This document shows positions 1 through 64,000 of a stretch of DNA of 64,000 nucleotides, piece by piece. A program made the translations under genes and the position numbers. The number at the start of each line of letters is the position of its first letter. Positions within the stretch are counted from its first letter, which is position 1. The stretch lies in assembly GCA_963725325.1 (NCBI GenBank), contig CAVRYF010000014.1, positions 810,390-874,389 of the forward strand, written 5' to 3'. The stretch comes from an uncultured Acidobacteriota bacterium. GTDB lineage: Bacteria > Acidobacteriota > Vicinamibacteria > Vicinamibacterales > 2-12-FULL-66-21. Under the pieces are notes generated by a model. That model did not search any database and was not told the origin of the DNA. It saw only the letters and a list, made by a program, of their open reading frames with translations.

Positions 1-2
1 AG

Positions 3-260
3 GTGGTTGAGGTGATGCGGGAAGCAGGTATTGACCTGAGTGGTGCTCGCCCTCAGAAGCTCACCACTGAACTCGCCGGCGAGGCACAGCTCCTGATTAC
101 GATGGGCTGCGGCGATGAGTGTCCGTACGTGCCAGGGGTACGCCGCGATGACTGGCCACTGGACGACCCGAAGGGTCAGCCCGTCGAACGGGTCCGCGCG
201 ATCCGCGACGACATCCGCGGTCGCGTCGAGGCCTTAGTCGTCCAAGAGGGCGCGAGATAG
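3..260 (+). CDS. arsC: Arsenate reductase / low-molecular-weight phosphotyrosine phosphatase family protein, C-terminal fragment (5' end outside window)
   Basis: The ORF is open to the left edge. The tail ...LLITMGCGDECPYVPGVRRDDWPLDDPKG...IRDDI resembles the C-terminal half of thioredoxin-coupled ArsC/LMW-PTP enzymes. Confidence 0.6.
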   Translation: MVEVMREAGIDLSGARPQKLTTELAGEAQLLITMGCGDECPYVPGVRRDDWPLDDPKGQPVERVRAIRDDIRGRVEALVVQEGAR

Positions 261-318
261 GTCGCAGGCTCACGACATCAGGGGGTCTGCTGATACTGAC
301 GACGGTCGGAGGTCAGGT

Positions 319-1059
319 ATGAAGGTCTTGACGGTCTTCGCCCATCCCGGTTCGCACTCGTTCTGCCACGCCGTTCTCGATCGCTTCGACGCCGGTCTCC
401 GAGACGCGGGGCACGCGAATGAGATCGTGGACCTCTACGCGATCGGCTTCGATCCGATCCTGCGGCCACGCGACACCCCGAGCTGGCTCACCGAAACGAT
501 CCCGGATGACATGCTCGACCGCATGCGGTTGCGCGAGTCCCTCCTCGGTGAGGCTGGCGGGCCTTTGAAGCGCTTCGCGCTGAAACGCCTCATCGGTGAT
601 CGGGATGCGCGCGGCATCATCAGGCTGCTGCGCGAGCGGTATCAGCCGAAGGACGTGCTCGTACAGCAGCAGAAGGTTGCGCGGGCTGAGGCGCTGGCGT
701 TTGTCGCACCCGTGCACTTCCTGAGCTTTCCGGCGATGCTGAAGGGGTGGCTCGATCGCGTATGGACGCCAGGGTTTGCCTACGATCTCACCCCGGAAGC
801 CTGGCGTGGCGACATCAACGGCCGTCGGCCGAGGCTCACGCACAAAAAAGCGCAGATCATCCAGACGACGATCTTCGACAAACGCGCCTACGACGCGGGC
901 CTCCGCGACGCCATGCGCACGGTGATTGACGAGTTCACGCTGACCTATCCGGGAATCAAGACCGTCGAGCGCGAGTACTTCTATGCCGTGCACGGTGCGG
1001 ACGACGTCACGAGGCGCGGCTACCTGGAAAGGGCGTATGCCCTGGGTCTCCAGTTCTGA
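319..1059 (+). CDS. NAD(P)H dehydrogenase (quinone), flavodoxin-like fold family
   Basis: The ATG has GGAGG about 7 nt upstream. MKVLTVFAHPGSHSFCHAV... and ...ALAFVAPVHFLSFPAMLKGWLDRV are typical of Flavodoxin_2/NQO-like oxidoreductases. Confidence 0.75.
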   Translation: MKVLTVFAHPGSHSFCHAVLDRFDAGLRDAGHANEIVDLYAIGFDPILRPRDTPSWLTETIPDDMLDRMRLRESLLGEAGGPLKRFALKRLIGDRDARGIIRLLRERYQPKDVLVQQQKVARAEALAFVAPVHFLSFPAMLKGWLDRVWTPGFAYDLTPEAWRGDINGRRPRLTHKKAQIIQTTIFDKRAYDAGLRDAMRTVIDEFTLTYPGIKTVEREYFYAVHGADDVTRRGYLERAYALGLQF

Positions 1060-1129
1060 GGTCCCGTCGAAAGGGGGGCTCTCTGGAGATCTCTTCGTCG
1101 GGTGAGGATCTCGCGCTAACATCTTGTCC

Positions 1130-4012
1130 ATGGCCGACGGGGTCGTCGGACAACTGATCGGCGCGCGATATCGAATCACCGACCGGATCGGCAAGGGCGG
1201 GATGGGCGTGGTCTACCGCGCCGTCGATGAACTGTTGCGCCGGCCGATAGCCCTCAAGTTCCTGCCACCGGACGTGGCTCACGACGTCGAGCGGCTCGCG
1301 CAATTCAGGAACGAAGCGCGCGTCCTTTCAGCACTCAACCATCCAAACATCGTCACCATCTTCGAAGTCGGCCAGGCCAACGACACGCCCTTCATCGCGA
1401 TGGAGTTCGTGGAAGGCGAAACGCTGCGGACGCGCCTGTGCGCGGGGCGGCTGTCGGCGGACATCGCGCTCGACGTCGTGAAGCAGACCGCGCGCGCGCT
1501 CGCGGCGGCGCACCAGAAAGGTATCGTCCATCGCGATATCAAGCCGGAAAACGTGATGATCCGCCCTGACGGCTACGTCAAGGTGCTGGACTTCGGTCTG
1601 GCCGTGCTGCGTCACCGGCCAGAATCGGGGCAATCGCTGCTGACTGCCGGCTATCTCGAAACCGTCGCGGCGGGCGTGGCCGGCACGCCGGCGTACATGT
1701 CGCCGGAACAGATCGAGGGTGCGCCGCTCGACCCGCGCAGCGACATCTTCTCGGTTGGGGTCGTGTTCTGCGAAGCCGTGACTGGCACCAACCCGTTCCA
1801 GAGGTCCGGCGTCATCGAGACGGCGAGCGCCATCGGCCGGACGCCGGCGCCCGCGGCGGACGTCATCAAAGATCTTCGACCGGACCTCAGCGCGACGATC
1901 GTTCGGGCGTTGCAGAAGGATCCGGCCGGGCGGTATCAGACCGTGGCGGACTTCATCGCGGATCTCGACCGGACGCCCGACAGGTCCGCTGCGTCATCCC
2001 GGACGCCGAGCGGCCCGCGATGGTCTGCGCTTGCGGCGGCGATCGCCTTCGCGGCGGTCGGCATCACGGGCGTCGCGGGCTATCGACGATCGGAACATCG
2101 GCACTGGGTGCACGAGCAGGCCATTCCGGAGATTGTCCGGCTGACCGGCGATCACCGATCGGCCGCCGCGTTCCCTCTCATTCACACCGCGGAGGCCTAC
2201 CTGCCGAACGATCCGGATCTCGCTCGCGCCGTCGCGGACGCCACGCGGGTCGTGTCGATCCGATCGTCGCCTCCTGGAGCCGAGATCGACGTCGAGGACT
2301 ATCTGTTTCCGAACGAGGGATGGCTGCGCCTCGGCACGACGCCGATTGACAAGATTCGCGTGCCGAGCGGCTATCTGCGGTGGAAGGTGTCCAGAGCGGG
2401 CGACGGTGAGTCGATTACGGCTCCGGCGACGCGCGAGTCGATGGACTTCGATCTCGGACGCGCCGCATCCGCGCCGGCCGGCATGGTTCCGGTCGATGGC
2501 GGGATGTGGACGAATTCGATAGGGTTTCTTGGCTGGCTCGGACCGTACGACTTGCCGGCGTTCTTCGTCGATCGGTTCGAGGTCACGAATCGGCAGTACC
2601 AGGAGTTCGTCGATAAAGGCGGCTACACGTCACCCGACTACTGGAAGCTGGCGTTTGTACGCGACGGGCGCGTCCTGACATGGACCGACGCGATGCAACT
2701 GCTCCGCGACCAGACAGGTCGGTTCGGACCGTCGACGTGGGAAGCCGGACACTATCCTGAAGGCAAGGGCGACTATCCGGTGACAGGTATCAGCTGGTTC
2801 GAGGCCGCCGCCTACGCCGAGTTCGCCGGCAAATCGCTTCCCGTACTCGCGCAAGGATTCAAACTGGCACCAGCCTCGGCCGACCCCTATGCCGTACATC
2901 TGAGCAATCTGTCCGGCAACATCGCCCGGGTCGGGGAGTTCCAGGGCCTCGGTGAATACGGCACCTATGACATGGTCGGCAACGCCCGGGAGTGGTACGT
3001 CAACGCGAGCAGCGACGGCTCCCGGTATGCGCTCGGCCGTCAGGCGAGCTCCTACGGCCCGGAGGCCCTGCCGCCATTCGATCGGTCCGAGCTGAACGGA
3101 TTCCGGTGCGTGCAGAACGCAGGGCCGATTCCCGCCGACGCCGCCGCGCCTCGCACAATGCTCCGCCGCGACTTCTCGAAGGCGCAGCCGGTGTCCGAGG
3201 AGGTCTTCCGCGTCTATCGAAACATGTATGCGTACGACAGGACGCCGCTCGACGCCACGCTCGACGGCGCGCCCGTCGAGACGGCGGACTGGACGGTGCA
3301 GAAGGTGACGATCGATGCGGCCTACGCGCACGAGCGCATGGCGGTCTTTCTGTTTCTCCCGAGGCACACGCGGCCGCCGTATCAGACCATCGTGTTCTTT
3401 CCGAGCGCGCGGGTGAATTTGCTGACGAGCAGCGATAAGCTCGGCGACCTGAGCTTCATGGACTACGTCGTCAAGAGCGGACGCGCCGTCGCGTATCCGA
3501 TCTACTACGGCCGCTACGAGCGACAGACCACCAGGCCGGCCCATCCCGGTCCGACGTTAAGACGCGAGGTACTGGTGAAGTGGTCGAAGGATCTCGGGCG
3601 CTCGATTGATTACCTGGCGAGTCGTCCTGACATCGACGCGGCGCGCATCGGCTATCTGGGTGTGAGCCAGGGGAGCGCGTACGGTGTGATCCTGACGTCG
3701 ATCGAAGATCGCCTGAAGGCCGTCGTGTTTCTCGACGGCGGCTTCTTTCAGCAGGAGCGCCCGATTGCGGGAATGGACCAGACCGATTTCGCGCGTCGGC
3801 TGACGAAGCCCGTGCTGATGGTCAATGGCCGCTTCGACGCGACCTTCCCGTTCGAGAGCGCGCAGCTCCCACTCTTTCGGATGATCGGCACGCCGGTGGC
3901 GGACAAGCGTCACGTCGTCTTCGACACCCCACACGACGTCAGGCTGCGGCGCGCCGACCTCGTCACCGAAGTGCTCGCGTGGTACGACAGGTACCTCGGA
4001 CACATTCAGTAA
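1130..4012 (+). CDS. Multidomain Ser/Thr protein kinase: Hanks kinase - TM helix - PEGA-like - FGE-sulfatase (SUMF1-like) - alpha/beta hydrolase
   Basis: Kinase motifs are GKGGMGVVYRA, ALK, HRDIKPEN, DFG and GTPAYMSPE. There is one hydrophobic helix (WSALAAAIAFAAVGITGVAGY). SSPPGAEIDVED...LGTTP is PEGA-like. FFVDRFEVTNRQYQEFV...MVGNAREW is FGE-sulfatase-like. A GVSQG nucleophile elbow and a late HD mark the hydrolase. The track ORF begins at TTG 1124; the ATG at 1130 is more likely. Confidence 0.9.
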   Translation: MADGVVGQLIGARYRITDRIGKGGMGVVYRAVDELLRRPIALKFLPPDVAHDVERLAQFRNEARVLSALNHPNIVTIFEVGQANDTPFIAMEFVEGETLRTRLCAGRLSADIALDVVKQTARALAAAHQKGIVHRDIKPENVMIRPDGYVKVLDFGLAVLRHRPESGQSLLTAGYLETVAAGVAGTPAYMSPEQIEGAPLDPRSDIFSVGVVFCEAVTGTNPFQRSGVIETASAIGRTPAPAADVIKDLRPDLSATIVRALQKDPAGRYQTVADFIADLDRTPDRSAASSRTPSGPRWSALAAAIAFAAVGITGVAGYRRSEHRHWVHEQAIPEIVRLTGDHRSAAAFPLIHTAEAYLPNDPDLARAVADATRVVSIRSSPPGAEIDVEDYLFPNEGWLRLGTTPIDKIRVPSGYLRWKVSRAGDGESITAPATRESMDFDLGRAASAPAGMVPVDGGMWTNSIGFLGWLGPYDLPAFFVDRFEVTNRQYQEFVDKGGYTSPDYWKLAFVRDGRVLTWTDAMQLLRDQTGRFGPSTWEAGHYPEGKGDYPVTGISWFEAAAYAEFAGKSLPVLAQGFKLAPASADPYAVHLSNLSGNIARVGEFQGLGEYGTYDMVGNAREWYVNASSDGSRYALGRQASSYGPEALPPFDRSELNGFRCVQNAGPIPADAAAPRTMLRRDFSKAQPVSEEVFRVYRNMYAYDRTPLDATLDGAPVETADWTVQKVTIDAAYAHERMAVFLFLPRHTRPPYQTIVFFPSARVNLLTSSDKLGDLSFMDYVVKSGRAVAYPIYYGRYERQTTRPAHPGPTLRREVLVKWSKDLGRSIDYLASRPDIDAARIGYLGVSQGSAYGVILTSIEDRLKAVVFLDGGFFQQERPIAGMDQTDFARRLTKPVLMVNGRFDATFPFESAQLPLFRMIGTPVADKRHVVFDTPHDVRLRRADLVTEVLAWYDRYLGHIQ

Positions 4013-4156
4013 CAACGACAGGCCCCCTTGGCCCGGCCGCCGGGACCTGCCGGGCGGGCTGACGGTATGCTGCGCGCGCCGCAGCGCTGACTTCGAGTAT
4101 CATCCGGCCGCATCTAGCGCGGCCATGACGGTCGCGCGCTCATCGGGCGGAAACCT

Positions 4157-5512
4157 ATGATGACTTCCATCGCCTCTCGTCTGATCCTCGCGTGGGTCGC
4201 CGTCTCCTGCCTCGTGGCCGCGCCGTTGGCGCAACAGATACGCCAGCCGTTCAGTCGCGTCGCCGTCACCGTCACACCCGATCATCAGGACTGGACCTAT
4301 CAGCCAGGCGAGCCGGTCAGGTTCCGCATCGATGTCGTGCGTGACGGCCACCAGGTCGCCGGCGCGACGGTGAACTACGGCATCGGCCCCGAGATGCTGC
4401 CGCCGGTCACCGAAGCGACGGCAACCGTCGGCGCGACACCGCTGATGGTCGCAGCCGGCACGATGAAGGATCCCGGCTTTCTGCGACTGGTGGCGACGGC
4501 CGTGATCGATGGACGTACCTATCGCGGCGTTGGCACGGCCGGTTTCGCGCCGGAGAAGATCGCGCCGACGCAGGTGAACCCGCCTGACTTCGACGCATTC
4601 TGGGACGCGGAGCGCAAGCGCCTGGCGGCGCTGCCGCTCGACGCGAAGTGGACGCCGCTCGCCGACTACGGCACGTCGGATGTGGACTGCTGGCAGATCA
4701 ACCTGCAGAACGTCGGCCTGACCGCGGGCACGAGCCGGCTCTACGGCATCCTCTGCATGCCGCGAGCGGCCGGCAAGTATCCAGCGGTGCTCAGCGTCCC
4801 GGGCGCGGGCGTGCGGCCCTATCGCGGCCTGACGGAGCTCGCCGCGCGCGGGCTCATCACCTTCCAGATTGGGATCCACGGCATTCCGGTGATCCAGCCG
4901 CAGGAGGTCTACGACAGCCTGGCCAGCGGCGGCCTGAGCGGCTATCCGACATTTGGACTGGATTCGCGCGAGCGCTACTACTATCGTCGCGTCTACGTCG
5001 GCACGCTGCGGGCCAACGATTTCCTGACATCGCTGCCGCAGTGGGACGGGCGCAATCTCGGCGTGACCGGCGGCAGTCAGGGCGGCGCACTGTCGATCGT
5101 CACCGCGGCGCTCGACCGGCGCGTCACGCGCCTGGTCGCCTACTATCCCGCCCTCTCAGACGTCACCGGCTACTTGAACCAGCGTGCCGGTGGCTGGCCG
5201 CACATGTTCCGCGCGGCCGAAGGACCGAATGTGCATCGCAGCGACGCGAAGATCACAACGACGCAGTACTACGACGTCGTGAATTTTGCCCGCCGCGTGA
5301 CCGCGCCCGGATTCTACTCGTGGGGCTTCAACGACGAGACCTGTCCGCCGACCTCGACCTACGCCGCGTACAACGTCATCACCGCATCGAAACGACTGAT
5401 CCTGGCGTACGACACGGGCCATCGTTCGACGCAGGAGCAGGTGGACGAGGGCAACGACTGGCTGGCCGGCGAGCTCACCGGTCACACCAAGCCATCGCTC
5501 GCTCCGCGCTAG
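4157..5512 (+). CDS. Secreted acetyl xylan esterase / cephalosporin-C deacetylase (AXE1) family hydrolase
   Basis: It has a signal peptide (LILAWVAVSCLVAAPLAQQ), a GGSQGG nucleophile motif, a C-terminal DTGH and an AXE1-like overall layout. Confidence 0.75.
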   Translation: MMTSIASRLILAWVAVSCLVAAPLAQQIRQPFSRVAVTVTPDHQDWTYQPGEPVRFRIDVVRDGHQVAGATVNYGIGPEMLPPVTEATATVGATPLMVAAGTMKDPGFLRLVATAVIDGRTYRGVGTAGFAPEKIAPTQVNPPDFDAFWDAERKRLAALPLDAKWTPLADYGTSDVDCWQINLQNVGLTAGTSRLYGILCMPRAAGKYPAVLSVPGAGVRPYRGLTELAARGLITFQIGIHGIPVIQPQEVYDSLASGGLSGYPTFGLDSRERYYYRRVYVGTLRANDFLTSLPQWDGRNLGVTGGSQGGALSIVTAALDRRVTRLVAYYPALSDVTGYLNQRAGGWPHMFRAAEGPNVHRSDAKITTTQYYDVVNFARRVTAPGFYSWGFNDETCPPTSTYAAYNVITASKRLILAYDTGHRSTQEQVDEGNDWLAGELTGHTKPSLAPR

Positions 5513-7539
5513 CTCTGCCCTGCGCAGAGGGCGGCCTCCAGCTCGTCGGCGTCCACCGGCTTGACGAGATGGACATCGAATCCAGCCTCGCGGACACTCT
5601 GACGGGCCCGCTCCGCGCCGTAACCGGTGAGCGCGATGATGCGCGTCGAGGCCATGCTCGGCAACGACCGCAAGTGGCGCGCGACCGAATAGCCGTCCAT
5701 CTCCGGGAGGCCGATGTCGAGCAGGATCACATCCGGATGGACCCGCTCGGCCAGTTCAATCCCTGACGTGCCGTCGTGCGCGATGATGACCTCGTGTCCC
5801 ATCACGACGAGGAGCCGTTCGAGCGCGCGTGTCGCGTCGACGTAGTCGTCCACGACGAGTACGCGCAGCGATATGGACGACCCCTGCGCCACCGCGGCGA
5901 GGTGTGGCGCGTCGACTGAGTCCGCTCGACTCGCGATCGCTCGCGGGAGCGCGACGCGGAACTCGCTGCCGCGGCCAACGCCCTCGCTCGACGCCGTCAG
6001 CATACCCGCGTGCAGGTCGATCAGGCGGCGGGCAAGCGTGAGCCCGACGCCAAGACCGCCGTGTGCGCGGTCGGGCGATGGGTCGCTCTGGAAGAACAGA
6101 TCGAAGATGCGCGGCAGCCGCTCTGCGGAGATCCCGACACCGTTGTCACGCACGCGAATCTCGACTGCCGCGTCGCACCGCCCCGCGTCGATCTGGATCT
6201 CCCCTCCCGGCTCGGTGAATTTTGCGGCGTTGTTCAGGATGTTGGTCACGACCTGAACGAGACGGATTCGATCGCCATCGACCAGGAGGGCGTCGGCGTC
6301 GGCGTCTGAAAGGCGCGTGGTGACGCGGTGCCCCCTGGCGTCGATGATCTCGCGACAGGTCTCGAGGGCGTCGGCGACGATGTCTCGCACATCCACCGGC
6401 TGGCGGCGCAACGTGATCTGCCCGGTCGTCAGCCGGGACACGTCGAGGAGGTCGTCGACCAGCCGGACCAGGTGCTGGACCTGGCGCTCCATCGTCTGAC
6501 GCATCTCGCGCGAGATCCCGATGTCATCGCCAGATCGCGCCTGCACGGCGAGCGCGTGACGGATCGGCGCGAGCGGATTGCGCAGCTCGTGCGCGAGCAT
6601 CGCGAGGAACTCGTCCTTCCGGCGATCGGCCTCCCGCAGGGCTTCTTCGGCGCGCCGCCGGTCGTCCACGTCGACAACGGATCCGTACCACCGCGTAATC
6701 GCGCCTGTGGCGTCGCGCTGGGGCAGCGCGCGCGTCAACTGCCAGCGGTAGGTGCCGTCCACGCCACGCAGCCGGTATTCGGCCTCGAACGGCCGCTCGG
6801 TTTCACGCGCGAGATTCCACAACCGCAGCTTGCGCGCGACGTCGTCGGGATGCATGTACGCCACATAGCCATGACCGAGCAGCGAGTCGATCGACGTCCC
6901 GCAGTACTCGGCCGCGCGAGGCGACAGGTAGTCGAGGCGGCCGTCGGTTGTCGCGCGCCACAGCAGCGCCGGTGTGGATTCGCTGAGAAACCGAATCTGC
7001 TCCTCGCTCTGCCGGAGTTGCGCCTCGACGCGGCTGCGCTCGAGCTCGGCGGCTGCCCTGCCGGCGACGAGACCGAGGATGGTGCACGGGTGTTGCCGCG
7101 ACGCGTCGATAGGACGATCGTGCATGACGACGAGCAGACCCTGCGCCTGCCCATCAGCGCCCCTGAGAGGGGCACCAGCGTAGCTGTCGACCCCCATCTC
7201 CGCGAGCATGAGGTCCCGAGGGAACTGGCTGGCAACACCTGTCGGATAGAAGCAGTTGCCACCCGTCAGTACTTCGGCACAGGGGGTGTGAGCGAGGTCG
7301 TACTCGATGTTCTCCGCGGGTCCGCCGTCAGCACAGCCGGCAACGACCTGTACGTGTCGGGGTTTGTTCGAGTGGAGCTTGCTGAGATACACCCAGCGTA
7401 CCGACAGGACATCGGCCAGCCCTCGGACGAGGCCGCGAAAGTACGCCTCGCCCGTACAGTTCGTCCAGTCCGCCAGACGGAATAGGGCCTCGCTTGCCCA
7501 CTCTTGCTCGAGCGGCATTCTCGCCACCTCGAGAAGCAT
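5509..7539 (-). CDS. Hybrid sensor histidine kinase (GAF - PAS - HisKA - HATPase_c - receiver)
   Basis: The H-box is FLAMLAHELRNPLAPI. The ATPase boxes are NNAAKFT and GGLGVGLTLARRL. The C-terminal receiver is LVVDDY...LLDIGLPEMDG. A PAS-like block is LWRATTDGRLDYLSPRAAEYCG. Confidence 0.9.
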   Translation of the reverse strand: MLLEVARMPLEQEWASEALFRLADWTNCTGEAYFRGLVRGLADVLSVRWVYLSKLHSNKPRHVQVVAGCADGGPAENIEYDLAHTPCAEVLTGGNCFYPTGVASQFPRDLMLAEMGVDSYAGAPLRGADGQAQGLLVVMHDRPIDASRQHPCTILGLVAGRAAAELERSRVEAQLRQSEEQIRFLSESTPALLWRATTDGRLDYLSPRAAEYCGTSIDSLLGHGYVAYMHPDDVARKLRLWNLARETERPFEAEYRLRGVDGTYRWQLTRALPQRDATGAITRWYGSVVDVDDRRRAEEALREADRRKDEFLAMLAHELRNPLAPIRHALAVQARSGDDIGISREMRQTMERQVQHLVRLVDDLLDVSRLTTGQITLRRQPVDVRDIVADALETCREIIDARGHRVTTRLSDADADALLVDGDRIRLVQVVTNILNNAAKFTEPGGEIQIDAGRCDAAVEIRVRDNGVGISAERLPRIFDLFFQSDPSPDRAHGGLGVGLTLARRLIDLHAGMLTASSEGVGRGSEFRVALPRAIASRADSVDAPHLAAVAQGSSISLRVLVVDDYVDATRALERLLVVMGHEVIIAHDGTSGIELAERVHPDVILLDIGLPEMDGYSVARHLRSLPSMASTRIIALTGYGAERARQSVREAGFDVHLVKPVDADELEAALCAGQS

Positions 7540-7728
7540 CCTAGCACGGGCCCTGTCACAAGACCGGGGCTGGCCATTCTCGAGTGTTCCAGACTCACAC
7601 CGTGGTCCTGATCATGCCTGAGGCTGCACCTTTCACAGAGCTGTCACATCGTCGTTGTACAACCTTCGCTCGCCGCAGCTAGTCTCAGTTTTCGCAGGGG
7701 CCATCCCTGGCGGATTGGAGCGACGTTT

Positions 7729-9105
7729 ATGACGTTCGGCTGGCGCGCTGGTGTGACGACGATAGTCCTGGGTTCTGCGGTCATGACGATGTCTGCGGCG
7801 AACATTGGCGTTTCGTTGATCGGAACGGGCTTCATCCCCGGTAATGCCCTCGACCGGTCCGGGCTGGCGGGCACGCCGATCTGTCAGCGCGACGACACGG
7901 CCGTGTGTATCGATCACGCGACGCTGGGGGGCCTGGGATCGGCGGTCACCTACACGGGATCCGACGGCGTCTATCTGGCGGCGCCCGATCGAGGGCCGTT
8001 CGACGGGCGCACGGACGTGCCCTATCGCGACCGGGTGCATCTCCTGCGCATCTCGCTCGATGTCAAGACGTCGTTCCCGAATATCAAGACCACACTGCTC
8101 GACACGAGGCTGCTGAAGGACGAACGGCACCAGCCGCTCGTCGGCGACGCCTACGCCTTCGACACGGCCAGTCCACTTGATACCCGCCGATTCGATCCCG
8201 AAGGCATCATCGTCGGGATGTTCGGTACGTTTTTCATCTCCGATGAATACGGCCCCTATATCCGCGAGTTCGATCGCCACGGCCGGCTGGTCCGTCGCAT
8301 CCCGGTGCCGGCGAAATTCCGCCTCGACCCCGTCAACGGCCAGCCGAGCGGCGACCTCGACGCCAACGCGACGTCGTTCGAGGTGTACCCGTCGTTGAAC
8401 GTGACCGGGCGCCAGGCAAATCGCGGCATGGAGGGTCTCGCCATCACGCCGAACGGCAGAATGCTCGTCGGCATCATGCAGAACGCCCTGCTCCAGGATG
8501 GGGGAATCAATCCGACGACGCTCGGGCGCGTCGGTGTCAACAATCGCATCCTCACAGTGGATCTGCTGACAGGAAAGCGGCAGGAGTACGTCTACGTGGT
8601 GGATGCGACTAATCAGGGTCGGGGCGTAAACGACATCCTCGCCATCAACGATCACGAGTTCCTGGTCGTCGAGCGCGACAACCGGTCACTCGTGCCGACG
8701 CCGCCAAACGCGCCGCAGTCACCCAACCTGAAACGGATCTACAAGATCGATCTCGACACGCCGGGCCTGACCGACGTGTCGGACATCGAGAGTCTGCCGG
8801 CGGGCGCGCTTGATCCGTCTATCGTGCCGGTGACGAAGACACTCTTCGTCGATCTGCTCGATCCGAGCTACCAGGTGAGCGTGACGAAGACGATCAAGGA
8901 CGTCATCGCCGAGAAGATTGAGGCCCTGGCGTGGGGACCACGGTTGAAGGACGGCAGACAAGTCCTGTATGTCTTCAGCGACAACGATCTCAATCCGGGG
9001 CTGCCGACTCAGATCTACGCCTTCGCCATCGACACCGCCGCGGCGAACATCTCCTATCGGCCGCAGCGCGTGCTGGTGCCTGTGTTCCTGCCCTGGGAGC
9101 GATGA
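7729..9105 (+). CDS. Secreted phytase-like esterase family protein
   Basis: It has an N-terminal hydrophobic signal. The motifs DPEGI, NRGMEGLAITPNG and FLVVERDN recall the family annotated as 'esterase-like activity of phytase'. Confidence 0.65.
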   Translation: MTFGWRAGVTTIVLGSAVMTMSAANIGVSLIGTGFIPGNALDRSGLAGTPICQRDDTAVCIDHATLGGLGSAVTYTGSDGVYLAAPDRGPFDGRTDVPYRDRVHLLRISLDVKTSFPNIKTTLLDTRLLKDERHQPLVGDAYAFDTASPLDTRRFDPEGIIVGMFGTFFISDEYGPYIREFDRHGRLVRRIPVPAKFRLDPVNGQPSGDLDANATSFEVYPSLNVTGRQANRGMEGLAITPNGRMLVGIMQNALLQDGGINPTTLGRVGVNNRILTVDLLTGKRQEYVYVVDATNQGRGVNDILAINDHEFLVVERDNRSLVPTPPNAPQSPNLKRIYKIDLDTPGLTDVSDIESLPAGALDPSIVPVTKTLFVDLLDPSYQVSVTKTIKDVIAEKIEALAWGPRLKDGRQVLYVFSDNDLNPGLPTQIYAFAIDTAAANISYRPQRVLVPVFLPWER

Positions 9106-9144
9106 CTCGCGGCCACTCGAGCGGATCCGACACCAGCAAGGCCA

Positions 9145-9171
9145 GGTCGGCACAGTCGCGAGCTGCCGACC
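9145..9171. terminator. Stem-loop between convergent genes (8-bp stem GGTCGGCA/TGCCGACC, 11-nt loop)
   Basis: The inverted repeat was read directly. It lies between the stop at 9105 (+) and the stop at 9180 (-). There is no U-tract. Confidence 0.4.
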
Positions 9172-9179
9172 GGCCGCGC

Positions 9180-12050
9180 TCATGCGAGGGCGGCATCCAG
9201 CTCGAATCGAAACTGCTCGGCGGTGCGCGGCCTTCGCTGCGGATCCGCAGCGAACGCCTTCTCGAAGAACGGCTGCCACGCCACCGCTGCATCAGGCGTC
9301 AATGACGAGATATCGGAAAGCGCGCTGGGTACGCGCCCGGCGGGCCCGCGCGAGGGCGACAGTTCCTTGAACGGGTGAGTTCCAGAAAGCATCTCGTAGG
9401 CGATGACTGAGAGGGCCCACAAATCCCAGGTCGGATCTGGCGGCCCCCCTTGCCACTGTTCGGGCGACATATACGGCGGCGTCCCCAGGAGCACGCCGGG
9501 TGCGGTATCGGCGGTTGGCATCTCGGAGGGGACGTCGAAAAACTTCGCGATGCCGAAGTCGAGGACCTTACAGGTCTGTCGCCCCGAGCTTCCCGTGAGG
9601 AAGATGTTCTCGGGTTTCAGATCGCGATGGACGAGCTGCCGCCGGTGCGCGGCATCAAGTGCGCTGCAGACGTCACGCAGCACCGGCAGGAGCTGCGACG
9701 TCGAGAAACGACCCGACTCCCGGAGGCGCTCGCGGATCGTCGATCCTTCGAGCAGTTCCATGACCAGGTAGGCCCGCGCTTCTTTCGTCACACCGAAGTC
9801 GTGGATCGTGACGACGTTCGGATGCGAGAAACTTGCGGCCACGCGGGCTTCGCGGCGAAAGCGCTGAGCGGTCTCTTCGCTGCCCACGAGATCTTCGCGA
9901 ACGACCTTCACCGCGACAGAACGTTCGAGTTCAACGTCGGTCGCCTGGTAGACCGAGCCCATGCCGCCGCGACCAAGCCGCCGCTCGAGGCGATATCGCG
10001 CCGCGAGCAGGCGCGGCAAGAATACCGGCCGCAGGGACGCGCCTTCCTGGGAACACTCGGTCGCGCCGCTGTTGTAGCACGCGCCACAGACCGGGCACTC
10101 CTCGAACCTCCGAGCGCTCGCGTCCAGCCCCGCGGGCCTCTCCAGGAGAAATCCAAGGCTTGCGGCAATCGCCCCGAGCAGATCGAGGTCGTCGCGGGAA
10201 TACGGTTCTTCAGACCGCTTCAAGCCGAGTGCGAGCAGCACTTCGACGCGGTCGGCGCCTGTCGTCACGGGCACCACGAGATGAATCCGTTCGCGGCGAA
10301 GAAAGTCCGTGTCCTCGTGTGGAAGCTGTTCGGCCAGCCAATGCGAGCCGGACTGCGTCACCTCGAGTGGCTTGCCGAACAGACGAACAATCGCGACGAG
10401 CTTGCTGTCAACAGGCAGCGGCGCAAGCACATGACCAGGTGGGGCGATGGCCGCCGTGCGGTACGTCGTGTCACGCGGTTCGCCGCTCACGAGAGCCACA
10501 AACTCCGGATGGAGTGCCGCCTCCACGCGGGTCACGACGCTCGGCGCGACCTCCGCAAACGTGCGCGCTTCCCGGATCTCCTGCACGACGTCACGCAGGA
10601 GACGCTGGGCGTCGTAACGCTCGCGAAAGAAGCGGCGATCGAGCGTCTCGAGCCATCTTTGCCGGTTCACGAGCGTGAGCGCCGCCAGGGCTCCGAGTGA
10701 GAGATAGATCCAGCCTCGTCCGCGAAGAATGTCGAGGAGCGGCTGCTGCCCGTGCAACAGCAGGTCGGACAGGAGGAGCAGGCCGAGTGCAGGTACCGCG
10801 GCCAGCAGCACACGCCGGGCCAGCGCGTACTGGAGTCCCTGGCGCAGCAGCACTCGGATGTCGAACAACTGGTGCCGTCGAATCGCGTAGGCCCAGGAGA
10901 TCGGCAAGGCGGCAAAGAGGAGCGTGATGAATGCCAGATAACCGTCGGACGTGAAGAAACGCGCCGCCGGCGATGACGATCGCAACAGAGAGAACACCGC
11001 GGTGGGCACCTCCCCGACGAAGGCCACCAGGGTGCCCGCGACGAGAACCCGGATGCGCCGCCTCTGGTTGACGTCGGACCGGCGGTAGTTCAAGACGAGC
11101 GCGCCGAGCCCTCCAACCATATAGAGAAGAAGAATGCTGGCGCCGATCTGCGGTACGAGATCCGGCATGTGATCGACTCCCAGCATCAGACTGGGACTCG
11201 ACAGCGGAGCGGCATTCAGGAACACCGAACCGAGGACCACCAGGATGAAACCCACCAGTGAGAGACCCGGGAGGAGGAGGATGGTCCACACCCAACGCGC
11301 GCGGAAGAGGGCCCCCGGAAAAATCGCACAGAAGGAAAAGAACACGGTTGGAAGGAGGAACGAGCCCACGAAGGGCCACCACACGAGGAGGCCAATCGGG
11401 AGCGGTAACCGGCGGCACTCGGAGAGGTAGCCGGTGTTCACGGAAAACATTCCCAACGACAGGAGTGCGAGAGCCAACGCGCCGAGACACGCGGCGGGAT
11501 CGCGAGGCCGGCTGAACGCAAGCACGACAGCCAGCAGCGCGCATAGGAACGCGCACCCGATCCCCACGACGGTCCCGACTTGCCTGAGGAGCGGAAGCCG
11601 CGTCCATGACCGTCGTCCCAGCGTCAGCGTGAGCTCCTCGTGCTGGCCACCGCGATCGATGCGAAGCGCGTAGGGGTGATTCGCTTCTACATTCAGGCGG
11701 ACGAAGTCCCAGTCTGCCAGGCTCCCGGTCCGCAGGCCGGCAAAGTCGATGACGCGGTCTCCCGCGCGAACGCCGGCCTCCGCCGCCGCGGTGCCGGGGG
11801 ACACTTCTTCGACGATGAGGGCCTCGTCGCGGAAGTTGATGCGGGAGAACGGAGTCTCGGGCCCCCAGAAAAAGACGTGGACCTCCATCGCGAGGCAGCC
11901 GAGGACCGACGCCGCGATGACATACATCCACCGGGGAGCGCGTGGGGCGGAAGCAGGTCGGTCCAAGGTGCTGGGGAAACGAGAGAGATTATAGACCGTG
12001 CCAGCCAGACGTTTCGTGTCTACGTCTTGCCCGTCGGCGCAAGCCCGCAC
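9180..12050 (-). CDS. Membrane sensor Ser/Thr kinase: PDZ - polytopic membrane domain - GAF-like - zinc ribbon - C-terminal Hanks kinase
   Basis: The PDZ-like block is IVEEVSPGTAAAEAGVRAGDRVIDFAG. About 10 hydrophobic helices follow, then a GAF-like soluble block. The Cys pair is CPVCGACYNSGATEC. Kinase motifs are GRGGMGSVYQA, AVK, HRDLKPEN, DFG and GTPPYMSPE. An alternative start is the ATG at 11927 (MYVIAASVLG...). Confidence 0.85.
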   Translation of the reverse strand: MRACADGQDVDTKRLAGTVYNLSRFPSTLDRPASAPRAPRWMYVIAASVLGCLAMEVHVFFWGPETPFSRINFRDEALIVEEVSPGTAAAEAGVRAGDRVIDFAGLRTGSLADWDFVRLNVEANHPYALRIDRGGQHEELTLTLGRRSWTRLPLLRQVGTVVGIGCAFLCALLAVVLAFSRPRDPAACLGALALALLSLGMFSVNTGYLSECRRLPLPIGLLVWWPFVGSFLLPTVFFSFCAIFPGALFRARWVWTILLLPGLSLVGFILVVLGSVFLNAAPLSSPSLMLGVDHMPDLVPQIGASILLLYMVGGLGALVLNYRRSDVNQRRRIRVLVAGTLVAFVGEVPTAVFSLLRSSSPAARFFTSDGYLAFITLLFAALPISWAYAIRRHQLFDIRVLLRQGLQYALARRVLLAAVPALGLLLLSDLLLHGQQPLLDILRGRGWIYLSLGALAALTLVNRQRWLETLDRRFFRERYDAQRLLRDVVQEIREARTFAEVAPSVVTRVEAALHPEFVALVSGEPRDTTYRTAAIAPPGHVLAPLPVDSKLVAIVRLFGKPLEVTQSGSHWLAEQLPHEDTDFLRRERIHLVVPVTTGADRVEVLLALGLKRSEEPYSRDDLDLLGAIAASLGFLLERPAGLDASARRFEECPVCGACYNSGATECSQEGASLRPVFLPRLLAARYRLERRLGRGGMGSVYQATDVELERSVAVKVVREDLVGSEETAQRFRREARVAASFSHPNVVTIHDFGVTKEARAYLVMELLEGSTIRERLRESGRFSTSQLLPVLRDVCSALDAAHRRQLVHRDLKPENIFLTGSSGRQTCKVLDFGIAKFFDVPSEMPTADTAPGVLLGTPPYMSPEQWQGGPPDPTWDLWALSVIAYEMLSGTHPFKELSPSRGPAGRVPSALSDISSLTPDAAVAWQPFFEKAFAADPQRRPRTAEQFRFELDAALA

Positions 12051-12213
12051 GTCGTCGAAAATGCCGCGTCCAGGCGGAATATTTCGGCCGCTACCATGCG
12101 GCCTGGGCAGGCTAGCCAGGGCCGTTCAAACAATTACCAAGGCGGTCGATCGGCAAGGTTCGTGCGTGTACCTGACTCGCGGCGGTGTGACTTCGATTCC
12201 GAGGGGGCACGAT

Positions 12214-12672
12214 ATGAACGCCAAACGACTAGTCATCGGAACCCTCGCCGGCGCGCTCACCCTATCTGCGACTGGGTACGCAATTTTCGGGTTGGCGTTT
12301 CCGCAGTTCTACTCGCACTTCATGAACGCCGGAGCGGCCACCGGTGTTGAGCGGCAGCCTCTGTTGGCCTGGGCTGTTGTCCTGGGGATGCTGTCATACG
12401 GTGCGCTCATCGCTCTGACGCTCTGGATCACGCCTGGTTCCTTGACCGTGGGTAGAGGAATCACGATTGGCGCTGCCGTCAGCTTTCTCCTCTGGTTCAC
12501 GGCGGACTTCATGCTGTACGGGATCAGCAACGTCGGAAACCTGAGGGGCGTCGTCACCGACCCGCTGCTCAAGTCCGTGCCCGGCGCAATCGCTGGCGCC
12601 GTCATTGCCATCGTGTTCGGGAAGTTGCGGGAAGCGGTGGGAGATGTGTCGAGCGCGACTCGGGTAGGCTAG
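12214..12672 (+). CDS. Small integral membrane protein (4 predicted helices), unknown function
   Basis: The ATG at 12214 has GAGGGGG just upstream. The translation is hydrophobic with coding-like GC3. The upstream part of track ORF 11998.. overlaps the kinase gene and is discounted. Confidence 0.6.
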   Translation: MNAKRLVIGTLAGALTLSATGYAIFGLAFPQFYSHFMNAGAATGVERQPLLAWAVVLGMLSYGALIALTLWITPGSLTVGRGITIGAAVSFLLWFTADFMLYGISNVGNLRGVVTDPLLKSVPGAIAGAVIAIVFGKLREAVGDVSSATRVG

Positions 12673-12678
12673 TGCCCT

Positions 12679-12957
12679 CTACGTCTCATTCCACACGTAC
12701 AGGAACGTGCCATCGCTGGCGGTCGCCACGTTGCGCCCGCCCTTCCGCGTCGCGCGATTCAACGCGGACCGCACTTTTTCCTTGCTGTCTGTCAATTGCG
12801 CCAGCGGCACCTTGAGCGCGACGCCGTTCTGGACTTGATCGAGATCCGAGAGAATCCTGGTCACAATCGCCTTGTGCTTGCCATTGCGGCCCTGCGGAAC
12901 GTCAACCTGCGGCATGCCCATGAAATTCATCGGTGCCTTTTTCCTCGGAGCAGCCAC
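12679..12957 (-). CDS. Hypothetical 92-aa protein
   Basis: The ORF is intact with genome-typical codon usage. It has a basic N-terminus and no recognised motif. It is preceded by an AT-rich region containing ACGTTA repeats. Confidence 0.5.
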   Translation of the reverse strand: MAAPRKKAPMNFMGMPQVDVPQGRNGKHKAIVTRILSDLDQVQNGVALKVPLAQLTDSKEKVRSALNRATRKGGRNVATASDGTFLYVWNET

Positions 12958-12984
12958 AGCCCACTCTCCTTCAGCCAGACGTAA

Positions 12985-13053
12985 ACGTTAAACTAACGTA
13001 ACGTTATCGTATGACCTGATTACGAGTCACACCAGTATACATTCGATACGTTA
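12985..13053. promoter_or_regulatory. AT-rich divergent control region with three ACGTTA hexamers and a 13-bp palindrome TAACGT-A-ACGTTA (12994-13006)
   Basis: Read directly: ACGTTA occurs at 12985, 13001 and 13048, and TAACGT at 12994. G+C is visibly lower than in the flanks. The region lies 28-96 nt upstream of the minus-strand start at 12957. Confidence 0.35.
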
Positions 13054-13201
13054 AGCAGCCCCCACCCCTGCGCTGACCGCGCCATTCGAGTGCGCGGGCA
13101 AGAGACTCGGTAATAGAGCGCGTAAGCCAAGGCTTAAAGGGCTCAGATCGGCTTTGAAAGGATCTGACCCGTATGACGTGCGTCCGAGGTACTGTTCCTC
13201 T

Positions 13202-13399
13202 ATGACGAAACCGAGCGCGCGACTGAAGATCCCTACGCATTTCGAGCAGATTCCCATTGAGGTCGTGAAGAAGATTGTCGAGAGTGATGTTTCGAGCGGC
13301 GACAAGGCTGGAACCAATACTGTGACCGCGGGGCCGGCCCCGGGATCGAAGAGGCCTCAGAAAGCGCCGGCACGCTCGCTCGCTAAAAAGGGTCGCTGA
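13202..13399 (+). CDS. Possible small hypothetical protein (65 aa)
   Basis: This is the internal ATG of track ORF 13154..13399: MTKPSARLKIPTHFEQIPIEVVKKIVES... with a basic tail. No motif was recognised. Codon bias is only moderately convincing. Confidence 0.3.
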   Translation: MTKPSARLKIPTHFEQIPIEVVKKIVESDVSSGDKAGTNTVTAGPAPGSKRPQKAPARSLAKKGR

Positions 13400-13474
13400 G
13401 CTTCGGTGCCGCCGGTACCGCAAGCAAGACGACAGGGTCAGATCGACCTGACCTCATTCAGCAGCGAGGCCTCA

Positions 13475-14572
13475 ATGCTCCACGAATTCATCACGACCTA
13501 CCGGAACGCCATCATCGCGAGAACACGAGAGAAACTGACCGATCGCCCCTGGCCGCTCGTCTCGACGAGCGAGCTCGAACACGGTGTGCCGCTGTTTTTG
13601 ACTCAGCTCTCCGAAACACTTCGCTGGGAAACGACCGCCACCCCGTTCTCTCACCATGCCATCGGGGCGTCAGCGGTGAAGCACGGGCGTGAGTTGCGGC
13701 AACTGGGGTTCAACATCTCTCAGGTGGTCCACGACTACGGGGATATCTGCCAGGCGGTGACGGAGGTCGCCGTTGAGCAGCACCTCCCCATCACGACGGA
13801 AGAGTTCCACACGCTGAATCGCTGCCTCGACACGGCAATCGCGGAAGCCGTCACCGAGCACGCCCGCATCACCGCCGAATCGAGATCGACGGAAGAAATC
13901 GAGCGATCGGGGCAGCTGGCTCACGAGATTCGCGACATCCTCAACACCGCGCTCCTCTCGTTCCATGCGTTGAAACGGGGAACGGTCGCGATCAACGGAA
14001 GCACCGGAACCGTGCTCGGTCGCAGCCTCATGACCCTGCGCGACCTTGTCGACAATACGCTCTCCGACATCCGCATCTCCGCCAACATCCAGCGCAGCGA
14101 GCGGGTGGCGGTCGACACGTTCCTCGGCGACATCGCGGTGGCTGGCCAGCTCCACGCCGAGAACCGCGCCGTGCAATTCGCCGTCGACCACGTCGAACCC
14201 GCGCTCGTCGTGGATGCCGACCCCCAGCTCCTCGCGTCCGCAGTCATGAACCTGTTGAACAACGCCTTCAAGTACACGGCCGCCGGCGGGCGTGTGGTCC
14301 TCCGAGCGGTGGGCGACGACGGGCGGCTGCGTATCGAAGTGGAGGACGAGTGTGGCGGCATCCCCGATGGTACGGATGACCCGTTCAAGTCGTTCGCCGA
14401 CCGGCGCAAGAGCGACCGGACAGGTCTCGGCCTGGGACTCTCGATCGCGCGAAAGGCGGTCAGAATGCACGGGGGAGATATCCACTTCCGCAACCTGCCC
14501 GGTAAGGGATGCGTCTTCGTCATCGACGTACCGATGGCCACTGCTGCGCCCATGCCGCACGTTGCCGGCTAA
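13475..14572 (+). CDS. Soluble (no TM) orphan sensor histidine kinase
   Basis: It has an N-terminal helical sensor (MLHEFITTYRNAIIARTREKL...ELEHGVPLFLTQLSETLR), an H-box-like LAHEIRDILNTAL, and ATPase boxes NNAFKYT and TGLGLGLSIARK. No cognate regulator lies adjacent. Confidence 0.85.
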   Translation: MLHEFITTYRNAIIARTREKLTDRPWPLVSTSELEHGVPLFLTQLSETLRWETTATPFSHHAIGASAVKHGRELRQLGFNISQVVHDYGDICQAVTEVAVEQHLPITTEEFHTLNRCLDTAIAEAVTEHARITAESRSTEEIERSGQLAHEIRDILNTALLSFHALKRGTVAINGSTGTVLGRSLMTLRDLVDNTLSDIRISANIQRSERVAVDTFLGDIAVAGQLHAENRAVQFAVDHVEPALVVDADPQLLASAVMNLLNNAFKYTAAGGRVVLRAVGDDGRLRIEVEDECGGIPDGTDDPFKSFADRRKSDRTGLGLGLSIARKAVRMHGGDIHFRNLPGKGCVFVIDVPMATAAPMPHVAG

Positions 14573-14703
14573 TCCCTCGCGCGGCTTGCCGTCAGAGTGC
14601 TGACGCCTCGCCGCAGGCGCCGCTCGCTCTCACCGTCGACCATGCTAGCCTTCCCCCACCGTGCTCAGGCGTGCCGTCGTCAGCGGGTGAGTGATAGCAA
14701 ACC

Positions 14704-16149
14704 ATGGTTCAAGAGGCGACAACAGCCAGCCCGGCACCGGCGTCCGCGGCGACCCACGCTCACCATCTCCGTCGCGAGCTTGGCCTCTCGGATCTGGTCT
14801 TCACGCAGATCCTCTTCATCATCGGGCTGCCGTGGGTCGGAGTGGCCGCGAAGCAGGGACCGGCGCACGTCATCTTCTGGTTGATCGCGATCGCCCTCTT
14901 CTACATTCCATCGGCGATCGTCGTCATCTACCTCAATCGGCTGATGCCCCTCGAGGGCGGGTTGTATCAGTGGGCGAAGCTCGGATTCAGCGATTTCGCC
15001 GGCTTCATGGTGGCGTGGAATCTGTGGCTCTTCGCCATCCTCAATACGTCGGAGACCGGCATCCAGGTGACGCAGTATCTCTCCTACGTGCTCGGACCCC
15101 GCGGCGCGGGTCTGGCCGAGAGTGGACTCTACACGGGCGTGGTCAGCGCGATCATCTTCGTCGCGCTGTCCGCCCTGGCCATTCGCGGCTTGAGCCTGGG
15201 CAAATGGGTGCACAAAGCGGGCGGCGTGCTGATGGTCGTGACGTTTGCCACGCTGCTGCTCCTGCCGTGGCTGAACCTGGCCAGCGGAACGCTGGCGGAG
15301 TTTCACCCGCTGGCAACGGCCGCGCCGGTCGTCTCGATCATGAGCCTCAACCTGCTGGGGAAGATGGGGTTCGGCGCGCTCGGCGGCTTCGAGTACGTGG
15401 CCATCCATGCCGGTGAGTGTCACGACCCGGTTCGCTCGATCGCGCGATCGGTTGTGATTGCCGCTCCGATCATCGCGGTCATGTTCATCCTCGGAACGAG
15501 CTCCGTGCTGGGGCTCGTGCCGATCGATCAGATCGACTTGATTGCTCCGATCCCGCAGGTGCTGAGCATCGGGTTCCAGCCGCTTGGCTGGGCGGCGCTG
15601 GTGGCGCCGGTCACGATTGTCGTCCTGCTCGTCGTTCGCGTCGCGCAGGCGAGCGTCCTCTTCACAGGCAACACACGGCTTCCGATGGTGGCGGGGTGGG
15701 ACGGCCTGCTGCCCGGCTGGTTCACCCGGCTCCACCATCTCCACCGCACGCCGGTCAACTCGGTCGTCTTCGTCGCGGCAATCACTTTCGTCTTCAGCCT
15801 GGCCGGTGTCATCGGCGTTGGCAAGCAAGAGGGATTTCAGCTGCTGTGGAATGCCTCGGCGATCTTCTACGCGTTGACCTATCTCGTCATGTTCGCAATT
15901 CCGATCGTCGGCCTCAGAGCTGCCGCGGGCCGGCCGCCACTCTGGATCAGGGTGGCGGCGCTCTCGGGTTTTCTCATGACATCCCTGTACGCGGTGCTTT
16001 CGATCCTTCCGATCGTGAACGTCACGAGCCGCACCGTGTTTGCATTGAAAATCACGGTGGTCATCGCCGTCACCAATGCGATCGGTGCGGCGATCTACAG
16101 GAACGCCAGCAACGCCGTCCGTTCGGCGGGCGAAGTCCACGGCCGATAG
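14704..16149 (+). CDS. APC-family amino acid permease
   Basis: It has about 12 hydrophobic helices and an N-terminus LRRELGLSDLVFTQILFIIG typical of APC permeases. Confidence 0.8.
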   Translation: MVQEATTASPAPASAATHAHHLRRELGLSDLVFTQILFIIGLPWVGVAAKQGPAHVIFWLIAIALFYIPSAIVVIYLNRLMPLEGGLYQWAKLGFSDFAGFMVAWNLWLFAILNTSETGIQVTQYLSYVLGPRGAGLAESGLYTGVVSAIIFVALSALAIRGLSLGKWVHKAGGVLMVVTFATLLLLPWLNLASGTLAEFHPLATAAPVVSIMSLNLLGKMGFGALGGFEYVAIHAGECHDPVRSIARSVVIAAPIIAVMFILGTSSVLGLVPIDQIDLIAPIPQVLSIGFQPLGWAALVAPVTIVVLLVVRVAQASVLFTGNTRLPMVAGWDGLLPGWFTRLHHLHRTPVNSVVFVAAITFVFSLAGVIGVGKQEGFQLLWNASAIFYALTYLVMFAIPIVGLRAAAGRPPLWIRVAALSGFLMTSLYAVLSILPIVNVTSRTVFALKITVVIAVTNAIGAAIYRNASNAVRSAGEVHGR

Positions 16150-16266
16150 AGGATCCGCCAGCGACGTGGTCGTCGCCCGGCCAAAGGACGATCGCCGATT
16201 GATCTGCTGGACAAGCAGGTGCGCGACGACTCAGACTGGGCCGAACCCATGCCAATCGGAGGTCTC

Positions 16267-16641
16267 ATGTCGAGCCCTGCCCCATTTGAGCCAATCGCCG
16301 AGCTGTTCGAGCGCAGTCTGAGCATCCGTCACGTCTATGGTGAACCGGTACACCACGGCGAGATGACCGTGATCCCTGTCGCCCAGCTTGCCTATGGCTT
16401 CGGCGCAGGTGGTGGACGGCGCCTGCGGAAGAACGGGGCTGTAGACAATCCGGCCCACAAGGACGCGCCGCCCGACGCCCACGGCGCAGGTGGCGGAGGG
16501 GGAGCCCGGATGACGCCGGTTGGTGCCCTGGAGATTGGCCCGCACGGTACACGTTTCATTCACTTCCATCCGCTGCCGCCATTGCTCGGTGCGGGCGCCC
16601 TTGGACTCGTGCTTGGCTGGCTGCTGGCTCGGCGCAGATGA
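16267..16641 (+). CDS. GerW/YtfJ-family protein
   Basis: The ATG at 16267 has GGAGG 4 nt upstream. The VYGEPVHHGEMTVIPVAQLAYGFGAGGG pattern is typical of the family. It ends in a hydrophobic helix. Confidence 0.55.
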   Translation: MSSPAPFEPIAELFERSLSIRHVYGEPVHHGEMTVIPVAQLAYGFGAGGGRRLRKNGAVDNPAHKDAPPDAHGAGGGGGARMTPVGALEIGPHGTRFIHFHPLPPLLGAGALGLVLGWLLARRR

Positions 16642-16758
16642 ACTCCGAAGCTCGCACTCCTCGTCCACGTGGGCCGTCAGTGCGTCAAATATGGAAACTG
16701 GAATTCGTGGCTCACAGTGGCGCGTGTCCGGACTATTTTGCTGTCAGTGAGGACCACC

Positions 16759-17124
16759 ATGCAGAAGCAACGAGTGAAAGTGGCATTGCTGTTCGTCCTG
16801 GCCTTGACTGCGGCAGCCTGCGATACGACCATCAATAAGGTCCTGGCCGATCCCGGCAAGTACCGCAACCAAACCATTACCGTTCCCGGGACCGTCGACG
16901 AGAGCGCCTCGATTCTCGGCCGCGGAATCTACCGGATCACCGATGGCGATCAGGGCCTGTGGGTAGTGACGACCGCCGGCGCGCCTCGCAAGGGTGCGCG
17001 GGTGAGCGTGACGGGCCGCGTGCAGGAAGGCTATGACCTCGGCGCCTTCGGCAACGTACTCAAGGTCCCGGGAACGCTTCAGAGCGGAGTGGTGCTGATC
17101 GAGTCCTCGCACAAGGCTCGCTAG
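16759..17124 (+). CDS. Putative lipoprotein, small beta-rich domain
   Basis: The signal is MQKQRVKVALLFVLALTAAAC with Cys after an Ala-rich region. The rest is soluble and no motif was recognised. Confidence 0.55.
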   Translation: MQKQRVKVALLFVLALTAAACDTTINKVLADPGKYRNQTITVPGTVDESASILGRGIYRITDGDQGLWVVTTAGAPRKGARVSVTGRVQEGYDLGAFGNVLKVPGTLQSGVVLIESSHKAR

Positions 17125-17184
17125 CGACCGCCGCTGCAGCCTCGGCAGCCTGCCTATCCAGACCGCGACACGTCAGTCGCGCTG

Positions 17185-18240
17185 CTACTGCTTGATGACG
17201 ATGAACCACGCGGCGACGATCGGACCCTGCGGACCGCGGCCACGTCCGCCCGCCGGCGGCGGCGGCGCGTCGGCTGCCGGCGGCGGAGCCGGCCCGCGCT
17301 CGGGCTGGAAGAGGTACGCGTTGTGCGTCGCCGGATCCACGGTGATCGTCTTCGCGCCGGGGAACGTCGCGACGGTTGCCACGACCGTGTACTTGTCGGG
17401 CGAGTCCTGGTGCACGACCGTCACGTTGCCCTCGCCCCCGTTCGGGATATACATCAGTTTCTTCGACGCATCCCACCCCAGAGCATCAACGCGCGTACCA
17501 TTCTTGATGGACGACACGACCTTGCCCGTGCTCGCGTCCACGACAACAGATGTACCGCTGCAGCCAGAGAAGATGCGATTCGACGCCTTGTCATACGCGA
17601 TACCCGTCGGCCCTTCGCACGGCGCGAGCGGCCACGACGCGGTCGCCTTCCACGTCTTGACGTCGATCACCTGAATCGTGTTCTTGCTTTCGTTGTTGAC
17701 GAAGATGTGTCCCTGGCCATCGGCCGCGGCGCCCTCGGGCGCCGTGTCTTCGAGCTCGACGGTGGCGACGATGTCACCGGTGGCCGGGTCGATCGCGGTC
17801 AGAGTGCCGATCGGGCGGCTGTGGTTCGTGAGGATGATTTTGTCGTCGGGCTCGTCGTACATGATGCCGTCGAGGCCGGGGCCGACCTTGATCTGGCGGA
17901 GTACGGCCAGCGTCTTCAGATCGAACATGGTGACGGTCTGGTCGCCGCTGTTCGTCGTAAAGCCGTGACCAGCCTTGGGGGCGAAGCCGGCGCCATGGAC
18001 GCCCGGCGTATTTGGAATATCGCCGAGGACCTTGCCGGTGGCACCCTCGACCACCATCACGTGGCTGGAACGCGACACGAACACTCGGCCCGTGGCGGCC
18101 TCGACGGCCACGTAGTCGGTGCCGCCGTCGCCCTTGATATCGAACTTCTCGACCTTGAACGTCTGCGCCTGCCCGACGCCGGGCACGGCAAGACTCACCA
18201 CGGAGAGCAGCGCAAGTGCGGTGCGGAAGCGGCTGATCAT
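17185..18240 (-). CDS. Secreted YVTN-type beta-propeller repeat protein
   Basis: It has a signal peptide (ALALLSVVSLAVPGVGQAQ) and a repeated ~40-aa propeller pattern (...ATGKVLGDIP..., ...ATGDIVATVEL..., ...STGKVVSSIK...). The C-terminus is Pro/Gly-rich. Confidence 0.7.
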   Translation of the reverse strand: MISRFRTALALLSVVSLAVPGVGQAQTFKVEKFDIKGDGGTDYVAVEAATGRVFVSRSSHVMVVEGATGKVLGDIPNTPGVHGAGFAPKAGHGFTTNSGDQTVTMFDLKTLAVLRQIKVGPGLDGIMYDEPDDKIILTNHSRPIGTLTAIDPATGDIVATVELEDTAPEGAAADGQGHIFVNNESKNTIQVIDVKTWKATASWPLAPCEGPTGIAYDKASNRIFSGCSGTSVVVDASTGKVVSSIKNGTRVDALGWDASKKLMYIPNGGEGNVTVVHQDSPDKYTVVATVATFPGAKTITVDPATHNAYLFQPERGPAPPPAADAPPPPAGGRGRGPQGPIVAAWFIVIKQ

Positions 18241-18400
18241 GAGGAACCTCGCCTGGTTTCGTGTTTCCGACGTCGTTACAGGATCGCTTGGTCTCGTCGA
18301 GGATCGAGGATGTTAGCTTGTTGAACCTGTCTGGAAGATTACAGAGGGTTCGCTTGACGAACGAAGGCGCCGGGGAGGGACCAGTTCGGTAATATCACGC

Positions 18401-19366
18401 ATGCGGTTGACCGACTGGCTGGCCTGGGTTCTCGGAGCCGCGGTCCTCTTTGCCGTAGTCATCGCTGGCCTGCATTTTTCCGAGGAACGGGAATTCGCGC
18501 GCCTGCTGGCGCAGGCCAAGCCTGGATGGCTTCTGGTGGCAGTCGTGCTGCAGGCCGCGACCTATCTCGCTCAGGCGCAAGTCATCCGCGTGACGCCGCG
18601 GGCCACGGGCGTGTTCCTTCCGAGACGGTGGTTGTATCAGCTCAGCCTGACGAAGCTGTTCCTCGATCAGGCGCTTCCATCCGCTGGGCTCAGCAGCACC
18701 GTCGTGATCGTCAAGGCCCTCGGGCAGCGCGGCGTCCCGCGTGACACCGCCGCCGCGTGCGCCATGATCAACATCGGGTCATACCACGCGGCGTACGTCG
18801 TCACGCTCCTGGTGGCCCTGACTGCGACGTCGATCCGCCGGGAGACGAACCTGGTCCTTGTATCGATGTCCGCCTTGTTCATCACCTTTGCGCTGGCCAT
18901 GACTGTTGGCATTCTGGGATTGGCCGGTCGACGCGGAAAGGCCGAGACGTGGCCCGCTCGGCTGCCCGTCATCAAGGGCATCGTCAGTCTCCTCCAGGAC
19001 GCCGACGGGACGCTGGTCCGGAACCCTCTGGTCTTTGGCGCCGCAACCGCGTGGCAGGTCGCCATCTTTCTGCTCGACTCGGCGACGGTCTGGGTGTGCA
19101 TCCGTTCGCTCGGCGAAACGGCGCCCGCCGATGCGGTGTTCGCGAGCTTCATGATTTCGAGCCTGGTTCGAACGATGGGCGTGGTACCTGGCGGCCTGGG
19201 CACGTACGAAGCCGCATCGGTGCTGACGCTGCGTGCAGTTGGAATCAGCCTGTCGGTCGGACTGTCGGCAACGCTGATCTTCCGTGGGCTCAGCTTCTGG
19301 ATGCCCATGCTGCCGGGATTGTGGTTTTCGCGACGAATCGTGAAACCGGGATCGCAGGAGAACTGA
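18401..19366 (+). CDS. Flippase-like (lysyl-phosphatidylglycerol synthase TM region, UPF0104) membrane protein
   Basis: It has about 8 helices and the characteristic VPGGLGTYEAA motif near the C-terminus. Confidence 0.65.
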   Translation: MRLTDWLAWVLGAAVLFAVVIAGLHFSEEREFARLLAQAKPGWLLVAVVLQAATYLAQAQVIRVTPRATGVFLPRRWLYQLSLTKLFLDQALPSAGLSSTVVIVKALGQRGVPRDTAAACAMINIGSYHAAYVVTLLVALTATSIRRETNLVLVSMSALFITFALAMTVGILGLAGRRGKAETWPARLPVIKGIVSLLQDADGTLVRNPLVFGAATAWQVAIFLLDSATVWVCIRSLGETAPADAVFASFMISSLVRTMGVVPGGLGTYEAASVLTLRAVGISLSVGLSATLIFRGLSFWMPMLPGLWFSRRIVKPGSQEN

Positions 19367-19606
19367 CGGCTCCTTTGCCGATCTGGCTGCCACCACGGAT
19401 GGAGTTCGCTCGTGCGTCTCAGCGCGCGCGCGGTGTCCGGAGGCCCAGTCCTTCTGCTCCGTCGTGCGTACTTGCTCCTGGGCACAGTGGAACAACGGCA
19501 GCAACGGCGGCGATGACGGCCTATGCTGTCGTCATTTCGGTGCGACCACAGGGTTGAATGCGCTTTTGCCCTGGCATCAAAGCGACGTCTTCGGGTAGAA
19601 ACAGTC

Positions 19607-21022
19607 ATGAACACTCTTCGGTCGAGGCCGGCACGCCTGGCGCTGATGACGTCGTTGATGGCCGGACTGATGACGGCGAACGCGCCGGCGCAGCCGGCGT
19701 CATCCGTCGAACGCCCCTTCGGCACGCTGCGCGAGCAGGCGGCGCTCCAGCAGGAGTGGCTCCGCAAACGTCTCGATACGTTTCTACCGGCGCTGATGCG
19801 CAGGCATGGCATCGACCTCTGGGTCGTGCCGATGCGCGAGTACAACGAGGACCCGGTGTTCGCGTCGATGACATCACCGGAGACCTTCGCGGCTCGCCGA
19901 CGAACGATCTACGTGTTTTTCGACAAGTGCGCGGCCGCCGGAAGCGCGCCGGCGCCCACGTGCGTCGAGCGTATCGCGCTCGGCGGGACGTCGCAGGGTG
20001 GCGTGTTCGAGGCGCGTCGATCCACCAAACCGGCGGCCGGCGACGTCGGGCGAGGCCAGCAGGCAGAGCTCTGGGGTGACGAGCAGTGGCAGGCCCTGAA
20101 GACCGTCATCGAAGAGCGCAACCCCAAGGTCATCGGGATCGATCGCTCAACAGTGTTCGCATTCTCAGATGGTCTCTCGAGCGGGGAGCTGCAAGGCATG
20201 AGCACCGCACTCGGCGACACCTGGACGACGCGCTTTCGCAACGCCGAGGGCCTTCCAGTGGAGCTCATCGCCGCGCGCCTTCCGGAGGAAGAAGTGTTCT
20301 ACCGCCGGATGCAGGAACTTGTGTGGTCGATGACGCAGACGATGTTCTCGTCAAAGGTCATCACGCCGGGCAAGACGCGCACGAGCGATCTGGTGTGGTG
20401 GTGGCGACAGCGGGTCAACGACCTCGGCCTCGGTACATGGTTCCAGCCGAGCATCGAGGTGCAGCGGAAGGGCATGACCGAAGCACAGATCGGCGAAGAC
20501 CCGGTGATCCAGCCGGGCGATCTCCTGCACTGCGACGTGGGCATTACCGTGGCGCGGCTCAACACCGACACGCAGCACGATGCCTACGTGCTGCGTCCAG
20601 GCGAGACCGAGCCACCCGCGGGCCTTCGGCAGGCGCTGGCCAACGCCAACGCCCTGCAGGATATTGTGGTGGACGAACTGCGCCCGGGACGCACGGGCAA
20701 TGAAATCCTCGCGGCGGCTCGCGCGCGGATGCTGGCCGGGAAAATAGACGGGACGGTGTATTCGCATCCCATCGGCCTCAACGGTCATGGCGCGGGACCC
20801 CTCATCGGCCTCTGGGACTATCAGGACGGCGTGGCCGGCCGCGGCGATGCGAAGGTCACGGCCAGCACGTGGTTCTCGATCGAGCTCCAGGCGACGACGC
20901 CCGTTCCCGAATGGGGCGGACAGCGTGTCCGCATGGCCCAGGAAGAAGACGTGATCGTGGATGCCAGCGGCAAGGTTCGCTGGGCGTTGAAACGGCAGGA
21001 CGCGCTGTTCCTCGTTCGGTAA
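19607..21022 (+). CDS. Secreted M24-family metallopeptidase (Xaa-Pro aminopeptidase-like)
   Basis: The ATG at 19607 gives a signal peptide (LALMTSLMAGLMTANAPAQP). The metal-ligand pattern is HCDVG...DTQHDAY, HPIG..GHG, SIELQ and QEEDV. Confidence 0.7.
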   Translation: MNTLRSRPARLALMTSLMAGLMTANAPAQPASSVERPFGTLREQAALQQEWLRKRLDTFLPALMRRHGIDLWVVPMREYNEDPVFASMTSPETFAARRRTIYVFFDKCAAAGSAPAPTCVERIALGGTSQGGVFEARRSTKPAAGDVGRGQQAELWGDEQWQALKTVIEERNPKVIGIDRSTVFAFSDGLSSGELQGMSTALGDTWTTRFRNAEGLPVELIAARLPEEEVFYRRMQELVWSMTQTMFSSKVITPGKTRTSDLVWWWRQRVNDLGLGTWFQPSIEVQRKGMTEAQIGEDPVIQPGDLLHCDVGITVARLNTDTQHDAYVLRPGETEPPAGLRQALANANALQDIVVDELRPGRTGNEILAAARARMLAGKIDGTVYSHPIGLNGHGAGPLIGLWDYQDGVAGRGDAKVTASTWFSIELQATTPVPEWGGQRVRMAQEEDVIVDASGKVRWALKRQDALFLVR

Positions 21023-21061
21023 GTCACGCGCGACGGAGCGAGCACAGAGGAGAAACGAAAC

Positions 21062-22093
21062 ATGGAGCAGCGGCGGTTCGGGCAGTCCGGGTTGAGCGTG
21101 TCGGTCCTCAGCTTCGGAACGATGACCATAGGCGGACGCGACCGTTTCGGAAAGATGGGCAATCTCGGCGTGGCCGATACCGCGCGCATTCTCGACATCT
21201 GCCGTGAGGCCGGAGTCACGACGCTCGACACGGCCGACGTCTACTCGTTCGGAGGCGCGGAGGAGATCCTCGGCGAAGCGCTCGTCGGCCGCCGCGACGA
21301 GTTCGTCCTGGTCACCAAGGCCTACATGCGCCTCGGGACCGGACCGCACGACGTCGGGCTCTCACGCAAGCACCTGATCCAGGCGTGCGAGGCAAGCCTG
21401 CGCCGGTTGCGGACCGACTACATAGACCTTTACATGGGTCACCAGCCGGACACCTGCGTGGCGGTGGAGGAAACGCTGCGCGCGTTTGACGATCTCGTTC
21501 AGCAAGGCAAGGTCCGATACGTCGGCTGCTCGAATCACTCCGCGTGGCAGGTGATGAAGGCGCTGGCGGTATCCGATCGCGCCGGCCTGACTCGGTACGT
21601 CTGCCAGCAGGTCAACTACTCGCTCATCGCCCGGGACGTGGAACACGAAATCATCCCGCTCGGACTCGATCAGTCCGTCGGCCTGATGGCCTGGAGTCCT
21701 CTCCACGCGGGTTTGCTCACTGGAAAGTTCCGGCGCGACGTGCGTCCGCCCGTCAGCCGCCTCAACGAGCTCGAAGCGCCAGGGACGATCGACTACGAGC
21801 GCGTCTACCGCATCGTCGACGTGCTCACTGACATTGCCCGCGCGCGCGAGGTCACCGTGGCGCAGGTGGCGCTGAACTGGGTGCTGAGCAAGCCCGGAGT
21901 GGACACGGTGATCCTCGGGGCGCGCGACGAGGCGCAGCTCCGGGACAACCTGGCTGCGGCCACCTGGCGGCTGTCGGCGGACGAAATGGCCCGCCTCGAC
22001 GAAGTGAGCGCCCTGCCGGAACCGTATCCGATGTGGCACCAGCACAAGTTCGGGATCGAGCGGAACCCGCGCCTGCCATCGACGCGCGGCTGA
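21062..22093 (+). CDS. Aldo/keto reductase
   Basis: Family features are LGTMTIGG..., DTADVYS.G.AEEILG, YIDLYMGHQPD, GKVRYVGCSNHSAWQ and a C-terminal LSADEMARLD. Confidence 0.9.
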   Translation: MEQRRFGQSGLSVSVLSFGTMTIGGRDRFGKMGNLGVADTARILDICREAGVTTLDTADVYSFGGAEEILGEALVGRRDEFVLVTKAYMRLGTGPHDVGLSRKHLIQACEASLRRLRTDYIDLYMGHQPDTCVAVEETLRAFDDLVQQGKVRYVGCSNHSAWQVMKALAVSDRAGLTRYVCQQVNYSLIARDVEHEIIPLGLDQSVGLMAWSPLHAGLLTGKFRRDVRPPVSRLNELEAPGTIDYERVYRIVDVLTDIARAREVTVAQVALNWVLSKPGVDTVILGARDEAQLRDNLAAATWRLSADEMARLDEVSALPEPYPMWHQHKFGIERNPRLPSTRG

Positions 22094-22142
22094 CAGCATC
22101 TGGGGTGGGCGTTGTCGCCGGATCATCGAGGGTCGGAGAGTA

Positions 22143-22172
22143 CGCGAGCGGCGGATTCGGCCGCCGCTCGCG
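22143..22172. terminator. GC-rich stem-loop (12-bp stem, 6-nt loop) after the aldo/keto reductase gene
   Basis: CGCGAGCGGCGG-ATTCGG-CCGCCGCTCGCG was read directly in the convergent intergenic gap. Confidence 0.5.
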
Positions 22173-22195
22173 CGACGTTCATGCAGTTCGCGAGG

Positions 22196-22225
22196 CGTGC
22201 CAGCGTTCGCTGACGTGCTGGCACG
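22196..22225. terminator. Stem-loop (9-bp stem CGTGCCAGC/GCTGGCACG) just downstream of the minus-strand gene ending at 22232
   Basis: The inverted repeat was read directly. Confidence 0.4.
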
Positions 22226-22231
22226 ACACGC

Positions 22232-22591
22232 CTACTTCGCCTTTGCCGCTTTCATCGAGCTGGCGGTGATGTTCTCTCCCTTCATCACGCCCGTCAGTTC
22301 CACCTCCTGGCCGGCGTGGGCGGCAATCTGCTTCGAGGCCTGATTGGTGAGCTGATAGACCTTCCCGTCACTCACGAAGACGTACTTTGCCCCCTTCTTG
22401 ACGCACACCGCCGTGCAGTCGGCGTCGGTCATCTTCTTGCCGTCGTGCTCGCCACCGGGGTGCTTGTCCTTGCAGTTGCTGTCGCTGATCTTTCCTTTCC
22501 AGGTCTGCTCCCCGGGCTTGAGGGGCTGAGCGGACGCCGACAGGGATCCGACGACGAAGAGCGCTACCACTACTCCGACGACGCTTTTCAT
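22232..22591 (-). CDS. Small secreted Cys-containing protein, unknown function
   Basis: It has a signal peptide (VVVALFVVGSLSASAQP), four Cys (SNCKDKH...DADCTAVCVKKG) and a Lys-rich tail. Confidence 0.55.
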   Translation of the reverse strand: MKSVVGVVVALFVVGSLSASAQPLKPGEQTWKGKISDSNCKDKHPGGEHDGKKMTDADCTAVCVKKGAKYVFVSDGKVYQLTNQASKQIAAHAGQEVELTGVMKGENITASSMKAAKAK

Positions 22592-22722
22592 AATGTCCTC
22601 CGATGCAGCGTTAGAACGAATGACGAGTCAGGATGATGGTCCAGCGAACGGCGAGAATTATACGCCCGGAGGGGGCCATCAAGTGATGCCAGGCTGGAAG
22701 ATACTGCCGAGCCTGGGGAACG

Positions 22723-24327
22723 TCAACGCGATGAGGGTTCGTGGCAGGTGCCGGCAGGGATATGGCGGATCTGTTGAACGGCGGCCGGCCGATCCGGAGA
22801 CGATGGTTGAAGGTCGTACACCTTCACGCTCATTGGTCGGTCGAGTGCGGCAATCGGCCCGGCAGCGATCCGCGCGAGTGCTGACTGGCCGCGAAACCGC
22901 AGGGCAAAGATCGGCTCTTCCCAATCGTCGAGGACGGCATACGGGTGATAGCCCAGCCCGCTCAACATCTCCACAGTCCGATCGAGCCATGCCGCGTCCA
23001 GCTGGTCGAAGCGCAGCGTCGTTCGACCTGAGTAATAGCGGATGCTTCCGCTGTGCTGGCCCGACACCAGCACCGCCTTCTCGGGAAGCGACTGGGCGAC
23101 AAACGACGCGACTTCGATCGCGCGCTGTTCTCCCTCGCCGAGTCCCACGATCCGCTTGTCCCTCGCAAACGCAGCGCCATGGGTGGCGGCCGCGACGACG
23201 AAGATTGAGGTGACCAGAACGCGGGCCGTTGGTCCGAACCATCCGGCAACCGAGGCAACACCATCGATGGCGACGATGAAGACGATCGGAAAGGCGGGAA
23301 GCAGGAACCGCAGATACCACCACGCGTCGTAGGAGTAGTACGGCAGGTACGCGCACCAGACGAGCGCGGCGAACCCGAGGCCCCACGTCAGGACGTTCCC
23401 GAAGCCGCGCCGCAGCTGGAGCGCTCCGCCCAGGAGGACGGCCAGCAGGTAAAAGCCCTGACTCTCGAACAGCCATTCCGTCTGAAGGACGAAGTTTCGT
23501 CGGACTCTCCCGATACTGTACAACCCCGAGAGCGATCCGTAGCCCGATTCGAGCGGCGATCCGTACAGGCTGGCATTCAAGATGGCCACGCCCGCGATGA
23601 ACGGCAGCAGTCCTGCCACGATCGCCAGCGCGGCTCGCCACCACGCGGAGCGATCGATCGCAACAATCCGAAAGAGCACAAGGCCGGCCGGAACGATGGC
23701 GAGCGGCACGAGATTGGGACGGATGAGAATCGCCAGACCTGTGACGGCGCCGGTCACGAGCGCGCCCCTCCACGTCGTGGACGACGAGGCGATCAACAGG
23801 GCGAGCAGCCAGCAGGCGGAGACGGGCACGTCGCTCAACGGCCACATCATCATGAAGAAGAGCGTCGGGCTGGTCGCCATCCACACCGCCGCACCCACAG
23901 CGACGAGCGGATCGCTCACGCGCACGGCGAGCAGGTAGGTGAACCAGACGAGCAGCGCCGCCGTGATCGGTACCACGACATACACGGCACACGGCCCGCC
24001 GACGGTCCGGGCAAGTGCCATGAGAATCGGCAGCCCGGGGGCGTAGGTCGGGACGTTGCCGAACGCGCGCTGCGCCGGCCGGTAGCCGAGGGGCGCAAGC
24101 GTGGCCGCCGCATTGGGCCACACGGCCAGCCGGACGAGCGGCTCGGGCTGAATCAGACTGCCCTGGCTCCAGAGCTGCGCCTGACTGACGTAGCCGTACG
24201 GGTCCGACCCCGACGCGACGTGCGACCCGAGGGACAGACTGGTCGCGCACACGCCCGCCGCGATCATCGCCACGATGGATCCGGCCTTTTGAGGAAACGC
24301 CTGAAGGGAGCGGAGGACGCCGCGCAT
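22723..24327 (-). CDS. GT-C fold glycosyltransferase (family 39 / ArnT-PMT-like) membrane protein
   Basis: The N-terminal two-thirds is polytopic, with early YGYV...Q and PGLPILMALA loop motifs. A soluble C-terminal domain follows. Confidence 0.6.
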   Translation of the reverse strand: MRGVLRSLQAFPQKAGSIVAMIAAGVCATSLSLGSHVASGSDPYGYVSQAQLWSQGSLIQPEPLVRLAVWPNAAATLAPLGYRPAQRAFGNVPTYAPGLPILMALARTVGGPCAVYVVVPITAALLVWFTYLLAVRVSDPLVAVGAAVWMATSPTLFFMMMWPLSDVPVSACWLLALLIASSSTTWRGALVTGAVTGLAILIRPNLVPLAIVPAGLVLFRIVAIDRSAWWRAALAIVAGLLPFIAGVAILNASLYGSPLESGYGSLSGLYSIGRVRRNFVLQTEWLFESQGFYLLAVLLGGALQLRRGFGNVLTWGLGFAALVWCAYLPYYSYDAWWYLRFLLPAFPIVFIVAIDGVASVAGWFGPTARVLVTSIFVVAAATHGAAFARDKRIVGLGEGEQRAIEVASFVAQSLPEKAVLVSGQHSGSIRYYSGRTTLRFDQLDAAWLDRTVEMLSGLGYHPYAVLDDWEEPIFALRFRGQSALARIAAGPIAALDRPMSVKVYDLQPSSPDRPAAVQQIRHIPAGTCHEPSSR

Positions 24328-24441
24328 CAGAGTCGGAAGGACACCGGTGGCAATAACTGTACACTAAAGGAAGATGCGCACCGGCCGACACCTGCAGTGA
24401 CACCAGACACCTCCCTCTTTTCCTCGTCGGGCGGCGACACC

Positions 24442-26028
24442 GTGAACGACGCTGACGCGCTGGCGCGCGAAGTCGCCAGGCGCCGGACGTTTGCCATCAT
24501 TTCGCATCCCGACGCCGGCAAGACAACGCTGACCGAGAAACTGCTGCTGTACGCCGGAGCCATCGAGCTGGCCGGGGCGGTCCGAGGCCGCAGGACCCAG
24601 CGCCACGCCGTCTCCGACTGGATGGAGATGGAGCAGCAGCGCGGCATTTCGATCAGCGCGGCCGCGCTCGAGTTCGAGCTGGACGGCCATCACGTCACCC
24701 TGCTCGACACGCCGGGCCACCAGGACTTCAGCGAAGACACCTACCGGACCCTCCTCGCGGTCGACAGTGTCGTGATGGTGCTCGACGCCGCCAAGGGCAT
24801 CGAGCCGCAGACGCTGAAGCTGTTCGAGGTTTGCCGCGCCCGCGGGCTTCCGGTCCTGACCTTCATCAACAAGCTGGACCAGCCGGCCCTCGACCCCTTC
24901 GAGCTGCTGGACCAGATCGAACGTGTGCTCGGGATTGCGGCGGCACCAATCAACTGGCCGCTCGGCGATGGCACCGAGTTCGCCGGCGTGTACGATCTCG
25001 ATGCCAACGCCGTCCTGCTGTACGAGCGAGGCGCACGCGGTCACCGTACCGAGCCCATCGCCGTGGCGGACCCGCGCGATGCATCTGTCGAGCGTCTCAT
25101 CGGCGCCCAACGCCAGCACCGATTGATCGAGGCAGCCGGAATGATCCAGGGCGCGGGCACGCGCTTCGATCTCGAGGCGTATCGCCGGGAACGACAGACA
25201 CCGGTCTTCTTCGGCAGCGCGCTGAACGACTTCGGTGTCGAGCCGTTTCTTCGCGCGTTGCTGACACTCGCGCCGAGTCCGGCGCCCCGAGAGAGCGATG
25301 CGGGCCTGATTCTGCCGACGGACCCGGACTTCTCAGGGTTTGTCTTCAAGATGCAGGCGAACATGAACCCGCGCCACCGGGATCGCGTCGCCTTCCTGCG
25401 GATCTGCTCGGGCCGCCTGACGAAAGACATGCCGGTCGTCAACGCGCGGCTGGGCACAACCGTCCGCCTCTCGCGCGTCTACCGCTTCTTCGGCCGCGAC
25501 CGCGAGACGGTGCCGGAGGCGTACCCCGGCGACGTCGTCGGTCTCGTCAACCCCGGCCGGCTCGCGATCGGCGACACCTTGTATGCAGGCCGCAAACTCC
25601 GGTATCCGCCGATTCCGCAGTTCCCCGCCGAGCGATTCGCCTATTTACGGCCGGCCGACGTGCGGCACAAGCGGTTCGATGAAGCGGTCCGGCAGCTCGA
25701 GGAAGAGGGCCTGATGCAGGTGTTCATCCCCGAAACCGGCCTGCGGCATCCGATTATCGGAGTGGTGGGTCCGCTGCAGTTCGATGTCGTCGAAGCGCGG
25801 CTGCGATCGGAGTACGGGATCCCGTGCGCGCTCGAGCCTCTTGCTCACGTCGCCGGCCGGTGGCCGGTGCCGGAGTCCGCCAATGCTCCACCCTTGAAGT
25901 TGACGACGTCCGGTGTCCTGACCGTGAAGGATCGTCAGGGTCGTGACGTGCTCCTCTTCGAGTCGGCGTGGGAACTTCGGTACGTGACCGAGGGTAATCC
26001 GCAGTTTCGGTTTCACGACTCGATGTAG
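24442..26028 (+). CDS. prfC: Peptide chain release factor 3
   Basis: It has the G-domain RRTFAIISHPDAGKTTLTEKLLL, DTPGHQDF and NKLD. The GTG at 24442 gives about 528 aa, typical for RF3. The track ORF extension back to 24220 overlaps the divergent gene. Confidence 0.9.
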   Translation: MNDADALAREVARRRTFAIISHPDAGKTTLTEKLLLYAGAIELAGAVRGRRTQRHAVSDWMEMEQQRGISISAAALEFELDGHHVTLLDTPGHQDFSEDTYRTLLAVDSVVMVLDAAKGIEPQTLKLFEVCRARGLPVLTFINKLDQPALDPFELLDQIERVLGIAAAPINWPLGDGTEFAGVYDLDANAVLLYERGARGHRTEPIAVADPRDASVERLIGAQRQHRLIEAAGMIQGAGTRFDLEAYRRERQTPVFFGSALNDFGVEPFLRALLTLAPSPAPRESDAGLILPTDPDFSGFVFKMQANMNPRHRDRVAFLRICSGRLTKDMPVVNARLGTTVRLSRVYRFFGRDRETVPEAYPGDVVGLVNPGRLAIGDTLYAGRKLRYPPIPQFPAERFAYLRPADVRHKRFDEAVRQLEEEGLMQVFIPETGLRHPIIGVVGPLQFDVVEARLRSEYGIPCALEPLAHVAGRWPVPESANAPPLKLTTSGVLTVKDRQGRDVLLFESAWELRYVTEGNPQFRFHDSM

Positions 26029-26046
26029 TACGGCAGGCCAATCAAC

Positions 26047-29000
26047 TCAATCGGCAGGTCCCGGTCGCGACGGCGACGGCCGAACTCGTCGAGCGATGAA
26101 CGCGTACATCCCTGGAACCGCCAGCAGCGTCAACGGCGTCGACAACACCAGGCCACCGATCACCGCGATGGCCAGCGGCTTCTGCAGTTCGGCCCCGGCG
26201 CCGAGCCCGAACGCGAGTGGCAGCAAGCCCACGATGGTGCAGAAGGTCGTCATCAGGATCGGCCGCAGGCGGATCCGGCCGGCATGCGCGATCGCGACGG
26301 CGAGCGACTCGCCGCCGGCCTGAAGCCGCTCGGAAAAATCGAGCAGCATGATCCCGTTCTTGACGACGAGGCCGATCAGCAGAATCAGGCCCATCGCCGA
26401 CGACACGTTGAGATCCGTGCCGGTGAGGAAAAGGAGCCCGAGCGCGCCGCCGAGCGAGAGCGGAGCGGCCGCGAGAATCAGCAGCGCCGGCGTGAACGCC
26501 CTGAACTGAATGACGAGAATCGTGAACACGAGCGCAGCGGCGATGCCGAACACGACGAGCAGTTCGCGGAACGCTTGACGCTGCGATTCGTACTGGCCGC
26601 CGATCTCGTAGGTGTAACCGACCGGCAGCGGCAACTCGCCCAGCCGCCGGCGGATCTCACTCACCGCGCTGCCAAGGTCGCGATCCTCGAGTCGTGCACT
26701 CACGAGCGCCATCCCGCGGAGGTTCTCTCTCAGCAGCTGCGATTGGCCATTCGATCGCGTCGGCGCGGCCAGCCCCGAGATGGGCACGAGCTTCCCTTCG
26801 CTCGTCCGAATCAGCGTCTGAGGCAGCGTGAAGGGATCGAACCGATACAAGTCGGGAAGCCGGACGCGGACAGGAATGCGGCGATCCAGCAGCCGCACCT
26901 CGGTCGCCACGTTGCCGAGCCAGGCGTCCGACAGCTGTGCCGCCACCTGCTCGTTGCTCAGCCCGACTCGTCCGGCGGCCACCGGGTCGATCGTCCAGGT
27001 GACCTCGGGATTGCCGCGCTGCATGCCGACGATGTCCACGACGCCGTCGATTGTGCCGAGGAGCTCTTCGACGGGTTCGGCCAGCTCGGCAAGACGCTGC
27101 GGATCATCGCCGAAGATCTTCACCTCGATGGGCGTGGGACTGCCTTCCAGATCGCCCAGCATGTCCTGCAGCAACTGCACGAACTCGATCTCTGCGAGCG
27201 GCGCCGCTTCCTGCAACTTCGGCCGGAGATCCGAGATGATCTCTTCCGACGATCGGCTGCGCTCGCCACGCGGCTTCAAGCGCACGAGGATGTCACCCGT
27301 GTTCTGCGGCGTGGCAAAGAGACCCAGCTCAGAACCGGTCCGCCTGGAATAGGCCGCGACTTCCGGGGTGGCGGACAGGACGGCTTCGATCTTCCGCACC
27401 TGGCGATCGGTCTCGTCGAGCGCCGAGCCCGCGGGCGTCAGGTAGTCGACGACGAATCCGCCTTCGTCGGCGGGCGGCAGGAAGCCGGTACCGATCGACG
27501 CAAACAGCGACGCGGTCGCGATCGCGAGTCCAGCCGCAATGGCGACTGCCACGAACGGACGGGCGAGCACGGTATCGATCCGCCGCGCGTACCAGCGTCC
27601 CAGCCGGCCGTCAGAGGATTCGGCGGTCGCGGGATGGCCGCGAAATGCCCAGCGGGCGAGCAGGGGAACCACCGTGATCGACATCGCCAGCGAGAGCAGC
27701 ACCGCCACGGACAGGCTGAGCGAGAGCGCCCGAAAGAACTGGCCGGCCACGCCCGAGAGGAGGCCGAGCGGCACGAACACGACGACGGTCGTGAGGGTCG
27801 AGCTCACGAGGGGCGCCATGAGCTCGGACACCGCCAACTCGACACCTGCCGCGCCCTCGGCCGCGCGGCGGTGAATGTTCTCGACGACCACCACCGCATC
27901 GTCGATCACCAGGCCGATGGCGACCGCAAGCCCCCCCATCGACATGAGGTTGATCGATCCACCGAACAGCCGCATGAAAACGAACGTTGGGATGACGGCG
28001 AGCGGCAGCGTGATGGCCGCGATCAGGGTGAGGCGAACGTCGCGCAGGAAGACGAGAAGAACGACAATGGCGAGCGCGCCGCCGATCAATATGGCGTCGC
28101 GGACGTTGGCGATGGACGCGCTGACGAATTCGGCGAGGTCGTAGACCCGCGTGATGCGAAGTCCGGTTGGCAGCGCGCGCGTGATCTCGGCAATCGTCGC
28201 GTCCACGCCGCTCTTCACGTTGAGGATGTTGGCGCCGATCTGCTGCGAGATGCTGATGGAGACGGCGTCGCGTCCGTCGCCGGTGATGAGCAGCGTGCGA
28301 TCGGGGGATCCGGGAAAGACCTTGCCGAGATCGGATACGCGGATGGTCGCGCCGTTCTTGATCTGCACGGGCGCCGAGCCGATCTCGTCAGGAGTGCTCC
28401 AGAGTCCGGACGCGAGCGAGAGATGCTGCTGACCTGCTTCGGAGAACTTCCCGACCGGCCGCACCTGGTTCTGCGCCTTCAGCGTCTCTGAAACGTCGGT
28501 CACCGTCAGACCCGCGAGGGCGAGCTTCATCGGCTCGAGGACGACCTCGATCTCACGCGTGTCGCTGGCCAGGACCTCGATGTGCCCGGCGCCAGGCACG
28601 CGCGCCAGCGCCGGCCGCAGGACGTACTGCGCGTAATCGTTCAGGTCGGGAGTCGGCAGGCTGCCGGTCAGGCTCAGAATGAAGACCGGGAAGATGGCGG
28701 GCGTCAGCCGCTCGACCGTCAGCTCAGTGCCCGCCGGCAGGTCGTTGCGAATTTCCGACACCCGGTTCTGAAGCTGCTGAAGGGCCACCAGCATGTCGCT
28801 GGCCGGGTCGAACTGCGCGGAAATCTCGGCGGCGCCTCGGATGCTGGTCGATCGCACCCGGCGAATCCCGGGTACTTCCATCACGGCCTGTTCGATCGGG
28901 CGCGTGACGGTCAGCATCATCGACTCCGACGGCAGCGTCCCGCTGCGCGCGATGATCACAATCCTGGGAAACTGCAGCGGTGGATAGATGCTGCTCGGCA

Positions 29001-29094
29001 GCGCGATTGCGGCCACCACGCCCGCCACGACCAGAGCGGCCGCGATGACGGCCGCGGCTCGCGAGTGCCGAATGGCCTGGGCGGCGATGCTCAT
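26047..29094 (-). CDS. RND efflux pump inner-membrane permease (HAE-type, AcrB-like)
   Basis: It is 1015 aa with 12 TM helices and two large loops. The TM4 motif is IGLVIDDAVVVVEN (DD proton relay as in AcrB). Confidence 0.95.
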   Translation of the reverse strand: MSIAAQAIRHSRAAAVIAAALVVAGVVAAIALPSSIYPPLQFPRIVIIARSGTLPSESMMLTVTRPIEQAVMEVPGIRRVRSTSIRGAAEISAQFDPASDMLVALQQLQNRVSEIRNDLPAGTELTVERLTPAIFPVFILSLTGSLPTPDLNDYAQYVLRPALARVPGAGHIEVLASDTREIEVVLEPMKLALAGLTVTDVSETLKAQNQVRPVGKFSEAGQQHLSLASGLWSTPDEIGSAPVQIKNGATIRVSDLGKVFPGSPDRTLLITGDGRDAVSISISQQIGANILNVKSGVDATIAEITRALPTGLRITRVYDLAEFVSASIANVRDAILIGGALAIVVLLVFLRDVRLTLIAAITLPLAVIPTFVFMRLFGGSINLMSMGGLAVAIGLVIDDAVVVVENIHRRAAEGAAGVELAVSELMAPLVSSTLTTVVVFVPLGLLSGVAGQFFRALSLSLSVAVLLSLAMSITVVPLLARWAFRGHPATAESSDGRLGRWYARRIDTVLARPFVAVAIAAGLAIATASLFASIGTGFLPPADEGGFVVDYLTPAGSALDETDRQVRKIEAVLSATPEVAAYSRRTGSELGLFATPQNTGDILVRLKPRGERSRSSEEIISDLRPKLQEAAPLAEIEFVQLLQDMLGDLEGSPTPIEVKIFGDDPQRLAELAEPVEELLGTIDGVVDIVGMQRGNPEVTWTIDPVAAGRVGLSNEQVAAQLSDAWLGNVATEVRLLDRRIPVRVRLPDLYRFDPFTLPQTLIRTSEGKLVPISGLAAPTRSNGQSQLLRENLRGMALVSARLEDRDLGSAVSEIRRRLGELPLPVGYTYEIGGQYESQRQAFRELLVVFGIAAALVFTILVIQFRAFTPALLILAAAPLSLGGALGLLFLTGTDLNVSSAMGLILLIGLVVKNGIMLLDFSERLQAGGESLAVAIAHAGRIRLRPILMTTFCTIVGLLPLAFGLGAGAELQKPLAIAVIGGLVLSTPLTLLAVPGMYAFIARRVRPSPSRPGPAD

Positions 29095-30182
29095 TTCGCG
29101 ATCGTCGTCGCCTTGATAGCCGCGCCGTCCGGCAGTCCGGCATGACCTTCGACAATCACCGACTCTCCAGCCTTCACCCCAGAGAGCACCTCGACCTCGT
29201 CGGCGTCTGCCAGGCCGAGGACAACCGGCCTTCGCTGGGCCTTGTCTGCGACGACGACGAACACGGCCGTGTCGGCGCCCTCACGGACGATCGCACCCAC
29301 CGGCACCACCAGGACATTGGCGTGCAGCTCGGCGTCAATCGCCACCTGCACCGGCAGCCCTGCCGAGTAAGTCGTGGCGTCGATGAACGCGAGCCGCACA
29401 GGCGTGGCTCCGGTGCCCGCGTCGACGACTCCGGGCCGGGAAATCACTTTCATGCCGGCCGGCTGGTCCACCGACGCGCCCACGACCCGCGCCGACGCGC
29501 CGACCTTCAGGCGCTGGACATCCGCAATCGGCACGAGTGCGCTGACCTCCAGCCGCCGGGGATCGATGACCCGCAGGAGCGAATCACTCGCCGAGGCTTC
29601 GACCTGGTCGCCCGGATTGTGCAGACGCCTCGCCACGATGCCATCGAACGTGGCATAGACCACCGTGCGCCGTGCGATGACCTCCTCGGCGGCTTGTGCG
29701 GCCAACGCGCCTTCCAGGTCGGCTTCAGCGTCGGCGATCTCGCGGTCCGCGTCTTCAACTTCCTTCCGGGCGGCGACACCTCGATCGAACAGATCGTGCG
29801 CGCGCGTTTCGGCCGCCTTCGCGTTCTTCACCTGAGCGCGCGCCCGAGCCACGGCGGTGGCCTTGGCCGCGACATCGGCCGCAATCCCGGGAATCTCGAA
29901 TCGTACGAGCAGATCACCACGCCGGACGCGATCGCCTTCCGCCTTCGGCATTTCGAGGATGCGGGCTGGTTCTGGGGCTATGACCACGAGATCGGCGCCG
30001 GGCGCTGGGGTCACAACCCCGGTGGCATGGATGACGCCTCGGATCGTCCCCACGACCACGGGTGTGGTCGTGACTGGCACAACCGACTGCGTGTCGACTT
30101 CCTCTGGCGTGGGCTGACCGCACGCAGCGGAAATCGCCACGAGGGCAGAGAACGCGAGACGGAGACAGGTGATGCGGCTCAT
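29091..30182 (-). CDS. RND efflux periplasmic adaptor (membrane fusion protein)
   Basis: It has a lipoprotein-like signal (...LVAISAACGQ), a coiled-coil hairpin (AEADLEGALAAQAAEE) and beta-barrel domains. It overlaps the pump gene by 4 nt. Confidence 0.9.
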   Translation of the reverse strand: MSRITCLRLAFSALVAISAACGQPTPEEVDTQSVVPVTTTPVVVGTIRGVIHATGVVTPAPGADLVVIAPEPARILEMPKAEGDRVRRGDLLVRFEIPGIAADVAAKATAVARARAQVKNAKAAETRAHDLFDRGVAARKEVEDADREIADAEADLEGALAAQAAEEVIARRTVVYATFDGIVARRLHNPGDQVEASASDSLLRVIDPRRLEVSALVPIADVQRLKVGASARVVGASVDQPAGMKVISRPGVVDAGTGATPVRLAFIDATTYSAGLPVQVAIDAELHANVLVVPVGAIVREGADTAVFVVVADKAQRRPVVLGLADADEVEVLSGVKAGESVIVEGHAGLPDGAAIKATTIAK

Positions 30183-31483
30183 CGGAGTGGCGCTCCGACG
30201 GCCAGTTCAAGGTCGGCGACCGCCGCCTGATACTCCGCCGCCGCCTGCAGCGCGCGAAGCCGGGTGTCGCGCGTCACCTGCAGTGCCTGCAGGAAGGCCG
30301 CTATGCCTGTCTGGCCGAGCCGGTATGCATCCTCGGCCATGCGCTCGACTTCGAGCGCCGCCGGGAGAATCTCGTCCCGGTACTTCACGTACTGCTGGCG
30401 CTGCGCGTCGGCACGCGCCACAGCTGAAGCGACCTCGCCCCGAATTCGCGCGAGTACGGCCTCACGCGAGGACGTGAGCTGAACGAGGGCGGCCTCTTCC
30501 ACGCGCACGCCGGCGGTATGCCGCGTGAACAGGGGTACACCAATAACAACGGCGGCACGCCATCCCGTACTGAACTCCGGCTCAGCGCCGCGCGTGATCG
30601 CGAACTCTGGAATCACGTCCGGCATCTTGAGTGCCTGCGCCAGCGCAATTTTGGCGCGCTGTTCCTGGAGCTGGCTGTCGAGCACTGCAAGCTCCACGTT
30701 CGTGGATTGCGCGAGCGTGCTAAGGACGTCGGCTGACGGAAGGGCCGCCGGGTCGAGCGAAGCGGCCAACGGCGTCGCCGCGTCGAGCGGGAACGCGAGC
30801 AGCGCGTTGAGCTCCGTGCGGGTCGCACGCACGACGCCCCGCGCCGCCGTCGCATCGTTCTCTGCCTGCGCCAATCCGAGTTGGGCCTGCAGGAGCTCCA
30901 GCCTGGGAACACTACCGGCGTCGAACCGCTGTTGAGCGGCGTCGCGGGCGCGGACCGCCAGCGCCTGCAGTTCGTCAACGAGCGTCAGGCGAGCCTCGGC
31001 GACGACCCGGTTGAAGTACGCGTGGCGGACCAGCGTGCGAACCGCAACGACGGTTTGCGCCAGCTCGGCGTCCCCGGTCTTGACCGCGGCCTCGCCGACG
31101 GCGATACGCCGATCGCGCTTACCCCCTATTTCCCACGGCAGGGCAATGCCATAGGCGCGCGTCGGTGTCTCGCGTTCGAACTCGGCCTTGAATTCCGGAT
31201 TCAGACGCTCCCCGGCCACGTCGACCGCGGCCCGGCTGGTTGCCCCGCGCAGGCGAGCCGCGAGAATCGCGGGATTCGCCTGCACCGCCCGATCAAAGGC
31301 GCCCTCGACTGTGAGCGGAACGTCGGGACCCGGGGGTTGAGCAAATCCGAGTGAAGCCCAGAGTAGGACTCCGGAGATGCCCGCGACGAGGCCGAGCTGG
31401 CGAGGGTACTCCCGCCGCGGACGGGTGACTACTCCGGTTTCCGGGACCCGCGCCAGCAGACAGTCCTCCACGTGGCGCAGCAT
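30179..31483 (-). CDS. TolC-family outer membrane efflux protein
   Basis: It has two OEP repeats with long helical segments. It overlaps the adaptor gene by 4 nt. The start codon is uncertain. Confidence 0.85.
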   Translation of the reverse strand: MLRHVEDCLLARVPETGVVTRPRREYPRQLGLVAGISGVLLWASLGFAQPPGPDVPLTVEGAFDRAVQANPAILAARLRGATSRAAVDVAGERLNPEFKAEFERETPTRAYGIALPWEIGGKRDRRIAVGEAAVKTGDAELAQTVVAVRTLVRHAYFNRVVAEARLTLVDELQALAVRARDAAQQRFDAGSVPRLELLQAQLGLAQAENDATAARGVVRATRTELNALLAFPLDAATPLAASLDPAALPSADVLSTLAQSTNVELAVLDSQLQEQRAKIALAQALKMPDVIPEFAITRGAEPEFSTGWRAAVVIGVPLFTRHTAGVRVEEAALVQLTSSREAVLARIRGEVASAVARADAQRQQYVKYRDEILPAALEVERMAEDAYRLGQTGIAAFLQALQVTRDTRLRALQAAAEYQAAVADLELAVGAPLR

Positions 31484-31711
31484 GCGTCAGTCTACATGAA
31501 CGCCTCATGACAGTCTCCGCGACGCCTATTGGCTTGGCTTCCGCCGCCGCCACGGCGGAGAGCTCGGTAATTCTCCCCGCGATTGCGGAAATTTCCGCGT
31601 GAACAGCCTCCTTCGGTCGCCACTCGGACGAGGTTCGAGCAGTCAACACGCCAGCCGCGGCGAATCCCGAGACGGCGCGGGTTGGCTGCCCCTTTGCTCT
31701 CATGAGGACAA

Positions 31712-32080
31712 ATGAAGCAGTCACCGCTCGAGGATCGCGTGAAGGACGACCACAAAGGCGACGAGAGCAGGATCGTCTATTGGCACCGCCAGCTGCCTCC
31801 CATCGACGCCGAGGTGATGGGGGAACACACCGTGGAAGCCACGAGCAGCCGTGTCGCTGGCACCCTTGCCCACCGAGACGAGCTCTGGGATCGGTGCTAC
31901 GCGGAGCTGATGGCCAACACGCATGAGCGGCTGGCTCAGGAGGTCGCCCGCCTCGGTGGCCACTACGCCCACGTCTACGACGAATCCATCGACACGAAAC
32001 GCGACGATGCGGCTGGCGAGGCGTGGCTGCACGGTCGTTTCTCGTACGTGCTGTTCGGCCGGGCGTCCGGATCGGCGTAG
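31712..32080 (+). CDS. Hypothetical 122-aa protein
   Basis: The ORF is intact with coding-like codon usage. No motif was recognised. Confidence 0.4.
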   Translation: MKQSPLEDRVKDDHKGDESRIVYWHRQLPPIDAEVMGEHTVEATSSRVAGTLAHRDELWDRCYAELMANTHERLAQEVARLGGHYAHVYDESIDTKRDDAAGEAWLHGRFSYVLFGRASGSA

Positions 32081-32141
32081 CCCTCAACTCGTCGGCTACT
32101 GCGTGCCGAGCGTCTCGGAAGATGGCCCTGAGGCCAAGACC

Positions 32142-32915
32142 ATGAGATATCCAACGGGCACAGTCCGCGGAATTCTCGCAGCCGGAGTCCTCGCGGTGGT
32201 GGTTGCGACCCCCCTCGGGGCTCAGAGCGAGAGCCAGACGCCGCCGATCCTCGTCGAGTCGCTGACTGGACGCGACTCGTTCGAACTCTATTGCTCGCCG
32301 TGCCACGGAAAGACGGGCCGGGGTGAGGGGCCGGTGGCGCCTGCCTTGAGAGCGAAACCCACCGATCTCACTCGCCTGTCGCAGCGCTACGGCGGAGCGT
32401 TCCCCACCGACGGCGTCCGTGCGATTGTGACCGGCGTGGGACGCCCGATGGCCGCGCACGGGACGAGCGACATGCCGGTGTGGGGCCCTCTCTTTCGAGC
32501 CTTCGAGTCGGACGTCCGCGTTCGTGTGCGAATCGCGAACATCGTCGACTACATCGAGAGCCTGCAGCAGAAGCCTGGCGGTTCGACGGATCCAGGTCCG
32601 CAGCTGTTCAAGACGTACTGTGCCTCGTGCCACGGCGTGAACGGCCGTGGCGCCGGCCCCGCGGCCGAGCAGTTGCGAAAGACGCCGCCCGACCTGACAA
32701 AATACACAGCACGCAACGGCGGCATCTTTCCGAGCGAGCGCCTGCGCCAGATCATCGACGGTCGTGGAGTGGCCGCGCACGGCGATCGCGAGATGCCCGT
32801 CTGGGGCGATGCCTTCCAAAGCACTCGTGGCGGGGTGACACCCGAGGCAGCCAAGGCTCGCATCGATGCGATCGTCCGATACCTCGACGGCATTCAGGAG
32901 AAAGCCGCACAGTAG
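32142..32915 (+). CDS. Secreted di-haem c-type cytochrome
   Basis: The ATG at 32142 gives a signal peptide (ILAAGVLAVVVATPLGAQ). There are two CxxCH sites (CSPCHG, CASCHG), each followed by a DMPVWG/EMPVWG Met ligand region. Confidence 0.8.
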   Translation: MRYPTGTVRGILAAGVLAVVVATPLGAQSESQTPPILVESLTGRDSFELYCSPCHGKTGRGEGPVAPALRAKPTDLTRLSQRYGGAFPTDGVRAIVTGVGRPMAAHGTSDMPVWGPLFRAFESDVRVRVRIANIVDYIESLQQKPGGSTDPGPQLFKTYCASCHGVNGRGAGPAAEQLRKTPPDLTKYTARNGGIFPSERLRQIIDGRGVAAHGDREMPVWGDAFQSTRGGVTPEAAKARIDAIVRYLDGIQEKAAQ

Positions 32916-32931
32916 CGCCGGCCGCCGTCAG

Positions 32932-33957
32932 TCACTTTGGAGCCGGCTTCAACTGTTGCGCGCTCCGGCCAGTATAGCTCTCGAGAACCTTGATGTAGTT
33001 GCCGCGCACGAACGCACTCGAGTCCTTCACCGACTGCTGGCTCATCGAGCCGCGCATCTGGCTGACCGAGTTATAGCCCTTCCGCTCCATCCATGCCGTC
33101 ATCTCCTCGAGAACTCTCGCGAAAAACGGCGGTCCCTGTTGCAGGAGGGCGGAGGTGCTCATCACGACGTCGGCGCCGGCCATCAGATACTTGATGGCCT
33201 CGACGTGGCTGTGCACGCCAGTGGTCGCCGCGAGCGAGGCCGACACGCGTCCGTACAACAGTGCAATCCACAAGAGCGGGAGACGGATTTCACCAGGCGT
33301 GCTGAGCGCTATCGCGGGAGCCACGGTCCGGCTTTCGATGTCGAAGTCCGGCTGATAGAAGCGGTTGAAGAGCACCAGTGCGTCGGCGCCCGCTTCCTCG
33401 AGCTGACACGCCATGTCCGCAAACGAGCTGAAGTAAGGACCGACCTTGATTGCCACCGGAATCGACACCGTGGCCTTCACCGCTGACAGCACATCGACAT
33501 ACTGCTGTTCGACCTCGGCGCCCGAGCGGAACGTCTCGGTGGGAATGTAGTACACGTTCAGCTCGATGCCGCTCGCGCCCGCGTCCTCCATCTCTTTCGC
33601 GAAGGTCACCCAGCCATGTTCGCTGACGCCGTTGAGGCTCGCGATAATCGGGATGTCGACGGCTTCGGTGGCCCTGCGGATGAGATCGAGGTACTGGCGA
33701 GGACCGACGTCGTAGTCCTGAACGGCGGGAAAGTACGAGACCGACTCGCCGTAGCTCTCGCTGCCGAGCTTCATGAAGTGCTCGAGCGCCGCCGAGTCGT
33801 GCGTGATCTGCTCTTCGAAGAGCGAGAACATCACGACGGCGGCCGCGCCGTTGTCCTCCAGTCGGCGGATGGCGTCGAGGCTCTCCGAGAGGGGAGACGC
33901 CGAGGCCACGAGCGGGTTCTTGAGCGTCAGGCCCATGTATCGGGTCGTCAAGTCCAT
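32932..33957 (-). CDS. Dihydroorotate dehydrogenase-like FMN TIM-barrel protein (PFOR-linked)
   Basis: AAGGAG lies upstream of the ATG. LKNPLVASASPLS, GASGIELNVY and a class-1 DHOD-like layout are present. It starts 18 nt downstream of PFOR. Confidence 0.8.
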   Translation of the reverse strand: MDLTTRYMGLTLKNPLVASASPLSESLDAIRRLEDNGAAAVVMFSLFEEQITHDSAALEHFMKLGSESYGESVSYFPAVQDYDVGPRQYLDLIRRATEAVDIPIIASLNGVSEHGWVTFAKEMEDAGASGIELNVYYIPTETFRSGAEVEQQYVDVLSAVKATVSIPVAIKVGPYFSSFADMACQLEEAGADALVLFNRFYQPDFDIESRTVAPAIALSTPGEIRLPLLWIALLYGRVSASLAATTGVHSHVEAIKYLMAGADVVMSTSALLQQGPPFFARVLEEMTAWMERKGYNSVSQMRGSMSQQSVKDSSAFVRGNYIKVLESYTGRSAQQLKPAPK

Positions 33958-33975
33958 GGTGCGTCTCCTTTCCTC

Positions 33976-36900
33976 CTAGACCTTGGTGGCGTTCTTTGAG
34001 GCTGCAGCCGGGGCGGGTACGTGACTCCCGGGCTCGCCTTGGCCGCGCCGGGCGGTGGCGGGCCACCGGTCGGCCAGTGCGGAATAGACGCGCCAGCGCT
34101 GGTTGACGTCTTCCTGTGCCAGCCCGAGCAGCCGCTTCGCCGCGCCGGGATTGGTATAGGAAAGCATCTTGTAGCGGATCTCGTTGTACGCGTACGCCTT
34201 CAGCGGGATCGACGGTGCCTGCGAATCGATCACGAACTCCTGTCGCTCGCGGCCGGCCGCCGGCGGCTTGAAGCGATAGAGCGGCCAATGCCCGCTCTCG
34301 ACCGCCAGTTTCTGCTGCCGCATGCCAAAGCGCATGTTGATGCCATGCGCGATGCAGTGGCTGTAGGCGATGATGATCGACGGCCCGTCGTGCGCCTCGG
34401 CTTCGAGAAACGCGTCCATCGTCTGCTGCGACGACGCGCCCATGGCAATCTGCGCGACGTAGACATTGCCGTACGCGACCGCCATCAGACCGAGATCCTT
34501 CTTCGCGCTGGACTTCCCGCCCGCCGCGAACTTGGCGACCCCGCCGCGCGGGGTCGATTTGGACGCCTGACCGCCTGTATTCGAATAGACCTCGGTGTCG
34601 AGAACGAGGACGTTGACGTTTCGTCCCGACGCCAGCACGTGATCGAGGCCACCGTAGCCGATGTCGTACGCCCACCCGTCACCGCCAACAATCCAGACGC
34701 TCTTTCGCACGAGGTGCTTCGTGAGCGTCAGCAGCCGTTGGGCTGTCGGATCCTGCAGCGATTGCAGCAGCTGCTCGAGCACCGCGACGCGATCCCTCTG
34801 GGCGTCGACGTCCGCCTGTGTGATTTGCGGCGCCTCCAGGACCTCACGAACGCGCTCCGGCCCGAGCCGGGGCGACAGCAGAGCGAGCAGCCGCTCCGCC
34901 TCCTCGCGCTGTGTGTCGAGCGATACGCGGAAACCCAGACCGAACTCGGCGTTGTCCTCGAAGAGCGAATTCGCCCACGCCGGCCCGCGGCCCTGCTTGT
35001 TGACCGACCACGGGGTCGTGGGCAGGTTGCCGCCATATATGGACGAACACCCCGTCGCGTTGGCGACGAGCAGGCGGTCGCCGAAGAGCTGCGTCAGGAG
35101 CCGCAGGTAAGGTGTCTCGCCGCACCCGGCACACGCGCCGGAGAACTCGAAGAGCGGCGTCAGGTACTGCGCGCCGCGCACCAGCGCCGCATCCAGTCCC
35201 ATGGGCTTGTTGTCGGGCAGCGCCTCGAAGAACTCGAAGTTCCTTCGTTCGCGCTCGAGGACCGGGGCCTTGGCCTCCATGTTGATGGCGCGGACGCCCG
35301 CCGCCTCCGGGCTCCGCACGGGACACGCTTCGACACAGAGCTCGCACCCGGTGCAGTCCTCCACCGCCACCTGCAGCGTGTATCTCAGGTTCGGGAACCC
35401 TCGGCCGGCGAGCGGCGCGGACGGGAACCCGTCTGGCGCGTTCGCCAGCAGGGGATCGTCGTAGTACCGCGCACGGATGGTCGCGTGCGGACACACCATC
35501 ACGCAGTTGCCGCACTGGATGCACAGCTCCGGCTTCCACACGGGGACGATGTCGGAGATGTTGCGCTTTTCCCATTGGGCCGTCCCGGACGGATAGGTGC
35601 CGTCAGCGGGGAGTGCGCTGACCGGCAGCTCGTCGCCGCGCCCGGCGATCATCATGGCCGTCACGTTCCTGACGAAGTCCGGCGCGCGCGCGGGCACGAG
35701 CGGAGACGACTCGCGGGTGCTGGTCGCGGACGCAGGCAGCGTCACCTCGTGCAGGTTCTCGAGCGCGCGATCGACAGCCGCGAAGTTGCTCTCGACGAGA
35801 TCCGAACCCTTGCGGGCATAGGTTGCCTGGATGGCGTCCTTGATACGGGCGATGGCGTCCTCGCGCGGCAGCACGCCGGAAATGGCAAAGAAGCAGGTTT
35901 GCATGATCGTGTTGATCCGGCCGGGCATGCCTGCCTCGGTCGCCACGCGATCCGCGTCGATGGTGAAGAGCCGGATGTGCTTGGCGACGAGCGCCTCCTG
36001 CATCGAGCGTGGCAGCTCGTTCCACAGATCGCCAGGCGCGAAGGGGCTGTTGAGCAGAAACACCGCTCCGTCGGTCGCCGCATTGAGTACGCCGAGCATC
36101 TCGCCGCGCTCGACGAACTGGAACTGATGGCAGGCGATGAACTGGGCGCGCTGCACCAGGTACGCCGATCGGATCGGTTGAGGCCCGAAGCGGAGGTGCG
36201 ACGTCGTCCGCGACCCGGATTTCTTCGAGTCGTAGACGAAGAAGCCCTGGGCGTAGCCCGGGGTCTGCTCGCCGATGATCTTGATCGAGTTCTTGTTCGC
36301 CCCCACGGTGCCGTCGGCGCCGAGGCCGTAGAAGATGCAGCCGACCACGTCGGCCGCCTCGGTGATGAAACGCGGGTCGTATTCCAGGCTGGTCTGCGAC
36401 ACATCGTCGTTGATGCCGACCGTGAAGTGGTTCTTCGGGGAAGCGGACCGGAGGTTCTCGAACACCGCCTTGACCATCGCTGGCGTGAATTCCTTCGACG
36501 CGAGCCCATAGCGCCCGCCGACGATTCGCGGCATGTCGGGACGGCGGCCGTCGGTCATCGCCTCGGCGAAGGCCGTAACGACGTCCTGGTACAGCGGCTC
36601 GCCGGACGCTCCCGGCTCCTTGGTCCTGTCGAGCACTGCGATGGCCTTGACTGATTGGGGGACGGCGTCCAGCAGATGACTCACGGCAAACGGCCGGAAG
36701 AGGTGCACCTGCACGACCCCGAGCTTCGCACCGCGGCCATTCAGGTGGTCGATGGTCTCCCGCACGGTCTCGACACCTGAGCCCATGAGCACGATGACGT
36801 GCTCCGCGTCGGCGGCGCCGAAGTAGTCGAACAACCGGTACCGGCGCCCGGTCAGCGCGGCGAATCGGTCCATCGCCGCCTCGACGATGGACGGAACGGC

Positions 36901-37611
36901 CGCGTAGAACGGGTTGGCGGTCTCGCGCCCCTGGAAGTAGACGTCGGGGTTCTGTGCCACGCCCCGCACGACGGGACGATTGGGATCGAGCGCCCTCGCC
37001 CGATGCGCGAACACCAGCGCATCGTCGATCATTGCGCGCAGATCGTCATCGGAGAGGACCTGGATTCTGCTGACCTCGTGCGAGGTGCGGAAGCCGTCGA
37101 AGAAATGCACGAACGGGATGCGCGACGAGAGGGTCGCGTTCTGCGCGATGAGGGCAAGGTCGTGCGCCTCCTGCACCGAGCTCGAACAGAGCATCGCCCA
37201 GCCTGTCATCCGCGCGGCCATGACGTCTGAGTGATCGCCGAAGATCGAGAGCGCCTGCGTCGCGATGGCGCGGGCCGCCACGTGGAAGACGGCCGGCGTC
37301 AGCTCCCCGGCAATCTTGAACATGTTGGGGATCATCAGCAGCAAGCCCTGAGACGCAGTGAAGGTCGTCGTCAGCGCACCCGTCTGCAGGGCGCCGTGGA
37401 CCGTGCCCGCGGCACCGCCTTCGCTCTGCATCTCGATGACGTGCGGCACCGTTCCCCAGATGTTGGTCTTGCCCTCGGAGGCCCACTGGTCGGCCAGTTC
37501 ACCCATGGTCGAGGAGGGCGTGATCGGGTAGATGGCGCAGACCTCGTTCGTGCGGTAGGCGATGGAGGCGGCGGCCTCGTTGCCGTCCAGGGTTTTTACG
37601 TGTGTCGCCAT
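33976..37611 (-). CDS. nifJ: Pyruvate:ferredoxin (flavodoxin) oxidoreductase, single-chain
   Basis: It is 1211 aa. The two ferredoxin-type clusters are CIQCGNCVMVCPHA and CTGCELCVEACP. The TPP site is GGDGWAYDIGYGGLDH. Confidence 0.95.
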   Translation of the reverse strand: MATHVKTLDGNEAAASIAYRTNEVCAIYPITPSSTMGELADQWASEGKTNIWGTVPHVIEMQSEGGAAGTVHGALQTGALTTTFTASQGLLLMIPNMFKIAGELTPAVFHVAARAIATQALSIFGDHSDVMAARMTGWAMLCSSSVQEAHDLALIAQNATLSSRIPFVHFFDGFRTSHEVSRIQVLSDDDLRAMIDDALVFAHRARALDPNRPVVRGVAQNPDVYFQGRETANPFYAAVPSIVEAAMDRFAALTGRRYRLFDYFGAADAEHVIVLMGSGVETVRETIDHLNGRGAKLGVVQVHLFRPFAVSHLLDAVPQSVKAIAVLDRTKEPGASGEPLYQDVVTAFAEAMTDGRRPDMPRIVGGRYGLASKEFTPAMVKAVFENLRSASPKNHFTVGINDDVSQTSLEYDPRFITEAADVVGCIFYGLGADGTVGANKNSIKIIGEQTPGYAQGFFVYDSKKSGSRTTSHLRFGPQPIRSAYLVQRAQFIACHQFQFVERGEMLGVLNAATDGAVFLLNSPFAPGDLWNELPRSMQEALVAKHIRLFTIDADRVATEAGMPGRINTIMQTCFFAISGVLPREDAIARIKDAIQATYARKGSDLVESNFAAVDRALENLHEVTLPASATSTRESSPLVPARAPDFVRNVTAMMIAGRGDELPVSALPADGTYPSGTAQWEKRNISDIVPVWKPELCIQCGNCVMVCPHATIRARYYDDPLLANAPDGFPSAPLAGRGFPNLRYTLQVAVEDCTGCELCVEACPVRSPEAAGVRAINMEAKAPVLERERRNFEFFEALPDNKPMGLDAALVRGAQYLTPLFEFSGACAGCGETPYLRLLTQLFGDRLLVANATGCSSIYGGNLPTTPWSVNKQGRGPAWANSLFEDNAEFGLGFRVSLDTQREEAERLLALLSPRLGPERVREVLEAPQITQADVDAQRDRVAVLEQLLQSLQDPTAQRLLTLTKHLVRKSVWIVGGDGWAYDIGYGGLDHVLASGRNVNVLVLDTEVYSNTGGQASKSTPRGGVAKFAAGGKSSAKKDLGLMAVAYGNVYVAQIAMGASSQQTMDAFLEAEAHDGPSIIIAYSHCIAHGINMRFGMRQQKLAVESGHWPLYRFKPPAAGRERQEFVIDSQAPSIPLKAYAYNEIRYKMLSYTNPGAAKRLLGLAQEDVNQRWRVYSALADRWPATARRGQGEPGSHVPAPAAASKNATKV

Positions 37612-37675
37612 GTGGCTTTCCTCTGTCGCCCCCGCGCGAGTGCGGTCTCTCCGTGTTGTGGTGTTGTCGGCGCTT

Positions 37676-39271
37676 CTATGCCTCGGCGGCCGTCGGCGCG
37701 ACCGGCTCGGGAATCATCGTGATCGCTCCGCACGGACACTGGTCGTAACAGATCGCACAGCCCGTGCACTTGGCGAGGTCGTACTCGTATCGCCGGCCCG
37801 GACCGAGCTTGATCACGGCTTGCTCGGGACACGCCGAGTAGCATCCGTCGCATTCGAAGCAGTTGCCGCACGAGAGGCACCGCTGGGCTTCGTATCGCGC
37901 GGCCGAGGGATCGAGTCCGCCGACGACCTCGTCGAAGGTCAGCCTCCGTCGATCGAGATCGATCGTGCTCTGGCCGCGCTTGGTGGCCTCGGCGTGATAC
38001 CAGAGCCGCAGCATCTCGAACTTTGCGACCTCGTGCTTGGTCTGCGTCGCGGGCGCCTCGCTGCGGAGCCAGGCGTCGATGTGCCGTGCGGCCTTCTTGC
38101 CGTGCCCGACCGCGGTGGTCACCGTCCGCGCATACGGGACCATGTCGCCGCCTGCGAAGACGCCAGGGCAGCCGGTCTGCATGTCGCGCCCCACGGTGAC
38201 CGTGCCGTCCTTCTTGAATGTGATGCCGGGGACCGACTTCAGAAACGTCGTGTCGGTGTCCTGGCCGAGGGCAAGAATCACAGAATCGGCTTCGAGCGTC
38301 TCGATCTCGCCGGTCGGCACCGGATAGCGGTTCTCGTCGAGCTTCATGACCTCGACATGAAGCGTCGTGCCGTCAATCTCCTTGATCGTTCGGAGCCAGT
38401 GGATCTTGACGCCCTCTTCAATCGCTTCATCGGCCTCGAAGTCGTGCGCCGGCATCTGCTCGCGCGTGCGGCGGTAGATGATGAGCGGCTCGGCCCCAAG
38501 TCTGGCGGCCGTGCGGGCCGCATCCATCGCCGTGTTGCCGCCGCCGTAGATAGCGACGCGCCGGCCGATGCGCGGTGGCTCCCCACCGGTCTCGACTTCC
38601 TTGAGGAACTGCAGCGCGTCGTAGACCTTGACGGCGTCGCGCGCGGGAATTTCCTGACGTTTGCTCAGGTGTGCGCCGACGGCAAGGAAGACCGCATCGA
38701 ACCGCCCTTCGGCTTTCTCGGTCGTGAGATCGGCGACCTTGTGGTTCAGGACGATCTCCACACCGATCCTGCGGATGCGGTCGATCTCGCCGTCCAGAAC
38801 TTCCCGCGGCAGCCGGTACTTCGGGATGCCGAAGTGCATCATGCCGCCCGCCATCGGACCGGCCTCGTGGATGACCACTTCATGCCCACGGCGGGCCAGG
38901 TGCCAGGCGGCCGAAAGGCCGCTCGGTCCGGCGCCGACGACGAGCACGCGTTGCCCTGATGACGGTTGGTCGGGCAGAACGGTCCAGCCTTCTGTGAGGG
39001 CCAGGTCACCCAGAAACCGTTCGACGGCATGGATGCTGACCGCCTCGTCGACATCCTTGCGGTTACACGCGTCTTCGCACGGGTGGTAGCAGACGCGGCC
39101 ATGGACGGCCGGCATCGGATTGTCGCGAACGATGATCTCCCAGGCCTCGCGATAGCGGCCGGCCTGTGCCTCGGCGAGCCAGGCCTGGATGTTCTCGCCC
39201 GCCGGACAGCCGTGGTTGCACGGGGGAAGACGGTCGACGTAAACCGGGCGCATCGTACGCACTGGCGGCAT
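37676..39271 (-). CDS. GltD-like NAD(P)H-dependent FAD oxidoreductase with C-terminal 2x[4Fe-4S] ferredoxin domain
   Basis: The ATG at 39271 has GGAGG 9 nt upstream. The N-terminal Cys cluster region is CNHGCPAG...CYHPCEDAC. The Rossmann motifs are VLVVGAGPSGLSAA and VAIYGGGNTAMDAART. The C-terminal clusters are CLSCGNCFECDGCYSACP and CTGCAICYDQCPCGA. Confidence 0.85.
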   Translation of the reverse strand: MPPVRTMRPVYVDRLPPCNHGCPAGENIQAWLAEAQAGRYREAWEIIVRDNPMPAVHGRVCYHPCEDACNRKDVDEAVSIHAVERFLGDLALTEGWTVLPDQPSSGQRVLVVGAGPSGLSAAWHLARRGHEVVIHEAGPMAGGMMHFGIPKYRLPREVLDGEIDRIRRIGVEIVLNHKVADLTTEKAEGRFDAVFLAVGAHLSKRQEIPARDAVKVYDALQFLKEVETGGEPPRIGRRVAIYGGGNTAMDAARTAARLGAEPLIIYRRTREQMPAHDFEADEAIEEGVKIHWLRTIKEIDGTTLHVEVMKLDENRYPVPTGEIETLEADSVILALGQDTDTTFLKSVPGITFKKDGTVTVGRDMQTGCPGVFAGGDMVPYARTVTTAVGHGKKAARHIDAWLRSEAPATQTKHEVAKFEMLRLWYHAEATKRGQSTIDLDRRRLTFDEVVGGLDPSAARYEAQRCLSCGNCFECDGCYSACPEQAVIKLGPGRRYEYDLAKCTGCAICYDQCPCGAITMIPEPVAPTAAEA

Positions 39272-39501
39272 CCCCCTGACCTCCTCTGGCCTCTGGTTGC
39301 CAGATCGAGAGCAACGGGCGAGCCATCGCGTTTCCTGATGTTTACGGCACCGCGCGCGGCAGCGCTTCAAGCTCCCGCAGTTCCGATTGGGAGAATTTCA
39401 CCAGTCCTGGGAAGAAATCCCGGTGGGGTCAGGTTGCGTCCGGCTACCGGCACGCTTCATGCGATGAAGCTCTGGCGCTACGAAATCGGAAGGAGCCCAA
39501 T

Positions 39502-40077
39502 ATGGCAAGACCTGTCGTCGCCGAGTCCTGGAGAAGGTCGGTCCTCCTGTGCCTCTTCTTCGCGGCAATGACGCAAACGGCCTGGGCTCAGGGGATCGCT
39601 GGTTCGTTCGAGCAATTGAAGGTGCTCGTCCGGCCGGGAGACACCGTGACCGTCACCGAGACGACCGGACAGGAGCTCACTGGCAAGATCGACGAACTAT
39701 CGTCCTCGACGATCGCCCTGCTGGCGGGAGGCACGCGCCGGGTCCTGAGCGAGGGCGACGTCAGGACGGTTCAGCAGCGGCACAATGATTCTCTTGCCAA
39801 CGGCGCACTCTATGGGCTCGCCATTGGAGCCGGCGCGGCAACCGCCCTGATCATTGCCGTTGCGGCTGTTGATAGCGAAGAGGTGGACGCCGGCCTCGCC
39901 GCACTGGCGATCGGAGCCTACGGTGGCATTGGCGCCGGCGTCGGTGTCGGCGTGGATGCATTGATCAGGAAGCGACATGTGATCTATCAGCGGCAGTCAC
40001 TCGCCGGGGTGCAGGTTGGAATCGCACCGTGGCTGACGAGTCAGCGGAAGGGAGTGCTCGTTACGCTGCGCTTCTAG
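39502..40077 (+). CDS. Hypothetical secreted/membrane protein with Gly/Ala-rich hydrophobic segment
   Basis: AGGAG lies upstream. It has a signal peptide (LLCLFFAAMTQTAWAQG). No motif was recognised. Confidence 0.5.
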   Translation: MARPVVAESWRRSVLLCLFFAAMTQTAWAQGIAGSFEQLKVLVRPGDTVTVTETTGQELTGKIDELSSSTIALLAGGTRRVLSEGDVRTVQQRHNDSLANGALYGLAIGAGAATALIIAVAAVDSEEVDAGLAALAIGAYGGIGAGVGVGVDALIRKRHVIYQRQSLAGVQVGIAPWLTSQRKGVLVTLRF

Positions 40078-40095
40078 GAGTAGCCCCGCACTGCG

Positions 40096-40701
40096 TCACG
40101 AATGACGGCCGTCGCGGGCGGCCTCGGGATCGTCGGCGGGGTCCTTCTTCAGCGCGAGTCGCAGCACTGGTAGCTGCCGGCGATATCCCTCGGCGTCGCC
40201 GTAGTCGACGAACTCGTGATAGCGGGGGTGCGGCGCCCGGACGCGCTTCGCGTGTCTGATCGGACACCGGTACCTTTCGGTACGCCCCGCCACCTCGCGC
40301 ACGTACGCGAACAGCCCGTTCGCGTACCCGCAGTACACGCAGTTGAGCTTCTCGATGCCATTCAGGTAGGCCAGGTGGTGGCGGTCGATCACGATGTAGG
40401 CCGATCGGCGAACCCGGGCCACGCCGTAGATCGGAAAGCAGACACGCTGGTAAACCGTGATCCAGATGTCGAGCAGCGCAATCGGCACGATCATCGAAAA
40501 GATCAGCGGCGCCGTCAGCGCATTCGGAATGCTGCTCTCGCGCAGGAAGGTCCGAATTCGTTGCTTGAGGCGCTGGTGCGCCAGGCGGGCCTGGTGCTCG
40601 AAGCGGATGCGTCCGGCAACGATGCGATAGCTCCACTCGGCGCGCGTGCGATTGAGCTCGTACTCCAGCTCGCGCTCGAGCTGCGCCATGTGTTCCATCA
40701 A
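40096..40701 (-). CDS. Hypothetical membrane protein (coiled-coil N-terminus, two TM helices, CVYC...C motif)
   Basis: The ORF is intact with good codon bias. It is divergent from the SNF2 gene. No family was recognised from memory. Confidence 0.5.
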   Translation of the reverse strand: MMEHMAQLERELEYELNRTRAEWSYRIVAGRIRFEHQARLAHQRLKQRIRTFLRESSIPNALTAPLIFSMIVPIALLDIWITVYQRVCFPIYGVARVRRSAYIVIDRHHLAYLNGIEKLNCVYCGYANGLFAYVREVAGRTERYRCPIRHAKRVRAPHPRYHEFVDYGDAEGYRRQLPVLRLALKKDPADDPEAARDGRHS

Positions 40702-40816
40702 GTCGTCGATGCGGGATGGTATTGAGGCTCCTCTTTTTCGTCATGCCGGACGGCGCGAAGGGAGGCAGTATGACAGAACGGACCCGTTGATATAATCGAT
40801 CGCTTCCCCCACGATC

Positions 40817-43800
40817 ATGCCTCGCAGCCTTGCAACAGCGGTCCGCCGATTTGTCAGCGCCACCTCGCGTGCGCGCGGCGAGTCGTATTTCACGAACGGC
40901 CGCGTCTCCGCCACGCGCGCGAATTCGACCACCTTCGCGGCCCTCGTGCGGGGCACACGTGCGTACAACGTCTCGCTGACGCTCGACGAGCATCGCCTCG
41001 TCGTCGACTGCTCCTGCCCGTACTTCGAGGACTCCATCAACGCGTGCAAGCACATCTGGGCCGTGATTCTCGCCGCCGATCGGGCGCACGCGTTTCAGGT
41101 GCCGGCCGAGCTTTTCCTCGACGTCCACGACGTCCGGATCGATGCCCTGTCGCCATCGCCCCTCACGCCGCCACCCCCAGCGCCACGTCCTGACTGGCAG
41201 GCCTTCCTGTCGCAGGTCACGCCTCCCCGGCCCGAAGGGCCTCCATTGCGGCTGCTCCTGCCAGGCGAGCTGATCTACGTTGTCGACCTCGTGCGTTCCG
41301 CGACGGCAGACGGGCTCCTGATCGAACTTCTCACGCGCGAGCGAAAGAAGTCCGGAGAATGGGGAAGGCCGAAGGCCGTGACCATCAATCGTCACGACAT
41401 CGCGACGCTGCCAGACCAGCGCGATCGGCAGATCCTCGACGCGGTCTGCGGCGCTACGCACGCGCATAGCTATTTCGGGCCGGCCTGGAGTGGGTACAGC
41501 GTAGGCATGCCCGTACCGGCCGCGTTCGTGCTGAACCTGACCCTGCAGCGGGATCTCGCGCGTCGGCTCGCCGAAACGAGCAGGCTGCTGTTGCGCCAGC
41601 CGGCGACCCCCGGAAGCTCGCACGGGAAGACCGTGCTCTCACCCATCGAGTGGGACCCGCAACCCGCGCAGTTCCAGCTGCGCATCACGGGCGATGCCAG
41701 TAGGGGCTATACCATCGGCGGCGAGGTTCACCGCGGAGACGAGGTGCATGCCGTCAGCGATGCGATGTTCGTGACCGGAGCGCTGATCCTGTGGCGTCCG
41801 GTCGAACCCGGCGACCCGCCTCGCCTGGCCGCATTCGACACGGGCGGTGCGGATCGGTGGATGGCCGGCCTCCTGGATGTCGGCTCCGTCACGGTGCCGG
41901 CATCGGACGCGGTGGCACTCGTTGAAACACTCGCGGTTTCCGATCTCGCGCGGCTCGAATGCCCCGAGGAACTGCGCGTCGACGCACGCGTCGAGCCTCC
42001 TCGCCCCGTCGTCCGCATCACGAGGCCAACCGCCGGTGACCCCCGGTGGTACGCATCGTCGGACCATCGACTCGAAGCGAAGTTGTCGTTCGCCTACGGC
42101 GAGTGTGAAGTGGATGCCTGGTCCGAGCAGCCGGTGTTCTTCGAGCCCGCGCGTCGGGTGGCCTGGCGGCGGGATCGGGAGGCGGAGCGTGCCGCATTCG
42201 CGCGGCTGCAGACACTCGGCGTTCGCCGACTCGCCGACTGGCAGAGCGGTGGGACCCGGCTGGACCTCGCCACGGCGCAGCTGGCGTCGGTCGTCCGGGC
42301 GCTGCTCTCGGAAGGCTGGCGCGTGGAGGCCGAAGGGCGGCTTTATCACCGGCCGGGTGTCGTGTCGCTGGACGTGCGGTCGGGCATCGACTGGTTCGAG
42401 CTGCACGGCAGTGTCGACTATGGCGGCGCGAGCGTCGATCTGCCTACGCTGCTCGCCGCGGTGCGGCGCGGCGACTCCTTCGTCCCCCTCGGCGACGGCA
42501 CGTTCGGCCTGCTCCCGGAGGACTGGCTGGCGCGCGCGGCACGCCTGACCGCTGTCGGCACGCCGGTCGCGGATCACGTGCGATTCTCGTCGTGTCAGGG
42601 GGCCCTGCTCGACGCGTGGCTCGCAACCCAGCCTGCGGTGTCCTTCGACGAGGCGTTCGCTCGCGCGCGCGCCGAGCTGGCGCGGTTCGAGGGCGTGGCG
42701 GCGATCGATCCACCGAAGACGTTCCGTGGCGTCCTGCGCGACTACCAGCGCGACGCGCTCGGGTGGTTCGATTTCCTGCGCCGCTTCGGATTTGGCGGGT
42801 GCCTCGCCGACGAGATGGGCCTCGGGAAGACCGTCATGGTGCTCGCGGCGATGGAGGCCCGTCGCGCGGAACGCGAGCGGGACCGTCGTCCAACCGTCCC
42901 ATCGCTCGTCGTCGTTCCGCGTTCGCTCGTATTCAACTGGCAGCAGGAGGCCGCGCGCTTCGCGCCCCGCTTGCGCGTGCTCGACTTCACGGGTGCCGGC
43001 CGCCGCGGCGCCCTCGACGCCATCGCGGAGCACGATATCGTCCTGACCACGTATGGAACGCTGCGGAGGGACGTCGGACTCCTCAAGGAAATCGCATTCG
43101 ATTACGCGATCCTCGACGAGGCGCAGACCATCAAGAACTCGCGGACCAGCTCGGCCAAGGCGGCGCGGCTCCTCAAGGCCACGCACCGGCTGGCGCTCAG
43201 CGGTACGCCAGTCGAGAACCACCTCGGAGAGCTCTGGAGCCTGTTCGACTTCTTGAATCCCGGCATGCTCGGCGCGGCGTCGGTCTTCGCGGCGGCGACC
43301 ACAGCCGATCCGAAGGCAAACGACGGGACGCTGGAGATGCTGGGCCGCGGGCTTCGGCCGTTCATCCTGCGGCGGACCAAGGAGATCGTGGCCGCCGAGC
43401 TGCCGGCCCGGACCGAGCAGACCTTGTACTGCGACCTCGAGCCCCCCCAGCGCGCGCTGTACGACGAGCTGCGTGACCACTATCGCGCGGCGCTCCTTGA
43501 GAAGAGCGCCCCGGTCGGGGCGCTTGGGGAGAAGAGCGCCCCGGTCGGGGCGCTTGGGGAGAAGAGCGCCCCGGTCGGGGCGCTTGGGGAGAAGAGCGCC
43601 CCGGTCGGGGCGCTTGGGGGGAAAAGCGCACCGCTCGGCCTCGGCCGGTCGAAGCTGCAGATCCTCGAGGCGCTGCTGCGCCTGCGTCAGGCGGCGTGTC
43701 ATCCCGGCCTCGTCGATCGCACGCGGGCTGTCGATCCGTCAGCGAAGCTCGACCTCCTCGTGCCGCGGCTGCAGGAACTCGTCGAGGACGGCCGCAAGGT

Positions 43801-44242
43801 GATCGTCTTCTCGCAGTTCACGACGCTGCTTGGTTTCCTGCGCACGCGGCTCGACGAAGCGCAGCTGACCTACGAGTATCTCGACGGAAAGACGAGGGAT
43901 CGAGAGGCGCGCGTCCGGCGGTTTCAGGGCGATGGATGTCCGCTGTTTCTCGTCAGCCTGAAGGCAGGCGGCCTCGGCCTCAATCTCACCGCCGCGGAGT
44001 ACGTCTTCCTGCTCGACCCCTGGTGGAACCCGGCCGTCGAGGCTCAGGCGATCGACCGCGCACACCGCATTGGGCAGACGCGGCCCGTATTCGCCTTCCG
44101 GCTCATCGCGCGCGATACCGTCGAGGAGAAGGTTCTCGAGTTGCAGGCTACGAAACGACAACTGGCCGAAGCTATCGTGCGCGCCGACGCCAGCCTGATC
44201 CGCAATCTACGGCGAGAGGATCTCGAGCTGTTGTTGTCGTGA
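40817..44242 (+). CDS. SWIM zinc-finger SNF2-family helicase/ATPase
   Basis: The SWIM motif is DCSCPYFEDSINACKHIW. SNF2 motif I is LADEMGLGKT and motif II is DEAQTIKN. The helicase C region is SLKAGGLGLNLTAAEYVFLLDPWWNPAVEAQAIDRAHRIGQ. Confidence 0.9.
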   Translation: MPRSLATAVRRFVSATSRARGESYFTNGRVSATRANSTTFAALVRGTRAYNVSLTLDEHRLVVDCSCPYFEDSINACKHIWAVILAADRAHAFQVPAELFLDVHDVRIDALSPSPLTPPPPAPRPDWQAFLSQVTPPRPEGPPLRLLLPGELIYVVDLVRSATADGLLIELLTRERKKSGEWGRPKAVTINRHDIATLPDQRDRQILDAVCGATHAHSYFGPAWSGYSVGMPVPAAFVLNLTLQRDLARRLAETSRLLLRQPATPGSSHGKTVLSPIEWDPQPAQFQLRITGDASRGYTIGGEVHRGDEVHAVSDAMFVTGALILWRPVEPGDPPRLAAFDTGGADRWMAGLLDVGSVTVPASDAVALVETLAVSDLARLECPEELRVDARVEPPRPVVRITRPTAGDPRWYASSDHRLEAKLSFAYGECEVDAWSEQPVFFEPARRVAWRRDREAERAAFARLQTLGVRRLADWQSGGTRLDLATAQLASVVRALLSEGWRVEAEGRLYHRPGVVSLDVRSGIDWFELHGSVDYGGASVDLPTLLAAVRRGDSFVPLGDGTFGLLPEDWLARAARLTAVGTPVADHVRFSSCQGALLDAWLATQPAVSFDEAFARARAELARFEGVAAIDPPKTFRGVLRDYQRDALGWFDFLRRFGFGGCLADEMGLGKTVMVLAAMEARRAERERDRRPTVPSLVVVPRSLVFNWQQEAARFAPRLRVLDFTGAGRRGALDAIAEHDIVLTTYGTLRRDVGLLKEIAFDYAILDEAQTIKNSRTSSAKAARLLKATHRLALSGTPVENHLGELWSLFDFLNPGMLGAASVFAAATTADPKANDGTLEMLGRGLRPFILRRTKEIVAAELPARTEQTLYCDLEPPQRALYDELRDHYRAALLEKSAPVGALGEKSAPVGALGEKSAPVGALGEKSAPVGALGGKSAPLGLGRSKLQILEALLRLRQAACHPGLVDRTRAVDPSAKLDLLVPRLQELVEDGRKVIVFSQFTTLLGFLRTRLDEAQLTYEYLDGKTRDREARVRRFQGDGCPLFLVSLKAGGLGLNLTAAEYVFLLDPWWNPAVEAQAIDRAHRIGQTRPVFAFRLIARDTVEEKVLELQATKRQLAEAIVRADASLIRNLRREDLELLLS
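43499..43648 (+). repeat. In-frame 30-bp tandem repeat, four perfect copies plus one degenerate copy, inside the SNF2 gene
   Basis: GAGAAGAGCGCCCCGGTCGGGGCGCTTGGG occurs 4 times (43499-43618), encoding (EKSAPVGALG)4. A diverged fifth unit GKSAPLGLGR follows. Confidence 0.95.
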
Positions 44243-44253
44243 CGCGAGATGGA

Positions 44254-45312
44254 TCAATTCAGGTAGGCGTCGACGGTCACGATTGACCCGTCTTCACGGT
44301 ACTTCAGCTCCGTCACCTTGATGTTGCGCAGGTGCGTCTGGCCGTTCGAGATCTGGGCGTCGTGATAGAAGAGATACCACTTGCCCTTGAACTCCACGAT
44401 CGAGTGGTGGTTCGTCCAGCCGAGGACCGGTTCGAGGATCTTGCCCTTCACCGTGAACGGACCGTAGGGTGACGTGCCGGTGGCGTACATGATGAAGTGC
44501 GTGTCGCCCGTCGAGTAGGAAAAGTAGTACGTCCCCTTGTACTTGTGCAGCCAGGACGCTTCGAAGAAGCGGCGTCCGTTGTCGGCCGCCGTCAGCGGCT
44601 TGCCCTTCTCGTCGAGGAGGACCACATCCTTCGGTGCCTCGGCCAGGCTGACCATGTCATCTCCGAGGCGTGCCACCTTCGCGCTGAGCGCCGGCTGGTC
44701 TTTGGCCGGATACACATCCTCGGCCTTATAGGCACCGCTGGCCCAGCGCTGCAGCTGCCCGCCCCAGATGCCGCCGAAGTACATGTAGTACTTGCCGTCG
44801 GTGTCCTTGAAAACGGCGGGGTCGATGCTGTACGTGCCCTTGATGGCGTCCGCCTGCGCGATGAACGGGCCGGCGGGATTGGTTCCGACGGCGGCGCCGA
44901 TCCGAAACACATCCTGCTTGTCCTTCACCGGGAAGTACAAGTAGTACTTGCCGCCCTTTTCGGCCGCGTCCGGCGCCCACATCTGCCGTCCCGCCCAGGC
45001 GACGTTCTTGATGTCCAGCGCGACCCCGTGATCGGTGACCTTGCCTCCCACCCCGTCCATCGAGAACACGTGATAGTCGCGCATCGCGAAATGGCTGCCG
45101 AGATCGTCGGCTGGAACACCCGCATCGATATCGTGTGATGGGTAAATGTAGATCTTCCCGTTGAAGACGTGCGCTGAAGGGTCGGCCGTGTAGATACCCG
45201 GAATGAGCGGCTGAGTGAGGAACTTTGACGGATCAATCTTCGGCGCCTGCGCCGCGAGCGCCGAGGCCACCGCGACGACGGTCAGTAGGCCTGCCATTCC
45301 CGATCGATTCAT
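44254..45312 (-). CDS. Secreted glycoside hydrolase family 43 (beta-xylosidase/arabinofuranosidase-like)
   Basis: It has a signal peptide (MAGLLTVVAVASALAAQAP). The YTADPSAHVF and MWAPDA blocks carry the expected acidic residues, with a five-bladed propeller pattern. Start 45312 has GAGGA upstream; the track ORF start 45387 overlaps mscL. Confidence 0.85.
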   Translation of the reverse strand: MNRSGMAGLLTVVAVASALAAQAPKIDPSKFLTQPLIPGIYTADPSAHVFNGKIYIYPSHDIDAGVPADDLGSHFAMRDYHVFSMDGVGGKVTDHGVALDIKNVAWAGRQMWAPDAAEKGGKYYLYFPVKDKQDVFRIGAAVGTNPAGPFIAQADAIKGTYSIDPAVFKDTDGKYYMYFGGIWGGQLQRWASGAYKAEDVYPAKDQPALSAKVARLGDDMVSLAEAPKDVVLLDEKGKPLTAADNGRRFFEASWLHKYKGTYYFSYSTGDTHFIMYATGTSPYGPFTVKGKILEPVLGWTNHHSIVEFKGKWYLFYHDAQISNGQTHLRNIKVTELKYREDGSIVTVDAYLN

Positions 45313-45353
45313 AAGTCCTCGCCGCGACGGCATGTCGCCGTTCGCAAAAGCCT

Positions 45354-45794
45354 TCACACCGCTGCTGGTTTGACCTCTGAGGTGCACGCGAGACAGCGCG
45401 TCGCCTTGAGCGGAATCTTCGACAGGCAGAACGGGCAGTCACGGGTGTCGACCACGACCGGCGCCGGTCCCTTGAGCCGGTTGACCTGCTTCACGAGCAG
45501 GAACACGGCAAACGCCACGATCAGGAACTCGAGGCAGGTGTTCAGAAACAGGCCGAAGTTGAGCGTGGGCGCGCCGGCTGCCTTGGCCTCCGCAAGCGAT
45601 GCATACGTCGCGCCGTTGAGGGCCACAAACAGGCTGCTGAAATCGACGCGGCCGAGGGCCATGCCGATCGGCGGCATGATGAGGTCGTTGACGACCGACG
45701 TCACGACCTTTCCGAACGCGGCGCCGATAATGACGCCGACTGCCAGATCGATGACGTTGCCCCGGGCGGCAAAGTCGCGAAATTCCTTGAACAT
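45354..45794 (-). CDS. mscL: Large-conductance mechanosensitive channel with C-terminal CxxC...CxxC tail
   Basis: The N-terminus [40 protein letters not shown] is diagnostic. The tail is [23 protein letters not shown]. Confidence 0.9.
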
Positions 45795-46023
45795 GGCTAC
45801 CCCTTGTTGACGGACGCCGATCGTGTCGCCGACCGGATATTACGTCGTCTTCACGGGCGGAAACCAGTCTCGACGGTCCGGCGCTCGGCGTTCGGCGCTC
45901 GGGAAGGCCCGAAACCTGAGCTCTGAGCCCCCGTCTTGAGCCTCTCCCAGTACGTATGCTAAGTTCATAGCACCTTTTGCCGACTTCATCCGTCTAAGGG
46001 TTGTGGACAACAGACAGACACTC

Positions 46024-46413
46024 ATGAAAACGCCGCCCCATCACGAGCTCAGCCGTAGAGAACGGCAGATCATCGATATCCTTTATACGCGCGGCCGCGG
46101 CACGGCCGCCGAGGTCCAGACAGCCCTGCCGGACCCCCCCAGCTACTCAGCCGTGCGCGCGATGCTGCGGATTCTCGAAGAAAAAGGCCATGTCCGGCAC
46201 GAGCAGGACGGGCCCCGATACGTTTACCTGCCGACCGTGGCGCGCGACAACGCCAAGCGGTCTGCCCTCCGCCACATGTTGCGGACCTTCTTCGACGGCT
46301 CGGCGGAACAGGCCATCTCGGCGCTGCTCGACGACTCCTCGACCAAGATGTCTGACATCGAACTGGACCGCCTGGCCAGGATGATCAGTGACGCCCGCAG
46401 GACCGGAGCCTAG
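46024..46413 (+). CDS. BlaI/MecI/CopY-family winged-helix transcriptional repressor
   Basis: LSRRERQIIDILY...TAAEVQ...SYSAVRAMLRILEEKGHV.HEQDGPRYVY.P is typical of the family. An alternative GTG start is at 46003. Confidence 0.85.
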   Translation: MKTPPHHELSRRERQIIDILYTRGRGTAAEVQTALPDPPSYSAVRAMLRILEEKGHVRHEQDGPRYVYLPTVARDNAKRSALRHMLRTFFDGSAEQAISALLDDSSTKMSDIELDRLARMISDARRTGA

Positions 46414-46415
46414 CC

Positions 46416-48812
46416 ATGAATGTAGTCGCTGAAATGAACGCGTTCGTGAACGGACTCGACGGCCTCTGGCTGCCAGCCGTCGACGCCCTGATCAAGGTCA
46501 CGCTCGTCCTCGGCGTCGCGGGTGCCGCGGCGCTTGTGCTCGGTCGCGCGTCGGCCGCGCTGCGCCATCTGGTGTGGACGCTGGCGCTCACGAGCGCGCT
46601 GGTGCTTCCGGCCCTCTCCATCGCGCTTCCCCGTTGGCAGTTGCCGATCGTCACGCTGACGAGCGAGGCTGCGCCGGCAGCAGCCGAGGCCATGGCGACC
46701 GCCCCGTCACTGTCCCGCCGCACGCGGACGTCTGACGCCGTCGTCATCACGAAAGGCGATGCCTCGGCCGCAATCGCCCCGTCAACGCCAGCGGCAGCCG
46801 TGCCTCCCGTCGTCCGCGTCACGCCCCGCATTTCTCTGACGATGGCGCTCGTGGCGATCTGGGCGGCCGGGGTTCTCGCCGTCGTCGGCCGTCTCGTGGT
46901 CGGCATCATCGCCGTCCAGTGGATGTCGCGGCGAACCGTGCGTGTCGTCGACGCCCCGTGGCTGCCGCTCGCGCTGGAGCTGGCCTCCAGCCTCGGCATC
47001 ACGCGGCGACTGGTGTTCCTCGAGAGCGCCCGCGCGACCATGCCGATGGCGGCGGGCGTCTTCACGCCGTCGGTGCTGATGCCGGAGGATGCGAACTACT
47101 GGCCGCTCGAGCGGCTGCGCATTGTCCTCCTGCACGAGCTCGCGCACGTGAAGCGCCGCGACTGCCTGACGCACGTCATCGCGCAGCTCGCCTGCGCGCT
47201 GCACTGGTTCAACCCGCTCGCCTGGATTGCCGCGCGGCACATCAGGACCGAGCGCGAACGGGCGTGTGACGATCTGGTCCTCGCCTGCGGAACGCGGGGA
47301 CCGGACTACGCGGAGGAGCTGCTCGAGATCGCGCGTGTCATGCGCGGCGGCCGTTGCCCCGCTCTCCTCGCCGGCGCAACGCTCGCCATGGCCCATCGTT
47401 CGCAGCTCGAGGGACGTCTCATCGCGATTCTCGATCCGAAGGTGCCGCGCTCGAGTGTGTCGCCGGTCAGGGCGGCGCTCGTGGCGGCAGCAGTGGCGTG
47501 TGCGCTGCCACCCCTCGCGGCGATGCAGCCCTGGGCGGTCACCACCGTCGAGGCGACGGCAGCCGTCCCGTCCAGCGTCCTGCCCGCCGACGCAGAGACG
47601 CGCGCGCCGCAGGTCATGGCTGCTCCAACGCCGCAGCCGCAACCTCGTCCCGCGCCGTCACCGCGTCCCGAGGCCGCGTCGTCATTCGGATCGGAGATCG
47701 CTCAGACCGTGGCGGACTCGGTCCGCGACAGCGCCACGCAGGTAATGGTTCAAGGCGCCGTGCAGGGCGCCGTGCAGCAAGGTGTCCAGTCGGCGGTGCA
47801 GGGCGCTGTTCAGGGCGCACTACACGGCATCGACGTGGGAGCCATCGAGCAGGATGCGAAGCGTGCGTCCGCCGATCCCCGGATGGTCGCGGCACTGACG
47901 GCCGCGCTCAAGGACTCCGACAAGGATGTCCGCGAGACCGCCATGCATGCGCTCGTGCAGCTGCGCGATCCGTCGATCTTCGAGCCGCTCGTGCAGGCCC
48001 TGAAGGATCCGTCGCCCGACGTCCGTGAGCAGGCCGCGCATGGTCTCTCGCAGCTTCGTGACAAGCGGGCGGTAGAGCCGCTGATGGGCGCGCTGAAAGA
48101 TTCGAACGCCGACGTTCGTGAAAGCGTCATCCACGCGCTCAGCCAGCTGCGCGATCCGCGGGCAGTCGACGGGCTCATCGGCGCGCTCAAGGACGAGAAT
48201 CCGAGCGTGCGCGAGCAGGCGGCGTTCGCGCTCGGCCAGCTGCGCGATGCCCGCGCCGTCGATCCCTTGATCGCGGCGCTGAAGGACTCGAACAACGACG
48301 TCCGCCAGCAGGCGGCGTTTGCGCTCGGGCAGTTGCGCGACAAACGGGCTGCCAGCGCGCTTGCGGGCCTGATCAAGGATACCGACGCGGACGTCCGTCA
48401 GCAGGCCGTGTTCGCGCTCGGTCAGCTGCGCGACGGGTCGGCCGTGGACGGTCTCGTCCTCGCGCTGCGCGACGCGAAGCCCGACGTCCGCGAACAGGCG
48501 GCGTTCGCGCTCGGCCAGATCCGTGACGCGCGCGCTGTGCCGGCCCTGATCTCGTCGCTCAAGGACGAGGCGCCGGATGTGCGCCAACAGGCAGCCTTCG
48601 CCCTCGGCCAGATTCGCGATCGCGGAGCGGTCGAAGCGCTCGTCATCGCCATCAAGGATCCATCGGCCGACGTGCGGGAACAGGTCGCGTTCGCGCTCGG
48701 GCAGATTCGCGATCCCCGGGCCATCGACGCGCTCACGGGAGCGCTGAAAGACACCAGCGCGGACGTGCGGCAGCAGGCAGCGTTCGCAATCGGTCAGCTC
48801 GCTCGGCAATAA
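46416..48812 (+). CDS. BlaR1/MecR1-like M56 membrane metalloprotease fused to a C-terminal 10-unit HEAT-repeat domain
   Basis: It starts 2 nt after the BlaI-like stop. It has three N-terminal TM helices, the zinc motif LLHELAHVKRRD, a fourth TM (VRAALVAAAVACALPPLAA), a Pro-rich linker, a (GAVQ)n stretch and ten 31-aa HEAT units. Confidence 0.85.
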   Translation: MNVVAEMNAFVNGLDGLWLPAVDALIKVTLVLGVAGAAALVLGRASAALRHLVWTLALTSALVLPALSIALPRWQLPIVTLTSEAAPAAAEAMATAPSLSRRTRTSDAVVITKGDASAAIAPSTPAAAVPPVVRVTPRISLTMALVAIWAAGVLAVVGRLVVGIIAVQWMSRRTVRVVDAPWLPLALELASSLGITRRLVFLESARATMPMAAGVFTPSVLMPEDANYWPLERLRIVLLHELAHVKRRDCLTHVIAQLACALHWFNPLAWIAARHIRTERERACDDLVLACGTRGPDYAEELLEIARVMRGGRCPALLAGATLAMAHRSQLEGRLIAILDPKVPRSSVSPVRAALVAAAVACALPPLAAMQPWAVTTVEATAAVPSSVLPADAETRAPQVMAAPTPQPQPRPAPSPRPEAASSFGSEIAQTVADSVRDSATQVMVQGAVQGAVQQGVQSAVQGAVQGALHGIDVGAIEQDAKRASADPRMVAALTAALKDSDKDVRETAMHALVQLRDPSIFEPLVQALKDPSPDVREQAAHGLSQLRDKRAVEPLMGALKDSNADVRESVIHALSQLRDPRAVDGLIGALKDENPSVREQAAFALGQLRDARAVDPLIAALKDSNNDVRQQAAFALGQLRDKRAASALAGLIKDTDADVRQQAVFALGQLRDGSAVDGLVLALRDAKPDVREQAAFALGQIRDARAVPALISSLKDEAPDVRQQAAFALGQIRDRGAVEALVIAIKDPSADVREQVAFALGQIRDPRAIDALTGALKDTSADVRQQAAFAIGQLARQ
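47874..48809 (+). repeat. Coding tandem array of ten 93-bp (31-aa) HEAT/PBS-lyase-type repeats
   Basis: The unit consensus, read from the translation, is D.RAV..LI.ALKD...DVRQQAAFALGQLR. The first unit begins with the GAT at 47874. Confidence 0.9.
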
Positions 48813-48836
48813 CCTTCAAGCAGGAGTCGCACATCA

Positions 48837-48855
48837 GTGCCGGCCTCGCCGGCAC
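48837..48855 (+). terminator. Stem-loop GTGCCGGC-CTC-GCCGGCAC after the BlaR1-HEAT gene (possible extension 48821-48864)
   Basis: The perfect 8-bp inverted repeat was read directly. Outer CAGGAGT/ACTCCTG could extend the stem. There is no adjacent U-tract. Confidence 0.35.
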
Positions 48856-48903
48856 GCACTCCTGCGAGCGTCAGTGCTAGTTTTCTAGCAGAAGAGAGGG
48901 GTC

Positions 48904-50664
48904 ATGAGTCCGATTGCCGTCTTCTTTCGCACGCTCAGCCGGTCGAGTGCCATCTGCCTCGGCATCGGCCTCGTCATCGTCAACCCACCGTTCGACTGGT
49001 CGCCTGGCAAGGCGATGACGGGCCAAGCGGTGTTGACGGGAGTCACCGCGCAGAAGAGCCCGAACGAGGCGGCCATCGATGGGTTGATTGGCGCCCTCAA
49101 GGACAGCGACGCCGGCGTCCGCCGCCAGGCCGCGCTGGCACTTGGCGAGTTGCGCAGCCCGAGAGCCGTGCCCGGTTTGATCGAAGCACTCAAGGATTCG
49201 CAGACCGATGTCCGGTTGCACGCGATCATGGCGCTCGGCGAGCTCGAGGACGTGCGGGCGACGCCGGCTCTCGCACAGGCGCTCAAAGATGCCGAACCGA
49301 AAGTCCGCGCCAGGGCCGCCGCTGCCCTCGCCGAGCTTCGTGATCGCGGCGCTGTCGACGCGCTCATCGCCGCGGTCAAGGACAGCAACGTCGACGTGCG
49401 GAAGCAGGCGCTCATGGCCCTGGCGGAGATCCGCGACGAGAGCGCCCTCACAGCCATCACTGCGGCGCTCAAGGACGAGGACGCGAGTGTGCGCCGGGCG
49501 GCAGCCATGGCGTTGGCGGAGCTGAGCGGCGGCGGCTCACATGATGGAGCGCATCCCAACCCGCATCCTCATCCGCATCCACATCCGCGCCCGAACCCGA
49601 ATCCAGAATCCCAATCCCAATCCCAACCCGCGGCCGGGCGGAGTCCACTGATCATGCCGCGCTGCTCTCTCGTCCTGTGTGCCCTGCTGACGACGGTTCC
49701 CTCCGGCGGAGGCGGGCGCTTGATAGCCGCGGTGGATCGGCCGGCAATCCAGTCCGTGCACGACGCGCGGCCGGCACGCGAGCTCATCACGGAGCTCGGC
49801 GCCTCGGATGCAGCCGTGCGCACACGCGCCGCGTGCGGGCTTCGGGAGCTCGGCGACCGCGCGGTCGACGCCATCGGCCCGCTCGTCAAGCAGCTGGCGG
49901 ACGGCGCGCCGGTCGACGGCACGCTCTGCGGCCGGCGGTGGTCGCGCAACGGCGAAGAGAACCTGACGAGCCCCGGCGAGGAAGCGGCGGCGACGCTCGT
50001 GGCCATCGGCACCCGCGCCTTCGAGCCTGTTCTCACGGCGCTGCGCCAGGACGCGTGGATCGCACGACGCAACGCCGCGTGGGCGCTCGGCGCCCTCGAC
50101 GACAATCGCGCGGTCGCGGCGCTCAGCGAAGCATTGCGCGATCGCGAGGCACCCGTGCGCGAGCAGGCCGCGTGGGCCCTTGGAGCGATCGACGACACCG
50201 CCGCCGTACCCGCTCTCGTTGCGGCGCTAGACGATCAGGATCCGCGGGTCCGGCGTCAGGCCGCGTGGGCCCTCGGCGCGATCGACGATTCACGGGCCGT
50301 CGCGGGACTCAGCAAGGCCCTGAACGATGTCGACGAGAAGACGAGGAGCCAGGCAGCCTGGGCCCTTGGTGCGATTGACGACCGTGCGGCGGTGCAGGCG
50401 CTGGCGCGCGCGCTCGGCGACAAGGCCTCGAGTGTTCGCAAGCAGGCCGCATGGGCCCTCGGCGCGATCGACGACTCCGGAGCCGTCGAACCGCTGGTGC
50501 GCGTGCTCACTGATGAGAGCCCGGAGGTCAGGGAGCAGGCGGCATGGGCTCTCGGTGCCATCGGCGATTCCCGCGCGGTGCCGGGCCTGCTCGTTGCCCT
50601 CAAGGACAACAGCGTCGGCGTCCGACGTCAGGCCGCTTGGGCGATCGGGGCGATTGGCCGCTGA
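48904..50664 (+). CDS. HEAT-repeat protein with two repeat blocks separated by a low-complexity linker and a hydrophobic segment
   Basis: GAGAGGGG lies upstream of the ATG. The N-terminal hydrophobic segment is AICLGIGLVIV. There are five HEAT units (49063-49527), a linker HPNPHPHPHPHPRPNPNPESQSQSQP (49552-49629), a hydrophobic segment CSLVLCALLTTV, then about seven HEAT units (to 50661). Confidence 0.8.
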   Translation: MSPIAVFFRTLSRSSAICLGIGLVIVNPPFDWSPGKAMTGQAVLTGVTAQKSPNEAAIDGLIGALKDSDAGVRRQAALALGELRSPRAVPGLIEALKDSQTDVRLHAIMALGELEDVRATPALAQALKDAEPKVRARAAAALAELRDRGAVDALIAAVKDSNVDVRKQALMALAEIRDESALTAITAALKDEDASVRRAAAMALAELSGGGSHDGAHPNPHPHPHPHPRPNPNPESQSQSQPAAGRSPLIMPRCSLVLCALLTTVPSGGGGRLIAAVDRPAIQSVHDARPARELITELGASDAAVRTRAACGLRELGDRAVDAIGPLVKQLADGAPVDGTLCGRRWSRNGEENLTSPGEEAAATLVAIGTRAFEPVLTALRQDAWIARRNAAWALGALDDNRAVAALSEALRDREAPVREQAAWALGAIDDTAAVPALVAALDDQDPRVRRQAAWALGAIDDSRAVAGLSKALNDVDEKTRSQAAWALGAIDDRAAVQALARALGDKASSVRKQAAWALGAIDDSGAVEPLVRVLTDESPEVREQAAWALGAIGDSRAVPGLLVALKDNSVGVRRQAAWAIGAIGR

Positions 50665-50823
50665 CACAGGCGGCCGTGCCGGGCTGCATTGAATTGATTC
50701 CGGCTGCACGATCGGCAGCGCCTGCGGCCCGAGCGCGGCGCGTCGTCGCCGCGCGAGAGCGAGCGGGGGTGGGGCCCCGCGAGCATTGAGAATGCAGACA
50801 GAGTGCCCCAAGGAGCACCGTTC

Positions 50824-53235
50824 ATGATGTCTGCGCTTCAGGACCTTCGACTCGGTACCCGCCTCCTCGTCCGATCTCCGGGCTTCAGCCTCGTCGCGGT
50901 CGTCGCGCTCGCGGTTGGTATTGGGGCGAATACCGCGATCTTCAGCGTCATCAATACGCTCCTCCTGCAGCGCCTGCCGTATCCCGACGCCGATCGCCTG
51001 GCGATCGTCTGGGAGCACAACACGGTGCGCGATCGGAAGAGCAACGTCGTCGGGCCCGCCAACTTCATCCACTGGCGCGAGATGAATCAGGTCTTCGAGG
51101 ATCTTGCCGCCGCGACCATCACCTACAGCGTGACGCTCGGCGGCGACGGCGAACCGGAGGAACTGCAGGCGCAGTCGATCTCGGCGGAGCTCTTCCAGGT
51201 CCTTGGTGTGCCGCCGGCGCTCGGCCGCGGTTTCACGGCTGCTGAGAACGTCCCCGGCACCACCAGTGTCGTCATCAGTGATCGGCTGTGGAGGCGCAGG
51301 TTCGGTGCCAGTCCGACCATTCTCGAACGGCCGATCGTTTCGCAAGCGACGCCGTACACCGTGGTCGGCGTCATGCCGCCGCGCTTTTCGTTCCTCGACA
51401 AGACCGTGGATGTGTGGCTGCCAATTGGATTCACGGCCCAGTCACGCACGCCTCGCGGGCGCTCGCTCGTGGTTGTCGGCCGTCTCAAGCCGGGAGTAAC
51501 GGCCGAACGCGCCCAGCTGGACATGACGCGCGTCTCCGCCAACCTGACGCAGATGTTTCCCGAGTTCAACACGGGCTGGAGCTCCCGCGTCGTGCCACTG
51601 CGCGAGCAGCTGACCGGCGACGTCCGCCCCGCACTCATCGTGCTCGCCGCCGCTGTGGCGTTTGTTCTCCTGATCGCCTGCGCCAACGTCGCCAACCTCC
51701 TCCTGGCTCGGGCGACGGCGCGTCACCGCGAGCTTGCGGTTCGCGCCGCGCTTGGCGCCGGTCGGGCGCGGCTCGTCCGTCAGTTGCTGGCGGAGAGCCT
51801 CGTGCTTTCTGGCATCGGTGGTCTGTGCGGTCTTCTGCTCGCCTGGTGGGCACTTGGATTCCTTCGCGCCGTTGTTGCCGAACGGCTGCCCATCCAGCGC
51901 CTCGAGATGGTCACAATCGACTTCACCGTGCTCCTGTTCACGCTCGGCGCGTCACTGGTGTGCGGCCTCGTCTTCGGCATCGTTCCAGCTTTGACGGCCT
52001 CGGGCACGAGCCTCACGGATTCGCTGAAGGAAGGCGGGCGCACGGGATCGGCATCGCGCGGGAACCGGACGCGCGGCGCCTTTGTGATCGTCGAAGTGGC
52101 CCTTGCGCTGGTGCTCCTCGTTGGCGCGGGTCTCCTCGTGCGCAGCTTCGCGCGCCTGCTGGAGCAAAGCCCCGGATTCGATCCTTCGCGAACGGTGACG
52201 ATGCGCATTTCGCTGCCTCAGGCGCGCTATGGCGGCCAAGGCCAGCGGGCGCAGTTCCTGGCTCGCCTGTTCCAGCAGGTGGACGCGCTCCCAGGTGTTG
52301 AAGCCTCGGGCGCCATCAGTTTCCTTCCTCTCACCGGTCTCGCCGCCGCGACGTCGATGGAGATCGTGGGCAAGCCCACGCCTGCACGGGGGCAGGAGCC
52401 CGTCACCGACGTCCGCGTGATCACGCATGACTATCTGAAGACGATGGGAGTTCCACTCCTCAAGGGACGGCTCTTCAGCGAGCCGGATGCCTCGGATGCC
52501 AAGGGGCGCGTCATCGTGAACGAGACCATGGCGCTCAGGCACTGGCCTGGCGAGGATCCGATCGGCAAGCACGTCCGCATCTCCTGGGACAACCAGGAAG
52601 ACGAGGTCATCGGCGTAGTTGGCGACGTCAGACACCACGGGCTTGATGTCGAGAGCCGGGCGATGACCTATTGGCCGTACGCGCGGAATCCCTATGGCAC
52701 GATGACCGTCACGGTGCGAGCCACGGGCGATGCCAGCCGGATCGCCACGTCCATCGTTGCGCTCGTTCGCCAGCTCGATCCCGACATGGCCGTCGCCAGC
52801 ATCAAGACGATGGACGAGGTGGTGTCCAATTCGGTCGCGGAGCGCCGCCTCACGATGCTGCTGCTCACGTGCTTCGCCGGCGCGGCGCTTCTCCTCGCCG
52901 CCGTCGGCATCTACGGCGTGATCGCGTATGGCGTCACCGAGCGGACGCAGGAAATCGGCATCCGGATGGCGCTCGGTGCCCAGCGTGGCGACGTGCTGCG
53001 CATGGTGGTGAGGCAGGCGCTCCTGCTCGCCGTGGCCGGCATCGTCATCGGCGGCGCGGGGGCGCTGGTGCTGACACGGCTGATGGAAGGACTGCTGTTC
53101 CAGGTGAAGCCCTGGGACCCGGTGACGTTTGCCGTGGTCAGCGGGGTCCTGGCGGCCGTGGCGCTCCTTGCGAGCTACATCCCGGGCCGACGGGCCACGC
53201 GAGTCGACCCGGTGATTGCGCTCAGGGGTGAGTGA
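50824..53235 (+). CDS. Duplicated MacB/FtsX-type ABC permease without adjacent ATPase (ADOP-type orphan permease)
   Basis: The N-terminus is LQDLRLGTRLLVRSPGFSLVAVVALAVGIGANTAIFSVIN. There are two MacB-like halves, each with a large periplasmic domain and FtsX helices. The C-terminus is ...RTQEIGIRMALGAQRGDVLRMV. Confidence 0.85.
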   Translation: MMSALQDLRLGTRLLVRSPGFSLVAVVALAVGIGANTAIFSVINTLLLQRLPYPDADRLAIVWEHNTVRDRKSNVVGPANFIHWREMNQVFEDLAAATITYSVTLGGDGEPEELQAQSISAELFQVLGVPPALGRGFTAAENVPGTTSVVISDRLWRRRFGASPTILERPIVSQATPYTVVGVMPPRFSFLDKTVDVWLPIGFTAQSRTPRGRSLVVVGRLKPGVTAERAQLDMTRVSANLTQMFPEFNTGWSSRVVPLREQLTGDVRPALIVLAAAVAFVLLIACANVANLLLARATARHRELAVRAALGAGRARLVRQLLAESLVLSGIGGLCGLLLAWWALGFLRAVVAERLPIQRLEMVTIDFTVLLFTLGASLVCGLVFGIVPALTASGTSLTDSLKEGGRTGSASRGNRTRGAFVIVEVALALVLLVGAGLLVRSFARLLEQSPGFDPSRTVTMRISLPQARYGGQGQRAQFLARLFQQVDALPGVEASGAISFLPLTGLAAATSMEIVGKPTPARGQEPVTDVRVITHDYLKTMGVPLLKGRLFSEPDASDAKGRVIVNETMALRHWPGEDPIGKHVRISWDNQEDEVIGVVGDVRHHGLDVESRAMTYWPYARNPYGTMTVTVRATGDASRIATSIVALVRQLDPDMAVASIKTMDEVVSNSVAERRLTMLLLTCFAGAALLLAAVGIYGVIAYGVTERTQEIGIRMALGAQRGDVLRMVVRQALLLAVAGIVIGGAGALVLTRLMEGLLFQVKPWDPVTFAVVSGVLAAVALLASYIPGRRATRVDPVIALRGE

Positions 53236-53244
53236 GGCCCCCGG

Positions 53245-53337
53245 GGCGGTGTCAGGCAGTGAATCGTGAATCGTGTCGCTTTGGCCTTGGAACAAGCCAA
53301 AAACCGCGCAATTCACGATTCACTGCCTGACACCGCC
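53245..53337. repeat. Perfect 27-bp inverted repeat (39-nt loop) containing GTGAATC heptamer repeats
   Basis: The left arm GGCGGTGTCAGGCAGTGAATCGTGAAT (53245-53271) is the exact reverse complement of 53311-53337. The loop holds a small TTGGC/GCCAA hairpin. It lies between the permease stop (53235) and the next start (53372). Confidence 0.9.
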
Positions 53338-53371
53338 TCCCCGAGCCCTTTTGCAGTACGATCCCTGACGA

Positions 53372-54682
53372 ATGCTGCTGGCGTCAGGGATCATCACCCT
53401 GCTGATCCTGCTGACGGCGCTGTTCGTGGCGGCCGAGTTCGCCGTCGTGGGCGCGCGCCGGAGCCGGTTGCGACGGCTGGCCGAGGACGGCAACGCGCTC
53501 GCTGCCCGGGTGCTGCCCGTCCTCGAAGACCCGCACGCGCTCGACCGGTACATCGCTGCGTCGCAGGTCGGCATCACCCTTTCCAGCCTGATCCTCGGAG
53601 CCTACGCGCAGGCGTCGATCGCGCCGCGGGTTGCTCCCTTCATCCAGCGTCTCGGAGGACTGGAAGCCGAAACCGCCCAATCCACCTCAGCGGTCATCGT
53701 CCTGCTCATCCTGACGACGCTGGCGATGATTGTCGGAGAGCTCGTGCCGAAGTCCATCGCGCTGCAGGACCCCACCCGAACCGCGATGTGGACGGTCATC
53801 CCGATGCAGTGGTCCCAGCGCGCGTTTTCGTGGTCGATCGATTTCCTGAACGGCAGCGGCAACCTGCTGCTGAAGCTGATGCGCGTCAAGAACACCGGGC
53901 ATCGGCACGTGCACTCGCCCGACGAGATCGAGCTGCTCATCGCCGAGAGCCGCGACGGAGGGCTGCTCGAGCCGCAGGAGCAGGTCAGGCTGCATCAGGC
54001 GCTCAGGCTCGGTCTACGGACTGCGCGCGAGCTGATGGTCCCGCGGGCGCGCCTGGCATCGGTCGACGTGTCGACGCCCTTCGCGGATGTCCTCAGGCTG
54101 GTCGCCACCAGTCCCTACAGCCGGCTGCCCGTCTATCGCGCGTCGCCCGACGACATCATCGGCATCCTGCACACCAAGGATGTCGTCACCGGCTTCATCA
54201 ACGAGCGCGCCCAGACGTCCCTGATGTCGCTGCTGCGGCCGCTCGCCCGCGTGCACGGCAGCATCCCGGCCGACCATCTCCTGGCCTACATGCGCGACAA
54301 GCGCATCCACCAGGTGCTCGTGGTTGGCGAAGGCGGGCAGATCGAGGGGCTGATCACACTCGAGGACGTCGTCGCCGAGCTCATCGGCGGCGTGTCCGAC
54401 GAGTTCAAGGGCGCACCCGCGCGCGCCATTCTCCTGCCCGACGGCAGCGTGCGGCTTCCCGGAGCCATGCGCGTGGATCAAGCGGCGCAGGTGCTCGGCG
54501 CCGATTGGAAGGGTCCGGGTGACACGGTGGGCACGTTCGTTCCGCGCGTGCTTGGCGGCGTTCCAGCCCCCGGCGAGCAGGTCACGATCAGGGGCGTCGA
54601 CCTGGTGATCGAGGCGGTCGAGGATGACGTGGTGTCGTCGGCGGTCGTCCTTCCGCCTTCGACGAAGGACGCCCCGGAATGA
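53372..54682 (+). CDS. CNNM/CorC-HlyC family protein (DUF21 TM domain - CBS pair - CorC_HlyC)
   Basis: The N-terminus is LLTALFVAAEFAVVGARRSRL. It also has VGELVPKSIAL, a CBS pair (...MVPRARL..., ...HQVLVVGEGG...EGLITLEDV) and a C-terminal transporter-associated domain. Confidence 0.85.
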   Translation: MLLASGIITLLILLTALFVAAEFAVVGARRSRLRRLAEDGNALAARVLPVLEDPHALDRYIAASQVGITLSSLILGAYAQASIAPRVAPFIQRLGGLEAETAQSTSAVIVLLILTTLAMIVGELVPKSIALQDPTRTAMWTVIPMQWSQRAFSWSIDFLNGSGNLLLKLMRVKNTGHRHVHSPDEIELLIAESRDGGLLEPQEQVRLHQALRLGLRTARELMVPRARLASVDVSTPFADVLRLVATSPYSRLPVYRASPDDIIGILHTKDVVTGFINERAQTSLMSLLRPLARVHGSIPADHLLAYMRDKRIHQVLVVGEGGQIEGLITLEDVVAELIGGVSDEFKGAPARAILLPDGSVRLPGAMRVDQAAQVLGADWKGPGDTVGTFVPRVLGGVPAPGEQVTIRGVDLVIEAVEDDVVSSAVVLPPSTKDAPE

Positions 54683-55968
54683 CGGCCTTCCTGATCATCA
54701 CCGGACTCATCCTGCTCAACGGTATCTTCGTTGCGGCGGAGTTCGCGATCGTGGGTGCACCTCGCGCCTCGATCGACGCGCGCGCGGCCCGCGGCAACCG
54801 GCTGGCCGCGGCCGTACAGGCCGTGCTGCGCGACCCGAGGCGTCAGGATCGGTACATCGCGACAGCCCAACTGGGCATTACCGTCGCAAGCCTCGGCCTC
54901 GGCATGTATGGCGAGCACGTCCTGGCCGATGCGATCTACTACCGCATCGACAACGCTGGCGCGCCCGCATGGCTCGTCTCGCACGGCCTCGCGAGCGTCG
55001 TCGCGATCGCGATCCTCACCTACTTTCACATCGTCATCGGCGAGATGATTCCGAAGTCCCTCGCGCTTCAGCAGGCCGAAACCATGGCGCTCTGGATCAC
55101 GCCGCCGATGTTGTGGACGAAGACTCTCGTCTTCCCGCTCGTCGTGGGGCTCAACGAGATCGGCAACGTCCTGTTGAGATTCCTCGGCGTCAACCGGCAG
55201 GTGCAAAGTGTCGAGCAGTACTACACGCCGGAGGAGCTGCAGCTCGTCGTCCAGGAAAGTGAGGAGCGTGGGGCGATCCGCACGGAGTCCGGTCAGATGC
55301 TGCAGGTGCTGTTCGAATTCGCCACCCTGACTGCCGCGGAAGTCATGGTGCCCCGCGTGCGGATCACCGGACTGCCGCTCGGCAGCACGCCCGACCGCAT
55401 CCGCGAGCTGCTGGGACGCACGCCGCATACGCGCTACCCGGTGATCGAGCACGACCTCGATCACATCGTCGGCATGATTCACATCAAAGACCTGCTGAGG
55501 CTGTTGCTGCGGAACGAACCTATCGGTCAGCCCCACGCACGACCGCTGCCCCTCGTGCCCGAGACCGCGCCAATCGACACCGTGCTCGCTACCATGAGGC
55601 GCGAACACACGCAGATGGTGGTGGTCCTCGACGAGCACGGCGGCACCGCCGGCATCGTCACGCTCGAGGATCTCTTCGAGGAAGTGGTCGGCGACATCGA
55701 CGCTGGCCCGGGATCGCCAGCGCAGGCGTATCGTGACCGCGACGGCCGTCTCCGCGTCCCCGGAACGATGCGGCTCGACGAGCTCGGGCGCGAGTTCGAC
55801 CTCGACCTCGAACACGAGGAGGTCGACAGCGTGAGCGGCCTCGTCCTGGCGCTCCTCGGCCGCCCGCCACAAGTCGGCGATTCGGTGCGCTACGACCGGC
55901 TGCAGCTCGAGGTCACGGCGGTGAAGGGGCGCGGGGTCGAAGAATGTGCCGTGTGCCTGGCCGCGTGA
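54679..55968 (+). CDS. CNNM/CorC-HlyC family protein, paralogue of the preceding gene
   Basis: It has the same architecture (NGIFVAAEFAIVGAPR..., IGEMIPKSLAL, a CBS pair, HTQMVVVLDEHGGTAGIVTLEDL). An ATGA overlap joins it to the upstream gene. Confidence 0.85.
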   Translation: MTAFLIITGLILLNGIFVAAEFAIVGAPRASIDARAARGNRLAAAVQAVLRDPRRQDRYIATAQLGITVASLGLGMYGEHVLADAIYYRIDNAGAPAWLVSHGLASVVAIAILTYFHIVIGEMIPKSLALQQAETMALWITPPMLWTKTLVFPLVVGLNEIGNVLLRFLGVNRQVQSVEQYYTPEELQLVVQESEERGAIRTESGQMLQVLFEFATLTAAEVMVPRVRITGLPLGSTPDRIRELLGRTPHTRYPVIEHDLDHIVGMIHIKDLLRLLLRNEPIGQPHARPLPLVPETAPIDTVLATMRREHTQMVVVLDEHGGTAGIVTLEDLFEEVVGDIDAGPGSPAQAYRDRDGRLRVPGTMRLDELGREFDLDLEHEEVDSVSGLVLALLGRPPQVGDSVRYDRLQLEVTAVKGRGVEECAVCLAA

Positions 55969-55986
55969 CGTTCGGAGGCCCGAACG
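55969..55986. terminator. Stem-loop CGTTCGG-AGGC-CCGAACG filling the whole 18-nt gap between convergent genes
   Basis: Read directly. It starts 1 nt after the plus-strand stop and ends 1 nt before the minus-strand stop. Confidence 0.5.
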
Positions 55987-57906
55987 CTATCCCACGTGAA
56001 TGCGCGGCCGCTTGAGCGGGTTCGACTCGTTCTGCCTCAGCACCTCGCGCGTCACGGGCGCCGTGTCGCCCTCGCCGAGCGCCAGGAACTTCATCAGGTA
56101 GACAATCGGGTTGCCTTCGGTCCACCCGAAATACGCGTGCGGGATTTGTCCGGTCTCGTCGCGGAGGTAGAGGAGCAGCGCCGCGATGGCGTTGGGAATG
56201 GCCGAACTGACGCAGCGCAGGACGTGATGCCGGCCGACTTCGACACCCTCGACGTGCAGGCGTCCGCTGAACTCCGAAACATCCCCAGGACGCACCTCGA
56301 GGAAGAGCACCCGTTCGTCCTTCGTCAGGTGATGAGAGTCGCTGGCCTCGCGGAGCTTGTGCTCGTACTCCTCGGGCTGCCCGGTATCGGGACGATTGGC
56401 GATGATCCGGATGGGACCACCTCCGGCATCGTGCATGAATCGCCGGGCGGTCTCGTCTGGCTCCACTGACTGCACCCGCAGCTCAGTCGACCTGAGAACG
56501 CGCGAGATGAGCGACGTCACGATGATCGTGACGATGAACCATGACGCGATCTTGACGCCGTCGGGCCGTTCGATGATGTTGACGATGGTCGTGTAGAGGA
56601 AGACGACCGTGATCGCGCTGAACGCCAGCCAGAGGCGCCGCTGGGCGCGGACCGAGAGCGTCACCGCGACGGCCGCCGAGGTCATCAGGACCAGCACGCC
56701 GGTCGCATACGCGCCGCCCTGCGCTTCGACGTCGGCGTCAAAGATGATCGTGATGATGAAGGTGATGACCGTGAAGAGCACGACCAGCGGCCGTGACGCC
56801 CGCGCCCACTCCGGCGCCATGCCGTAGCGCGGCAGATAGCGGGGCACCAGGTTCAGGAGCCCGGCCATCGCCGAGGCGCCCGCAAACCACAGGATGGAGA
56901 TCGTACTCAGGTCGTAGACCGTACCGAATACCTCGCCGAGGTGTTCGTGGGCGAGAAACGCGAGGGCTCGGCCCCACGCCCGGCCGCCCTCCTCGAATTC
57001 ATGCGGTGGAATGAGCAGCGTCGTGATGAACGAGCTGCCCATGAGCAGCACCGTCATGATGAGCGCCGCGGTGGCCAGCAGCTTCTTCGCGTTCCGGATG
57101 CGGCCCGCTGGCCGCGCCGGATCGTCGCCGGGATCGCCCTGGACGAGCGGCATCACCGCGACGCCGGTTTCGAAGCCCGACAAGCCAAGCGCCAGCTTCG
57201 GGAAGACAATCAGGGCGGCGGCCAGCATCATCACCGGGTTGCCGTGGGCCTGCATCAGCCCATCGCGCCATCGCGGGAGGTACTCTGGATGATGGGCGAT
57301 TTCGAGGACGCCCCAGACGATGACCACCACATTGAGCGCCAGATAGATCGCCACGATGAAGACCGCGAGGCCGATCGCTTCCCGGAAGCCTTTCAGGAAG
57401 ACCGCCGACAGCATCGTCAGCAGGACGAGCGTGAGGCCGATCGGATGATTCGTCCACGTCGGCACGAACGGATTGCCCACGATGTGCGCGGTCGCGTCGG
57501 CTGCCGACAATGTGATGGTGATGACGTAGTCGGTCGCCGCGAACCCGAGCAGACAGAGGACGAACACCTTGCCGCGCCACCTGGGCAGCAACTCCTCGAG
57601 CATCGAGATGCTGCCCTGCCCATGGGGACTGTTCTCGGCCACGCGCCGGTAGATCGGCAACGCGCCAAAAAGCGTCAGAAGGATGAGGACCAGCGTCGCA
57701 ATCGGGGACAGCGCACCGGCGGCGAGGAACGCGATGCCGGGCTGATAGCCGAGGGTCGAAAAATAGTCGACGCCGGTGAGGCACATGACCTTCCACCACG
57801 CATCCTGGTGGACGTGCTGTGCGTGTGGTCCGGCCGGCTCGCGAAGCCCTTCGAGAAACCACCGATTGAACCGGCGCCGCCGCCTGGCAGAGAGTCCAAA
57901 TGGCAT
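55987..57906 (-). CDS. APC-superfamily-like transporter with C-terminal cytoplasmic domain
   Basis: It has about 12 helices. The N-terminus is [29 protein letters not shown] soluble tail of about 180 aa follows. The family assignment is from general resemblance only. Confidence 0.55.
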
Positions 57907-57915
57907 ATCGATCGA

Positions 57916-59193
57916 TCAGATCTCCCCGCGCGCGGCCGCGAGCTCGAGCGTCTCGTCACTGGCCTCGTTGAACTCGCCTTCCCATTTCGCGACGACGACC
58001 GTGGCTAGGCAGTTGCCGACCACGTTGACCATCGTCCGCGCCATGTCCATGAGCTCGTCGACGCCGAGGATGAGCGTCACGCCCTCGAGCGGCAGCCCGT
58101 ATCTAGCGAGCGTGCCCGCGAGGATGACGAGCGACGCCCGGGGCACACCCGCGACGCCCTTGCTCGTCAGCATCAGCGTCAGGAGCATCGTGATTTGCTC
58201 GCCGATGGACAACTGGACGCCGGCGGCCTGCGCGACGAAGATCGACGCGAGCGACAGGTAGAGCGTCGTCCCGTCGAGGTTGAAGCTGTAGCCGAGCGGC
58301 AGCACGAACGCGACGATCCGGCGAGGCACCCCCAGCCGCTCGATGACCTCCATCGCGCGGGGCAGCGCCGCTTCGCTCGAGGTAGTCGAGAACGCGATAA
58401 TCGCCGGCTCCTTCACCGCCTTGATGAACTTCCGGATCGGCACCTTGAAGATGAGCGCCACCGGCAGCAGGACGAGCAGGACAAACGCCGTCAGCGCGAG
58501 GTAGAGCGTGGCGACGAGCCAGGCGAGGTTTACCAGCACGCGCAGCCCGCCGTGCCCGACCGTATACGCGATCGCCGCGCCGACGCCGATCGGCGCATAG
58601 TGCATGACGATGTTCGTGAACTTGAACATCGTTTCGGCAACGGCCTCGCACCACGCGACAACCGGCCGGCCCTTCTCCCCAATCATGCCGAGCGCGATGG
58701 CGAAGAGAATGCTGAAGACGACGATCTGCAGCACGTCGCCTTCGGCCATCGACTTGATGACCGAGTCCGGCACCGTGTGCAGCAGGATCTGGTCCCAGGT
58801 CTGTGCCACGGCCGTGATCTCGGACTTCTGGCCCATCGGCAGATTGACGCCGACGCCAGGCTTCATGACGTTGACCGCCACGAGCCCAATGACGAGCGCG
58901 AGTGTCGTGACGATCTCGAAATAGATGATCGCCCGCAGCCCCATCCGGCCAACGACCTTGACGTGGCCGGCGCCGGCGATCCCGGCGACGAGCGTCGCGA
59001 AGATCAGCGGCGCGATGATCATCTTGATCAGGCGCAGGAACAACTGGCTGAACGGACGGAAGTAGACGGCGGCGGCGGGGTTGTACTCGCTGACCAACCA
59101 GCCGGCCACGATGCCGAGCGCGAGCCCGATGAAGATCTGTTGCGTCAGGCTCGGTCCCCGCCGGGGCGGGGTCTGGCTATCGACGTGAGCCAT
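57916..59193 (-). CDS. Dicarboxylate/amino acid:cation symporter (DAACS, GltP/DctA-like)
   Basis: Typical motifs are FLRLIKMIIAPLIF, AFSTTSSEAALPRAME, LDGTTLY and VDELMDMARTMVNVVGN. Confidence 0.9.
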   Translation of the reverse strand: MAHVDSQTPPRRGPSLTQQIFIGLALGIVAGWLVSEYNPAAAVYFRPFSQLFLRLIKMIIAPLIFATLVAGIAGAGHVKVVGRMGLRAIIYFEIVTTLALVIGLVAVNVMKPGVGVNLPMGQKSEITAVAQTWDQILLHTVPDSVIKSMAEGDVLQIVVFSILFAIALGMIGEKGRPVVAWCEAVAETMFKFTNIVMHYAPIGVGAAIAYTVGHGGLRVLVNLAWLVATLYLALTAFVLLVLLPVALIFKVPIRKFIKAVKEPAIIAFSTTSSEAALPRAMEVIERLGVPRRIVAFVLPLGYSFNLDGTTLYLSLASIFVAQAAGVQLSIGEQITMLLTLMLTSKGVAGVPRASLVILAGTLARYGLPLEGVTLILGVDELMDMARTMVNVVGNCLATVVVAKWEGEFNEASDETLELAAARGEI

Positions 59194-59210
59194 GCGGAAG
59201 TGACCCTTGC

Positions 59211-59338
59211 AATGCTGAATGCTGAGTGTTGAATGCTGAAGTGAATGCTGAGGTAGCTAGGTTACTGCGAACGTCGAACGTGAGTGTGAATCTGGACTTC
59301 AGCATTCACTTCAGCACTCAGCATCAGCATTCAGCATT
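59211..59338. repeat. Imperfect long inverted repeat built from AATGCTG heptamers (complement CAGCATT on the right arm), with CGAACGT x2 in the loop
   Basis: The left arm is AATGCTG AATGCTG AGTGTTG AATGCTG AAGTG AATGCTG AG (59211-59252). The right arm is CTTCAGCATTCACTTCAGCACTCAGCATCAGCATTCAGCATT (59297-59338). An exact 18-nt pairing joins 59234-59251 to 59299-59316. An exact 12-nt pairing joins 59211-59222 to 59327-59338. Confidence 0.85.
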
Positions 59339-59398
59339 CCCCGAGCGGCCGAGGCGGCAGATTATCACACCCCTGCAGGGGTGCCAGAGGCGCCCAGG

Positions 59399-60163
59399 CT
59401 AGAGAAAAAGCGTGCGTGCGGTCAGCTCCCGGGGGTCGAGTCCCGCGGCTCGCGCGAGGCCGCGCTGGGCGGGCGGGAGGTCGGTGGGGAATCGCCACTC
59501 GTCGGCGCGCCCGCCGGCGCGCTCGACCGCGGCCTGCCAGTCTCGCCACCAGGGCAGCGAGCGGCGGGCTATGGGCTCGACGACGAGGACTCGAGCGCCT
59601 TGCGCATGCGTCTCGAGCAGCCACGTCAGCAATATCGCGCGGCCGCCCGGCGGGAGCTCGTTGGCGGCGTAAGCCGCGACAACGGCGCTGCCGCGGCCCA
59701 ACCCATTCCCAGTCCGCTTGTGCAGCACTCCGGGTTCCGCGATGTTGGCCTGCACGGCCCGGCCATGCAGCTGAAACTGTCGATAGGTCCAGTTCGTTTC
59801 CGCAATCGCCCAGGGGTGACGGTCGAACGCGCGAATCGACCGCGATCCCGCTGCCAGCGCCCATGCGGCGCCAGCCGCACCGGTTCCGCAGCCGAGATCG
59901 ATCACTTCGGTGATGTTTTCGATGGCTGATGGCAACTCCTTGAGGATCTCCCGCGTGATGAGGAGGTGCTGCGGGCCGTAAAAAAGCGCAAACGCCGCGC
60001 GCTTGCCCTTCGACGACAGGGCACCACCTTCGGCGAGCTTGTCCCTCCGCTCGACGTAGCACGACGAGAGTGCGCGCAGTGCGCGGCCGACCTCGCTCAG
60101 GGTGAGGTCGGCAAGGTGGCGGCGCTCGAGCGCCTCGAGCCAGGCGGCAGTCAGTGGATCCAC
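59399..60163 (-). CDS. Class I SAM-dependent methyltransferase (Rsm22-like)
   Basis: The SAM motif I is VIDLGCGTGAAG. It has an N-terminal helical region and a C-terminal basic segment. Confidence 0.7.
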   Translation of the reverse strand: MDPLTAAWLEALERRHLADLTLSEVGRALRALSSCYVERRDKLAEGGALSSKGKRAAFALFYGPQHLLITREILKELPSAIENITEVIDLGCGTGAAGAAWALAAGSRSIRAFDRHPWAIAETNWTYRQFQLHGRAVQANIAEPGVLHKRTGNGLGRGSAVVAAYAANELPPGGRAILLTWLLETHAQGARVLVVEPIARRSLPWWRDWQAAVERAGGRADEWRFPTDLPPAQRGLARAAGLDPRELTARTLFL

Positions 60164-60265
60164 TTGTGAGAGACTAAAGTCACTTCAGGAGGCGACTTGG
60201 AGCCTGTAACGTGTTGTAAAACAATGAGTTGAAAAGATACGCTCTTTGCAGTGCAATAGCAGGCC

Positions 60266-60559
60266 ATGGTTGTGTCCCGGGTGATGTTGCTCCTCTTTCT
60301 GACGGCTCAGGGCTTCGATGGCCTCTTCACCTACACGGCTGTCCACGCCTACGGGCTCCATGCGGAGGGCAACATGGTCATCGCTACGTGGATGGCCCTC
60401 GTCGGTCCCGCCGCGGCACTTTTCGGCGCCAAGACCGTGGCTGGCGCGTGCGGTGTGCTGCTCTACGCGCGCGGCCTGCATCGGACACTCTCCCTCCTGA
60501 CGATCGTCTATCTCGTCGGCGCCATCGGTCCCTGGCTGATGGTGTTCGTCAATCATTAG
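60266..60559 (+). CDS. Small membrane protein (DUF5658-like, 4 helices)
   Basis: MLLLFLTAQGFDGLFTYTAV...EGN resembles the DUF5658 pattern. The ORF is hydrophobic. Confidence 0.5.
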   Translation: MVVSRVMLLLFLTAQGFDGLFTYTAVHAYGLHAEGNMVIATWMALVGPAAALFGAKTVAGACGVLLYARGLHRTLSLLTIVYLVGAIGPWLMVFVNH

Positions 60560-61790
60560 CTGCTCGCGGCTGGCTGATGGCTGCTCGCGGCTCGATCTTT
60601 CTACACACGGCAATCAGGGCGACGTACGCGATCAACCCGGCGATCGTGTACACCGACCAACCGCGCGCGAGATTGAAGCCGGTTCTTCCGAGCGTCAGCG
60701 GCGAGAGGCCGGTGGTAAGCACTGCCGCAGTCCAGAACGCGCAGCGTCCCGCTCGACCGAGCAGTCGTCGATCCTGACTGTCGTAGAGAATCAGGAACGC
60801 AGGGAACAACAGCGTCCAGTAATGATCCCATGCGATCGGAGAGAGCAGGATCGCGAGAGCCGTTACTGCGGCGACCTCGGTCGGGACTGCACTCGGACGC
60901 CGCGGCGTCCTGACGATAATCACGGCCAGTGCCGCGGCGAGCAGGACCGCCAGGGCGCCGAAGAGAATTATCGTCAGCGGCGCTTCTGCTCCAACTCTGA
61001 TGCCCGCGGGATCGACGCTGGCTGACGAGGGGCCCAGCGTAAGCCGATCGAGCGCGGCTATGAGCGACTGGTTGTTGCCCCGAATCGGCCAGCCGCTGTT
61101 GCCCAGCCGCCAGAACGTTCGCGCGAGATCGGAGAAGCCTGCGACGCCGTAGATCGCTGTCGGCATCACGACCGACAGCACGAACGCCGAGGCTGTCGCT
61201 GTGATGGCTGCGGTCCAATGGCGCCGCGCCGCGAGATACAGGATCATGAGCGCTGGAAACGCCTTCAGCGCCGTCGCGATCCCAACCAGAAGACCGGCGA
61301 CGGCCGCCGACCCGAGCGTCAACTGCCAGGTCGCGCCGGCAAGGAGCGCGAGCAGCAGGGCATTCATGTTCTGGTGCTCGAAGTTGGTCTGAAGCGGCAG
61401 CAGAATCGCGACGAGCGGCGCGAAGAGCATGGGGAGCCACGACCGCGCCGGCAGTCCGATCCGTCCGCGCGCCGCGTCCCATGCCTTCAGACTCAGCCAG
61501 ATGCCCAGGCCGAGACACCCGAGATTGAGCGCGTGCCAGAGGAGCTTGGCCCCAACCGGACTCGTGGACGCCACGGCCGCGAACGGCGCGAAGAACATCG
61601 CCTGGAACGGCGGACCGATGAACCCCGCGGCGGCGCTGCTGCCGGCGTAGAGCGGCTCGGCGTACAAGACTCGCCGTCCTCCTTCGAAGAACACCGCCGC
61701 GTCGCCTCCTTTATTGAGGGCGTTCGCGGTATTGAGGATCGAGAAGAGGACCGCGAGGAGAGCGAGCAGGCGGGAGGATGTGCGGGACAC
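60549..61790 (-). CDS. Polytopic glycosyltransferase, family 87 / DUF2029-like
   Basis: Features are ...NKGGDAAVFFEGGRRVL..., ...QNMNALLLALLAG... and KAFPALMILYL, with about 10 helices. I place the start at GTG 61790 (VSRTSSRLLALLAVLF). The track ORF continues to 62414 only because the repeat tract lacks stops. Confidence 0.65.
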   Translation of the reverse strand: MSRTSSRLLALLAVLFSILNTANALNKGGDAAVFFEGGRRVLYAEPLYAGSSAAAGFIGPPFQAMFFAPFAAVASTSPVGAKLLWHALNLGCLGLGIWLSLKAWDAARGRIGLPARSWLPMLFAPLVAILLPLQTNFEHQNMNALLLALLAGATWQLTLGSAAVAGLLVGIATALKAFPALMILYLAARRHWTAAITATASAFVLSVVMPTAIYGVAGFSDLARTFWRLGNSGWPIRGNNQSLIAALDRLTLGPSSASVDPAGIRVGAEAPLTIILFGALAVLLAAALAVIIVRTPRRPSAVPTEVAAVTALAILLSPIAWDHYWTLLFPAFLILYDSQDRRLLGRAGRCAFWTAAVLTTGLSPLTLGRTGFNLARGWSVYTIAGLIAYVALIAVCRKIEPRAAISQPRAAND

Positions 61791-61804
61791 GTCTATGAAA
61801 GTGT

Positions 61805-61957
61805 GAAGTCTGACGTACGAAGTCTGAAGTTGGGAAGGACGAAGTTGGGAGTTTGAAGTAGAAGCGGCAAGTAAGCGGGAAGCGGGAAGTCGGAAGTGGG
61901 AAGTCGGAAGTGGGAAGTCGGAAGTGGGAAGTCGGAAGTGAAGTGGGAAGCTGGAAT
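61805..61957. repeat. GAAG-initiated heptamer tract; core is eight perfect alternating GGAAGTC/GGAAGTG units (four perfect 14-bp units, 61884-61939)
   Basis: Read directly: GGGAAGTCGGAAGT occurs 4 times. It is flanked upstream by degenerate GAAGTCT, GAAGTTGG, GAAGCGG and AAGCGGG units, and downstream by GAAGTGGGAAGCTGGAAT. It lies in the divergent region between the starts at 61790 (-) and 62016 (+). Confidence 0.9.
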
Positions 61958-61972
61958 CCGCCCTCGCTTCCG

Positions 61973-62012
61973 AAGACTCTTGACAGAGTCTTACAATTTG
62001 TAAGACTCTGTC
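61973..62012. promoter_or_regulatory. Probable PadR operator: perfect 31-bp palindrome (61982-62012) overlapping a second 8-4-8 palindrome (61973-61992)
   Basis: GACAGAGTCTTACAA-T-TTGTAAGACTCTGTC ends 3 nt before the PadR ATG. The half-site AAGACTCT occurs at 61973 and 62002 and its reverse complement AGAGTCTT at 61985. A TACAAT hexamer is at 61992-61997. Confidence 0.6.
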
Positions 62013-62015
62013 GCC

Positions 62016-62324
62016 ATGAAGAGCGCGCGGCTGCCCACCCTCTCGGCCAAGGAGCGCATCGTCCTCGAGTTGCTTGTCTCGTCGGGCGGGAGGTACGGGC
62101 TGCAACTGGTCGACGAATCCCGCGGGCGGCTGAAGCGTGGAACCGTCTACGTCACGCTCGGCCGGATGGAGCAGAAAGGGCTCGTCGAATCGCGTCACGA
62201 GCCCGCGACGCGCGAAGAGGACGCGCTCACCCGCCGCATGTATCACGCGACCGGACACGGCCGGCGGGTCTTGGATGCCTGGAACCTCGTGGCGCGGACG
62301 CTGGCGCCGGAGCCGGGCCGATGA
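62016..62324 (+). CDS. PadR-family winged-helix transcriptional regulator
   Basis: ERIVLELLVSSGGRYGLQLVDESRGRLKRGTVYVTLGRMEQKGLVESR is the typical PadR wHTH pattern. Confidence 0.85.
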   Translation: MKSARLPTLSAKERIVLELLVSSGGRYGLQLVDESRGRLKRGTVYVTLGRMEQKGLVESRHEPATREEDALTRRMYHATGHGRRVLDAWNLVARTLAPEPGR

Positions 62325-63280
62325 CGAACACGCGAGTGCCGGGGGCGCGATTGCGTCGATTCGCGGAGCGGACGTTCGATCGCCAGACGCTCGACCGCGT
62401 GGTGCAGCCGGCAATCGCGGATCTGCAGCACGAGTGCGTCGGAGGAGCGGCGTTCGTTCGGGCTCGAGCTTATGTCGGGGTCTGGAAAACGTTCTGCGTG
62501 TGTCTCGTCGGCGATGCAGTGCGAGACCGCCAGGGCTGGACTCGATCGATCGCCGCCCGGACTGTTCTATACCTGCTTCTGCTGGCCGGCCTGATCTTGC
62601 TGCCCGGGATCGGCTGGTGGCGCTCGTTCGCGGATGCTCACGGCCGGAGCACGGCGGCCGCGGCGGCAGCTTTCTTCCTGCCAGCCACCCTCGTCATGGC
62701 GCTGCCGATGGCGTTCTTCCTTGCCATCGCCTTGCGGCGTTCCGATGATGGGCCGAGGCTCGTGGGGCTCATCCCGGCAACGATCGCGGCCGCAACAGCG
62801 TGCGCCGTCGTCATCCTCTGCGGCGTCATGTTCTTCGTGCCGTACACCAACCAGGCGTACAGAGAGGTCGTCTTCAACGCGCTCTCCCCCTCAATCGATA
62901 ATGCCCCGCGGGTCCTCAGCAAAGGGTTGCCGGAGATGAACTGGGTCGAGTTGAACGAGCACATACGCTACGCTCCGAGCAGCCGTCAGGAGGCCCTCGC
63001 GCGTGCGCACCGGCAGTTGCGGTTCGCGATGTCAGCCTCGGCATTCGTACTCGCCATGCTCGGTCTTGGACTGACTCGCCGCTGGCGCTCGCGGACGGCT
63101 ACGGCTGCCGCGGCGTTGGTTGTACTTCTCGTGTACGGCACGTTCCTCTTCCTCGGGCACGAGATCGACGGTGGCGGATATCCATCTGCCTACAGTGTGT
63201 GGGCGGCGAACCTCGCTTTCGCTCTCGCCGGGCTGCGTCTCCTGCGGTCAAGGCGGGACTGGACCGACGTGGCCGCATAG
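62321..63280 (+). CDS. PadR-linked integral membrane protein, LptF/LptG (YjgP/YjgQ)-like permease lacking the periplasmic domain (tentative)
   Basis: An ATGA overlap joins it to the PadR stop. It has six hydrophobic helices in a 3+3 arrangement. The segment LPEMNWVELNEHI...RAHRQLRFAMSASAFVLAMLGLGL resembles, from memory, the conserved LptF/G segment preceding TM4. The upstream part of track ORF 61910.. is discounted. Confidence 0.6.
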   Translation: MTNTRVPGARLRRFAERTFDRQTLDRVVQPAIADLQHECVGGAAFVRARAYVGVWKTFCVCLVGDAVRDRQGWTRSIAARTVLYLLLLAGLILLPGIGWWRSFADAHGRSTAAAAAAFFLPATLVMALPMAFFLAIALRRSDDGPRLVGLIPATIAAATACAVVILCGVMFFVPYTNQAYREVVFNALSPSIDNAPRVLSKGLPEMNWVELNEHIRYAPSSRQEALARAHRQLRFAMSASAFVLAMLGLGLTRRWRSRTATAAAALVVLLVYGTFLFLGHEIDGGGYPSAYSVWAANLAFALAGLRLLRSRRDWTDVAA

Positions 63281-63294
63281 CTGGAGCGCGACGA

Positions 63295-64000
63295 ATGACG
63301 ACGGAATTGCGCCGGCCGGGATCGCGGCTGCGGCGGTTCGCCGAGCAGACGTTCGAGCAAGAGACCCTCGACCGCGTCGTGCTGCCGGCGATCGCGGATC
63401 TGCAGCACGAGTGCGTCGAGGGGGCTTCGTTGACCGTGCGCCTGCGCGCCTATGTTGGCGTGTTGAAGGCGATGGCGATGTGCAAGATCGGAGACACCAA
63501 TCGCCACGCGCGTCCGACCTTCAAGAGGGTGTCAAAGCGCATGGCGATCATCGTTCCGATCGCCATGTTCGCTGCCATGGTTCCAACGTTGAACATCGCG
63601 TTCAACGGACGGCACTCACCTGGCTGGTTTCTGTGGACCTCTACGCCACAAGCTTTCGCGTTAGCGCTTTTGGTCGCGTATTACTTCTCCGTGACGCTGG
63701 AACAATGGCCGACGTCGCCGCGTCGCTTGCTGCCGGCCATTTCTGCCATGTCGTTGGTTTGCACGCTTGTGATGCTGAGCATGACGATGTCGATCCTGCC
63801 GCTCGCGACTCAGTCGTATCGAGCGTCGGTCGCCGAACGCCTGCGTGCTGCTGGTCGAACCGCCCAGGCGGAGACCGTGACACTCGGATCATCGGAGTGG
63901 ACGTTCACGGACTTAATCCGCCATGCGGCGAGTGCGTCGCCTGCCGACCGTGCGCGCGCCCGTCAGGAGTTCGCGAAGCGGCTGACGACGGCAACGATGC
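63295..64000 (+). CDS. Paralogue of the preceding membrane protein (3' end outside window)
   Basis: It is not in the ORF track because no stop occurs before the window end. Manual translation from ATG 63295 is open to 64000. Its N-terminus SRLRRFAEQTFEQETLDRVVLPAIADLQHECV is near-identical to ARLRRFAERTFDRQTLDRVVQPAIADLQHECV of the upstream gene. Confidence 0.65.
   Translation, partial: MTTELRRPGSRLRRFAEQTFEQETLDRVVLPAIADLQHECVEGASLTVRLRAYVGVLKAMAMCKIGDTNRHARPTFKRVSKRMAIIVPIAMFAAMVPTLNIAFNGRHSPGWFLWTSTPQAFALALLVAYYFSVTLEQWPTSPRRLLPAISAMSLVCTLVMLSMTMSILPLATQSYRASVAERLRAAGRTAQAETVTLGSSEWTFTDLIRHAASASPADRARARQEFAKRLTTATM

Follow-up and report, generated by a model that had tools for sequence, protein, structure and literature searches.

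PadR-linked membrane systems and the layout of the operon

The described systems closest to the locus reported here pair a PadR regulator with a membrane protein encoded next to it. As in the HAAS-PadR dyad, proposed by Ravi et al. (2024, mSystems, PMC11237479) as an alternative to two-component signalling, a stand-alone short PadR adjoins a membrane protein with a small three-helix N-terminus, and the helical domain is fused to varied multi-TM modules. The fusion partners of HAAS include FtsX/MacB-PCD permeases and "uncharacterized 6TM" domains, and an LptF/G-type body is not mentioned in that paper (PMC11237479). The PadR-ADOP pairing (TIGR03433/TIGR03434) belongs to the same phylum as our locus and shows the same PadR-then-permease order with no adjacent ATPase. 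However, its body is of the FtsX/MacB type while the one found here is of the LptF/G type, and the PadR encoded in the window (the whole 64,000-nt stretch of DNA analysed) falls well under the cut-off of TIGR03433, the acidobacterial PadR model (25.4 vs 101.8 bits). Hence the pairing is distinct from PadR-ADOP, as a sequence-only reading of this DNA had proposed. In Bacillus cereus, the short PadR bcPadR1 (BC4206) is followed by the membrane-protein gene BC4207. This pair, anti-sigma factors and BlaR1-BlaI resemble the present locus in that a compact winged-helix repressor, which regulates itself, shares a transcript with the membrane protein that it controls or answers to and a palindromic operator lies at the promoter, but the membrane partner found here is non-homologous to theirs and has no protease or kinase domain. 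A literature search for LptF with PadR, or for jellyroll-less LptF/G in Acidobacteria, returned nothing relevant. The locus is best read as a variation on known kinds of system, with a putative function.

Three forward-strand genes form an operon in which they are translationally coupled or closely spaced. The first (62016-62324) encodes the PadR, a winged-helix repressor of 102 aa of the short single-domain type. Gene A (62321-63280) encodes 319 aa, namely an N-terminal domain, referred to here as the prefix, followed by a six-TM LptF/G-like body. Its paralogue of the B type, gene B, starts at 63295 with its own prefix (aa 1 to ~70, nt 63295-63504, forward strand), continues into an LptF/G-like body and is cut by the window end at 64000 after 235 aa. 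The ATG of gene A at 62321 overlaps the PadR TGA stop as ATGA, and a 14-nt spacer separates gene A from the start of gene B; this spacer holds a Shine-Dalgarno-like GGAG (63283-63286, forward strand, read from the sequence) 9 nt 5′ of the gene B ATG. Both the ATGA overlap and a second gene running past the window end had been noted in the letters. The sequence at 62321 bears out the former and an ENA contig the latter: this contig, L003, is 99.9% identical to the window and reaches 10 kb past its end, and the full gene B on it (L003:4286-5242) encodes 318 aa. The same 4-nt overlap between PadR and membrane gene is also seen in the distant members L134-L136 and in L012, and PadR adjoins the membrane gene in 10/10 genomic loci. 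Roughly half of the related loci hold a single membrane-gene copy and not a tandem. We also observed that the membrane-gene copy number varies across loci and that the B copy is often frameshifted.

The PadR matches Pfam PF03551 (E=1.8e-10, 41.1 bits against a gathering cut-off of 27), and its nearest solved relatives, 5dym and Rv3488 (5zhc), are short PadRs. It is 43-59% identical to 78 PadRs adjoining prefix genes, with which it forms one coherent subfamily; LKRGTVYVTLxRMExKG and GLPRRxY mark its conserved surface. Immediately upstream, at 61982-62012, two 15-nt arms separated by a single T make up a perfect inverted repeat (GACAGAGTCTTACAA T TTGTAAGACTCTGTC) that is a candidate operator for PadR. 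The arms of this 31-bp palindrome are 100% complementary in a repeat search and it ends 3 nt 5′ of the PadR ATG. Its core, AGTCTTACAAnTTGTAAGACT, is found exactly 5′ of PadR in L001-L007 and in degenerate form in L009 and L010. No second copy of the palindrome occurs in the 64-kb window, where 0 chance matches are expected, which rules out a regulon with further operator copies within the window. A -35-like hexamer, TTGACA (61979-61984, forward strand, read from the sequence), overlaps the left palindrome arm, and the orthologous loci L001-L007, L009 and L010 have TTGAC(A) or TTGAT at the equivalent position. Given that a consensus promoter scan calls no full sigma-70 promoter at TTGACA, the promoter function of this hexamer is putative. 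The gap between the palindrome and the PadR ATG leaves no room for a Shine-Dalgarno sequence. Taken as an operator, the palindrome at 61982-62012 would be bound by PadR, which would thereby repress its own operon; that the genes stand under PadR, as the sequence-only reading had it, is borne out to the extent that the PadR gene lies directly 5′ of gene A.

The LptF/LptG-type bodies

LptF and LptG (YjgP/YjgQ) are the membrane-spanning subunits of LptB2FG(C), which extracts lipopolysaccharide, and have the type VI ABC fold. Profile searches and structure models identify genes A and B as LptF/LptG homologues with a predicted six-helix fold. Both score above the gathering score (27.9) of the Pfam model PF03739 (LptF_LptG), with 45.7 bits for gene A and 36.5 bits (E=3.8e-9) for the full gene B, and ten distant family members score 34-86 bits. 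The match is always confined to the C-terminal half, at profile positions of about 235-353. The segment before TM4, whose resemblance to LptF had been proposed earlier, indeed aligns with PF03739 positions 241-352 and with LptF residues 258-345 of solved structures. In a profile search of PDB sequences the nine best matches are LptF (best E=2e-5) and the sole other match has an E-value of 0.28. AlphaFold2 (AF2) models of gene A (pLDDT 86, pTM 0.79) and of a B-type orthologue (pLDDT 84) display a 3+3 helix layout, with which hydropathy agrees and which had been proposed from the sequence. When these models are compared with the PDB using Foldseek, the top 26 matches for gene A and the top 13 for the B-type orthologue are all LptF/G, nearly all LptF/G matches having a probability of 1.00; the best TM-score to TM-only LptF/G models is 0.79, with an rmsd of 3.6 Å. 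Furthermore, the TM3-end VP-ANQ-FR, pre-TM4 KG-xE-T--EL...R and TM6-start W-xN motifs of LptF/LptG are conserved, and the genes often come as two tandem paralogues, as in the A/B loci. Unlike LptF/LptG, A and B carry an extra N-terminal domain of ~65 aa and are cotranscribed with a PadR repressor, and single-copy versions of such genes are common. Against the NCBIfam equivalogs, gene A reaches 21.1 bits for LptF (TIGR04407, cut-off 230) and 15.1 bits for LptG (TIGR04408, cut-off 240), and gene B reaches 23.9 bits for TIGR04407 (cut-off 230).

The periplasmic connector between TM3 and TM4 of gene A (aa 189-220, 62885-62980, forward strand) is modelled by AF2 as coil with one 9-residue helix, and no β-strands are predicted in the models of either gene A or the B-type orthologue. 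Between conserved anchors at the end of TM3 and the start of TM4 gene A has 54 residues, which is also the family median (range 39-65), whereas E. coli LptF has 141 and LptG 144, and the hhalign gaps agree with the absence of a β-jellyroll of roughly 120 aa. The earlier observation of a short inter-helix loop without the β-jellyroll is thus upheld.

A second loss is seen on the cytoplasmic side. The TM2-TM3 loop of gene A (aa 138-146, 62732-62758, forward strand) has about 9 residues in the AF2 model at the position of the LptB coupling helix. Aligned by hhalign, ESEITVMHACGL of LptF faces a gap of 12 residues, and the TM2-TM3 loop of LptG faces several gaps that also add up to 12; likewise, the TM2-TM3 anchor distance has a family median of 52 vs 65 in E. 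coli, about 13 shorter. The coupling motif Φ----EΦ-ΦΦ---G is found in 0/57 members, both E. coli controls being positive. The Glu of the coupling helix has been called strictly conserved (Simpson et al. 2016, PMC5082905); here Asp or Glu never exceeds 9% in any column of the TM2-TM3 loop. Since TM1-3 align weakly with E. coli LptF/G (hhalign probability 13% for LptF and 88% for LptG), the exact placement of the deletion is drawn jointly from the length of the loop, the missing motif and the AF2 model. Together, these data show that both A and B have lost the coupling helix between TM2 and TM3 on which LptB docks. Lacking the periplasmic β-jellyroll, which in the extractor passes LPS on to LptC/LptA, A and B can have no connection to these proteins, and without the coupling helix and its conserved Glu canonical LptB docking is impossible. 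Of the stripped LptFG-type permease core postulated by the sequence-only reading, the LptF/G homology and the jellyroll loss therefore stand, while a working permease core is unsupported, given the deleted coupling helix.

Unlike in LptB2FG systems, no lptB adjoins the A/B genes. The partner ATPase that had been suggested as a possibility beyond the window finds no support: no ABC ATPase lies downstream of gene B within the 10 kb of L003 past the window, where the next genes are a convergent one of 139 aa and that of seryl-tRNA synthetase. The scan for such an ATPase covered the neighbourhoods of about 115 related loci, on contigs that are short. An ORF with Walker-A and LSGGQ motifs was found by regex within 6-10 kb in none of 10 genomic loci (13 with the long loci), and beside prefix genes none was seen in about 400 kb of metagenomic loci. 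The ATPases of ABC systems can be unlinked, and ADOP permeases are "orphans" by name.

The PadR-linked prefix domain

The prefix of gene A (aa 1-68, 62321-62524, forward strand) is predicted to be cytoplasmic and, in the AF2 model, to consist of three helices (9-18, 21-39 and 44-68). It carries the motif PG-LRR-A-R...V-P-IADLQ-E; in an unbiased alignment of 57 sequences P30 and D34 never vary, and conservation is 90% or higher at A33, Q36 and E38. As the hhalign alignment to gene A begins only at residue 56 (LptF) or 67 (LptG), the prefix is for the most part without an equivalent in LptF/G. No match to the prefix was found in Pfam, in NCBIfam or in a profile search of PDB sequences, and when 27 prefix sequences were run through hmmscan with E-values up to 10 admitted, DUF1700, DUF1129 and DUF1048 were not among the families returned. 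Identities as HAAS, DUF1700 or an NCBIfam "permease prefix" thus find no support at the sequence level. The prefix thus differs from HAAS in having no detectable sequence similarity to these DUF models, and further in that its invariant Pro lies in helix 2 (V-x-P-x-IADLQ-x-E), HAAS having the GxP kink of helix 3. Two other assignments were rejected. Helix 3 does not qualify as a seventh TM helix, as its KD maximum is 1.2, below 1.5, K/R residues stand on both flanks, and a seventh helix would also invert the N-in topology of the LptF/G and ADOP bodies. A Tat signal peptide (from "RLRRFAE") was discarded because charged helices come next and not a hydrophobic h-region. Given that LptF/G and MacB/ADOP bodies both have a cytoplasmic N-terminus, as the topology of solved structures shows, the prefix would be in the cytoplasm, where PadR is.

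Over their whole length A and B share 35% identity (BLASTP E=2e-36), but the value is 75.6% within the initial 41 residues and 26% in the membrane body. The description of an N-terminus of ~40 aa shared by two otherwise divergent proteins is right as to the contrast, "near-identical" being slightly strong for 75.6%. The same holds for 6/6 tandem pairs, with prefixes 51-76% and bodies 26-38% identical, and in the window the prefix identity between A and B exceeds that between A orthologues. Both observations fit two prefixes serving one PadR. When the 72-aa prefix was used as a query against proteins, the single match was P0033, the front half of a frameshifted B-type gene.

Metagenomic loci were gathered by scanning for the prefix motif with a degenerate DNA pattern. 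Retrieval by motif makes motif conservation in this set a product of ascertainment, which PadR linkage and body diversity are not. The 103 metagenomic loci contain 112 prefix ORFs; PadR lies directly upstream of 90/103 evaluable ones and a further 9 come after the first gene in a tandem, so that the co-occurrence with PadR extends from the 10/10 genomic loci to the soil metagenomes. Across these metagenomes at least 9 classes of membrane body are fused to the prefix. Among them, the very same prefix is present on full-length ADOP proteins at L023 and L065, a full fusion consisting of prefix 1-82 and TIGR03434 positions 3-803, and other bodies are of about 160, 210-225 and 300-330 aa with no known domain. 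Clustered at 50% identity, the clade of LptF/G-fold proteins to which A and B belong numbers no fewer than 1,759 clusters, most of them from soil, and its genome-derived members here are all Acidobacteriota. A Marmoricola locus (L011) was dismissed as a spurious family member, the ORF being out of frame and opposite a transposase gene. The shared N-terminus is hence a modular PadR-linked domain and not a quirk of two paralogues, which the sequence-only reading had overlooked.

Putative function of the operon

We favour, with a probability of roughly 0.55, an autoregulated operon that encodes PadR and its membrane-tethered partners on an ATP-independent LptF/G-derived module, in the manner of HAAS-PadR. 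The loss of the jellyroll and the docking helix together with the gain of a PadR-linked domain give the locus the look of a signalling pair and not of a transporter. According to this model, PadR would bind the palindrome and repress its own operon, the prefix would be the PadR-binding module, and the LptF/G-derived TM dimer would act as a sensing or effector module without ATP. This dimer would be an A/B heterodimer here, which is plausible for tandem pairs in general, and a homodimer at single-copy loci. Its lateral membrane cavity, the lipid A site in LptFG, would probably bind a lipid, a lipopolysaccharide-like or an amphiphilic molecule. A ligand or stress would cause a conformational change that is passed to the prefix, which would capture or release PadR at the membrane and so set the expression of the operon. 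Such a logic resembles that proposed for the HAAS-PadR dyad or for an anti-sigma/sigma pair. More tentatively, and at a likelihood that we put below even, an LptF/G-fold clade may have been exapted from an ATP-driven lipopolysaccharide extractor into an ATP-independent membrane receptor that controls transcription by directly sequestering a dedicated PadR through a new, non-HAAS, plug-in N-terminal domain; to this bolder proposal belongs the domain signature PG-LR--A-R ... V-P-IADLQ-E, the domain being shared with ADOP and at least 7 other membrane-protein families.

It is rather unlikely that A and B are an orphan ABC permease, that is, the TM dimer of a genuine extractor or exporter driven by an ATPase from another part of the genome, as is assumed for the ADOP "orphans". 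In that case PadR would be a conventional repressor that senses a ligand and controls a detoxification operon, and the prefix would tune or couple the transporter. The A/B bodies do belong to an ABC transmembrane-domain family, the prefix is also carried by ADOP/MacB-type permeases of another such family, PadR regulators classically govern efflux and detoxification genes, and MacB/ADOP-type genes lie nearby in L001 and L134. Moreover, the main coupling element of MacB-type proteins is N-terminal to TM1, i.e. at the position of the prefix, which counts for a permease. However, the one element by which the LptF/G fold is known to dock an NBD is lacking from 57/57 members, an ATPase is found in none of the approximately 115 loci, and the prefix is also attached to membrane proteins of roughly 160 aa and 210 aa, which are too small for permeases.

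A comparably small probability is given to an operon in which PadR itself senses a small molecule and derepresses A and B as passive protective or structural membrane proteins, binding lipid or a bacteriocin, e.g. like B. cereus BC4207, the prefix then serving oligomerisation, localisation or stability and not PadR binding. A PadR gene with a membrane-protein gene behind it is an arrangement known from resistance (PMC3506622), and an operator with autoregulation suits any PadR system. Nevertheless, this leaves unexplained why one N-terminal domain and one PadR subfamily occur across at least 9 unrelated bodies, and why, in paralogues that share one PadR, conservation of the prefix is about double that of the body. 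In addition, short PadRs of about 100 aa have no C-terminal effector domain of the PadR subfamily 1 kind, which also speaks against it.

That A and B are the canonical but divergent LptF and LptG of the organism is refuted by the membership tests and highly improbable, for although relatives are automatically annotated as "LPS export permease LptF/LptG" and the Pfam score is over threshold, there is no β-jellyroll, coupling helix or lptB, the equivalog scores are far under the 230- and 240-bit cut-offs, the genes are under PadR control with an added N-terminal domain, and the copy number is variable with a B copy that is often frameshifted.

Since the proteins of this clade lack two features needed for LPS export, their "LPS export permease LptF/LptG" labels are misleading, and this mislabelling affects Acidobacteriota genomes and soil metagenomes. 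On the reading of an ATP-independent module, the locus would be a clear case of an ABC membrane domain that persists after losing the ATPase interface as well as the domain that hands on the substrate, which bears on the recruitment of transporter folds as sensors. The prefix and PadR together constitute a large, modular system in a phylum with few characterised regulators, and the locus offers concrete parts for testing: the candidate operator of 31 bp, the PadR of 102 aa, the putative partner domain of 65 aa and the residues P30, A33, D34 and E38. It may also provide a handle on the acidobacterial "orphan" ADOP permeases that sit behind PadR genes.

Operon organisation and upstream DNA

The PadR winged-helix regulator is encoded by a plus-strand ORF of 102 aa (62016-62324; Pfam PF03551, E=1.8e-10, above threshold) whose TGA stop overlaps the ATG (ATGA) of gene A (62321-63280, plus strand, 319 aa). 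After a 14-nt spacer with GGAG, gene B follows on the same strand from 63295, with 235 codons before the window end. Its full length of 318 aa was read on L003, an ENA metagenome contig which shows 2 mismatches with the window in 2,001 aligned bases and runs beyond it. The two proteins are 35% identical overall (E=2e-36), with 75.6% identity in the first 41 residues vs 26% across the membrane body. All six tandem LptF/G-like pairs compared show such a contrast, with 51-76% identity in the shared N-terminal domain, hereafter the prefix, vs 26-38% in the bodies. The sequence-only reading had thus described these genes correctly throughout, from the ATGA overlap to a gene B reaching the window end and a shared N-terminus. 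On the minus strand, a 621-aa mechanical ORF opposite PadR (60549-62414) is an over-extension; the GT87-family gene called on L003 corresponds to window positions 60563-61804 (413 aa).

A perfect inverted repeat of 15+15 nt with a 1-nt spacer (GACAGAGTCTTACAA T TTGTAAGACTCTGTC) is found at 61982-62012, its right end 3 nt short of the PadR ATG, and shares bases with a TTGACA hexamer. There is a single copy in the 64-kb window, against 0 expected by chance. The core of the repeat, AGTCTTACAAnTTGTAAGACT, is exact and at the same position in the related loci L001-L007, with degenerate versions in L009 and L010; among loci, the arms vary in their outer bases and the palindrome is mostly longer than the core. 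Judged by its sequence, it would look like a putative autoregulatory PadR operator over its own promoter. No Shine-Dalgarno fits between the palindrome and the PadR ATG and, given this lack of room, the mRNA from which PadR is translated may be leaderless or nearly so.

Other repeats were observed in the window. A tandem array of 7-nt AAGTGGG or 14-nt GGAAGTGGGAAGTC units (61873-61950, 4.5 copies, 97% match) lies in the intergenic stretch that separates PadR from the divergent GT87 glycosyltransferase gene, with more degenerate copies back to ~61798; in the orthologous locus L005, the same heptamer family is found upstream of PadR on the other strand. Two short, mutually inverted heptamer arrays, AATGCTG and TTCAGCA (59211-59252 and 59296-59339), are located between an SDF-type symporter gene and a methyltransferase gene; intergenic heptamer arrays may be a feature of the source genome. 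At 43499-43638, a 30-nt unit (GAGAAGAGCGCCCCGGTCGGGGCGCTTGGG, 4.7 copies, 96% identity) carries one GC-rich hairpin per unit, and a repeat of 93-nt period at 48134-48799 (7.2 copies, 67% match) probably codes for a 31-aa protein repeat.

LptF/LptG homologues without jellyroll and coupling helix

The membrane bodies of A and B are LptF/LptG homologues. Pfam LptF_LptG scores are 45.7 bits for gene A and 36.5 bits for full gene B (gathering score 27.9), and the nine best matches of a profile of 28 relatives against PDB sequences are all LptF (best E=2e-5), the alignment being convincing for TM4-TM6 and weak for TM1-TM3. AlphaFold2 gives confident, all-helical models for gene A (pLDDT 86, pTM 0.79) and for a B-type orthologue (pLDDT 84), and in Foldseek searches against the PDB the top 26 and top 13 matches, respectively, are LptF or LptG chains, with a TM-score up to 0.79 and an rmsd of 3.6 Å against structures with the membrane part only modelled.

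E. coli lptF and lptG were aligned by hhalign to a 57-sequence family profile, and distances between conserved anchors were then measured. From the TM3-end motif to the pre-TM4 arginine the family median is 54 residues (39-65) vs 141 in LptF and 144 in LptG, and no β-strand is present in the AlphaFold models of gene A and the B-type orthologue; the β-jellyroll is absent from this family. The stretch between the TM2 proline and the TM3-end proline measures 52 residues (48-59) vs 65 in E. coli LptF and LptG alike. Here hhalign shows a 12-residue family gap opposite ESEITVMHACGL of LptF and, against LptG, split gaps of 12 residues in total in the corresponding TM2-TM3 loop, which measures 7-9 residues in the AlphaFold models. 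In LptF/G, the segment at this gap is the coupling helix, which enters the LptB groove. It has been defined as Φ----EΦ-ΦΦ---G, and its Glu is reported to be strictly conserved even in distant homologues and essential for the complex with LptB to assemble (Simpson et al. 2016, PMC5082905). This motif was found in 0/57 family members, both E. coli controls being positive, and acidic residues reach at most 9% in every column of the TM2-TM3 loop of the 57-sequence alignment. With jellyroll and coupling helix missing, both features behind LptFG's ATP-driven LPS extraction are gone.

Downstream of gene B, L003 shows a convergent 139-aa gene, then seryl-tRNA synthetase, and no ATPase. The sequence-only reading, which had proposed a permease core of LptF/G type stripped of its periplasmic domain, under PadR control and possibly with an ATPase beyond the window, is partly supported: the LptF/G relationship, the domain loss and the PadR control, rightly set apart from the PadR-ADOP pairing, are upheld, but neither the ATPase nor a working permease core is.

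A word-indexed search returned only 32 close relatives, while 1.84 billion cluster representatives, searched exhaustively with a profile, gave 1,759 proteins at E≤1e-3, of which 554 reach E≤1e-10. Among 150 matches listed, nearly all are 300-350 aa long and align over the full profile, including the prefix; ten distant members all exceed the PF03739 threshold, via their C-terminal half only. The genome-derived members come without exception from Acidobacteriota MAGs, one being assigned to Vicinamibacterales, and source annotations read 'hypothetical protein' or 'LPS export permease LptF/LptG'.

The PadR-linked prefix and its interchangeable bodies

In hhalign comparisons, alignment with LptF starts at gene A residue 56 and with LptG at residue 67, and the first ~65 residues are essentially without LptF/G counterpart. 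Three helices are predicted by AlphaFold in the prefix (residues 9-18, 21-39 and 44-68). The last of them is amphipathic, and its Kyte-Doolittle maximum of 1.2 and two basic flanks rule it out as a transmembrane helix; the prefix would thus be cytoplasmic, as is the LptF/G N-terminus. In the unbiased 57-sequence alignment P30 and D34 are invariant and A33, Q36 and E38 are at least 90% conserved. Searches of Pfam, NCBIfam and PDB sequences up to E=10 gave no match to the prefix.

A metagenome collection was scanned for DNA encoding V-x-P-x-I-A-D-L-Q-x-E, and the ~120 loci returned, in which IADLQ conservation is ascertained by the search pattern, were analysed with HMMs for prefix, body and PadR. 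This gave 112 prefix-bearing ORFs across 103 loci. PadR lies directly upstream, mostly overlapping, in 90 of the 103 ORFs with enough upstream sequence, and a further 9 are second or later tandem genes behind PadR. The adjoining PadRs belong to a single subfamily (43-59% identity with the window PadR) that has the conserved motifs LKRGTVYVTLxRMExKG and GLPRRxY. LptF/G-like bodies account for only about a quarter of the prefix fusions in this set. Twelve bodies are ADOP permeases (acidobacterial duplicated orphan permeases), including a complete 894-aa protein with the prefix at 1-82 followed by TIGR03434 positions 3-803, and the remaining ones fall into at least seven classes without known domain, among them ~210-225 aa (n=35), ~160 aa and ~300-330 aa. 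One PadR is followed by four consecutive prefix membrane-protein genes of a non-LptF/G class at L037:1691-5248. PadR and prefix together form the conserved unit, with an interchangeable membrane body; this modular, PadR-associated nature of the shared N-terminus is the key feature and was absent from the earlier interpretation. Two consecutive prefix-bearing genes were also seen in L111.

The heterodimer proposed for A and B is plausible here but not obligatory, since about half of the related loci are single-copy and the B-type paralogue is frameshift-split in three (L002:8926-9961, L004:1877-2787 and L009:5901-6959), by either pseudogenisation or assembly error. Paralogue order is PadR-A-B in the window (62016-64000), L002 and L004 and swapped to PadR-B-A in L001:6743-9032 and L006:4680-7005. 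Furthermore, one PadR/LptF/G-like operon has a divergent LptD_2-domain gene and two others have ADOP/MacB-type permease genes just downstream on the opposite strand (L135:4205-6580; L001:9019-10899; L134:9083-11284), which may be coincidental given the many ADOP paralogues in Acidobacteriota.

A possible ATP-independent signalling role

In the proposed HAAS-PadR dyads, multi-TM proteins of various kinds have a small helical domain at the N-terminus, through which a membrane signal would be passed on to the stand-alone PadR; FtsX/MacB-PCD permeases, FtsW/RodA and 'uncharacterized 6TM' proteins are listed as partners, with no mention of LptF/G (Ravi et al. 2024, PMC11237479). As in HAAS-PadR, a constant PadR and N-terminal domain are here combined with a variable membrane body. 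Unlike HAAS, the prefix is not detectably HAAS by sequence and has its invariant proline in helix 2, whereas the HAAS GxP kink is in helix 3.

Our preferred reading, with a probability of roughly 0.55, jointly involves PadR autorepression, prefix-PadR binding and an ATP-independent sensor or effector derived from LptF/G. On the operon anatomy observed, we infer that palindrome-bound PadR would repress its own operon and that A and B would bind PadR through their cytoplasmic prefixes. The LptF/G-derived dimer, in which ATPase docking and cargo transfer to the periplasmic bridge would both be lost, could serve, independently of ATP, as sensor or effector for a membrane lipid or an amphiphile and control by its conformation whether PadR is captured or released.

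An orphan ABC permease with an unlinked ATPase would agree with the fact that LptF/G-like and ADOP bodies are both of ABC ancestry. However, the coupling helix is lost, the prefix is also fused to proteins below permease size, and no ORF with Walker A and ABC signature was found beside any prefix gene in the genomic and metagenomic loci; on longer contigs, another three distant members of LptF/G-like type each overlap a PadR gene by 4 nt and lack an ATPase nearby. Hence we consider this unlikely. It is equally doubtful that PadR itself senses a ligand, A and B being passive protective proteins, which would leave unexplained both the co-travel of prefix and PadR across unrelated bodies and the strong prefix conservation between paralogues. 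Tested against the defining features of LptF and LptG, A and B are excluded as the canonical pair.

The LptF/G fold and PadR-partner dyads are known elements, and no description of LptF/G homologues lacking jellyroll and coupling helix, or of the prefix, was found in the searchable literature. The family is large and has been consistently mis-annotated.
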